Source: a bacterium (GTDB lineage Bacteria > AUK180). From it: a stretch of 39,897 nucleotides of DNA. Each line of letters starts with the position of its first letter. The stretch's first letter is position 1. The notes beneath the pieces were generated by a model that had not been told where the DNA came from, did no database searches, and worked only from the letters and a program-made list of their open reading frames with translations. Shown here in pieces: positions 1 through 39,897 of this stretch. The position numbers were made by a program, and so were the translations under genes. The DNA lies in NCBI GenBank assembly GCA_030622125.1, contig JAUXGM010000001.1, positions 1 to 39,897 on the forward strand, given 5' to 3'.

Positions 1-56
1 AAATATATATAATTAAATAATAAGTTTATATAAATAAAGTGTTAATGGAGGTTATT

Positions 57-1370
57 ATGAATGATATTATGAAAGAATTACAACAGATAGCCGAGATAAG
101 AGATATTTCATTTGAAGACGCCTATAATATATTAGAGAATTCGGTAAAAATGGCATTTATGAAAAAGGGGCAAAGAAATGAAAATAATGAACTTTACCCG
201 ATCTTTCTACAAAGAATAGAAATAAAGATGAGTAAAAAAAGAAATAGTATTTCCATTGTCTTTCATAAAGCGGTTGTAGAAGAGGTAAAGAATGAATGGA
301 TAGAGATTTCAATTGATGATCTTGAACTCCCTGAAAAAAAGAAAAAACTTGGTGAAATGATTAAAAAAACAGTTAGATTAAAACAGGTTCCAAGAGCTGT
401 TGCAAGCGACATTAGAAAGTTATTTAAAAATAAACTTTTAACAAAAGAAAAAGAATATGTCTATAAAGATTTTGAAGAAAACAAGATCGGTAAACTTGTA
501 ATAGGAACGATTATTGGTAAAGAACGCGAAAATAGAGATATTATAGGATATAGAGTGGATCTGGATAGAATATATGGTTTTTTACCTAATAACGAAGCGG
601 TTTTTGCCGATAAATACTCGATCGGAAAAAAATACAAATTTCTTTTAAAAGATATTAGAGAAGAAGACGGGCAAAAAAGGATAATTCTTTCAAGAAGAGA
701 TGCGATGTTTGTTAAAGAACTTTTGAAACAACAAATTCCTGAGGTTAAGGATGGTTATGTAGTTATCAAAAAGATCGTTAGACAACCGGGAGTAAGAACA
801 AAGGTCTCTGTTTATTCGGATAATAAAAAATTAGATCCGGTTGGTGCCTGTGTCGGACCAAGTGCCCATAGAATTAGTGAAATAAGAAAAATATTGGGAG
901 AAAAGATAGATATTATACAGTACAGTGATAACCTTGATGAATATATTAAAAATTCACTGAAACCGGCACAGATAAAGAAAATAAACATCAATAAAAGGAA
1001 GAAGAGGGTTCTGGTAATTATACCCGATACGAAAGAACAACTTGGACATGCACTCGGCAAAAATGAGTCGAATAAGAATCTTACCGAACAATTGATAGGT
1101 ATGGCAGTAGAGATCAAAAAAGAGAATGAATACAAAGAAGAACTTGAAAAAGAAAAAAATGCGCTTCTTATTTCAAGAACCGTTTTAATGGGACTTAAAG
1201 GAATAACGCAGGCAACTGCTATAAGTTTAACTCAGTTTTACGGTACATTGGAAGATATCGCTTTTTTAGAACCCGTAGAAATAGTTAATGATTTTGAAAA
1301 TATAAACATTCGTTTAGCCAAAAAAATAATTGATATTGCAAAAGGGAATGTTGAGAGACTATACAAATAG
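57..1370 (+). CDS. nusA: Transcription termination/antitermination factor NusA
   Basis: ORF 39..1370. I prefer the ATG at 57, a few nt after GGAGG (47-51). The KH-region motif DPVGACVGPSAHRISEIRKILGEKIDIIQY is typical of NusA. The gene lies directly upstream of infB. Confidence 0.9.
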   Translation: MNDIMKELQQIAEIRDISFEDAYNILENSVKMAFMKKGQRNENNELYPIFLQRIEIKMSKKRNSISIVFHKAVVEEVKNEWIEISIDDLELPEKKKKLGEMIKKTVRLKQVPRAVASDIRKLFKNKLLTKEKEYVYKDFEENKIGKLVIGTIIGKERENRDIIGYRVDLDRIYGFLPNNEAVFADKYSIGKKYKFLLKDIREEDGQKRIILSRRDAMFVKELLKQQIPEVKDGYVVIKKIVRQPGVRTKVSVYSDNKKLDPVGACVGPSAHRISEIRKILGEKIDIIQYSDNLDEYIKNSLKPAQIKKININKRKKRVLVIIPDTKEQLGHALGKNESNKNLTEQLIGMAVEIKKENEYKEELEKEKNALLISRTVLMGLKGITQATAISLTQFYGTLEDIAFLEPVEIVNDFENINIRLAKKIIDIAKGNVERLYK

Positions 1371-1386
1371 GAAAAAGAGGTGAATT

Positions 1387-4044
1387 ATGCGCAGACGAGA
1401 ATTAGCAAAAGAATTTGGTTTGGAATACAATGCCGTTAGAAAAATCATTGAAAAAGAATTTCCAGGAGAAGATTGGTCTCAATCCGCTAAAAATATTGAA
1501 CCGAATTTATTGGGTCTATATCGCGAAAAAATAAAAAAGAATCTAAAATTACATAAAGGAACAGAGATCAAAAAAAGCGAGAAACTTAAAGCTAAAATAC
1601 AAAAAAAACAGGCAACCGAAAAAGCAAAACCGGCAAAAAAATCCAAATTAGTGAAGAAAAGTAAGAAGGAAAAAGAAAAGAAATCTGTAAAAAAAGAAGA
1701 GGTAAAGATAACTAAAAAAGCGGGGATTTCTAAAAAAGAAAAGGAAAAACTTGAAAAAAAGAAAAAAGCAAAAATAGAACTTGAACAGAAAAGAAAAGAG
1801 GAAGAAAAAAAACGAGAACTTGAATTAAAAGAAAAAGAAGCAAAAGATCTTGAAGAAAGAAAAAAAAAGATACTGGATAGAAAAAAGAAGGAAATCGAAA
1901 AAGACAAAAGGATAAAAATAGCCAGGGCAGAAAGAGCGCAAAGAAGGAAGGAAGAAAATAAAAAAAGAATTCAAAAGGATGCAGCAAAAAAAATTAGTAA
2001 AAAACCGGAAATCCAAAAACAAACCAAGAAAATCGTAAAAAAAGAAGTCGATACCGATATTTCCTTTAAAGAAAAAAGAAAAGGATTTACACAGAAAAAG
2101 AAATTTATAAAGAAAGAAACCGAAGGCATAAAGAAAAAACCTAAAAGACTAATATCAAAGGATTTTGATATTGATATTGATACCGAGTTATACGAACTGG
2201 AACATAAGAAAAAACAAAAAATTGAAAATCAGGAAAAGTTGATAGTTACCGCAAATAAGCCCGTTCCTAAAAAAACAAAGGCAAAAAGGAAAAGGAAAAG
2301 AAAAGAAACCGAAGAAGAAGAAGGCAAATTGCTTATATCTGAAAATTCAACCCCTGAGGAAATTGCGAACTTTATGGATATAGAAACATTTGAATTAATA
2401 AATAAAATGAAAGAATTCGACCTATGGCTCTCCCCTACTCAGCAATTGGATTACAATGATATTAATTCAATATGTCAGGCTATGGACATTGAAAATTATC
2501 GGATCATTGAAATACAAGACAAGAAAATTAGGGGAAAAAAAGAGAAATTAACAGATACACGAGTTCCAATAATTACGGTTATGGGACATATTGATCATGG
2601 TAAAACTACTATACTCGATGCCCTTAGAAATACTAATATTGCTTCCGGGGAAAGCGGTGGTATTACACAGAACATCGGTGCCTCATATATCTCCACCAAA
2701 TACGGAGATTTTTGTATGATAGATACCCCCGGACACAGTGCTTTTACCGCTATGAGAGCAAGAGGGGCTAAGGTTTGTGATATGGTTATCCTTGTTGTAG
2801 CCGCCGATGATGGCGTACAGCCACAAACAATTGAAGCGATAAATCATGCAAGGAGTGCCAAATTGCCTATCATCGTTGTTGTTAATAAGATAGATAAGGG
2901 AAATGCGAGGATTGATTTTGTCAAAAAGCAGCTTACCGACTACAATTTAGTAGATATGAACTACGGAGGTAATACTATCTTCGTAGAAGTATCCGCTTTA
3001 AAAAAGACAAATATTGAAGACGTCCTGGAGGCAATTCAGTTACAGGCGTTAGAAATGCAGCTTGGTGTAGATAATAGTAAGCCTGCTTACGGTTTTGTAA
3101 TTGAATCGAAAATAGATAAGGGTAGAGGACCGATAGCAAATCTAATTATTACGAATGGAACATTACATTTAAAAGATAACTTTGTCTGCGGCACAACTTA
3201 TGGTAGGGTTAAAATGCTTGTTGATCAAGATAAAAAAGTAATAGAAGAGATATTACCCGGACATCCTATTCAGGTAGCCGGATTTCAGGATCTGCCCGAA
3301 CCCGGTGATGTTATATTTGTTACATCGGATGAAAGAGAAGCAAAAGAAAAATCGATCGATAGAAAAAGAATCATTGAAGAAACCAAACTTACTTCTAATA
3401 AACCGATAAACATTGAAGATCTATTCGCACAGGTGAAAGGTGAACAAAAAGAATTAAAAGTTATTATTAAAGCTGATGTTTCAGGTTCACTTGGGGTTTT
3501 AAATGATCTCTTTCAAAATTTCCAGTATAAAGATATTCAAATCAATGTTCTTCATTCCGCTGTCGGAGATATAACTGAAAATGATATTTTTCTCACATCT
3601 TCCTCAAATGCCATTATTTTAGGATTTAAGATCAAGCTGCCGAATTCTTTAAAGAAATTGGTAGAAAAAGAGAATGCCAAAATAAATATTTTTCAAACAG
3701 TATTTGAAATAGAAGATTTTATAAAAGAATTTATCGAAGGACATGCTGTAAAGGAAATGGTTGAAAAGATAAGCGGCACGGCAGAAATACGAACGATATT
3801 TACAATTGGAAAAATTATTAAGATTGCAGGATGCTATATGAAAGAGGGAATGGTCACACGCAAATCATACATCAGGGTCAAGAGAAATGATGAGATCGTA
3901 CATGAGGGAAGTTTAGAATCATTAAAACGCGGCAAAAATGATGCAAAAGAAGTTAAACAAGGACTTGAATTCGGTGTTAAGATCAAGGATTTTAATGATA
4001 TTGAAGAAGGTGATCTACTTGAATTTTACCATTATGAACAATGA
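1387..4044 (+). CDS. infB: Translation initiation factor IF-2
   Basis: G-domain motifs GHIDHGKTT, DTPGH and NKID. Long Lys/Glu-rich N-terminal region. Purine-rich RBS (AGAGGTG) upstream of the ATG. Conserved nusA-infB order. Confidence 0.95.
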   Translation: MRRRELAKEFGLEYNAVRKIIEKEFPGEDWSQSAKNIEPNLLGLYREKIKKNLKLHKGTEIKKSEKLKAKIQKKQATEKAKPAKKSKLVKKSKKEKEKKSVKKEEVKITKKAGISKKEKEKLEKKKKAKIELEQKRKEEEKKRELELKEKEAKDLEERKKKILDRKKKEIEKDKRIKIARAERAQRRKEENKKRIQKDAAKKISKKPEIQKQTKKIVKKEVDTDISFKEKRKGFTQKKKFIKKETEGIKKKPKRLISKDFDIDIDTELYELEHKKKQKIENQEKLIVTANKPVPKKTKAKRKRKRKETEEEEGKLLISENSTPEEIANFMDIETFELINKMKEFDLWLSPTQQLDYNDINSICQAMDIENYRIIEIQDKKIRGKKEKLTDTRVPIITVMGHIDHGKTTILDALRNTNIASGESGGITQNIGASYISTKYGDFCMIDTPGHSAFTAMRARGAKVCDMVILVVAADDGVQPQTIEAINHARSAKLPIIVVVNKIDKGNARIDFVKKQLTDYNLVDMNYGGNTIFVEVSALKKTNIEDVLEAIQLQALEMQLGVDNSKPAYGFVIESKIDKGRGPIANLIITNGTLHLKDNFVCGTTYGRVKMLVDQDKKVIEEILPGHPIQVAGFQDLPEPGDVIFVTSDEREAKEKSIDRKRIIEETKLTSNKPINIEDLFAQVKGEQKELKVIIKADVSGSLGVLNDLFQNFQYKDIQINVLHSAVGDITENDIFLTSSSNAIILGFKIKLPNSLKKLVEKENAKINIFQTVFEIEDFIKEFIEGHAVKEMVEKISGTAEIRTIFTIGKIIKIAGCYMKEGMVTRKSYIRVKRNDEIVHEGSLESLKRGKNDAKEVKQGLEFGVKIKDFNDIEEGDLLEFYHYEQ

Positions 4045-4322
4045 TCGTGAGCCTGTATAAAATAAAAATAAAATTATTGGGAAATATTACTTCCCTTAAA
4101 GAAAAAAGAAGGATTGTCTCCTCCGTAAAAAATAGTATAAAGAACAAATTCAATGTTTCCATTAGGGAAGTAAATTATCAGGATTATCTTAATATATCCG
4201 AAATTGCAATGGCTTATATTGCTCTTTCTTCAAAAGAACTTGATAAATTTGAGGCAAGGATAATGGAAAACTTATTTGGCAAAAATATTGAAATAGTCAA
4301 TTTTGAAAGGAATTTAAAATGA
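4041..4322 (+). CDS. DUF503 (YlxP-like) protein
   Basis: 93 aa. The start overlaps the infB stop (ATGA). The SLKEKRRIVSSVKNSIKNKFNVSIREV segment resembles DUF503. The position between infB and rbfA is classical for this family. Confidence 0.65.
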   Translation: MIVSLYKIKIKLLGNITSLKEKRRIVSSVKNSIKNKFNVSIREVNYQDYLNISEIAMAYIALSSKELDKFEARIMENLFGKNIEIVNFERNLK

Positions 4323-4693
4323 CACAAAGCAGTCGGGATGTTTATAAGAATAAACTAATTTCTCTTATAAAAAGGAATGTTAATGAAATAATATTTAAGG
4401 AAATTGACAATCCGAATTTAGAATCGGTGATAATAAAACATATTGAATTCAACGGGGACAATACGATCGCTTATATTTATGTTGAAACTTATAAAAAGGA
4501 TATAAGGAAAGAAAAACTTATAAGTGAACTAAATAAGGCATCCGGTTTTATTCATATACATTTAAAAAAAGCATTGCATATAAAGAGAATTCCCAAATTA
4601 GTTTTCAGATACGATATCTCAACAGATTATTTTTTTAAAATGGGGACATTATTGAACAAAATTGAAAACGAAAATAACAAAGAAAAAAATTAA
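4319..4693 (+). CDS. rbfA: Ribosome-binding factor A
   Basis: 124 aa. ATGA overlap with the upstream gene. The C-terminal RIPKLVFRYD motif and the position after infB are typical of RbfA. Confidence 0.8.
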   Translation: MTQSSRDVYKNKLISLIKRNVNEIIFKEIDNPNLESVIIKHIEFNGDNTIAYIYVETYKKDIRKEKLISELNKASGFIHIHLKKALHIKRIPKLVFRYDISTDYFFKMGTLLNKIENENNKEKN

Positions 4694-5612
4694 AGAATTT
4701 ATCCTTAATAGTAACAATTTTCTGATAACAGCTCATAAAAATCCTGATCTTGACGCAATTTCTTCGCTTTCATTTATGGTAAATTTTCTGCTTTTCAATA
4801 AAAAACAGGTGTTTTGGAAAATGATATCTCCCATCAATCCAAAATTTAAAGACATTATAGCCGATATAAAAAAATATAAATACTCCAATCAAAAAATAGA
4901 TGTTGTTGTTTATCTTGATTGCACTTCAAAAGAAAGAACCGGACTTACTTTTACCGATAATAGTTTAACGGTAAACATAGATCATCATCCGTCGAATAGT
5001 TTTTTTTGCAATTTTAATTATGTAAAACCGACAAGATCCTCTACTTCCGAAATATTATATGACCTTTTCTGTCCTGATAAAACAATCTCCGATAATATTA
5101 AATTAAAGAAATATATTCTATTGGGAATTATCGGAGATACGGGTTTCTTAAAATATGAAAATACTACATCGCATACATTTAAGATCGTATCGGAAATAAC
5201 AAAAGATGTATCGATTTTTGATATCTATAAAAAATACTATCAGGTTATGACAATTGAACATTACAAATATTTTTCATATCTCATAAAGAAATTAACTTAT
5301 GCAGGTAATGGGCTTTATTATATTGCACTTACTTATAACGAGCTTCTAAATTGTAAATTATCTTATGATGATATTTCCGAATTATTTGCTCTTTTTAGAG
5401 ATATTAAAGGAGCAAGGATACTTCTTTTTTTTAGGGAATATGAACCCCGTAATGTCCGCATAAACCTTAGAGGAAATGATGATATCGATCTCAATAAGAT
5501 CGCAAACAGGTTTGGAGGCGGTGGACATGAAAAGGCAGCAGCAGTTACCTTGCAAGGCAGTTTAAATACGATAATAAAAAAAGTTTTGAATATTGTTGGA
5601 GAATCCTTATAA
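4662..5612 (+). CDS. DHH/DHHA1 phosphoesterase (NrnA-like oligoribonuclease/pAp phosphatase)
   Basis: DHH motif (NIDHHPSN) and DHHA1 motif (FGGGGHEKAAA). Lies between rbfA and truB, as in several phyla. Start uncertain (32-nt overlap with rbfA). Confidence 0.8.
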   Translation: MKTKITKKKIKEFILNSNNFLITAHKNPDLDAISSLSFMVNFLLFNKKQVFWKMISPINPKFKDIIADIKKYKYSNQKIDVVVYLDCTSKERTGLTFTDNSLTVNIDHHPSNSFFCNFNYVKPTRSSTSEILYDLFCPDKTISDNIKLKKYILLGIIGDTGFLKYENTTSHTFKIVSEITKDVSIFDIYKKYYQVMTIEHYKYFSYLIKKLTYAGNGLYYIALTYNELLNCKLSYDDISELFALFRDIKGARILLFFREYEPRNVRINLRGNDDIDLNKIANRFGGGGHEKAAAVTLQGSLNTIIKKVLNIVGESL

Positions 5613-6457
5613 TGAATAATATAAGCGGTATCTTACTTATCGATAAACCGAACGGGCTAACTTCTTTTGATGTTTGTGATAAAATAAAAAAGAGGTTTAA
5701 ATTAAAAAAGGCAGGACACAGCGGAACACTGGATCCTCAAGCAACAGGATTGCTTGTCGTAGGGATCAATAAAGGCACCAAAATATTAAGATTTCTTCCA
5801 TCAAAAAATAAGGTCTATGAACTTGAAATAGAATGGGGACTTGAAACGGATAGTTGGGATTTAGAGGGAAATGTTTTAAAAAGAGTCAATTGTGAGCCCA
5901 AATTAGAGGACATAAAAAATAGGTTTAGTGAATTTATAGGTACAATTTCATTAGCGATCCCCTATTTTTCGGCAAAAAAAGTGGATGGAGAACGTTTATA
6001 TAAACTTGCTCGAAAAAAAGTTTATAAGACCATCTATAAAGATATGGAGATCAAAAGCATCAAATATATTGATCGGAAAAAAATTGAAATTACCTGCTCT
6101 ATCGGAACTTATGTTAGAAGTATTGTTCATACTTTGGGTGAAAAATTAGATTGTCCTGCAACGCTTTCCTCACTATGTCGAACGGTAAATAATGGATTTT
6201 TTAATAAAGATGCAATTTCATTGGAAAATGTATTGAAAAAAAATGAATTAAGTGATATAATAATAAGTTTGAACGATGCTCTTTCACATTTATCACCTAT
6301 CTATATAGATAAAAGCATATATAACGGGATCTGTTTCGGAGAAACGATCAATATGAAATTATTTAAGGATGTTGGTAAATACCGCCTTATTTACAATGGC
6401 AAATTGGCAGCCATTGCAAAAGTTGGTGATGATGTGAAAATTGTCAATTTTACCTGA
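5612..6457 (+). CDS. truB: tRNA pseudouridine-55 synthase TruB
   Basis: Catalytic-Asp motif GHSGTLDPQATGLLVVG. The ATG overlaps the upstream stop by 1 nt. Confidence 0.9.
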   Translation: MNNISGILLIDKPNGLTSFDVCDKIKKRFKLKKAGHSGTLDPQATGLLVVGINKGTKILRFLPSKNKVYELEIEWGLETDSWDLEGNVLKRVNCEPKLEDIKNRFSEFIGTISLAIPYFSAKKVDGERLYKLARKKVYKTIYKDMEIKSIKYIDRKKIEITCSIGTYVRSIVHTLGEKLDCPATLSSLCRTVNNGFFNKDAISLENVLKKNELSDIIISLNDALSHLSPIYIDKSIYNGICFGETINMKLFKDVGKYRLIYNGKLAAIAKVGDDVKIVNFT

Positions 6458-6472
6458 GTCTTGAGTTCATAG

Positions 6473-6478
6473 TATAAT
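6473..6478 (+). promoter_or_regulatory. Possible -10 box (TAGTATAAT context) upstream of rpsO
   Basis: TATAAT at 6473-6478, preceded by TAG as at 38800-38808. Only a weak -35 (TTACCT, 6450-6455, 17-nt spacer). Confidence 0.3.
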
Positions 6479-6509
6479 GGATGATTAGGGTTCAGGCGTA
6501 TGGAGGCTT

Positions 6510-6779
6510 ATGATGATTAGCAAAGAAGCTAAAGAAAAAATTATCAAGAAGTACGGCAGGAATCAGAAGGATTCCGGTTCCGTAGAAGTGCAAATTGCTA
6601 TTACTACCGAAAGAATTACAAACCTTTCCGAACATTTGAAAACTAATAAAAAGGATCATGGTTCGAGAAGAGGTCTATTGAAATTAATAGCAAGAAGAAA
6701 GAGTTTATTATCCTATCTCTCAAAAAAGGATTATGAAGCTTATGTAAAGCTAATAAAAAAACTGAAATTAAAAAGTTAA
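6510..6779 (+). CDS. rpsO: 30S ribosomal protein S15
   Basis: 89 aa. Canonical S15 sequence (GSVEVQIA...[29 protein letters not shown]). GGAGG upstream. Confidence 0.95.
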
Positions 6780-6797
6780 AACATTTAGGAGAAAATT

Positions 6798-8858
6798 TTG
6801 AAAGAATTTACTATTGATTTTGAAAACAATCAGCAATTAAAAGTGAAAACTAACTATATTGCTAAACAAGCAAATGGCTCGGTATTAGTACAAAAAGGGG
6901 AAACCGTTGTTTTGGCAGCGGTTGTTATGTCAAAGAAAGACAAAGAAGGACTTTCCTTTTTTCCATTGAGCGTTGAATATAGGGAAAAAACTTATGCAGC
7001 AGGAAAAATTCCAGGGGGCTTTTTTAAAAGAGAAGGTAAACCCATGGACAATGAGGTTCTTTCATCAAGAAAGATAGATAGACCGATTCGTCCACTTTTT
7101 CCCGATTGGTTAAAAAAGGAGGTGCAGATAAGCGTAACCGTTCTATCCTACGATGGGGTAAATCCCTCCGATTCATTGGGAATAATAGCTGCATCAACAG
7201 CTCTTATGATATCGGATATTCCCTTTGACGGTCCCGTAAGCGGGATCAAACTCGTAATGGAAGATAATAAATGGTTTGTTAATCCGCAATCATCCTTAGA
7301 TAACTGTCAGGCAGTTATTAATATGGCTGGAAAAGATAAAAATGTTGTAATGCTTGAAGGGGAACTTGATGAAATATCAGAAGAAAAATTTCTTGAAGGA
7401 ATAGATATTGCTTCAAGTTATATAAGCAAATTAAGCGATTTTCAAAGAGATATTGCAAGGGAGGTAGGAAAAGAAAAACTGCAACCGCCGGAAGAGAAAA
7501 TATTAATTGGGGAAGATGATAAGAATATTACCGACTCTATAGTTGAAAAGAGATTTAATGAGCTTTATGAAAAAAACATTAAAAAAGAGAAAGAAGATCT
7601 ATTATCGGAAATTAAAGATGAAATACTCTCTGAATATGATGAGGAAGATGAAAAATTACCTGAGATTAAAAAGTATATTGAGGATTCATTTAAGAAAAGG
7701 GTTAGGGATAACATCCTTGAAAAACGACTTAGAGCCGACAACAGGGATCCGGATCAAATCAGGCCGATATCAATAGAAATCGGTATTTTACCGAGGGTTC
7801 ATGGAAGTGCAATATTTACAAGAGGAGAAACCCAGGCAGTGGTAACAACAACCCTTGGAACGAGTTATGATGAACAGATAATAGATAATCTTGAAGGCGA
7901 CAATAGAAAAAAATTTATGCTCCATTATAATTTTCCTCCTTATTCTGTCGGTGAAATCGGATTTTATAGAAGCGTTTCAAGAAGGGAGATCGGACATGGT
8001 CATCTTGCCGAGATCTCTCTTTCTTCTGTTCTTCCGGAAACCTCAAGATTCCCTTATACAATAAGGATCGTCTCGGAAATAACAGAGTCAAACGGGTCAT
8101 CTTCAATGGCAACGGTTTGCGGTTCTACCTTATCACTTTTAGATGCAGGTGTTCCTCTAAAAAAACCGGTTGCAGGAATTGCAATGGGATTGGTTACAAA
8201 AAATGATGATTATGTTGTTTTGACCGATATTCTTGGTATGGAAGATCATTGGGGCGATATGGATCTTAAGGTTACAGGCACTAAGGACGGTATAACGGCG
8301 ATCCAGATGGACCTTAAAATGGAGGGATTAAAAAGAAATATCTTTGCTGACGCATTAAAAAAAGCAAAAGTAGGAAGATTATCTATTCTTGACAAGATAA
8401 CGGAGGTTATATCGGAACCGCGGAATGAGGTATCAAAATATGCACCTAAAATAGGAATTGTCAATATTAAGCCTGAGAAGATCGGCAGCGTAATTGGTTC
8501 GGGCGGAAAAACAATAAAAGCAATCCAGGAAGAAACAGCTTCTAAAATAGAGATAGATGACAGTGGTTTAATTAAAATATTCGGATTTGACAAAGAGAAA
8601 GTAGACCTTGCAAAATCTTATGTTAATTTATTGTCAACCGGTCCAAGAAAAGATTCCATATATCCGGGTAGAGTGATCAGGATAGAAAAATATGGAATGT
8701 TCATTGAACTTGCACCGGGAATTAAGGGACTTTTACATGTTTCACAAATGAAGGATGAGAAGGAACTTAATAATTTTAATATTGGGGATGAAATAACCGT
8801 TAAAATCGTATATGCAAATATGAGAGAAGGTAAAGTAAATCTAACAGATAAGATATAA
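6798..8858 (+). CDS. pnp: Polyribonucleotide nucleotidyltransferase (PNPase)
   Basis: 686 aa. Two RNase PH-like halves, a KH motif (GSVIGSGGKTIKAIQEE) and an S1 domain (GRVIRIEKYGMFIEL). TTG start with AGGAG upstream. Follows rpsO. Confidence 0.95.
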   Translation: MKEFTIDFENNQQLKVKTNYIAKQANGSVLVQKGETVVLAAVVMSKKDKEGLSFFPLSVEYREKTYAAGKIPGGFFKREGKPMDNEVLSSRKIDRPIRPLFPDWLKKEVQISVTVLSYDGVNPSDSLGIIAASTALMISDIPFDGPVSGIKLVMEDNKWFVNPQSSLDNCQAVINMAGKDKNVVMLEGELDEISEEKFLEGIDIASSYISKLSDFQRDIAREVGKEKLQPPEEKILIGEDDKNITDSIVEKRFNELYEKNIKKEKEDLLSEIKDEILSEYDEEDEKLPEIKKYIEDSFKKRVRDNILEKRLRADNRDPDQIRPISIEIGILPRVHGSAIFTRGETQAVVTTTLGTSYDEQIIDNLEGDNRKKFMLHYNFPPYSVGEIGFYRSVSRREIGHGHLAEISLSSVLPETSRFPYTIRIVSEITESNGSSSMATVCGSTLSLLDAGVPLKKPVAGIAMGLVTKNDDYVVLTDILGMEDHWGDMDLKVTGTKDGITAIQMDLKMEGLKRNIFADALKKAKVGRLSILDKITEVISEPRNEVSKYAPKIGIVNIKPEKIGSVIGSGGKTIKAIQEETASKIEIDDSGLIKIFGFDKEKVDLAKSYVNLLSTGPRKDSIYPGRVIRIEKYGMFIELAPGIKGLLHVSQMKDEKELNNFNIGDEITVKIVYANMREGKVNLTDKI

Positions 8859-8860
8859 AG

Positions 8861-9310
8861 GTGGAAAGATTTGAAGTAAAGGTAGAAATCTTAAAAAACG
8901 GGAAGGGGTTACAACTTCCCTGCTACCAAACAAATGGAGCATCCGGGATAGACCTTTATGCAGCAAATACAGAATCCATCATATTAAAAAAGAAGGAGAG
9001 TGCCTTGATCCCAACCGGCTTAAAAATGGAAATTCCAGATGGGTATGAACTACAAATAAGACCCAGATCAGGCTTGGCTTTAAAAGAACAAATATCCATT
9101 TTAAATAGTCCGGGGACAGTAGATTCAGATTATCGAGGCGAGATAAAGATAATCCTTATTAATCTTTCCAATAAAGATTTTACTATAAAAAGGGGAATGA
9201 GAATAGCACAAGGAATATTTCAAAAGGTAGAAAGAGCGAATTTCATTATTGTAAATAAAGTTAATGAAACAAAGAGAGGGAAAGGTGGATTTGGACACAC
9301 AGGAAATTAA
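8861..9310 (+). CDS. dut: dUTP diphosphatase
   Basis: dUTPase motifs GASGIDL, RPRSGLALK, GTVDSDYRGEI and RGKGGFGHTG. GTV start assumed (GTG). Confidence 0.9.
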   Translation: MERFEVKVEILKNGKGLQLPCYQTNGASGIDLYAANTESIILKKKESALIPTGLKMEIPDGYELQIRPRSGLALKEQISILNSPGTVDSDYRGEIKIILINLSNKDFTIKRGMRIAQGIFQKVERANFIIVNKVNETKRGKGGFGHTGN

Positions 9311-9950
9311 TTCACTTTTTTTAGACACCACTCTCCCCTATTTTTCAATTGGAATAAAATACAATGGTAAGATATATGAAGATCATTACCCTCTTATGAC
9401 ATCTCATTCCATTGATCTTGAGAAAAGGATCTTCTCATTTCTTGATCAATACGAATTAACCCTGAACGATTTTGATGAGTATATATACAATCCAGGTCCC
9501 GGATCATTCACAGGTGTAAGGATCGGGGCGGCATTCCTAAACGGCTTCGCAGTTGTCTCCGAAAAAACCATATCGTATATACCACTTCTTAATGTTGTCC
9601 GAAATACCTTTTTAATTGCGAAGCAAAAATCGTTAAAGTCCAGGGACGTTACCTTTGAATGTAGTGAAAAGGTGCGTCCCGATACTATTTATATTCGAAA
9701 TGCAAAAAAACAAGAATTTTATGGGCTTAAAAAAAATTCTCAAAATTTCTTTATTGTGAAATTGAACAAACTTAAAAAGGAGTATCCGAATTGGAATATA
9801 CTTTATGATGGTACAATGGAATATGAGGATTTTCCATATAAAAAAGTTTTTCTTTACCCTCGTTATTTCTTAAAAAATATGGCATCAAAAAAAAATATTG
9901 AAAATTTTAAAATGAATTTTTTTTATATAAATCAACCGGATATAAGGTAA
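9264..9950 (+). CDS. tsaB: tRNA t6A biosynthesis protein TsaB-like (inactive Kae1/M22 homologue)
   Basis: NPGPGSFTGVRIGAAFLNGFA motif and an N-terminal LFLDTT segment. The true start may be GTG 9285 or TTG 9291, because the ORF overlaps the dut 3' end. Confidence 0.65.
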   Translation: MKQREGKVDLDTQEINSLFLDTTLPYFSIGIKYNGKIYEDHYPLMTSHSIDLEKRIFSFLDQYELTLNDFDEYIYNPGPGSFTGVRIGAAFLNGFAVVSEKTISYIPLLNVVRNTFLIAKQKSLKSRDVTFECSEKVRPDTIYIRNAKKQEFYGLKKNSQNFFIVKLNKLKKEYPNWNILYDGTMEYEDFPYKKVFLYPRYFLKNMASKKNIENFKMNFFYINQPDIR

Positions 9951-9953
9951 ATT

Positions 9954-10718
9954 ATGAAGCGATTTTTTTTAGTCTTAATTTTGTTGTTGTCTTTCATCTC
10001 ACCAAAAACAGATGAAAATTCTATGCATAGAAAGAATCCTTTTTTTTCAGGAAGTCTTTCCTGGTACTATCCCGGACTTGGGCAACTTTACAATGGAAAG
10101 ATATTGAAAAGCGGACTCTTTTTTTCAATTGAGTTAGCAACTTCTTATATTGCAATAAATATGGTAAGTGATCTTTCATTGAAAATGGAAGAAGGTATTA
10201 TCGTAAATCCCCATAGTACGGAAATTACTCGAAATCAAAGAAACTGGGCAATCGGGCTGGCTACCTTTACGGCACTTCTGCATATCTACAATATCTATGA
10301 CGCTATTAATGATTCAATAAAACTTAATCTTACCGAAGGGAAACAATTAAAAGAAGAACATGTTAATTCTATTTTTCCCGCTCTGTCCTCATTTATTATG
10401 CCGGGATCCGGTCAGATGTTTAATGGTAAATTTAAAAAGGGTTCGGAACTTATTTTTTATCAATTACTCTTTAAACTGTGGAAAATATATATTGATTATG
10501 ATTTTAGAAATAGATACGATCCCGACATAAATGCTATAAATTGGCACGACCTAAATGATAATGATCAAATAACCTTGTTATCATACTATACGATGCATCT
10601 TCTTTTCAGATTCTATAGTGCCTACGATGCCTATACTATCAATGAAAAGAAATTACAACTTAGTTTGGTTCAAAATTCACGGAAGAATAGTCTTTTAGCA
10701 TTTGGAATAAGGTTTTGA
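9954..10718 (+). CDS. Membrane protein with two PGxGQxxNGK motifs (DUF5683-like by recollection)
   Basis: N-terminal signal/anchor segment. The motif is duplicated: YPGLGQLYNGKILKSG and MPGSGQMFNGKFKKGS. Hydrophobic segments present. The family name is tentative. Confidence 0.5.
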   Translation: MKRFFLVLILLLSFISPKTDENSMHRKNPFFSGSLSWYYPGLGQLYNGKILKSGLFFSIELATSYIAINMVSDLSLKMEEGIIVNPHSTEITRNQRNWAIGLATFTALLHIYNIYDAINDSIKLNLTEGKQLKEEHVNSIFPALSSFIMPGSGQMFNGKFKKGSELIFYQLLFKLWKIYIDYDFRNRYDPDINAINWHDLNDNDQITLLSYYTMHLLFRFYSAYDAYTINEKKLQLSLVQNSRKNSLLAFGIRF

Positions 10719-11212
10719 AAAGAATAATTTTCTTATTAGTCCTAACTGTATTACCGCTTTGTTATGCAGCATCCAATGTTTCTCTCTTTATTGCCCCATA
10801 CAAGGATAATATAGAGATAACGGTAACTGCACGAAGCATCATTTCAAAAGATATTATCGCTTCACTAAAATCAGGAGAAAAAATTAAAATCGAATATACC
10901 GTCTTTGAAAAAAAAGTCTTTAAAAAAAAAGTTTTTTATAAAAAAAAAGTTACCTTTAAATATGACATAATCAACAATATTTATATATTAAAGGAGAAAA
11001 AAACGATTCGGTATTACAAAGATTTTAAGAAGCTTGAAAAAGATGTTTCCACCTTTATTGCAAAGATAAAGAAAAAGGATTATGATGAAAGGAAACTTTA
11101 CGGTAATATACATATTAAAGGAATGTCAATTACCGGCGTATTCGCCATTATTTACAAGGTGTTTTTTGATCTTGATTACATAATAGAATTCCCGATTAAA
11201 AGGATAATATGA
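10715..11212 (+). CDS. Secreted protein, DUF4390-like (tentative)
   Basis: Signal peptide (MKRIIFLLVLTVLPLCYA). TTG start overlapping the upstream TGA. Lies immediately upstream of, and overlapping, an NtrY-like kinase, which is the usual DUF4390 context. Confidence 0.45.
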   Translation: MKRIIFLLVLTVLPLCYAASNVSLFIAPYKDNIEITVTARSIISKDIIASLKSGEKIKIEYTVFEKKVFKKKVFYKKKVTFKYDIINNIYILKEKKTIRYYKDFKKLEKDVSTFIAKIKKKDYDERKLYGNIHIKGMSITGVFAIIYKVFFDLDYIIEFPIKRII

Positions 11213-13125
11213 AAGGGACAAAAAGAAATTTTATCTACGCTATTTTTCTTGCATTTGTGTTGATCATATTCCCTATTCTATCAAAAAAGATCCTTTTTAT
11301 CCTTGAAGGCAACAATCAACAGCTTGCTCACTACCTTATTTTTCAGTTCATAGCACTTTTTATAATTATAGCCGCCCTTTTATTTGTTGTACTTAAAAGT
11401 GTTTTATATTATTTTTATGAGAATAAAAAGAAACTCATGGGAAGACGGATAAATAGAAAATTTTCCGTTATAATATTTATCCTGATCTTTTTTGTTTCAG
11501 TTCCTTTTATTATTTACAATCTTTATTTTACCAATTTTCTCTTAAAACAATGGGGCGGAAAGGTTCTTGAATCCTCCATAACTTCCAGTGTTAAATTTTC
11601 TCAAAAACATATAGAGAGCTCAGTAAATGAAATTATTTTTAAGATAGATCATCTTGATAAAAAAGAATTGGAAAAATATAATATACACTTATCATCAGAA
11701 GAATTTGAACTCAAAAAAGATACGGGACGATATGAGAATGGAAAGATCTATTTATCTCATAACGGTGCAGTGTATGAAACCGACCTTTCTGCTGATGAGA
11801 TAGATTTTTTTAGAACATTGGATAAAAACTATAATTCTTTCAAAAAAGATATAAGTTTTAGAAAAAGAGCATCAAAATTATTTCTTGCTATTTCCATCAT
11901 TGTTATTACCGTATTGCTTTTTGCTATTACATTTTGGATCGCTAAATTTCTTGGTAAAGATATCATTTTATCAATTGAGAAACTTCTTGAAGGAACTATG
12001 GAATTGCAAAATGGGAACTTTGATGTTAAGATACAAAAAGTATCGGATGATGAATTGGGCTTGCTTATTGATAGATTCAATGAAATGAGCCTGATCTTGA
12101 AAAGGAATCAGAATAATCTTGAAAATTTAAAGAGCGAAATTGAAAAGGAAAGGGATTTTCAGAAATTGATCCTTTCACTTATCAATACCGGCATTATAAT
12201 CATAAATAAGAAAAATACAATTATTTTTGAAAATCAAACATATAAAAATATAAAAAATGCAACAAGAGAAAAAGAAAAATTCAGACAGATATTATTTCAG
12301 ATCGTAGATGATTATAAAAGAAATAATATAAACAAAAAAAGGATCCGTTTTAAAGATCATTTCTATCAGATAATGCTCATTCCCTTTACATATACATATA
12401 GAGGTTACATAATAATAATAGAAGATGTTACGGAATTATTACATCTCAGACAGGGTGAGATATGGCAGGAAATGGCAAAACAGCTTATGCATGAGCTAAA
12501 GAATCCGCTGACTCCGATATCCCTTTCAATCGAACGATTAAAAAGGAAATTTATTGACGGATCGGTAGATTTTAATGATATTTTTATTGAAAATCTTGAT
12601 ATGATCAAAGAAGAGGTTGAACGATTATCAAGGTTATTAAATCATTTCAATAATTTTGCAAGAATGCCGAAGGCTGTTTTTAAAGAATTTAATTTAAAAA
12701 AATTATTAACAAATTCAATAAAATTATATGAATTGGATCAAGAAAAAAATATTAAGATTCGATTTAATTATAATTGTAAAGATGAGATAATTTCCGGTGA
12801 TAAATTACTGTTCAAACAGGTTTTGGTGAATCTTTTTAAAAATAGTATAGAATCAATTGGAGAAAAATTAGGGGAAATCATTATTACCGTAAATGAAAAT
12901 GATGAATTTGTTACTATTCTTTTCAAGGATAACGGAATTGGTATCAAGAAAGAAGAATTGAGCAAGATATTTGATCTCTACTATTCAAAAAAGAAGGGTG
13001 GAACAGGGCTTGGGCTTACAATGGTCAGAAGAATAATAGACGAGCATAGTGGAAATATTCGGGTTGAATCGACAGTTGGAAAGGGAACAACATTCAAAAT
13101 ACAATTGAGGAGACGAGCTATTTGA
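11209..13125 (+). CDS. Sensor histidine kinase, NtrY-like (TM-HAMP-PAS-HisKA-HATPase)
   Basis: N-terminal TM helices. HAMP (DELGLLIDRFNEMSLIL). H-box HELKNPLTPISLSIERL. G-boxes GGTGLGLTMVRRII and GKGTTFKIQL. Confidence 0.9.
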   Translation: MKGTKRNFIYAIFLAFVLIIFPILSKKILFILEGNNQQLAHYLIFQFIALFIIIAALLFVVLKSVLYYFYENKKKLMGRRINRKFSVIIFILIFFVSVPFIIYNLYFTNFLLKQWGGKVLESSITSSVKFSQKHIESSVNEIIFKIDHLDKKELEKYNIHLSSEEFELKKDTGRYENGKIYLSHNGAVYETDLSADEIDFFRTLDKNYNSFKKDISFRKRASKLFLAISIIVITVLLFAITFWIAKFLGKDIILSIEKLLEGTMELQNGNFDVKIQKVSDDELGLLIDRFNEMSLILKRNQNNLENLKSEIEKERDFQKLILSLINTGIIIINKKNTIIFENQTYKNIKNATREKEKFRQILFQIVDDYKRNNINKKRIRFKDHFYQIMLIPFTYTYRGYIIIIEDVTELLHLRQGEIWQEMAKQLMHELKNPLTPISLSIERLKRKFIDGSVDFNDIFIENLDMIKEEVERLSRLLNHFNNFARMPKAVFKEFNLKKLLTNSIKLYELDQEKNIKIRFNYNCKDEIISGDKLLFKQVLVNLFKNSIESIGEKLGEIIITVNENDEFVTILFKDNGIGIKKEELSKIFDLYYSKKKGGTGLGLTMVRRIIDEHSGNIRVESTVGKGTTFKIQLRRRAI

Positions 13126-13775
13126 AATGTCCTATTTGTCATCAAAAAATTAAAAAAGGCGAATTTATTTGCACGGAATGTCTTGAAAGGATCAAATATC
13201 ATCCGATCTTTACATGTAAAAAATGCAAAAAGAAACTGAACGGTGATTACGGTAAATGTACGGATTGTAAAAATACCGTTTTTTACTATGATGAACTCAC
13301 AATACTCGGATATTATGAACACTTAATGGGAGAATTTGTAAAAAGAATAAAATTTAAACAAGAAAGAAAATTAGCGATCGCACTCGGAAAGAAACTTGGA
13401 GAAAAAATTAAGGAGAAAAAGTGGGAATATGATTACATTATCCCTATTCCAATGAGTGCTGACAGATTTCATGAAAGAGGTTTTAATCAAGCTTATGAAA
13501 TAGCGAAAGGGGTCAATAAGATATTAGGATCTACCGTAAAAAATAATCTGATAAAGAAAAAAAATTTGCCACCCTTAGAGCAGAAAAATAGAAAAGAGAG
13601 AATAAAACTGATGAAAAATTCCTTTATTGCAAATAAAAAAAGTGTCATCTTAAAAAATAAGAATATCCTTATTATTGATGATGTTTATACAACCGGCACA
13701 ACTGTAAACACCCTTGCCGGATTGATCAAAAAGATCGGTGCAAACAAGATTTATGTTGGCGTGCTCGCAAGATAG
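13122..13775 (+). CDS. comF: ComF family protein (phosphoribosyltransferase-type)
   Basis: N-terminal CxxC...CxxC zinc-finger-like region, ERGFNQA motif and PRTase motif ILIIDDVYTTGTT. TTG start overlapping the kinase stop. Confidence 0.8.
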   Translation: MKCPICHQKIKKGEFICTECLERIKYHPIFTCKKCKKKLNGDYGKCTDCKNTVFYYDELTILGYYEHLMGEFVKRIKFKQERKLAIALGKKLGEKIKEKKWEYDYIIPIPMSADRFHERGFNQAYEIAKGVNKILGSTVKNNLIKKKNLPPLEQKNRKERIKLMKNSFIANKKSVILKNKNILIIDDVYTTGTTVNTLAGLIKKIGANKIYVGVLAR

Positions 13776-13804
13776 CATAAAAGAGGGACATACCTCAACA
13801 ACAA

Positions 13805-13832
13805 GAGGTTAGAAGTTGGAGGTTAGAGGTTA
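13805..13832. repeat. Heptamer tandem array GAGGTTA x4
   Basis: GAGGTTA GAAGTTG GAGGTTA GAGGTTA, read directly. Confidence 0.9.
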
Positions 13833-13860
13833 GTGAAAAACAATATTAATCTCCGTAACT

Positions 13861-13914
13861 AACAAAAGAGGGACATACCTCATCAAACTGATTTTTTTTG
13901 TTGAGATGTGTCCC
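13861..13914 (-). terminator. Terminator-like hairpin (repeat module D), read on the - strand
   Basis: Arms GGGACATACCTCATC (13870-13884) and GTTGAGATGTGTCCC (13900-13914), about 13/15 paired, with a 15-nt loop. On the - strand the hairpin is followed by CUCUUUUGUU. There is no T-run on the + strand. Confidence 0.55.
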
Positions 13915-13977
13915 GGACTCTTCATTAGATAACGATATACCACCCGAAAACGATATAGACAAGGCAATAAGGAAATA
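13908..13977. repeat. Intergenic repeat core, copy 1 (70-nt long form)
   Basis: GTGTCCCGGACTCTTCATTAGATAACGATATACCACCCGAAAACGATATAGACAAGGCAATAAGGAAATA. 66/70 identical to copy 5 (25093-25162) by hand alignment. Confidence 0.9.
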
Positions 13978-14048
13978 CAGAGGTTAGAGGCAGTAAATGG
14001 TTGAGAGTTAGAATGCAAGAGCATGTATAATATTTTTTCTTGATTTTT

Positions 14049-14086
14049 GACCTTGAACCTTTGAACTTTTTAACCTTTTAACCTTT
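14049..14086. repeat. Tandem array AACCTTn x5 (7-9-nt units), inverse orientation to the GAGGTTA arrays
   Basis: GACCTTG AACCTTT GAACTTTTT AACCTTTT AACCTTT..., read directly. Confidence 0.8.
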
Positions 14087-14116
14087 TTTTTTGGTGCGTC
14101 CCAAGAAAGTTGAGAT

Positions 14117-14186
14117 GTGTCCCGGATTCTTCCTTAGATAACGATATACCTCCCGAAAACAATATAGACAAGGCAATAAGGGAATA
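14117..14186. repeat. Intergenic repeat core, copy 2 (70-nt long form)
   Basis: 65/70 identical to copy 1 by hand alignment. Preceded by only the right hairpin arm (GTTGAGAT). Confidence 0.9.
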
Positions 14187-14204
14187 AGAGAATAAGGAAA
14201 TAAG
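14173..14204. repeat. Octamer tandem array nnAATAAG x4
   Basis: GCAATAAG GGAATAAG AGAATAAG GAAATAAG. Extends the 3' end of core copy 2. Confidence 0.85.
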
Positions 14205-14232
14205 TAAAACAATATTAATCTCCGTAACCCAT

Positions 14233-14284
14233 AAAAAGAGGGACATACCTCAACTTTGGATATTTTAAAGTTGAGATGTGTCCC
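14233..14284 (-). terminator. Terminator-like hairpin (repeat module D), read on the - strand
   Basis: Arms GGGACATACCTCAAC (14240-14254) and GTTGAGATGTGTCCC (14270-14284), 14/15 paired including one wobble, with a 15-nt loop. On the - strand it is followed by UCUUUUUAU. It lies ~140-190 nt downstream of the MFS stop codon. Confidence 0.6.
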
Positions 14285-14340
14285 GGACTCTACATTAGAT
14301 AACGATAAACCACCCGAAAACAATATAGCCAAAGGAAATA
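14278..14340. repeat. Intergenic repeat core, copy 3 (63-nt short form)
   Basis: Same core, but ending GCCAAAGGAAATA (7 nt shorter than the long form). Confidence 0.9.
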
Positions 14341-14348
14341 GAAAGACT

Positions 14349-14411
14349 GTGTCCCGGACTCTTCCTTAGATAACGATAGACCTCCCGAAAACGATATAGC
14401 CAAAGGAAATA
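14349..14411. repeat. Intergenic repeat core, copy 4 (63-nt short form)
   Basis: In tandem with copy 3 (71-bp period, linker GAAAGACT). Ends 9 nt from the MFS stop codon. Confidence 0.9.
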
Positions 14412-14420
14412 CCCTCCTCG

Positions 14421-15575
14421 TCATTCTGAGGCTTTGACCTTGCTTTTTTTGAAAAGCAGGATCTGAATTATAATTATCGGGAATGGGAGTAAAAAAATAA
14501 AGGGATATCCGAAAGAATTTTTTAAATAGATCAAAAGTGGTGGTGCTATTGCCGGAATAATTCCGGTCAATGTTCCAAAATAGCCAAAGACCTTGCCACG
14601 ATTTTTTTCATGACTCTCCGCAGCCAAAAGAACATTTATTGCAACCATTGAGGGTTGAATTGCCATCCAACCGATTATAAAAAAGATATCTATCTTAAAA
14701 ATTACCCATAAAAAAATAAAGATAAAATGAAATGTCTGCGAAAAGAAGAATTGCAAAAGTCCCCTTTTAGGAGTTATCTTGTTACCGATCAATAATAAGA
14801 AGAGACCGCCAAAACCTCCTCCGATCGCGAATAAGAGATTGATCTTTATCGGAGTTAGATTTTCAATTTCATTCATAAACATTGTTGGAAAAGGTCCGAA
14901 AAAAGTAAATTGTAATAGGACATAAAAAAATATTCCCGCTATTAAAAGCGGAAACAATTTTTTTGGCATTTTAAATCTTTTTTTATCAGAGATATTTTTT
15001 TTAACGGATAAATAATTTTCATCAAGAACACCAAATAGAGATATTAAAAATGCAATGGAAGCAAAAAATGCGGTAATAGTAAATAGATTTTGTATCGTTA
15101 ATCCTTTTTTGAGAAGAAAATACCCTAAAAGCGGACCAAGACTAAAACCAATTATCAGATTTGCTTGATACCTTGCAAAGGTATTTCCAAAATCATTTTT
15201 TGGAACTGAGTTTGCAAGAAGCCCGGTTAAAATAGGAAATTGTAAAGATGTTAAAAGAGCGTAAATAAAATAGATAAAGGAAAGTAAATAATAAGATCTT
15301 GTTATACTCATCAATAGAAATAAAAAGGGATATATTCCCTGTATAATGATAATGAGCTTTTTTTTTCTGAATTTATCCGCTAAATGCCCGCCTATCAATT
15401 GAAAGAGGCAAAATCCAATTGCATAAGCAGAATAGGAGATGCCGATAAAAAGATCGCTTGCACCTAACTCTTTTAAATAAACAGGAAGGAGATATGCCCA
15501 TGTCAATATTCCGATAACTATTAAAAATCGGATCGTAGGAATTGATATTTTATTTCGATTTGATCTTTGAATCAC
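14421..15575 (-). CDS. MFS transporter
   Basis: 384 aa, about 11-12 hydrophobic helices. MFS motif-A-like loop GGHLADKFRKKK. Confidence 0.8.
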   Translation of the reverse strand: MIQRSNRNKISIPTIRFLIVIGILTWAYLLPVYLKELGASDLFIGISYSAYAIGFCLFQLIGGHLADKFRKKKLIIIIQGIYPFLFLLMSITRSYYLLSFIYFIYALLTSLQFPILTGLLANSVPKNDFGNTFARYQANLIIGFSLGPLLGYFLLKKGLTIQNLFTITAFFASIAFLISLFGVLDENYLSVKKNISDKKRFKMPKKLFPLLIAGIFFYVLLQFTFFGPFPTMFMNEIENLTPIKINLLFAIGGGFGGLFLLLIGNKITPKRGLLQFFFSQTFHFIFIFLWVIFKIDIFFIIGWMAIQPSMVAINVLLAAESHEKNRGKVFGYFGTLTGIIPAIAPPLLIYLKNSFGYPFIFLLPFPIIIIQILLFKKSKVKASE

Positions 15576-16173
15576 TTTTCTTTCCTCGAATTAAAAAATA
15601 GAGTGTGGAAAAAAATAACCCTGCCAAATTGCCCCAAAAATTGTTGAAAAAATCGGTCATAAGATTTTCATACGGGTTGGTATTTCCAATATCACCGGGA
15701 CCAAGCAAAAACAATCCCTCTCCCCTACCAAATAATTTATACCCGGCAAATTCTACAAGTTCATTAAAAAGACCAACCCCAAGGGTTATCAAAAATGCCG
15801 TTACTAATATTTCAAAAAGTGGAAGATTGAATTTTCTCATATAATTAAAAGCGATCATTGCAATGATCAAACTTGAATATGTATGGACATAAGTATCATA
15901 TTCCAAACCAAAAAATGTCATCTTAAAAAATCCGAAAACACTAAAACAATGCATTAGAACAAGTAATGCAATTAATGTAAAAAGAAAATCGGTTAGATTT
16001 AAATTTCTTCTAATAAGATAAAGAAAAAACAAAACGATAGAAAGAATGACGGAGTCAACCGCCCATATCTTTCTATTAAGTATAAAAGCAAAGATAATGA
16101 CGATGATCAGTAAAAAGTAGGTTCCGATAAGTATTTTTTTTCCATTTCTCATACACCATTTTACAGTTTTCAT
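15550..16173 (-). CDS. Polytopic membrane protein (YjdF/DUF2238-like, tentative)
   Basis: 207 aa, 6-7 hydrophobic segments, FNELVEFAGYKLFG motif. No obvious SD. The family name is a weak recollection. Confidence 0.45.
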   Translation of the reverse strand: MKTVKWCMRNGKKILIGTYFLLIIVIIFAFILNRKIWAVDSVILSIVLFFLYLIRRNLNLTDFLFTLIALLVLMHCFSVFGFFKMTFFGLEYDTYVHTYSSLIIAMIAFNYMRKFNLPLFEILVTAFLITLGVGLFNELVEFAGYKLFGRGEGLFLLGPGDIGNTNPYENLMTDFFNNFWGNLAGLFFSTLYFLIRGKKSDSKIKSK

Positions 16174-16264
16174 TAAAAAAAATCAATAATTTTTGCAAAA
16201 TAAGAAATATATTGGATTTTCTTTGTGGTTAAAAAATCTTATTTCAAAAAAAATTGAAAAAAAA

Positions 16265-16293
16265 TTGACTTTTGAAAAAAAAAGTGTTATATT
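16265..16293 (+). promoter_or_regulatory. Sigma70-type promoter of the chemosensory cluster
   Basis: TTGACT (16265-16270), 17-nt spacer, TGT-TATATT extended -10 (16285-16293). GGAGG at 16308-16312 and ATG at 16317. 49/55 identical to the LysM gene promoter/leader. Confidence 0.6.
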
Positions 16294-16316
16294 ATAATAC
16301 AAAAAATGGAGGTATT

Positions 16317-18191
16317 ATGAAGTACGAGGAAAAATTTTCAGAAGAAGTTTTAGAAAAGGAAAAGGAACTTGCACATTTTGGAGTAACGGATAGATTCGGT
16401 GCTGTCATTTTATGTGTTGTCGTAACTGTCCTTGGAAATATTCTCAAGGTTTACAATATCCCCTGGATTATTATTGTTATTCCGGCTGGGATGGAGTTGA
16501 TACAAAATATATTTATTATGATCGTCGTCCTGAAGATGAATAAATATCAGAGATGGATGAGGTTTATGTTTCCCGTAATTGATGCTATTGTAATTTCCAT
16601 TGTTATTCCCTACACCGGGGGCTTTGCCTCACCGTTATTCCTGGCGTACTTTCTCGGGATAACGCATAATGGTAACGACCTTGGATTGGGAATGGCTATG
16701 TATGTAGGTCTGATTTCCGTTGTTTTATATATCGGTTCTCTATTTGTTACCGTTAAACTTTCCGATATTCCAATTTCATATTTTAATGAGATACTCAGAC
16801 TCGGATTACTTCTCTATGTTTCTTTTATGGCAGGAACACTCGGTCAGCGTTCTCTCAGTAAAACAAGGGATCTAAGAAAGGCGATGTATGAGGTTGAGAA
16901 TGGTAATTTGGATACAAATGTGGAGGTTAAAGAAAAAAGTGAATTCGGATATCTTTCTCTTAGTTTTAATAAGATGATGGAAAGCTTAAATATCGCTAAA
17001 GATCAGGCAATAGCGATAGCAAATGACAGATTGGATGATGACATATTAAAAAGTGAATTTAAGGGTGATTTTGGAAAAGCATTTACGGAAATGAATGAAA
17101 AACTCATCTTTATCGCTGATATTGCAAAGCAGATCGCCGATGACAATTTAAGTATGATCAATATGGATAAGTTAGATAATGACGGCACATTATCCACTGC
17201 TTTCAGAAAAATGGTTGAACGACTTGTTGTGATCTCTGAATATATGAATTCAATAAAGGCAGGTAAATTGAATCTTGAACTTCCGGAGGAACTAAAAGCA
17301 GGAGATGTAGGAAGTGCACTTTATGGGAACTTAACAAAATTACAAGAGGTCATCGGCAATGTAAAGGAATCGTCAATGAAGATATCGGGTTCTTCCACTC
17401 AGGTATTAGCAGCATCCGAAGAGCTGAATACAGGAGCAACGGAATCTGCCGCCTCTATAGAGGAAACAACATCGACTATTGAAGAATTCTCAACTACATC
17501 AAGACAAATTATGGAAAATTCCAATATTGTTTCAAGTTATGCGGAGGATACCCTAAATAACGGACTTACACTGGAAGAAAAGGTTGGTGATCTTATCGGA
17601 AGTATGAATGAGATCAAACAATCAAGTGTAAGTACTACCGATAGGATTATGAAACTTGGAGACCAATCAAAGGAGATCGCAGATATATTAAGCATTATAG
17701 AGGATTTTTCGGTTCAAACCAAACTACTTGCTTTAAATGCAAGTATTGAGGCAGTAGGTGCCGGGGAAGCCGGAAAAAGATTTGGCGTGGTAGCCGAAGA
17801 GATAAAAAATCTTGCCGGATCCGTAGGTGATTCTACCAAGAGGATCAATGAAATAATCGGTAATATCAAAACATCTATTGAAGAATCCGTTATTTCAAGT
17901 GAATCACAGATAAAAGATGTAAATTCAGGTGTAGATAAATTAAGTGAAGTAAAATCATTTACCTCAAAATTAAAAGGGGTTATGGAAAAAACAACGGATG
18001 CTTCCAAACAAATCAAACTTTCCACAATGCAGCAAAAAACAGCAGGTGATCAATTACTTGGAGCGATGAAGGATATATCAAGTGTAGCAAATCAAACGGC
18101 AACATCAACCAAAGAATTGGTTTCATTGGTTGAAAATTTGAATACTATCTCTGAAATAATGAAGGAAATGTCGGATTTTTTTGAACTCTGA
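16317..18191 (+). CDS. Methyl-accepting chemotaxis protein with polytopic membrane N-terminus
   Basis: Signalling hairpin QTKLLALNASIEAVGAGEAGKRFGVVAEEIKNLA. HAMP-like EFGYLSLSFNKMMESL. Start moved from 16272 (a TTG inside the promoter) to ATG 16317, which has an RBS. Confidence 0.9.
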   Translation: MKYEEKFSEEVLEKEKELAHFGVTDRFGAVILCVVVTVLGNILKVYNIPWIIIVIPAGMELIQNIFIMIVVLKMNKYQRWMRFMFPVIDAIVISIVIPYTGGFASPLFLAYFLGITHNGNDLGLGMAMYVGLISVVLYIGSLFVTVKLSDIPISYFNEILRLGLLLYVSFMAGTLGQRSLSKTRDLRKAMYEVENGNLDTNVEVKEKSEFGYLSLSFNKMMESLNIAKDQAIAIANDRLDDDILKSEFKGDFGKAFTEMNEKLIFIADIAKQIADDNLSMINMDKLDNDGTLSTAFRKMVERLVVISEYMNSIKAGKLNLELPEELKAGDVGSALYGNLTKLQEVIGNVKESSMKISGSSTQVLAASEELNTGATESAASIEETTSTIEEFSTTSRQIMENSNIVSSYAEDTLNNGLTLEEKVGDLIGSMNEIKQSSVSTTDRIMKLGDQSKEIADILSIIEDFSVQTKLLALNASIEAVGAGEAGKRFGVVAEEIKNLAGSVGDSTKRINEIIGNIKTSIEESVISSESQIKDVNSGVDKLSEVKSFTSKLKGVMEKTTDASKQIKLSTMQQKTAGDQLLGAMKDISSVANQTATSTKELVSLVENLNTISEIMKEMSDFFEL

Positions 18192-18196
18192 TCTTT

Positions 18197-20281
18197 ATGG
18201 AAGACAAACTCTCAAAAAAACAACTCATTGGCTTTTTTAAGCAGGAATTTGATGACAGAACGACATTGATAACTAATGCTTTATTGGATATTGGTGAAAA
18301 AAATATGGGAGAAAAAGCCAAGATCATACTTCGAGAACTTCATGGATTAAAAGGTTCGTCAAAAATGGTCGGACTCACTAATATTTCAGAAGCAGTTCAT
18401 AAATGCGAAGATCTCTATAAAGATATTTCAAATGAATTAGTAAAATTTGACGATGAAATACTAAATATTTCCCTTTTACTAATTGACAGTATCGGAGAAG
18501 ATCTCTACAAACAGATAAATGAGGAGAGCCAACCGAGAAATTATAAGGATATAGAAAATGAGATTGACAAACTTAGAAAAACCGAGGAGAAGGCAAAACA
18601 AAAACAAAAAGAAATAAAAGTAGCCAAACCAAAGTCAAAAATAGAGACAAAAAATGTAATTTATGAAGAGGCAAACATCAGTGTTCCAATTAGAAAGATC
18701 AATGGTCTCATTGATTCATTCGGACAGATCTTACTTAGAGATAATTTTTTAGAAAATATTAATAGACGACTAAAGTTTTTAAAAAATATTATGATCAGTG
18801 AAAATATAAAGGGCAAACCTATTAAGGATCTCAGGGAAACAATAAAATTGTTGAGCTATGAAGTACAAGCCGGTTACTATTTTTCCAAAGAATTAAAACA
18901 GGATATTCTTTCGCTAAAAATGATTCCGGTGAAAAAACTTACATCAAAATTTCCAAGAATGGTCTATGATATCTCTAAAGAACTTGGTAAAAAAATTAGT
19001 TTTGATATCGTTGGAAATGATGCGGAGATTGAAGCGGAAACCTTTAATAAATTACAGGATCCTCTAATGCACCTTATTAGAAATTCCATTGATCATGGTA
19101 TAGAACCACCGGAAGAAAGAAAGAAAAAGAATAAGCCTGAGATCGGGATTATTCATCTTTCATTTGAACAAACATCTGAAAATACCATTATAAAAGCTCA
19201 GGATGATGGTCGGGGACTTTCAAAAGCAAAGATATTGGAAAAAGCAATTCAAAATAAATTCATAACAAAAAAGGCAGCGGAAAAGCTTCCGGATTCCGAT
19301 ATTTACAAGTATATTTTTACAATGGGTTTCTCCACAAAGAAAAAAACAAGTGAAATTTCCGGCAGAGGGATTGGAATGGATGTCGTTAAAAAAATAATTG
19401 TCGATGATCTAAAAGGAAAAATAGAAATAGATAGTCAACCTGAGCAAGGATTAACTTTTATACTTTCCATACCGTTAACATTGTCAATAATGAATATCCT
19501 TCTTTTCAGCGGAATAAATGATCTTTTTGGAATTCCGATTGATTATGTAAAAGGCATATTTCATAGATCAAAGATCGCAGTAAAAAGTATGAAAAAAAGA
19601 ACATTTATTGAATTTCAAGGCAGCATAATTCCTCTCTATTCCTTTTCAAATATCATGGGTGAAAAAAATAAGGGCAATGAAAATTTTATTATTGTTGGTG
19701 AATATAATTTCATAAGATTTGCTATTGCTGTGGAAGATATATTTGAAAAGGTGTCCTCTGTAATAAAAAAATTGCATGAACCACTTAAAGATAATAAAAT
19801 TTATTTAGGAGCTATTATTCTCGGAAACGGTAAACTAACACCGATATTAAATCCGGAATATTTCACCGTTTATGAAGAAAGTGAAGTCGTTAATTTAGTA
19901 AATAAGGCGAAGAAAACAGCTATTACATATCATCTTCTTGTTGTTGACGACTCAATGATGACAAGAACGGTAGAAAAAAATATGTTGGAAGAATTGGGAT
20001 ATAAGGTTGATGAGGCGGAGGATGGAAAGAAAGCACTTGAAAAAGCACTTAATGGGCATTATGATCTAATATTTTCCGATATTCAAATGCCGAATATGGA
20101 TGGAATAGAACTTTTGGAAGCTATGCGACAGCGGAAAAAATTGAGGCATATACCGTTTATATTTGTATCAACATTAAGTGAAGATACTATTAATCTCCCA
20201 AAGGATTTCTATCAGGGATTTGTGAAAAAAAGAAATTTTACCTCCAAAAATATTGATTCTGTAATAAAGGAGATCTTATGA
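18197..20281 (+). CDS. cheA: Chemotaxis histidine kinase CheA with C-terminal receiver (CheA-REC hybrid)
   Basis: HPt (ELHGLKGSSKMVGL). N-box DPLMHLIRNSIDHGIE. G-boxes DDGRGL and SGRGIGMDVV. CheW-like P5. C-terminal REC (LLVVDDS...IFSDIQMPNMDG). Confidence 0.9.
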   Translation: MEDKLSKKQLIGFFKQEFDDRTTLITNALLDIGEKNMGEKAKIILRELHGLKGSSKMVGLTNISEAVHKCEDLYKDISNELVKFDDEILNISLLLIDSIGEDLYKQINEESQPRNYKDIENEIDKLRKTEEKAKQKQKEIKVAKPKSKIETKNVIYEEANISVPIRKINGLIDSFGQILLRDNFLENINRRLKFLKNIMISENIKGKPIKDLRETIKLLSYEVQAGYYFSKELKQDILSLKMIPVKKLTSKFPRMVYDISKELGKKISFDIVGNDAEIEAETFNKLQDPLMHLIRNSIDHGIEPPEERKKKNKPEIGIIHLSFEQTSENTIIKAQDDGRGLSKAKILEKAIQNKFITKKAAEKLPDSDIYKYIFTMGFSTKKKTSEISGRGIGMDVVKKIIVDDLKGKIEIDSQPEQGLTFILSIPLTLSIMNILLFSGINDLFGIPIDYVKGIFHRSKIAVKSMKKRTFIEFQGSIIPLYSFSNIMGEKNKGNENFIIVGEYNFIRFAIAVEDIFEKVSSVIKKLHEPLKDNKIYLGAIILGNGKLTPILNPEYFTVYEESEVVNLVNKAKKTAITYHLLVVDDSMMTRTVEKNMLEELGYKVDEAEDGKKALEKALNGHYDLIFSDIQMPNMDGIELLEAMRQRKKLRHIPFIFVSTLSEDTINLPKDFYQGFVKKRNFTSKNIDSVIKEIL

Positions 20282-21279
20282 TCAGGGTATTGATCGTTGA
20301 TGATTCTATCGTGGTAAGAAAAACACTTAGAGAAATTTTTTTAGAAAAAAATGATATAGAGGTTGTTGCGGAAGCAGTAAATGGAAATGAAGCATTTTAT
20401 TTCGGTAAAAAGTTTACACCCGATATAATAACAATGGATATTCACATGCCCGGTGGGAACGGACTCGTAGCAATCGAAAAAATAATGGCGGAAAATCCGA
20501 CACCGATACTGATATTATCATCTTCAACCGGGCTTGAAGATGATGTTTCCATTTTCCAATTATTAAAGTATGGTGTCGTAGATATTTTTGAAAAACCCGA
20601 TATTACCGAATGGGATAAAAAACCTGCTTTGAAAGAAAGATTTTTCAATAAAATATATGAACTTTCCTCACTTAAAAAGAAGTTAAAAAAGAAAATTAAA
20701 AGGAAAAAGAAATTTGAGCCTGATAATATAGATATTGTCAGTATAGTTTCATCGACAGGCGGACCCAAGATATTAAAAGAAATTATGGAAAATATTAGTA
20801 AAAATGTTAGACTACCTATTGTTTGTGTTCAACATATATCGCAAGGATTTGTACCCGGACTTGTAAGTTGGCTCAATAGTTTTTCTAACCTACCCGCAAA
20901 AATCGCACAAAACGGCGAAAAATTAGTCGGAGGAACAATTTATTTTGCACCTGCTGATTTCCATATTGAGGTATCAAAAAATAGAAGGATATTATTAAAT
21001 AAGAAACCGACAATATTCGGACTTAGACCGGCTGGGGATTATCTATTAAGTTCGATGGAGAGTTTTAATGAAAAAGCATTGGGAATAATTCTAACAGGAA
21101 TGGGTTCCGACGGGACAAAGGGGTTAAAGAAAATGTATATTGCGGGTGGATATACAATTGTTCAAGATGAAGATACCTCCATTGTATGGGGAATGCCTAA
21201 AAGTGCATTGGATGCAGGGTGTGTAGATGAGGTATTAAATACAAAAGAGATCATTGAGAGATTAAATAAACTTGTATGA
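20278..21279 (+). CDS. cheB: Protein-glutamate methylesterase CheB
   Basis: N-terminal REC (VLIVDDS...DIHMPGGNG). Methylesterase motifs SSTGGPK, QHISQGF and GMGSDGTKGL...VWGMPKSA. Confidence 0.9.
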   Translation: MIRVLIVDDSIVVRKTLREIFLEKNDIEVVAEAVNGNEAFYFGKKFTPDIITMDIHMPGGNGLVAIEKIMAENPTPILILSSSTGLEDDVSIFQLLKYGVVDIFEKPDITEWDKKPALKERFFNKIYELSSLKKKLKKKIKRKKKFEPDNIDIVSIVSSTGGPKILKEIMENISKNVRLPIVCVQHISQGFVPGLVSWLNSFSNLPAKIAQNGEKLVGGTIYFAPADFHIEVSKNRRILLNKKPTIFGLRPAGDYLLSSMESFNEKALGIILTGMGSDGTKGLKKMYIAGGYTIVQDEDTSIVWGMPKSALDAGCVDEVLNTKEIIERLNKLV

Positions 21280-22658
21280 ATTATTATAATGATATTAAGA
21301 CTTACACGGAAAATAATTTCGGTATAAATCTAAGCAATGAAAAAATTGATTTTATAACAAATATCTTAAAAAGGAAATATAATACCACAAATGATGGTAT
21401 TTTACAGACGCTGTTTAGCGACAAAAGGGTATATGATGAATTTATTACCCGCCTAACGGTTCCCGAAACATATTTTTTTAGAAATCAAGAACATATATTG
21501 ATCTTAATGGATATTCTCAAAAGTGATTTTAAAAATAGAAGGGATCTGATCTTTCTTTCAGCAGGATGCTCAACCGGAGAAGAACCTTATACCATTGCGA
21601 TTTTATTAAAAGAATATTTTCCTGAAATGTATGAAAACTCAATGATCTTCGGAATAGATTTAAATAATGAATCAATTGAAACAGCAAAATTTGGAATTTA
21701 CGGACAATCCTCATTTAGAAATGAGATGATGGGACTGAAAAATAAATATTTTTCATCTGTATCGCCTTATGAATACAAGATCAATAAAGAAGTGCAAAAA
21801 AAGGTAATTTTTTCACAGGGAAACATTATAAATTATGATTACAAAAAAATGGCTACAAAATTTGATGTAATATTTTGTAGAAATGTTTTTATCTATTTTA
21901 GTAAGGAAAAGATACTTAGAGTCTTAAAATATTTTTATGACCGGATGCATGATAAAAGCTATCTGTTCGTCGGACATTCCGAGATGATAAATCAGATAAC
22001 AAATATTTTTCAGCCAATGCTTTTAAGAAATAGTTTCGTTTTTCAAAAAGCAGTAGAGAACATTAAAGAAGAACAAGAGTTACTAATTACTAATAAAAAA
22101 TTTATTAAATCCATTCGAAAACAGAAGGCAGAAGAAATATTTATAGATGAGAATGAAAACAAATTAAAAGAGATCAGACAATGTATAGCAATAGAAAACT
22201 ATGAAGGAGCAAGAAAATTATTAACCGTTTATTTAAAAGAAATACCGAACACAATAAAGGGAAAAATATTAGAAGCAACCATTCTATTTTATGAAAAAAA
22301 GTATGATCCGGCAATTCAAATTTTGGATAAATTAGAGAAAAGAACAGGACCGTTATTTTATATTTACTTTATAAAGGGCTTAATTTACAGTGAATCAAAT
22401 AATTTCTCACTTGGTATAAAAAATTTTGAGAAGGCAATTACAATAAATAGTAAAAGTTTAATATCTCATTTTTTATTGGCTTTTATGTGCGAACAAAAGC
22501 GATATTATAAAAGTGCAATAAAATATTACAAAAAAATAGTAAATGATAATAATTTAAAAATTGACCCGAAAATTCAAGAAATAGTATCAAGTCTAAGCGA
22601 AAAACAATTAAAAGATTTGGCTAAACAAAAGGTTAATTCTTTTAGTAAAAAGGAGTAA
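21276..22658 (+). CDS. cheR: Chemotaxis methyltransferase CheR with C-terminal TPR-like region
   Basis: SAM-binding motif LSAGCSTGEEPYTIAILL and IFCRNVFIYF. About 190 extra C-terminal residues with TPR-like helical repeats. Confidence 0.85.
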   Translation: MNYYNDIKTYTENNFGINLSNEKIDFITNILKRKYNTTNDGILQTLFSDKRVYDEFITRLTVPETYFFRNQEHILILMDILKSDFKNRRDLIFLSAGCSTGEEPYTIAILLKEYFPEMYENSMIFGIDLNNESIETAKFGIYGQSSFRNEMMGLKNKYFSSVSPYEYKINKEVQKKVIFSQGNIINYDYKKMATKFDVIFCRNVFIYFSKEKILRVLKYFYDRMHDKSYLFVGHSEMINQITNIFQPMLLRNSFVFQKAVENIKEEQELLITNKKFIKSIRKQKAEEIFIDENENKLKEIRQCIAIENYEGARKLLTVYLKEIPNTIKGKILEATILFYEKKYDPAIQILDKLEKRTGPLFYIYFIKGLIYSESNNFSLGIKNFEKAITINSKSLISHFLLAFMCEQKRYYKSAIKYYKKIVNDNNLKIDPKIQEIVSSLSEKQLKDLAKQKVNSFSKKE

Positions 22659-22662
22659 AAAA

Positions 22663-23037
22663 ATGAATGTACTTTATGTAGAAGACAGTTCAACTCTCGT
22701 TAATATGGTAAAATTTTATCTTGAGCAGAAGGGAATGAAATGCTTCACAGCTGATAATGTTGATGACGCTTTAAAAATATTAAAAAACGAAAAAATTGAT
22801 TTTATCCTTGCAGACATTATTTTAAGAGGAGCATTTAAAACCGGTTATATATTGGTAAGGGAAATAAAAAAGGATCCGGAACTAAAAAATATACCTGTCC
22901 TTTTGACCTCAACCAGACCGGCGAAATCAGCATCTATTACAGCAGAGAAGATCGGAGCAAACGGTTTTATTGAAAAACCCTTTGAAATGGAATATCTATA
23001 TAAAAAAATCGTAGAGCTAACAAATGAAAGTTCTTAA
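22663..23037 (+). CDS. cheY: Single-domain response regulator (CheY-like)
   Basis: 124 aa REC: VLYVEDSS, acceptor Asp in FILADIIL, LLTST, FIEKPF. Confidence 0.85.
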   Translation: MNVLYVEDSSTLVNMVKFYLEQKGMKCFTADNVDDALKILKNEKIDFILADIILRGAFKTGYILVREIKKDPELKNIPVLLTSTRPAKSASITAEKIGANGFIEKPFEMEYLYKKIVELTNESS

Positions 23038-23470
23038 ATGTTTTATAGGTATAACCCCTTTGGGGATCAAAATAAATGAGATAGAAGAAATAATTGAAAC
23101 TGTATTATATAATGAATTTGCCGGACAGAGTAAATATACAATCGGTTTTATAAATTACAGAGGCAGAGAGGTACAATTATTGAACTTAGCAAAGATATTA
23201 AAATCAAAATACAAAGCAGATTATGAAGACCAATTTATTCTCGTATTAAAGGATAAACCGTTCGGTTTAGTTGTGGATATTATTGAAAATATAGATGAAA
23301 TTGAAATAAAAAATTTGGTAGATCCGGAATTAACATTTCCAAACTATGATTTTATAGATAAGGTTTTTATAAAAAATAATTTCCCTATCTACGAAACCGA
23401 TAAGATCGTAGGTAGATTAGGTAATAAAGATGAAAAAAAAAGAAGAAAAACTAAAAAAAAGAACAGCTAA
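23024..23470 (+). CDS. cheW: CheW-like coupling protein 1
   Basis: 148 aa. CheW-fold pattern (IGITPLGIKINEIEEI...IGFINYRGREVQLLNLAKIL...FGLVVDII). Confidence 0.8.
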   Translation: MKVLKCFIGITPLGIKINEIEEIIETVLYNEFAGQSKYTIGFINYRGREVQLLNLAKILKSKYKADYEDQFILVLKDKPFGLVVDIIENIDEIEIKNLVDPELTFPNYDFIDKVFIKNNFPIYETDKIVGRLGNKDEKKRRKTKKKNS

Positions 23471-23912
23471 AATTGCAAAGGTAAGCGAGAAAAAAGTTGT
23501 CGATTTGAAAAGGTATTTGTCTTTTTATATCGGTGAAAAACAATTTGCCGTTTCAGACGAAGAAACAAGTATCATCACACAAAATACGGAGATAAGAATC
23601 CTTTCTAAATTACAACCGCCTCTTATCGGAATAGTGAATTTTAAAGGTACGATCTATAGTGTTATCGATCTCAATCTATTATTTGGCAAGAAGATAGATT
23701 CTAATGTAAAGAATCTAATATTTTTAAAAAATTATTATCTTGCCCTTTCATTCACACAAATTGATGATATGGTTAAAATACCATTAAAAACAATTAAGTC
23801 CATTGCAAATTCCGATATTGAATTTGTTAATTCATTCTTTGTTAGTAAAAATAAAGATGTTTACATTATAGATGTTAAAGAGTTTTATGAAACATATTTT
23901 AGTAGTAGATGA
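23430..23912 (+). CDS. cheW: CheW-like coupling protein 2
   Basis: 160 aa. YLSFYIGEKQFAV...LIGIVNFKGTIYSVIDLNLLFG. 41-nt overlap with cheW-1 in an A-rich tract, so the start is uncertain. Confidence 0.8.
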   Translation: MKKKEEKLKKRTAKIAKVSEKKVVDLKRYLSFYIGEKQFAVSDEETSIITQNTEIRILSKLQPPLIGIVNFKGTIYSVIDLNLLFGKKIDSNVKNLIFLKNYYLALSFTQIDDMVKIPLKTIKSIANSDIEFVNSFFVSKNKDVYIIDVKEFYETYFSSR

Positions 23913-24930
23913 TTCCCTTGTTATTAGAGAAACCCTAAAAAAATTTTTTGAAAGTAATAATTATAAGGTTTCGACGGTAGAAGATGGGCATACATTTTAT
24001 AATTTTATTGAAAGCAACATTCCAGATATAATAATACTGGACAAAATGCTTCCGGATGATGATGGTTTTAACATACTTTATAAAATGAAACTAAATGCTA
24101 AATATAATTCCATACCCGTTATTATGTTTACCACCCAGGACCAATATGAAAATGAAATCACAGGATTAAAACTCGGAGCTGAGTGTTTTCTTTCAAAAGA
24201 TATAAAATTGGAAGAATTAAAACTTTGGGTAGACAGATTGATTGCAAAACAGGAAAAAATTGTATCTACAAAAAATAACCTAAAAAAATTATCATTAGAG
24301 ATCGAGAAAAAAGAAAGTTTACTTTATGAAAAAGCAATTGAGCTTAAAAAGACAAATGAAAAATTAATAAAACTTAGTTATGATTTAATAATGGTTCTTC
24401 TTAAAACAATTGAAGTAAAAGATGTTTATACAAAAAATCATTCTGAAAATGTTTCTAATCTTTCTCTTATAATTGCTTCTTATATTGGTTTTACTCCGAA
24501 GAAATTAAATGATGTAAAGATTGCCGGTTACCTTCACGATATCGGCAAAATAGGTATTAGCGAGACCATTCTTAATTACCCGAATAAATTAGATACTCAA
24601 AGTCGAAGGATTATTGAAAATCATCCGATATTAGGAGCTGATATAATCAAGTCGGTTGATTCTTTATCACATTTAGCAAGTTTTGTAAGACAACATCACG
24701 AAAATTTCGATGGGTCTGGTTATCCTGACAAATTGATAGGTGAAGAAATTTCCATAGAAGGCAGGATACTTAGAATAGCTGATTTTTTTGATGCTCTTTC
24801 AACTGATAGGGTTTATAGACCCGCATACTCGGTAGAAGAGACATTGAATATGATGAAAGGAAAAAAGGGCATCTATTTTGATCCTGAAATACTTGAAACA
24901 TTTTTTAAAATCATTCAAAAGGGAAGTTGA
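23887..24930 (+). CDS. Response regulator with HD-GYP domain (RpfG-type putative c-di-GMP phosphodiesterase)
   Basis: REC (HILVVDDS...IIILDKMLPDDDG). Coiled-coil linker. HD-GYP motifs GYLHDIGKIGI and HHENFDGSGYP. I prefer ATG 23887 (MKHILVVDD) over 23872. Confidence 0.9.
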   Translation: MKHILVVDDSLVIRETLKKFFESNNYKVSTVEDGHTFYNFIESNIPDIIILDKMLPDDDGFNILYKMKLNAKYNSIPVIMFTTQDQYENEITGLKLGAECFLSKDIKLEELKLWVDRLIAKQEKIVSTKNNLKKLSLEIEKKESLLYEKAIELKKTNEKLIKLSYDLIMVLLKTIEVKDVYTKNHSENVSNLSLIIASYIGFTPKKLNDVKIAGYLHDIGKIGISETILNYPNKLDTQSRRIIENHPILGADIIKSVDSLSHLASFVRQHHENFDGSGYPDKLIGEEISIEGRILRIADFFDALSTDRVYRPAYSVEETLNMMKGKKGIYFDPEILETFFKIIQKGS

Positions 24931-24951
24931 ATAAGGAAATACCGAAAAACA

Positions 24952-24972
24952 GAGGTTGGAGGTTAGAGGTTA
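24952..24972. repeat. Heptamer tandem array GAGGTTR x3
   Basis: GAGGTTG GAGGTTA GAGGTTA, followed by GTGAAG as at 13833. Confidence 0.9.
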
Positions 24973-24986
24973 GTGAAGAATACCAG

Positions 24987-25018
24987 AGAATAAGAAAATA
25001 AGTTAATAAGGAAATAAA
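24987..25018. repeat. Octamer tandem array nnAATAAG x4
   Basis: AGAATAAG AAAATAAG TTAATAAG GAAATAAA. Confidence 0.85.
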
Positions 25019-25047
25019 ATTTAGGATTTTGGGTTTGGGTTTTTCTG

Positions 25048-25082
25048 TCACTATTCACTTTTCACTATTCATTTTTCACTTG
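25048..25082. repeat. Heptamer tandem array TCACTWT x5
   Basis: TCACTAT TCACTTT TCACTAT TCATTTT TCACTTG. Confidence 0.9.
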
Positions 25083-25092
25083 TTTTTTTGGT

Positions 25093-25162
25093 GTGTCCCG
25101 GACTCTTCCTTAGATAACAATATACCACCCGAGAACAATATAGACAAGGCAATAAGGAAATA
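25093..25162. repeat. Intergenic repeat core, copy 5 (70-nt long form)
   Basis: GTGTCCCGGACTCTTCCTTAGATAACAATATACCACCCGAGAACAATATAGACAAGGCAATAAGGAAATA. 66/70 identical to copy 1. Confidence 0.9.
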
Positions 25163-25231
25163 CGGGAAATGGGTGTATAAGTAAATGAGTTGATGGGTTG
25201 ATAAGGAAAGAAGATTTGAAATATGTGATTA

Positions 25232-25906
25232 TTACGGATTACTGACGGGAACCCTATATGTTGCACACCTTGCAAGCAATGAAAAGATTGCAATCTCGGT
25301 TCGTAATATATACGGAGAAAGATTGATCGGTTGAAAACCGTTTGTGATAAGTAATTTCTCTTCTTTTTCGGTAAATCCTCCCTCGGGACCTATAACAATT
25401 TTTGAAATAAAATTTTTGGGTTTCTGTTTTTTCTCCTTAAAAAATAATGAGCCGAAATAGCCATTTTTATCATCGCACTTGATATCATTAAATCCAATTA
25501 TATCCGATAATTTAGGAAGATATGGGTTACCGCTTTGCTTTATACCTTCTATCAATAATCGTTCATCGGAACTTTGCCATTTTCTCTTTGCAACAGAATA
25601 GGTTGAATTAAAAAGGTAGATATTTTTTATTGGATATGCGGTAATATTCCGCATAATAAAACGATGTGAACTATTTTTTATCATCGGGAGATAAACATCA
25701 ATTGTATGCAAGCGACTTTCTTTAAATCTTTCTATTACCTTTATTTTTTTCTCTCCGTCAAAGATCCCAATTGCAACATTGCCATCACCGGACAATATTT
25801 TAATTTTTTCTTTCTTTACTCTTAAAACTTTTAAGTGTCTTATACTGTTTTTAGAAAGCTCAATTGTGCTACCTTCTATATTCCTTTGGAAAATATTAGG
25901 AATCAT
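25232..25906 (-). CDS. rsmE: 16S rRNA (uracil1498-N3)-methyltransferase RsmE
   Basis: C-terminal SPOUT motif IVIGPEGGFTEKEE...LRTEIA. The ORF extends to 25945, but ATG 25906 (MIPNIFQR...) fits the usual RsmE N-terminus better. Start uncertain. Confidence 0.75.
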   Translation of the reverse strand: MIPNIFQRNIEGSTIELSKNSIRHLKVLRVKKEKIKILSGDGNVAIGIFDGEKKIKVIERFKESRLHTIDVYLPMIKNSSHRFIMRNITAYPIKNIYLFNSTYSVAKRKWQSSDERLLIEGIKQSGNPYLPKLSDIIGFNDIKCDDKNGYFGSLFFKEKKQKPKNFISKIVIGPEGGFTEKEEKLLITNGFQPINLSPYILRTEIAIFSLLARCATYRVPVSNP

Positions 25907-26198
25907 CTTGTAGTTTGAATCCAATATTTGTCCCATCTTTTTCATTAGGTAATTTTATCTTACCAACTGTTTTTTCATAGTCATCTATGCGTTTACTTAT
26001 TACTTTACTCAAAATTTTCGCATTTTTTGGATTCAATATTATCCTTGATTTTACCTGAGCAACAGGAACCCCGGGGGCAATTCTTGCAAAATCTATAATG
26101 AATTCCGAGTCATTAAATATTACATTGGCAATATTTATATATTCTCCGCTTCCGATCTTCTCATCGATCTTAAATTCAATCCTTTTTTGTTTTCCCAC
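25896..26198 (-). CDS. DUF3467 family protein
   Basis: 100 aa. GEYINIANVIFNDSEFIIDFARIAPG...VKSRIILNPKNAKILSKVISKRIDDYEK matches the DUF3467 pattern as I remember it. Confidence 0.65.
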   Translation of the reverse strand: MGKQKRIEFKIDEKIGSGEYINIANVIFNDSEFIIDFARIAPGVPVAQVKSRIILNPKNAKILSKVISKRIDDYEKTVGKIKLPNEKDGTNIGFKLQDDS

Positions 26199-26775
26199 TT
26201 TTTTTCTCCTTTAAATATTTTAAAATTTTATCCGCAAATTTTTTAGCACTTCCCGGACCATCGGCAGTTATGATATTATCATTTATAACTACACCGGTTA
26301 GATATTTTATTTTTTCCTTTTTAAATATCTTCTTCGTTTCAAATGTCGGATAACAAGTTGCCGTTTTTCCATTCAAGATGCCTGCTTTCACGAGAACTAT
26401 CGGACCAAAACAAATAGCTGCTACTAATTTTCCCGCTTTATTAAATTCCAGTATCTTATCGTGCAAAATTTTGTTTTCCCATAGGCATTTCTTTACTCCA
26501 ATACCACCGATTATAACTATTCCATCGTATTTTTTTACATCAATTTCATTGATCACTTTTTTTACAGCTTCCTTTTGAATTCTAAACATATCCCAAAAAT
26601 CACCAGTTCTCGTAGAATAAATATCATAATTGATGTTGTTCCTTTTTAACATTTCTCTTACGGAATTTAATTCTTTTGCTTGAAAACCTCCCGGTGAGAT
26701 TATAACGGCAATATTTTGAGTAAATGTAATTGTAGATAAGATCCAAATTAAAATAAGTATCATAGCTCTTTTCAT
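26176..26775 (-). CDS. DJ-1/PfpI family protein with N-terminal signal/anchor
   Basis: Nucleophile-elbow motif AAICFGPIVL and GIVIIGGIG. Hydrophobic N-terminus MKRAMILILIWILSTITFT. Confidence 0.75.
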   Translation of the reverse strand: MKRAMILILIWILSTITFTQNIAVIISPGGFQAKELNSVREMLKRNNINYDIYSTRTGDFWDMFRIQKEAVKKVINEIDVKKYDGIVIIGGIGVKKCLWENKILHDKILEFNKAGKLVAAICFGPIVLVKAGILNGKTATCYPTFETKKIFKKEKIKYLTGVVINDNIITADGPGSAKKFADKILKYLKEKKSGKTKKD

Positions 26776-26776
26776 A

Positions 26777-28633
26777 CTATTCCTCCCAGTAAAATATTAT
26801 CCCGCTTTCAGGATATATAAAACTATTATCACTGATTGCAATTTTTATACCATTTTTTTCTTTTTTGATCCTTTCTTTTATGTTCCTTCCGGTAAAAAAT
26901 GGAAAATATTTTATTCCCTTGGATTTTACAGAAAATTCTATCTCTGCATTTTTAGTGAAATCAGTAAAAAACACGGGAAATAGTCTCATATCTTTTTTAT
27001 AAAAAGTTGCTATTTCAATTTTAAAATGTCCCTTATTTCTCACTGAATTTTTGTATCTATATCTATAAATATGCTGATCTTTTTCAATCTTCTTGCTGTA
27101 TCTTAATTCATTTTCATCTATGTAAAAAGATTTGATGATAAAATCATCTTTCAAGAGCTCTTCTTTTTCTAAAAATTCCCTATATATAAAACTCCTGTCT
27201 TTAAGAAAATCCTCAAGTGTTTTATTGTTATTGGTAACCCCGATTTTCATCATACCTTCCGTAATCCATTTATCAAATGAAATAACCGTATCTACTCTAT
27301 AGAATTCACGATTAAAATTTTTGAGTTCTATCTTATATTTAAAATTTTCCCTGACAAGATTCCATGAACTACCAAACAACTGTTTGAAAAAATCTTCTTT
27401 TATGTGGTTTCCCAGTTCGCCTGAAAGGTCAATATTATAAAGTTTTTTTACTATTTTAAGAATATCAAGATCTTTCACTATTGAAGGTAGTGGTCTTTTA
27501 TTTGTTTCCTTTATCTTAGAGGGCAAAATATAAATTCGTATTGCCCTTCTTCCGATATTACTTAATACCTCATAAGAAATTGTTTTAAGTTCATTTGCAA
27601 TATCGTCCGCTGTTATTTTTACACCACCATCCTGTCCGATAATTGTTACAATATCACCTTTCTTTATCGGTGTAATAGCATTTGTGATATCCACCATTAT
27701 CATATCCATTGTAACCGTTCCAATTATTGGAAATTTCTGTCCTTTTATAATTACCATTCCATTATTGGAAAGAAACCGGAAAAAACCATCGGCGTAACCA
27801 ACAGGGATAACAGCAATCTTTGCTTTCTTTTTTGTGATAAATGTTCTTCCGTAAGAAATTGACTTTTCTTTATCATATTCTTTGACAAGTACAATTTTGC
27901 TTTTAAAGCTCATGATCGGAGTTGTTAAATCCTGGGTTTGCCCATCCGGAGCATATCCAAAGGAGAGAAGTCCTATTCTAATCATATTAAAGATTGAATC
28001 TTTGTAATTAAGGACTCCACCTGAATTTGTAATATGACGCAACTGAAAATGATAACCTTTTTTATTTAAATCTTCAATTATCATTTTGAATTTCTTGATC
28101 TGTGATCTTGTAAATTTGTTTTGCGTTTCCGATATGGGAAAATGACTGAATAATCCTTCTATCTCTAAATTTTTTAATGACCAAATTTTTTTAATATTTT
28201 TGTAAAGATCTTTTTCCAAAAAACCGCCGCGACCCATACCGGTATCAACTTCAAGATGAACCTTGAGCCTTTTGTTAACAGATCTATTTAATCTGACCGC
28301 AAAATCAAGATCGGATATAGATGGGATTAAATTGTAGCTAACAATATCGTCTATTTCTTCTTTTATAGATGGACCCAGTATGATTATATCCCCTTTTATT
28401 CCGTTTTCCCGCAATAAAATCCCCTCTTTTGCATTTGCAACACCAAAAAATTTTATACCAAGTTGACTTGCCGATCTTGCTATTTCAACGCTTCCATGTC
28501 CATATCCATCGGCTTTTACTACCTGCAAATAATTTATTTTTTTTGAAAACAGTGAAGATATTGCTTTTACATTTTTTTCATATCTGTTTAGATCAATTTC
28601 AACCCAACTTCTATATGAGTCTTCTTTTACCAT
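26777..28633 (-). CDS. alr: Alanine racemase fused to a ~249-aa C-terminal domain of unknown function
   Basis: PLP-lysine motif VVKADGYGHG. The canonical fold ends near ...ISYEVLSNIGRRAIRIYI (about aa 369). Another 249 residues follow without a stop (about 26780-27526). Confidence 0.85.
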   Translation of the reverse strand: MVKEDSYRSWVEIDLNRYEKNVKAISSLFSKKINYLQVVKADGYGHGSVEIARSASQLGIKFFGVANAKEGILLRENGIKGDIIILGPSIKEEIDDIVSYNLIPSISDLDFAVRLNRSVNKRLKVHLEVDTGMGRGGFLEKDLYKNIKKIWSLKNLEIEGLFSHFPISETQNKFTRSQIKKFKMIIEDLNKKGYHFQLRHITNSGGVLNYKDSIFNMIRIGLLSFGYAPDGQTQDLTTPIMSFKSKIVLVKEYDKEKSISYGRTFITKKKAKIAVIPVGYADGFFRFLSNNGMVIIKGQKFPIIGTVTMDMIMVDITNAITPIKKGDIVTIIGQDGGVKITADDIANELKTISYEVLSNIGRRAIRIYILPSKIKETNKRPLPSIVKDLDILKIVKKLYNIDLSGELGNHIKEDFFKQLFGSSWNLVRENFKYKIELKNFNREFYRVDTVISFDKWITEGMMKIGVTNNNKTLEDFLKDRSFIYREFLEKEELLKDDFIIKSFYIDENELRYSKKIEKDQHIYRYRYKNSVRNKGHFKIEIATFYKKDMRLFPVFFTDFTKNAEIEFSVKSKGIKYFPFFTGRNIKERIKKEKNGIKIAISDNSFIYPESGIIFYWEE

Positions 28634-29001
28634 TTATTATGGCCCTTTGCTTTGCCTTTACCTCTTTTTTGTTTATTTTCTTTTTGATGAGCTTTTCTTG
28701 CCTTCATTCTTCTTCTTGCATTAATTAGTCCCGGTGGTATCTTTCTAACAATTACAAAAGGTCCCTTCCAATATTGAGAAACATACCAATAACTATTCTC
28801 AAATATATACCATCTTCCATCAAAAAAGAAAACACGGACAGGGTAATTTTTTACATAATAAATTCCACCCATTCCAGGAACTAAAACGATAGCAGGTTTT
28901 ACCTTTAACACAAGACGCGGCTTGGGCGGTGCTTCTTTTATATAGATACTACAAGAAGCAAACAACGCCATGAGCACAAGAAAAAATAAATACTTTTTCA
29001 T
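28627..29001 (-). CDS. Small putative lipoprotein with strongly basic C-terminal tail
   Basis: Signal peptide ending LFASC. Aromatic-rich core (FFFDGRWYIFENSYWYVSQYWKGPF). Tail RRRMKARKAHQKENKQKRGKGKAKGHNKW. 7-nt overlap with alr. Confidence 0.6.
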   Translation of the reverse strand: MKKYLFFLVLMALFASCSIYIKEAPPKPRLVLKVKPAIVLVPGMGGIYYVKNYPVRVFFFDGRWYIFENSYWYVSQYWKGPFVIVRKIPPGLINARRRMKARKAHQKENKQKRGKGKAKGHNKW

Positions 29002-29013
29002 AACACCTCCATA

Positions 29014-31155
29014 TTATTTATCTACATCATCGTAATTGTAATAATAGGTCTGACCATAGTAATAATAATAGTAGCCATAACCGCCTCTCAATGGAATACC
29101 ATTTAAAACAACTCCTATCAGCTTTCCGCCGCTTTTTTTAAGCGAATCAATAGCAAGTGTAACTCTATGTCTACCAATTTGATTTGATCTAATAACGAAC
29201 AAAACTCCATCTACTTTATTGGATAAAACCACTGCATCGGTAAGAGCATTTACAGGTGGAGTATCAAAAAGAATATATTCATATCCAATATCCGAAAGTT
29301 CTTTGATCAATTTAAAAACCTTTGGTGAATCAAGAAATTCCGATGATGAACGGGTATGAGGTCCACAAGACAAAATTGAATGATATGGATTTACACCCGG
29401 AGAAATAATTTCTTTAACATTTTTTACTGTACCTTCAAAATAATTGGTTACACCAAGATTATTTGACACATTAAATATTCTATGTAGGGCGGGCTTTCTC
29501 ATATCTGCATCAACTACTATTGTTTTTTTCTTATTAAGAGATAGTATTATTGAAAGATTTGCAACAGTAATTGATTTCCCCTCTTTTGTTTCCGAACTGG
29601 TGATTATCAATGATTTAACACCTTTTTTATCCTTTAATCCCTTTGAATAGGACAACAATGTTCTTAGTTCTTTGTACGATTCATGAACGGTAGATTTTTG
29701 AGAAATATTTGTAATGAGATTTTCCTTAAATGTTCTTGTAATATATTTTGCCCGTTTTCCGGTTATGATCGCCCATTTGCTTAATTTATCCTCATTTTGA
29801 TATATCTCGGGTATCTTTCCTATTAGATTTACATCAAACATTTTTTCAATATTATCCGATGGTTTAACGGTAGTATCAAGGTATTCAATTAAAAAGGCGA
29901 AACCGAGGGAAACAATTAATGAGATCATAAACATAAACAAAAAGTACTGCGTCTTACTTGTTGTTACCGCTCTTGATGGTGTGATTGCTCTATCAACGAT
30001 CCTTATTGTGCTACCCTGAGTAATATTTTGTAATTCAAGTTGTTTTTCCTGTTCAAGTAATACCGAATATAATTTTTCATTTATTGAAAGTTTTCTTGCA
30101 AGGGTAAGATACTCCATCTCCGTTTCAGGAATTGCCTTGAATTTCTTATCAAGATTCTTTAATAAAAAATCGGATTTCGTAATTTGATAATTGAGTTCTA
30201 TCAATCTTTTTTCAAGTGTTGTTTTCTGAGAATAAAGTGTGAAAATGGAAACACTATCTCCCATCGCCGATATCTTATTCAACAATTTGGCTTTCATCTC
30301 AATCAAGCGTGCTTCTATTCCTTTTAAATATGCGGAGTCATTTTTATAGTAGACGGATGCTTGTTCATATTCCTCCTGAAGTTTTAGATATGTTGCAAAT
30401 TCCGGCGAGTTTTCAATATCTTTTATTACCCTTGTATCCTTACTGTTTTTTAGGTTATTCAGCTGTTGATTTATTTTTTTAATAGATTTATTTATAGAGT
30501 TCTTCTCCATTTCACTATTAAGTTTTTCTAACTTTATCTGTGAATAAGTTGAAACAAGACTGTTCATCTCGGTATTCATATCTACTATACCATTTTTTTC
30601 CTTAAATATTTTTATCTCATTTTGAATACTTTTCAAGTCTTTTCCCACCATATTTAGCTGATCATGAACATACATTCCCGCCTTTACGGCATCCTCGTTC
30701 ATAAATCCGGTTTGCAATTCTATATATTTATCTATCAAGGTGTTCAGAAAAGCAGCAATTCGGTCCTTATCGGGTAAGGTTGCACTGATCGTTATTAAGT
30801 TCGTGCCTTCCTCCACTGTAACATATATCCTTGATTTAAGATAACCTATCGAATATGGAAGATTTAACGCATTTTTTGTTTCCTGAATCACACTATTACT
30901 TTTAATAGTAAGTGAGTATGTCTTAACAAGATAGGTAATCGTTCCTTTTATAAAAAATCTTGAAATATCGGAGGATACACCCGGCATTTGATAATTCACA
31001 AGTATCTTTGTATGGGCTGCATACATCTCTTGTTTTTTGCTGACAACAAAGATACCCGATAACATTAAAAGCAAAAATAAAATTAATACAAGCCATTTAT
31101 ATTTAAAAATTATACTCAAATAACGGTATACATTCATACTGCCTTCATTTTCCAT
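29014..31155 (-). CDS. Polysaccharide co-polymerase / BY-type tyrosine kinase (Wzc/GumC-like)
   Basis: N-terminal TM, long coiled coil, second TM. P-loop SSETKEGKS, VVDADMRKP and ILFDTPP. C-terminal Tyr cluster GGYGYYYYYYGQTYYYNY. AAGGAG RBS 6 nt upstream of the ATG. Confidence 0.85.
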   Translation of the reverse strand: MENEGSMNVYRYLSIIFKYKWLVLILFLLLMLSGIFVVSKKQEMYAAHTKILVNYQMPGVSSDISRFFIKGTITYLVKTYSLTIKSNSVIQETKNALNLPYSIGYLKSRIYVTVEEGTNLITISATLPDKDRIAAFLNTLIDKYIELQTGFMNEDAVKAGMYVHDQLNMVGKDLKSIQNEIKIFKEKNGIVDMNTEMNSLVSTYSQIKLEKLNSEMEKNSINKSIKKINQQLNNLKNSKDTRVIKDIENSPEFATYLKLQEEYEQASVYYKNDSAYLKGIEARLIEMKAKLLNKISAMGDSVSIFTLYSQKTTLEKRLIELNYQITKSDFLLKNLDKKFKAIPETEMEYLTLARKLSINEKLYSVLLEQEKQLELQNITQGSTIRIVDRAITPSRAVTTSKTQYFLFMFMISLIVSLGFAFLIEYLDTTVKPSDNIEKMFDVNLIGKIPEIYQNEDKLSKWAIITGKRAKYITRTFKENLITNISQKSTVHESYKELRTLLSYSKGLKDKKGVKSLIITSSETKEGKSITVANLSIILSLNKKKTIVVDADMRKPALHRIFNVSNNLGVTNYFEGTVKNVKEIISPGVNPYHSILSCGPHTRSSSEFLDSPKVFKLIKELSDIGYEYILFDTPPVNALTDAVVLSNKVDGVLFVIRSNQIGRHRVTLAIDSLKKSGGKLIGVVLNGIPLRGGYGYYYYYYGQTYYYNYDDVDK

Positions 31156-32104
31156 TTTTCACTCCTTTTTCACCTAAAATCAAAAATAATCCGCCTGGTA
31201 AACAAATAACGATAAACAAAATTATATAAAGCAAAGAAAGTGCAAGTGACTGGTTTTTATCCACTCCGTATCTTCCAAGTAGAATAACAAATGCACCTTC
31301 TCTGACACCAAATCCCCCCACAGATATCGGCAGCATTGAAATTACAAAGATGATCGGCAGTAGAATAAAGTAGTAGAGAAGTGGGATATCTATACCAAGA
31401 CCAATACCGGTTAAATAACAGGCAATAATGATAGCTATCTGTGCTGTGACCGAATATATAGATGCTTTAATATATATTGATCTTTCATTTTTGGTTTTAA
31501 GAAAGAATTTATATGCTTCCTTTACTTGTTCAATAATCACAATTTTTTTTTCAAAAGGCTTAATAAATATTCGATAGATAAACCTAATAAAATTATGGGA
31601 AAAGAAAAGCAGGCTCACTACGATAAGAAATAACGCAAAAGCAAGAATCCATATTCGTTCATTCCCCTTTAAAAACCTTAATCCGCCGAGGGTGAGAGCA
31701 ATAAGAAGATAAACTATCATTGTAAGAAGACCGATAAGTCTATCTATAAATGTTAATATCAGCCCGGTTGAAGCGGATCCAACTTTTTTTCCAAGTTTGT
31801 AACCTTTTATCGCATCACCGCCGACAGAAGTCGGAAGAAATTGATTAAAGAAAAGCCCTATTAAATAATACTTTAGTGTTATCCAAAAACTGGGTCGCTT
31901 AGGAAACACAGAAAAAAGAATCTCTATTCTTTTTGTTAGAAAAAAGGTATTTAAAAGTATCATCAAAAATGCAAGCAGATAAAATTTTTTATCCAATTTA
32001 CTAAAAGCACCAAGAAACTCATTTACATTTACCTTTGAAAATATAAAGTAAAGTAATAGGATCGTTATCGTGATCCTTAAAACAGTAAATATCTTTTTTT
32101 TCAT
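31145..32104 (-). CDS. UPF0104 / LPG-synthase-TM (flippase-like) membrane protein
   Basis: 319 aa, about 8 TM. Motifs PTSVGGDAIKGYKL and ISVGGFGVREG are typical of the family. Confidence 0.7.
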   Translation of the reverse strand: MKKKIFTVLRITITILLLYFIFSKVNVNEFLGAFSKLDKKFYLLAFLMILLNTFFLTKRIEILFSVFPKRPSFWITLKYYLIGLFFNQFLPTSVGGDAIKGYKLGKKVGSASTGLILTFIDRLIGLLTMIVYLLIALTLGGLRFLKGNERIWILAFALFLIVVSLLFFSHNFIRFIYRIFIKPFEKKIVIIEQVKEAYKFFLKTKNERSIYIKASIYSVTAQIAIIIACYLTGIGLGIDIPLLYYFILLPIIFVISMLPISVGGFGVREGAFVILLGRYGVDKNQSLALSLLYIILFIVICLPGGLFLILGEKGVKNGK

Positions 32105-32737
32105 CTAATTAATATCAATATTAAAATAATGTAAAAGCACAATTATCGAGGAAGTAAGTGAAAGGACCTTCATAATATTATCAATATCAAAATAAAATAC
32201 TTTTTTAGAGATATAAATTACATCGCCTGTTCGTATTTTGTATCTATTTATCAATATTTTATCATTCTTCTTTATTAACTTTTTGGCATTTACTTTTATA
32301 ATAGTTCCATCTTTTCTAAGTATCTTAATATTACTCAATTTGGCTTTTTTGAGTTCAATGCCGCTTGCCGCAATAACATCAAGTATTGTACTTCCATCAG
32401 GAACCGATATCGTTTTTCCTCCACCCTCAACCGTTCCTAAAACCGAAACCGTTATCGGCGATTTTGCAACAAGAACAATAATGATCTCAGGATTAGTCAA
32501 GAAAGCATTATATCTGTTTTTTAGTGCCTCCTGAACAGAACTTATATCTTTATCTGCAACCGCTTCATCACCTATATAGGGAAGTGTAATGGTACCATCC
32601 GGTTGAACGATATAAATAATCTCATTTAATTCATCCAGCCCCTTGATTATTACCTGTAACTTATCGCCGGATTTAATATTATAGGAAAAAATCGCCGTAC
32701 AAACTAATATTATAAAAAGAAGAAGAAAATTTTTCAC
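32105..32737 (-). CDS. Polysaccharide export protein (Wza-like Poly_export + SLBB)
   Basis: Signal peptide. GDKLQVIIKG...VQPDGTITLPYIGDEAVADK motif. SLBB-like second half. Confidence 0.8.
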   Translation of the reverse strand: MKNFLLLFIILVCTAIFSYNIKSGDKLQVIIKGLDELNEIIYIVQPDGTITLPYIGDEAVADKDISSVQEALKNRYNAFLTNPEIIIVLVAKSPITVSVLGTVEGGGKTISVPDGSTILDVIAASGIELKKAKLSNIKILRKDGTIIKVNAKKLIKKNDKILINRYKIRTGDVIYISKKVFYFDIDNIMKVLSLTSSIIVLLHYFNIDIN

Positions 32738-32760
32738 ATTGTGTCCTAAAAAACAGTTTG

Positions 32761-33456
32761 TTATCTAGGAATTTTAAAAACTTGTCTTGGATAAATAAGG
32801 TCGGGATCTCTTATTTTATCTTTGTTCGCTTTATAGATCACAGGCCATCTAAATGGATCACCATATATCTTTTCCTTCTTAGCAATATTCCACAGACAAT
32901 CTCCACGAACAACCTTATAACTTGCCGGTTTGGAATTTTTTATTTCTAATCCCTTATTAAAAGTATCATTTGCAAGTGTCAATGTCTCCAATGCTTTGTC
33001 ATATTCACCGGCATCAAACTCTGCTTTTGCTTGTTCAATTAGATCCTGTGTTTTCTGATAATACTCAGGCACTGCTTTGATCTCATCTATTTTTGTATTT
33101 AGTTCTTCAAGCTGTTGGGTATAGTCATTTTTTACACCGATAATTCTTTCTGCTTCATTCTTTGCCGAAGTTGCCTCTTCTTTTGACTTATTCGCAAGCT
33201 CAATTGCCTGATTTGCATACTTCTCAACCTCTTCCGATTTTTTGTTCTCATAAGATGCCTGGGCACTTGTAAAGGCTTCTTCCGCTGTTTTGAGCGAGTC
33301 AGAAGCATATTCGTTGGCACCTGCTGCCTTCGCCTGTTCGATCGCTGCTTTTGCATCGTTCATTAACGGATCATATTTTTTCATATTCGGTCCGCAACCA
33401 ACTGTTAAAAGCAATACTGCAATTACAAAAAACATAATACTAACGGTCTTTTTCAT
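32761..33456 (-). CDS. LysM-domain putative lipoprotein with Ala-rich helical N-terminal region
   Basis: Start moved from 33501 to ATG 33456 (RBS GGAGG, promoter upstream). Signal peptide ...LLLTVGC. C-terminal LysM YKVVRGDCLWNIAKK...IYPRQVFKIP. Confidence 0.8.
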   Translation of the reverse strand: MKKTVSIMFFVIAVLLLTVGCGPNMKKYDPLMNDAKAAIEQAKAAGANEYASDSLKTAEEAFTSAQASYENKKSEEVEKYANQAIELANKSKEEATSAKNEAERIIGVKNDYTQQLEELNTKIDEIKAVPEYYQKTQDLIEQAKAEFDAGEYDKALETLTLANDTFNKGLEIKNSKPASYKVVRGDCLWNIAKKEKIYGDPFRWPVIYKANKDKIRDPDLIYPRQVFKIPR

Positions 33457-33479
33457 AACACCTCCGTTTTTAATATTAT

Positions 33480-33508
33480 AGTATAACACTTTTTTTTCCA
33501 AAAGTCAA
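33480..33508 (-). promoter_or_regulatory. Sigma70-type promoter of the LysM lipoprotein gene
   Basis: Read on the - strand: TTGACT (33508-33503), 17-nt spacer, TGT-TATACT (to 33480), GGAGG, ATG at 33456. Confidence 0.6.
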
Positions 33509-33535
33509 TTTTTTTTTTAGAAAAGTTGAAAAAAA

Positions 33536-34576
33536 ATGAAAAATCGTTATAATATCGTTATGTTACTTTTAATTGTATTTAGTGTTATCTTATTAGAATT
33601 GGTTGCCGTAAAATTTTATATTCCAATTGCAAAAAAATTTAATATAATGGATCGTCCAAATCAAAGGAAAATACATACAAAATCAAAACCAAGAGGAGCT
33701 GGAATTACATTTTTTATAATCTTCTTGATCGGTTTTCTATTATTAAATCATTTTCTTAAAGTAGATTTTCCATTCAAGATAACACTTTGGCTTATTCTCG
33801 GTGGAGTTATCTATCTAATGGGATTTTTTGATGATATTTTTAATCTAAATCCATACCTAAAATTTTTGGTTCAAATTGCCGTTGCTGTGGTATTTGTTCT
33901 CTTTGTTGGAAAAGCGACATTCTTCATTAAAATTAAGGGAATTCAATATATTATATCTATCTTGTGGATCGTTGGAATAATGAATTCATTTAACCTGCTT
34001 GATAATATGGATGGACTTTCAGGCGGAATCGGACTTATTACCTCAATTGTTTTTGCGCTCATCAATTATCATATGAATAACATGCCGCTTTTCTATCTTT
34101 TTATCCTGCTTGCTGCTGTAATGATCGGGTTTCTGCCAATGAACTATTATCCATCACAGGTATTTATGGGGGATTCAGGCAGCTTATTCATCGGGTATGT
34201 AATGGCAACACTTTCAATTATAGGTGTTTATACTGAATTTTCCCGATTACGGCATCTTCCTGCAATAATCCCGATACTCATTTTATCCGTACCTCTTTAT
34301 GATTCATTTTCCGTAATGTATATAAGATTGAAAAATAAAAAATCACTTTTTGTCGGTGACAAAAACCATTTCTCACATAGATTATATAAACATGGTCTAT
34401 CACATAAGCATTCTGTTATATATATATATCTTGTTACATTCGCAACGAGCATATCATCGTTCTTACTATTGATGGTAAATTGGAAAGGAGCTATAATTAT
34501 ATTATTGCAGGATATAACATTATTTGTGCTATTATCAATACTAATCTCACAAAAAACAAAAGATAAAAGAAAATGA
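33536..34576 (+). CDS. Glycosyltransferase family 4 polyprenyl-phosphate sugar-1-phosphate transferase (WecA/MraY family)
   Basis: About 10 TM. Motifs MDRPNQRKIH, NLLDNMDGLSGG and MGDSGSLFIGY. Confidence 0.8.
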   Translation: MKNRYNIVMLLLIVFSVILLELVAVKFYIPIAKKFNIMDRPNQRKIHTKSKPRGAGITFFIIFLIGFLLLNHFLKVDFPFKITLWLILGGVIYLMGFFDDIFNLNPYLKFLVQIAVAVVFVLFVGKATFFIKIKGIQYIISILWIVGIMNSFNLLDNMDGLSGGIGLITSIVFALINYHMNNMPLFYLFILLAAVMIGFLPMNYYPSQVFMGDSGSLFIGYVMATLSIIGVYTEFSRLRHLPAIIPILILSVPLYDSFSVMYIRLKNKKSLFVGDKNHFSHRLYKHGLSHKHSVIYIYLVTFATSISSFLLLMVNWKGAIIILLQDITLFVLLSILISQKTKDKRK

Positions 34577-35730
34577 AATTGCAATACTCCAATAAAATAA
34601 ATAAGATACCGCCATATTTATTTGCACAGCTTGATGAACTGGCACAAAAAGTAATTTCCTCAGGAAAAAGACTCTATAATTTTGGTATTGGTGACCCCGA
34701 TATGCCAACCGTTGAACCAATCATTAAAGCTGTAAAAAAAACAGTTGAAATACCGGATTATCATAGATATCCATCTTATGTCGGCAACATAAAGCTAAGA
34801 GAAAAAATAAGTTCATATCTAAAAGATCGTTTCAATCTAAAAATGTCACCGGAAAAAAACATAATAGTTTTGATAGGCAGTAAAGAAGGTATTGCTCATT
34901 TTCCTTTTGCTTTTATAAACCCCGGTGAAAAGGTATTTGTGCCGGAACCCGGTTATCCTGTTTATAGGGATGGAACAATATTTGCCGAAGGTATCCCCAT
35001 TTTCATGCCACTTTTGAAAGAAAATGACTTCCTGCCCGATATAGAGCATCACTTAAAAAGGAATCAACCGAAGATCGTATGGGTTAATTACCCCAATAAT
35101 CCGACAAGTGCTGCGGCATCTGATAAATTTTATAAGGAATTAATCGAACTTGCCCATAAATATAATTTTATTATTGCATCCGATGCAGCTTATATTGATG
35201 TTTACAGAAATGAGACCACCCCCCCGAGATCAATACTTGAATTTGACGGAGCAATGGATGTTGCAATTGAATTTTATTCCTTTTCCAAAATGTTTAATAT
35301 GACGGGCTGGCGAATAGGATTTGCAATTGGAAATGAACAATTAATATCGGGACTCGGCAAGATAAAAAAAAGTATTGATTCGGGCGTCTTTGATGCAATA
35401 CAAATGGCGGTAGCCGAAGAATTGGAAAACGGACTTTCAGAACTATCAAAAATACGGAATATTTACTTCGATCGAAGGGAAAAAATGGAAAGTGTATCAG
35501 CCCAACTTCATCTTAAACCATATAAGACAAATTCAACATTCTATATCTGGGCAGAGATATTGGATGGTATGAATTCTCAAGAAAAAGTGAAGGAATTATT
35601 AAATAAATATGGTATCCTTGTTACACCCGGAAGAGGTTTCGGACCTTCCGCTGATAATTATGTGCGATTTTCTCTCACGGCAAAGGATTGTGATATAAAC
35701 GAATTATATGACCGACGAAGATCGCTCTAA
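34573..35730 (+). CDS. dapL: Class I/II aminotransferase, probably LL-diaminopimelate aminotransferase
   Basis: N-terminal IPPYLFAQLD...FGIGDPDMPT. PLP-lysine motif YSFSKMFNMTGWRIGFAIG. The DapL assignment is from motif resemblance only. Confidence 0.65.
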   Translation: MKLQYSNKINKIPPYLFAQLDELAQKVISSGKRLYNFGIGDPDMPTVEPIIKAVKKTVEIPDYHRYPSYVGNIKLREKISSYLKDRFNLKMSPEKNIIVLIGSKEGIAHFPFAFINPGEKVFVPEPGYPVYRDGTIFAEGIPIFMPLLKENDFLPDIEHHLKRNQPKIVWVNYPNNPTSAAASDKFYKELIELAHKYNFIIASDAAYIDVYRNETTPPRSILEFDGAMDVAIEFYSFSKMFNMTGWRIGFAIGNEQLISGLGKIKKSIDSGVFDAIQMAVAEELENGLSELSKIRNIYFDRREKMESVSAQLHLKPYKTNSTFYIWAEILDGMNSQEKVKELLNKYGILVTPGRGFGPSADNYVRFSLTAKDCDINELYDRRRSL

Positions 35731-36181
35731 AACGATCAAATATTTAATCGGACTCGGAACAAATCTTGGAAATAAAGCAAAAAATATTGGAACTGCACTT
35801 TTATTATTAGAAAAACAGGGGAAAATATTAAAAAAAAGCCATCTTGACCATACAAAAGCATGGGGCATAGAAGACCAACCTGATTTTTTAAATATGGTAA
35901 TACTTTTAAAAACACTATACGATCCATTTCAATTACTTAAGATCATACTTGGTATTGAAGAAAAGCTCGGACGTATCCGTGGAAAAAAATGGGGACCAAG
36001 AAAGATTGATATAGATATTTTATGGGCGGAAGATAGGGTCATAAATAAGAATGAATTGATCATTCCCCATCCGTTTCTGCACAAAAGGGATTTCGTTCTA
36101 CGAGAGATCATTGAGATCACACCAAATTTTATTCATCCGATATTTAAAAAGACATTTAAAGAATTGCAGGAAGGACAATAG
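35708..36181 (+). CDS. folK: 2-amino-4-hydroxy-6-hydroxymethyldihydropteridine diphosphokinase (HPPK)
   Basis: LIGLGTNLGN, KKWGPRKIDIDIL and IIPHPFLHKRDFVLREI motifs. Confidence 0.85.
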   Translation: MTDEDRSKTIKYLIGLGTNLGNKAKNIGTALLLLEKQGKILKKSHLDHTKAWGIEDQPDFLNMVILLKTLYDPFQLLKIILGIEEKLGRIRGKKWGPRKIDIDILWAEDRVINKNELIIPHPFLHKRDFVLREIIEITPNFIHPIFKKTFKELQEGQ

Positions 36182-36191
36182 AGCACCGAAA

Positions 36192-36236
36192 AATAAGGAA
36201 ATACAGAGGTTAGTAAAAAACAATATTAAACTCCGT
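36192..36236. repeat. Partial copy of the intergenic mosaic (AATAAGGAAATA-CAGAGGTTAG-AAAAACAATATTAAACTCCGT)
   Basis: The junction AATAAGGAAATACAGAGGTTAG is identical to 13966-13987. The AACAATATTAAnCTCCGT tail matches 13840-13856 and 14209-14225. Confidence 0.8.
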
Positions 36237-36278
36237 CAACCATGCTATCGGGATTTAAATAATCGGTCATGCAGTTTA

Positions 36279-36296
36279 CCCCGTATTAAAACGGGG
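36279..36296. terminator. GC-rich hairpin between the convergent folK and rpsP genes (weak terminator candidate)
   Basis: CCCCGT-ATTAAA-ACGGGG. No clear U-run on either strand. Confidence 0.3.
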
Positions 36297-36334
36297 CTCC
36301 CTCTGAATAACAGACTGAAACGCTGATATTATTA

Positions 36335-37087
36335 TTATTCTTTCGGTTCTTCTGTTTTCTTTTCTTCTTCTTTCTCTGTTCCCTCTGTGATTTCTTTCTC
36401 TGTTTTTTCTTTGTTTTTTTCTTCTTTACCAACCTCTAACCTTGAACCTCGAACCTCTGTTTTTCCTTCTTCACCAACTTCTTCTTTCTTCTTTACTTCT
36501 TGCTTTTCATTGTCAATTGTTTTCTCTTCCTCTATTTTTTGTTTCTCCATGTCCTCTGTGGTTACCATTTCTTCTTCTTTTTCTTCCGATTTTTCTTCAC
36601 TATTCACTATTAACTGTTCACTATTCACTGTCTTTTTATTGCCTCCAACCTCTTTTTTTGTTACTTTCTCTGTTACTTCTTCTGGTTTCTCTTCAATTTT
36701 CTTTTCTTCTGTTTTTTCTTTGTTTTTTTCTTCTTCTCCAACCTCTTTTTTTTGCTTTCTATCTTTTTTCGGTTTGCTGGGTAAGACCATTGTTTGCGGA
36801 GCTAACGGTTCTATATTCTCATCCCTTTTGTATTCTTCATACCATTTGTAAAAACCATACTTCGAAAGTAAACTCTTTGCAATTTCAGTCGGTTTTGCTC
36901 CACTTTTCAACCATTTTACTATTTTAGTAGATGGTTTATCTATCCTTAGCTTTCCCTCAATGGGATTGTAGTGTCCCAATTGTTCCAAAACAGCACCGTC
37001 TCTCGGCTTTCTTGAATCAATAACAACAAGCCGATAATACGGCTGCTTCTTTTTTCCAATTCTCTTTAATCTTATCTTTAATGACAT
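36335..37087 (-). CDS. rpsP: 30S ribosomal protein S16 with ~160-aa E/K-rich C-terminal extension
   Basis: The N-terminus MSLKIRLKRIGKKKQPYYRLVVIDSRKPRDG...HYNP is canonical S16. The ORF continues uninterrupted to 250 aa. Follows ffh. Confidence 0.9.
   Translation of the reverse strand: MSLKIRLKRIGKKKQPYYRLVVIDSRKPRDGAVLEQLGHYNPIEGKLRIDKPSTKIVKWLKSGAKPTEIAKSLLSKYGFYKWYEEYKRDENIEPLAPQTMVLPSKPKKDRKQKKEVGEEEKNKEKTEEKKIEEKPEEVTEKVTKKEVGGNKKTVNSEQLIVNSEEKSEEKEEEMVTTEDMEKQKIEEEKTIDNEKQEVKKKEEVGEEGKTEVRGSRLEVGKEEKNKEKTEKEITEGTEKEEEKKTEEPKE
36431..36458. repeat. Heptamer array AACCTCn x4 inside the rpsP tail (GAGGTT on the coding strand)
   Basis: AACCTCT AACCTTG AACCTCG AACCTCT. The coding strand reads AGAGGTT CGAGGTT CAAGGTT AGAGGTT. 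Confidence 0.9.
36597..36631. repeat. Heptamer array TCACTAT x5 inside the rpsP tail
   Basis: TCACTAT TCACTAT TAACTGT TCACTAT TCACTGT. Same unit, copy number and + strand orientation as the non-coding array at 25048-25082. Confidence 0.9.
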
Positions 37088-37102
37088 AAAAACCTCCTAT
37101 AT

Positions 37103-38425
37103 CTAAATTGGTAGATTAAAATTTTTAAATAGATTTTTCATTTTTCCTTTTTTCATCATCTTTTTTGCCATTTCAAAGTTCTTTATGAATTTGTTCACGG
37201 CAATAAGTGAATTTCCACTGCCTTTGGCGATCCTTTGTCGCCTTTTATAATTTATAATATTAGGATGAACTCTTTCAGTTGGCGTCATTGAAAGTATCAT
37301 CGCTTCAATATGTATTAAATCTTTTTCTGATGGGATCTGATTTTTTAATTGCTTTGTCATATTAGAAAGACCGGGAATCATTTCAATGATAGATTCAAGC
37401 GAACCCATTTTTCTTAATTGTTTCATTTGTTGTAGATAATCATTAAAATCAAATTTTGCATCCATTAACTTTTTTAATTGCTTCTCTGCTTGTTTCTGGT
37501 CAACGGTATCCTTTGCTTTTTCAACAAGCGATAAAATATCTCCCATTCCAAGTATTCTTTGTGCCATTCTATCGGGATAAAATTGTTCAATATCATCTAT
37601 TTTTTCACCCTTTCCAATAAATAAGATCGGTGCTTCCGATATAAATCTAACGCTCAACGCTGCACCGCCACGCGTATCCGAATCGAGTTTTGTTAATATT
37701 GAGCCGGTAATGTTAAGTTTATCATTAAATTCCTTTGCAATATTTGCGGCATCCTGCCCGACCATTGAATCCACTACAAGGATAATTTCATCTGCTTTAA
37801 CCGTATCTTTAACTACTTTGACCTCTTTCATCATTTCTTTATCAATATGAAGACGGCCTGCGGTATCAAATATTAAGATATCATAATTATTTTTTACTGC
37901 ATAGTCCTTCGCTTTTTTTGCCATCTTGATTGGTTTTTTGCTTTCCTCATAGTAAAAATCAAGATCATTATTATTTGCAAGTATCCTTAACTGGTCAATA
38001 GCAGCAGGTCTATAAACATCAAGTGATGTAACTAGAACCTTGTATCCTTGTTTTTTGTAAAAATTAGAAAGTTTTGCAACTTGTGTGGTTTTACCCGAAC
38101 CTTGAAGTCCAACGATCTCCATTATATTCAACCTGCCTTTTTGTGGTTCCAATAAAACGGGTTTTTCACCCATTATCTTAACAAATTCCTGATAAACAAT
38201 ATCAACTATCTGCTGATAAGGTGTTAATGATCCAAGTATCTTTTCTCCGGTTGTTTTTTCCTTAACGAGATTTATAAACTCGGATGCCACTTTGTAGTGA
38301 ACATCAGCTTCCAAAAGTGATATCCGCATCTCTCTTAATACCTTTTCCACATAATCCTTGTTTAATCGTTTTCCCTTTAATTGTGAAAGTACACTACTAA
38401 TTTTATCTTTAAGATTATTCAGCAT
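37103..38425 (-). CDS. ffh: Signal recognition particle protein Ffh (SRP54)
   Basis: NG domain GLQGSGKTT, DTAGR and TKLD. Met-rich M domain. Confidence 0.95.
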   Translation of the reverse strand: MLNNLKDKISSVLSQLKGKRLNKDYVEKVLREMRISLLEADVHYKVASEFINLVKEKTTGEKILGSLTPYQQIVDIVYQEFVKIMGEKPVLLEPQKGRLNIMEIVGLQGSGKTTQVAKLSNFYKKQGYKVLVTSLDVYRPAAIDQLRILANNNDLDFYYEESKKPIKMAKKAKDYAVKNNYDILIFDTAGRLHIDKEMMKEVKVVKDTVKADEIILVVDSMVGQDAANIAKEFNDKLNITGSILTKLDSDTRGGAALSVRFISEAPILFIGKGEKIDDIEQFYPDRMAQRILGMGDILSLVEKAKDTVDQKQAEKQLKKLMDAKFDFNDYLQQMKQLRKMGSLESIIEMIPGLSNMTKQLKNQIPSEKDLIHIEAMILSMTPTERVHPNIINYKRRQRIAKGSGNSLIAVNKFIKNFEMAKKMMKKGKMKNLFKNFNLPI

Positions 38426-38720
38426 CTTGCAATCTCTTATTGATAAATTCTTTTATCTTTTTATCTTTTTTTTTCAAATTTTCCAAAATATTCCTCATCT
38501 TTACAACCCTGAGTTTTTCTTCCAGCCCTTCCAATTTTTTTAGACCTCTTACCATAACATCATAAACACTCTGCCTTGAAACACTTTCGTGTTCGCCGAT
38601 CTCATCTATGGTATAGTTGTCATTGTAGTAATATTTGAGATAGCAGTATTGTTTTTTTGACAAGATATCGCCATAAACACTAATAAGTTGCCCAAGTTTA
38701 AAAAAATTCTCTTTTAACAT
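38415..38720 (-). CDS. ylxM: YlxM/UPF0122 helix-turn-helix protein
   Basis: 101 aa. LSKKQYCYLKYYYNDNYTIDEIGEHESVSRQSVYDVMVRGLKKLEGLEEKL. Classical position upstream of ffh, overlapping it. Confidence 0.8.
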   Translation of the reverse strand: MLKENFFKLGQLISVYGDILSKKQYCYLKYYYNDNYTIDEIGEHESVSRQSVYDVMVRGLKKLEGLEEKLRVVKMRNILENLKKKDKKIKEFINKRLQDAE

Positions 38721-38727
38721 AAATAAG

Positions 38728-38755
38728 ATTATACATTTTTATTTTTTTTTGTCAA
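38728..38755 (-). promoter_or_regulatory. Near-consensus sigma70 promoter of ylxM-ffh-rpsP, implying a leaderless mRNA
   Basis: Read on the - strand: TTGACA (38755-38750), 16-nt spacer, TATAAT (38733-38728). Only 7 nt (CTTATTT) separate it from ATG 38720. No SD. Confidence 0.55.
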
Positions 38756-38779
38756 GTTTTTTCTTTGACTGACAAAAAT

Positions 38780-38808
38780 TTGATTTTTTAAAAAAAAAAT
38801 AGTATAAT
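38780..38808 (+). promoter_or_regulatory. Sigma70-type promoter of the outer-membrane-like gene
   Basis: TTGATT (38780-38785), 17-nt spacer, TATAAT (38803-38808). AGGAGG at 38823-38828 and ATG at 38834. Confidence 0.55.
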
Positions 38809-38833
38809 AAAATGAATTTAACAGGAGGCTGTT

Positions 38834-39897
38834 ATGAAGAAGATCTTCACAATGCTTTTTTTGGTGGTAGCGGTTTTTGCATTTGCAACAACCGGTAGAA
38901 TGAATGGTCTTTTGGCTCCCTATTGGGCAGTTGAAGACAATTCTAATGTGCTTTATTTCCCTTCCCTCATATCGGAGTATAACAACTCCGTAAGATTAGA
39001 AGGGTTAAGTGATTCTGCTTTTTTCGGAGGTATACATAAAAAACTTTCGGAAACATTGGATTTTTCCTTGTATGTCAATAAACCGTACACAAATGATCTT
39101 GATGAAATATGGAATCAACCGGGTGGCAAGGATACAAATGGTATTCACTCCGGAACTCGAATACCGACTAATTATATTGATCTACTCTTTTCATTTAATT
39201 TTAATTCATTAAGACTCGGAATCCTTCTTAATTATGCGAATAATTCCGATAATTCTACATCTACTGATATAAACCAGCCAAATCCGGTAGGTGGCAACAC
39301 GGATAATACAATGGATGATTATTCAAGAGAATTTAATCTTATCCTAAATGTTTCTATGGATAATTTTGCAATGTTCAAGAAATTTCTTGCAGCACTGGAT
39401 TTCGGTCTTCCAAAACATAAATATAATGAACATAATTTATCGTATGTCGCGGGAGATTGGGATTTAATCGAATGGAAGGTAGATACAAAAGGTGCAACTT
39501 ATATCGGTATCAGAATGCTTTCTACAACCGAAAAAGGCTATAATTTTTTCTTAAATTTCCATTTAAACGGATTAAATCACGACAGCGAAGAGATCATTGA
39601 TGATGATAATAATGGAACCTTAGAAACAAATACGGTTGATGAGATTGAACAGAGCATAATGAGACTCAAACTTGGCGTAAGTAAGAAATTGGCATTCAAA
39701 AAATTAACTGTCTATGCAGGCGGATCGATAGATTATGAAAAGAATAAATGGCATTCAAAGGATATTGACAAAATAGATAAAGAAACCGACGAAGAATATA
39801 ATCGGGATATTACGGATATTAAAATACCTGTTTTTGTCTCCGCTGAATTCATTCTAAAAAAATGGCTGACATTAAGAGCGGGCATCAATGGATATAT
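38834..39897 (+). CDS. Secreted, probably outer-membrane beta-barrel-like protein (3' partial, runs off the window)
   Basis: My own translation from ATG 38834 is open to the window end (354 codons). Signal peptide MKKIFTMLFLVVAVFAFA. Asn/Asp/Gly-rich loops alternate with short amphipathic strands (LDFSLYV, IDLLFSFNF, LRLGILLNYA, FNLILNVS, TYIGIRML, FFLNFHL). Absent from the ORF track because there is no stop. Confidence 0.6.
   Translation, partial: MKKIFTMLFLVVAVFAFATTGRMNGLLAPYWAVEDNSNVLYFPSLISEYNNSVRLEGLSDSAFFGGIHKKLSETLDFSLYVNKPYTNDLDEIWNQPGGKDTNGIHSGTRIPTNYIDLLFSFNFNSLRLGILLNYANNSDNSTSTDINQPNPVGGNTDNTMDDYSREFNLILNVSMDNFAMFKKFLAALDFGLPKHKYNEHNLSYVAGDWDLIEWKVDTKGATYIGIRMLSTTEKGYNFFLNFHLNGLNHDSEEIIDDDNNGTLETNTVDEIEQSIMRLKLGVSKKLAFKKLTVYAGGSIDYEKNKWHSKDIDKIDKETDEEYNRDITDIKIPVFVSAEFILKKWLTLRAGINGY

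Follow-up and report, generated by a model that had tools for sequence, protein, structure and literature searches.

A gap between convergent genes of an AT-rich bacterium probably holds a cluster of lineage-specific composite interspersed repeats

What fills the 645 bp that separate the stop codons of two convergent genes, comF and an MFS gene, in a genome that has almost no other intergenic DNA? The window analysed here is a whole contig of 39,897 nt (JAUXGM010000001.1, assembly GCA_030622125.1). Its host is a deep-branching, AT-rich bacterium, uncultured, with 32% GC and with its nearest PNPase relatives 62-64% identical. No close relative emerged when genome contigs were scanned with the histidine kinase encoded nearby, and a syntenic relative, itself distant, lacks any array after comF. 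The contig is otherwise tightly packed, and every gap between convergent genes (three of three) carries modules of the family described below. An initial annotation had seen the comF-MFS gap as a non-coding, strongly structured mosaic of recurring modules, and our analysis supports this: the gap is packed with such modules, repeats cover 86% of positions 13760-14440 (sequence that recurs within the region itself or in other array-bearing regions), and the array extends to both stop codons. It contains the following features.

13779-13799, plus strand: orphan left hairpin arm with A-tract (AAAAGAGGGACATACCTCAAC), 3 nt past the comF stop (repeat family D3)
13804-13833, plus strand: heptamer array AGAGGTT, 4.3 copies (TRF)
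13837-13859, plus strand: 23-nt T module AAAACAATATTAATCTCCGTAAC, copy 1 (repeat family D4)
13864-13914, plus strand: hairpin with loop type A (CTGATTTTT), arms 13870-13887 and 13897-13914, AAAAGA before the arms, -19.5 kcal/mol
13907-13977, plus strand: core W1, long form, ending in AATAAGGAAATA (nhmmer E = 4e-25)
13979-14092, plus strand: imperfect long hairpin of AGAGGTT-type against TTTTAACC/GAACCTT repeats, then T9 (14084-14092)
14093-14123, plus strand: GGTGCGTCCCAAGAAA, then orphan right arm GTTGAGATGTGTCCC (inverted repeat I1)
14116-14186, plus strand: core W2, long form
14170-14204, plus strand: octamer array AATAAGGR (TRF)
14206-14228, plus strand: T module, copy 2 (repeat family D4)
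14234-14284, plus strand: hairpin with loop type B (GGATATTTT), arms 14240-14257 and 14267-14284, AAAAGA before the arms
14277-14340, plus strand: core W3, short form, ending in CCAAAGGAAATA
14341-14347, plus strand: linker GAAAGAC; the junction short core-GAAAGAC-TGTGTCCC is also found in contigs L006 and L007
14348-14411, plus strand: core W4, short form
14417-14430, minus strand: 14-nt string CTCAGAATGACGAG that includes the MFS stop codon, also present in non-coding DNA of contig L008

The modules, cores, hairpins, orphan arm and short arrays of the initial annotation lie where it had placed them, with no match in 100 shuffles. All four of its 63-70-nt cores were recovered as repeat family D1 (13900-13977, 14109-14186, 14270-14347 and 14341-14418; 73-94% identity to the reference in a repeat search) and by a 31-nt core pattern, which with at most three mismatches matched at 13907, 14116, 14277, 14348 and 25092 and nowhere in 100 shuffles. 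The count of 65 identities in 70 between the two long forms agrees with the alignment, which shows 5 differences over 70 positions between W1 and W2. Similarly, the module CAATATTAATCTCCGTAAC, reported at 13841-13859 and 14210-14228, corresponds to family D4, with copies at 13837-13867 and 14206-14236, 369 bp apart. The left hairpin arm GAGGGACATACCTCA occurs three times (13783, 13868 and 14238), against 0.03 occurrences expected by chance, and the first of these is the orphan arm that had been placed near 13785-13799. The second hairpin (inverted repeat I2) has its arms at 14240-14257 and 14267-14284; the right arm terminates in TGTGTCCC, with which the core begins, as had been proposed. The short-period arrays claimed for the remainder of the gap number three according to TRF, one with a 7-nt period (13804-13833) and two with an 8-nt period (14045-14087 and 14170-14204).

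The initial annotation had described the repeat in this one gap; we find a fifth core that had been missed, W5, as well as modules in the two other convergent gaps of the window and on other contigs.

24930-25081, plus strand: second convergent gap, between a response regulator with an HD domain and rsmE, containing AGAGGTT heptamers, octamers, TTTGGG repeats and TCACTAT heptamers
25092-25162, plus strand: core W5, long form; T7GG stands before it and a hairpin is absent
36192-36239, plus strand: third convergent gap, between folK and rpsP, with AATAAGGAAATA, CAGAGGTTAG and a T-module variant; hairpin and core are absent

The AGAGGTT heptamer recurs at 24951-24973 and in contigs L006, L008, L012 and L013, and variants of the T module are found at 36217, twice in L006, and in L007 and L008. 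All core copies within the window have the same orientation. The edges of the arrays overlap the stop codons of the MFS gene and of rsmE, and an octamer in the second gap begins at the last base of the stop codon. Microsatellite modules may also enter coding sequence, as in the tail of ribosomal protein S16.

Further contigs were reached by translating the open frames of the core, which led to mis-called hypothetical proteins. Five such contigs, from two samples of JGI and two of cold seeps in the South China Sea, add eight cores and eight hairpins, to give 13 full cores and 10 full hairpins on six contigs from at least four samples; the species of these contigs may differ. Thus the search for further core copies that had been suggested yielded the fifth core and eight more, while the exact core pattern gave no match in either genome contigs or metagenome contigs. 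The hairpin/core junction pattern had only two chance matches, both in GC-rich coding DNA (L009 and L010), and none in viral contigs, and a chimera of 2416 aa that joined all open frames gave no match in a second protein search. Look-ups for contigs with rsmE, folK, P0124 or P0125 yielded no record either.

Comparison of these contigs indicates that the recurring unit is neither the 70 nt nor the 370 bp that had been proposed, and is instead about 161 nt, comprising a core, three octamers, the 23-nt module, the hairpin and the next core. The T modules of the window do lie 369 bp apart, as the higher-order period of ~370 bp requires, but this distance is the sum of 209 and 161, and it is 161 nt that recurs: the core-to-core period is 161-162 nt in the window, in L006 and in L007. 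At these three loci the block of core, three octamers, T module, hairpin, short core, GAAAGAC and TGTGTCCC is collinear and ~90% identical, and three octamers likewise separate core and T module in L008. The 71-bp tandem was also detected by TRF (14277-14411, 1.9 copies, 92% matches), but its reading as a local duplication fails, since the same composite is conserved in L006 and L007. The family consists of about ten short modules in a usual order: AATAAGGAAATA octamers, AGAGGTT heptamers, the 23-nt module, the hairpin with its 18-bp stem, the core of 55-70 nt and octamers, a chain that is able to repeat head to tail with the 161-nt period.

Blocks of this chain are found at unrelated loci and in either orientation. 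Some are complete and others are cut short at break points that recur, for example directly after TGTGTCCCGGAYTC and also at TGTGTCCC. The neighbours of the arrays differ between contigs (MscS/PorV-like, ABC transporter, a truncated zupT-like ORF), and the orientation relative to the neighbours in L006 is opposite to that in L012 and L013; L008 has two opposed elements. The gene beside the L006 array has a PorV-like domain, and the organism of L006 may differ from the host of the window. Clear promoters of the TTGACA/TATAAT type precede the genes adjoining the arrays in L006 and L012.

The hairpin has an 18-bp stem and a 9-nt loop in an AT-rich context, with 94% of cells paired; whichever strand is folded, the energy is between -19 and -26 kcal/mol. 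The copy with loop type B at 14234-14284 reaches -26.4 kcal/mol on the plus strand and -23.2 on the minus strand, and two hairpins in L006 are identical to it; loop type A is also present in L007. The stem shows covariation: three pairs flip from UA to AU with the loop centre unchanged, and in two copies a C-G pair replaces a C-A mismatch. The hairpin lies between AAAAGAG and GGAYTC, and AAAAGA stands upstream of all nine hairpins whose 5' side lies on the contig, which on the minus strand is UCUUUU after the stem. Read on the minus strand, the hairpin with its UCUUUU resembles a terminator. In the window it is sense for the MFS gene, and in L012 for the upstream gene; the role of terminator cannot be general, because the L006 hairpins are antisense to both neighbouring genes. 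A scan for a terminator consensus did not call the hairpin, whose loop exceeds the scan maximum of 8 nt. On the plus strand, the imperfect long hairpin at 13979-14092 folds with -31.3 kcal/mol (z = -3.2), compared to -15.1 on the minus strand. We rejected a general plus-strand terminator made of a heptamer hairpin and a T-run, since the structure is restricted to the comF-MFS gap; the analogous heptamer regions in the second gap and in L013 show none (z = -0.3 and 0.1). The module of T-run and GGTGYGTCCCAAGA is found again in L013.

Conservation along the core is block-wise and includes an internal 9-nt direct repeat; TGTGTCCCGGA, TTAGATAAC and CCCGA are invariant blocks. No structure is predicted for the core. 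Promoter-like sites are no more frequent in the array than in shuffles, and a conserved promoter within the core was rejected, as its -10-like hexamer falls on the most variable columns.

Comparison with Rfam, plasmids and phages linked these sequences to no described family. The window gave no Rfam 15 match at gathering thresholds, as expected from the initial annotation, which had recognised no known RNA family; in E-value mode the only hits were sub-threshold chance hits of miRNA/snoRNA type (13-28 bits, compared to cut-offs of 58-119). BLAST against plasmids and phages produced one marginal 49-nt match and otherwise none. The view that the array lacks the form of a REP, a CRISPR or an IS end is also supported. 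CRISPR repeats are 23-50 nt long and alternate with unique spacers of similar length; the repeats here are 63-70 nt, and the 'spacers' either measure 7 nt or consist of repeated modules. An integron attC site was rejected as well, with no cassettes, no integrase, and a GTTGAGA unlike the GTTRRRY core site. A MITE bounded by two arms does not fit, as the arms are mostly adjacent and form a close hairpin with a 9-nt loop (10 of 12 cases), with right-arm-to-left-arm pairs ~150 nt apart solely where units are chained; AATAAGGAAATA, a candidate target-site duplication, flanks full units on both sides, yet is itself an array module. REPs are GC-rich palindromes of 20-40 nt, one end of which bears a GTAG or CGTC tag (PMC3733652). 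A REP/BIME system with a RAYT fails on this tag, as there is no GTAG or CGTC, and the arms are 18 nt and the loop 9 nt. A RAYT (IS200/IS605 TnpA-like) had been suggested as something to look for, and the Pfam scan revealed none in the window or the five other contigs. By contrast with these classes, the array has the properties of a composite repeat: units of less than ~200 bp lie at separate loci (13 cores, 10 hairpins, six contigs and three gaps in the window), sub-sequences follow recurrent patterns (the block collinear at three loci), and the arrays, located between stop codons, are extragenic and non-coding.

Several other explanations have to be weighed. That the array is an assembly artefact, a chimeric or collapsed joining of repeat-bearing reads, is scarcely credible. 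The source contig does come from a metagenome assembly, and a k-mer-based assembly of run SRR32546279, in the Logan assembly collection, stops at both array edges, but two contigs of that independent assembly match both edges exactly, extending 30 nt past the comF stop and 36 nt past the MFS stop. The junction of comF stop and array is also present in Logan contig L011, and the 3' part of W4 is confirmed by Logan contig L001. Moreover, the inner order of the modules is seen again in contigs from other samples and assemblers, and the copies diverge by 6-27%, sufficient for assembling through; an artefact had been raised as a concern, and the edges and module order speak against it, the number of units being that of the source contig. 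The possibility that the repeats encode small proteins, either a plus-frame peptide CVPDSSLDNDIPPENDIDKAIRK or a hydrophobic minus-strand MSLF...LIALSILFSGGISLSKEESGTHLN like a type I toxin, bears on a further statement of the initial annotation, that there is no credible ORF. The gap does hold ORFs of 20-84 aa, for example at 14078-14332 on the minus strand, and these are by-products of the repeats. Three of the six frames are open over the core, an ATG is conserved within the hairpin arm, and public pipelines have annotated such ORFs as hypothetical proteins. However, the variable core sites are distributed 6/7/5 over the codon phases, with no three-base periodicity; the tandem periods of 71 and 161 nt are not multiples of 3; core copy 4 has no start codon; and the ORFs that begin at the hairpin-arm ATG vary from 5 to ~80 codons and have unrelated C-termini. 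GAGG abuts the ATG, a spacing too short for a ribosome-binding site, Pfam gave no hit, and no conserved ORF under purifying selection was found in the core copies. For lack of periodicity and of a conserved ORF we rejected a coding peptide or type I toxin, and we consider the small-protein reading largely refuted, with a negligible chance of being correct.

The invariant blocks of the core, the covariation of the hairpin and the constant three octamers could alternatively point to a function for the host. One form of this idea, which we consider unlikely, is that the unit is a minus-strand sRNA gene or cis-acting 3'-UTR RNA module, with a C/U-rich body of ~55-80 nt (the reverse complement of core and octamers) followed by the 18-bp hairpin and UCUUUU, an ending typical of sRNA terminators. 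The hairpin and U-tract in nine of nine copies with covarying pairs, the invariant blocks, and the octamers from core to T module, always three, would all fit, but a conserved sigma-70-type promoter is absent, the sole candidate -10 box lying on the most variable core columns. In addition, W2, W4 and W5 have no hairpin and a hairpin in L008 (2316-2378) has no core, there is neither an Rfam match nor a predicted structure for the core, and the covariation fits single-stranded DNA or recognition by a protein equally well. An array of DNA-level protein-binding sites, with direct half-sites AACGATATA 18 nt apart in each core or with the hairpin arms as sites, is very unlikely; the candidate protein would be a nucleoid-associated, partition or recombination protein, as for NIME/dRS3 or centromere-like repeats. 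Such sites would be consistent with the block-wise conservation and the 9-nt direct repeat of the core, with the use of TGTGTCCC as a recurrent break point and with the single orientation of all copies in the window, but no gene for a binding protein or recombinase was found nearby and the half-site varies (CGATATA, CAATATA, CAGTATA). It is also quite unlikely that hairpin and core are the working part of an undescribed system, either a new non-autonomous mobile element or a minus-strand RNA family. In the former, a recombinase would recognise the GGGACAY/RTGTCCC hairpin and shuffle modules there; in the latter, minus-strand RNAs with C/U-rich bodies resembling anti-Shine-Dalgarno sequences would each end in a hairpin terminator.

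We consider it probable that the comF-MFS array is a cluster of lineage-specific small interspersed repeats with a composite (mosaic) build, which belong to one general kind with BIME, NIME, BOX and STRR/SDR repeats. The family is previously undescribed; the kind itself is ordinary and well known. Its modules may have spread by tandem duplication or slippage combined with recombination or trans-acting transposition, and the hairpin may be the recognition site of the element's mover. We only infer this mobility, because the Pfam-scanned proteins of the 40-kb contig and the five other contigs include no transposase, RAYT or recombinase. The family tolerates or prefers the 3' ends of genes, and its persistence there may reflect that insertions at these positions are tolerated. 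The arrays would probably be co-transcribed as 3' UTRs, in which the hairpin and UCUUUU of the minus strand might act as an intrinsic terminator or as a stabiliser of the 3' end, for example of the MFS gene.

The family is one more lineage-specific member of the many bacterial composite interspersed repeats, and it matters in practice. Short-read assemblies of the host break at the repeats, exactly at gene ends; the repeats also overlap or supply stop codons and create "hypothetical proteins" in databases, where at least eight protein clusters derive from translation of repeat DNA. With a complete genome they would provide a natural and compact case of the building and shuffling of modular repeats and 7-8-nt arrays, and of the possible co-option of a hairpin as terminator.

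Among known systems, intrinsic terminators and pneumococcal SPRITE repeats share with the family a GC-closed stem near 3' gene ends that, on the minus strand, runs directly into a U-rich tract; unlike intrinsic terminators, the hairpin has an 18-bp stem and 9-nt loop beyond the usual range and in L006 is antisense to both neighbours. A lead comes from cyanobacteria, in which heptamer arrays (STRRs) with nested, hairpin-forming small dispersed repeats (SDRs) were reportedly described by Elhai et al. in Genome Research in 2008: they, too, would be intergenic mosaics of tandem heptamers and small hairpin dispersed repeats, whereas the host here is non-cyanobacterial, the unit is much longer (161 nt) and the sequences are unrelated. 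Composite interspersed repeats in general are enriched between convergent genes and give spurious ORFs on both strands (PMC3049150). NIMEs and Correia elements, which have been linked to recombination, resemble the family in that inverted-repeat units alternate with repeat units of 50-150 bp in intergenic DNA (PMC3049150; PMC3184786); unlike in NIMEs, the arms adjoin as a hairpin rather than surrounding each unit, and an association with phage or recombinase was not seen. BOX elements (boxA-boxB(n)-boxC), from Streptococcus pneumoniae, are likewise composite, and their internal modules repeat in tandem a variable number of times. Their genome is AT-rich, gaps between convergent genes contain more of them than expected, and large copies yield annotated ORFs on both strands; they are judged parasitic yet can influence how genes transcribed together with them are expressed (PMC3049150). 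BOX comes from an unrelated host lineage, and the present family has a different and larger module set, no bounding terminal inverted repeats and no candidate mobilising IS. From the BIMEs of enterobacteria (clusters of REP/PU) the family differs in its AT-rich hairpin context, 18-bp stem, 9-nt loop and lack of a GTAG/CGTC head, in the lack of sequence similarity and of a RAYT gene in the scanned contigs, and in the addition of an unstructured core of 55-70 nt and microsatellite-like arrays of 7-8 nt. In organization the two are alike: BIMEs are mosaic clusters in which a hairpin unit and other short motifs follow a regular pattern; they lie outside genes, often at 3' ends or between convergent genes, and they can attenuate or stabilise transcripts (PMC3049150; PMC3184786).

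The 645-bp gap between the convergent comF and MFS genes (13776-14420) is made up almost throughout of repeats, and the genes on either side of it are as follows.

13122-13775, plus strand: comF-like gene with Pribosyltran and double zinc ribbon domains
14421-15575, minus strand: MFS gene with a match to MFS_1

A repeat search found in this gap a 78-nt repeat family of four copies (at 13900, 14109, 14270 and 14341; identity 73-94%), three copies of AAAAGAGGGACATACCTCAAC, two copies of a 23-31-nt module, AAAACAATATTAATCTCCGTAAC, spaced 369 bp apart, and an inverted repeat of 18 nt with a 9-nt loop; TRF reported a 71-bp tandem at 14277-14411 along with 7- and 8-nt arrays. A 31-nt pattern from the core, the 63-70-nt repeat unit, had five matches in the window versus zero in 100 shuffles. 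Of 13760-14440, 86% was recurrent in an all-against-all short BLAST among array-bearing regions. The repeat search, TRF and the comparison of the core pattern with shuffles thus confirm the structure that the initial annotation had described for the gap. Its statement that no credible ORF lies there needs amendment, as ORFs of up to 84 aa exist, although the repeat itself gives rise to them as by-products. The octamer and heptamer modules on the plus strand of 13776-14420 hold many Shine-Dalgarno-like strings (UAAGGA, GAGGU, AGAGGGA), and the minus strand is correspondingly like the 3' end of 16S rRNA (ACCUC, UCCUUA); such strings may occur by chance in purine-rich repeats.

The core is open in three of the six frames, so we queried a protein database with a chimera of core translations and, in a second round, searched the 1.84-billion representative protein set with one match from the chimera search. 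At least eight 'hypothetical proteins' (our handles P0121-P0127 and P0129) are translated repeat DNA; they are public gene calls in three different frames of the repeat, and spurious protein clusters arise from the repeat family. The contigs that carry them, under working handles, are:

L006: JGI 3300042089
L013: JGI 3300042089
L008: JGI 3300040951
L007: ENA, South China Sea Site-F cold-seep metagenome (PMC9357000)
L012: ENA, same South China Sea Site-F cold-seep study as L007

With core and hairpin alignments, nhmmer found, over the window and these contigs together, 13 full-length cores and 10 full-length hairpins, and no additional copies elsewhere in the window. Exact-pattern scans of genome, metagenome and viral contig collections gave no real match. 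On L012, the transporter likeness of a zupT/ZIP-like ORF (964-1389) ends after ~88 residues, at the very start of the repeat array, and the remainder of the gene is absent, which may reflect a repeat-associated truncation or deletion. On L008, two opposed repeat elements enclose ~350 bp of AT-rich DNA (2378-2731) with several small hairpins, such as CCCTCAATCAGAAAGATTGAGG and GTAGAAGAT...ATCTTCTAC; this stretch is free of ORFs and of recognised modules.

The modules usually follow one order: octamers AATAAGGRAATA, AGAGGTT heptamers, the 23-nt module, a 4-6-nt linker, AAAAGA with the 18-bp-stem hairpin, the core, and octamers again. Units start and end with octamers and therefore join into head-to-tail chains. 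Successive cores start 161 nt apart in the window (14116 and 14277), 161 nt apart in L006 and 162 nt apart in L007, with exactly three octamers between core and 23-nt module in each, and one multi-module block is collinear and ~90% identical across the three contigs. Because of this collinearity, we reject a local slip as the origin of the 71-bp tandem, which is instead a dispersed composite, and the higher-order period of ~370 bp noted earlier is simply 209 + 161. Break points recur as well: in both L006 and L008, units stop immediately past TGTGTCCCGGAYTC, and TGTGTCCC, where cores start, is preceded by GTTGAGA, by GAAAGAC or by a T-run with GG. Additional shared modules are TGAGATTATTACG, CTCAGAATGACGAG, the CCAGCACC...GGTGCTGG hairpin and AAAGGTTCAGAAGA, two of which overlap the rsmE and MFS stop codons.

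The window is very compact, with just three gaps >100 bp, all between convergent genes, and all three contain the same modules in the same orientation. A fifth core (25092-25162) lies between the response-regulator/HD gene and rsmE. The contents of the other two gaps are:

gap 2, response-regulator/HD gene and rsmE: octamers, AGAGGTT heptamers, TTTGGG arrays, TCACTAT arrays and one core
gap 3, folK and rpsP: AATAAGGAAATA followed by CAGAGGTTAG and a variant form of the 23-nt module

In gap 2 and in L006 the octamer overlaps the upstream stop codon by one base, its first A being the final base of that codon. The MFS stop codon lies inside CTCAGAATGACGAG (14417-14430), which recurs as a non-coding module in L008, and the rsmE stop codon inside TGAGATTATTACG (25224-25236), which likewise recurs in L007, in L012 and, as two inverted copies, in L013; repeats may have taken the place of the native 3' ends of both genes. 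Ribosomal protein S16 (36335-37087, minus strand; 250 aa) has a Lys/Glu-rich tail of ~150 aa that holds, in frame, the heptamer arrays of the intergenic mosaics, especially at 36431-36458 and 36596-36629, where AGAGGTT-type repeats encode TEVRGSRLEVG and AGTGAAT-type repeats encode TVNSEQLIVNSEE. The coding sequence thus appears to have absorbed repeat modules, or the gene to extend into a former array. At 24.9-25.2 kb, the site of gap 2, gene orientation changes from plus to minus and cumulative GC skew peaks, which could mark a replication terminus or only coding-strand bias. The alanine racemase ORF (26777-28633, minus strand; 618 aa) has Pfam domains limited to residues 13-368, leaving ~250 C-terminal residues with none.

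The hairpin directly 5' of the core has 18 pairs, with 94% of cells paired and a predicted folding energy of -19 to -26 kcal/mol on either strand. At the three pairs nearest the loop, five copies have U-A and three have A-U around a constant loop centre, CTGATTTTT, and in two copies C-G replaces a C-A mismatch. With one wobble and one mismatch on each strand, pairing cannot tell the hairpin strand. Wherever a contig includes the 5' side of a hairpin, AAAAGA precedes the stem, so that on the minus strand UCUUUU follows the stem, which by its sequence is the predicted form of an intrinsic terminator; its 9-nt loop explains why a consensus terminator scan did not call it. The terminator-like orientation is sense for MFS in the window and for the upstream ORF in L012, and antisense to both neighbours in L006. 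The core itself has no predicted structure, and its conservation is block-wise (TGTGTCCCGGA, TTAGATAAC and CCCGA, with the internal direct repeat AACGATATA). A long, imperfect hairpin built of heptamer-type repeats, with T9 after it, occupies 13979-14092 and is far more stable on the plus strand (-31 kcal/mol) than on the minus strand (-15 kcal/mol); its counterparts at other loci are unstructured.

An assembly artefact is argued against by an independent k-mer assembly of SRR32546279, in which two contigs reach 30 and 36 nt into the array before they end and match the window exactly, and by the recurrence of the inner module order in other samples. This support covers the array edges and inner order; the number of units is that of the present assembly.

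The window, which is an entire metagenome contig (39,897 bp, 32% GC), encodes a PNPase whose nearest database proteins are only 62-64% identical, with those of Nitrospirota, Desulfobacterota and Calditrichota at ~50%; the gene adjoining the L006 array has a PorV-like domain. A syntenic relative, L002 (PNPase 63% identical), shares the order nusA-infB...pnp...HK-comF and has a 95-bp gap 3' of comF, with no tandem arrays in the contig, including after comF. Therefore, the repeat family is lineage-specific. L002 has 48% GC compared to 32% in the window, and a strong base-composition shift has occurred inside this clade.

The repeat is not coding: variable core columns are spread 6/7/5 over codon phases, neither period (71 or 161 nt) is divisible by three, a start codon is missing from copy 4, and ORFs from the hairpin-arm ATG run from 5 to ~80 codons with unrelated ends. 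The repeats match no known RNA family, in keeping with the initial failure to recognise the core as one, and have no similarity to plasmid or phage DNA. Nor is the array of CRISPR type. REP elements carry a GTAG or CGTC tag (PMC3733652), which is absent here, and the adjacent hairpin arms exclude a terminal-inverted-repeat MITE. The arrays are not obviously a set of sRNA genes, as promoters show no excess and the sole -10-like hexamer falls on the most variable core columns; neighbouring genes, in contrast to the array itself, have clear TTGACA/TATAAT-type promoters.

What was observed fits a family of composite small interspersed repeats specific to this lineage. These repeats are modular and non-coding, with a structurally conserved hairpin, and are dispersed to unrelated loci in both orientations, with truncated and orphan parts. 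No transposase or recombinase genes are encoded near the arrays. Duplication combined with recombination or trans-acting transposition may have spread the family; the repeats would be tolerated at 3' ends and probably co-transcribed, and the hairpin may serve as a terminator or stabiliser.

As a sequence family it is new, though it belongs to a kind already known. BIME, NIME and BOX elements are composite and enriched between convergent genes, include large elements with ORFs on both strands, and affect co-transcribed genes (PMC3049150; PMC3184786). The family in the window has in common with them the composite build, the location in convergent gaps and the ORFs on both strands. Cyanobacteria, in which heptamer arrays contain nested small dispersed repeats, offer a further analogue.
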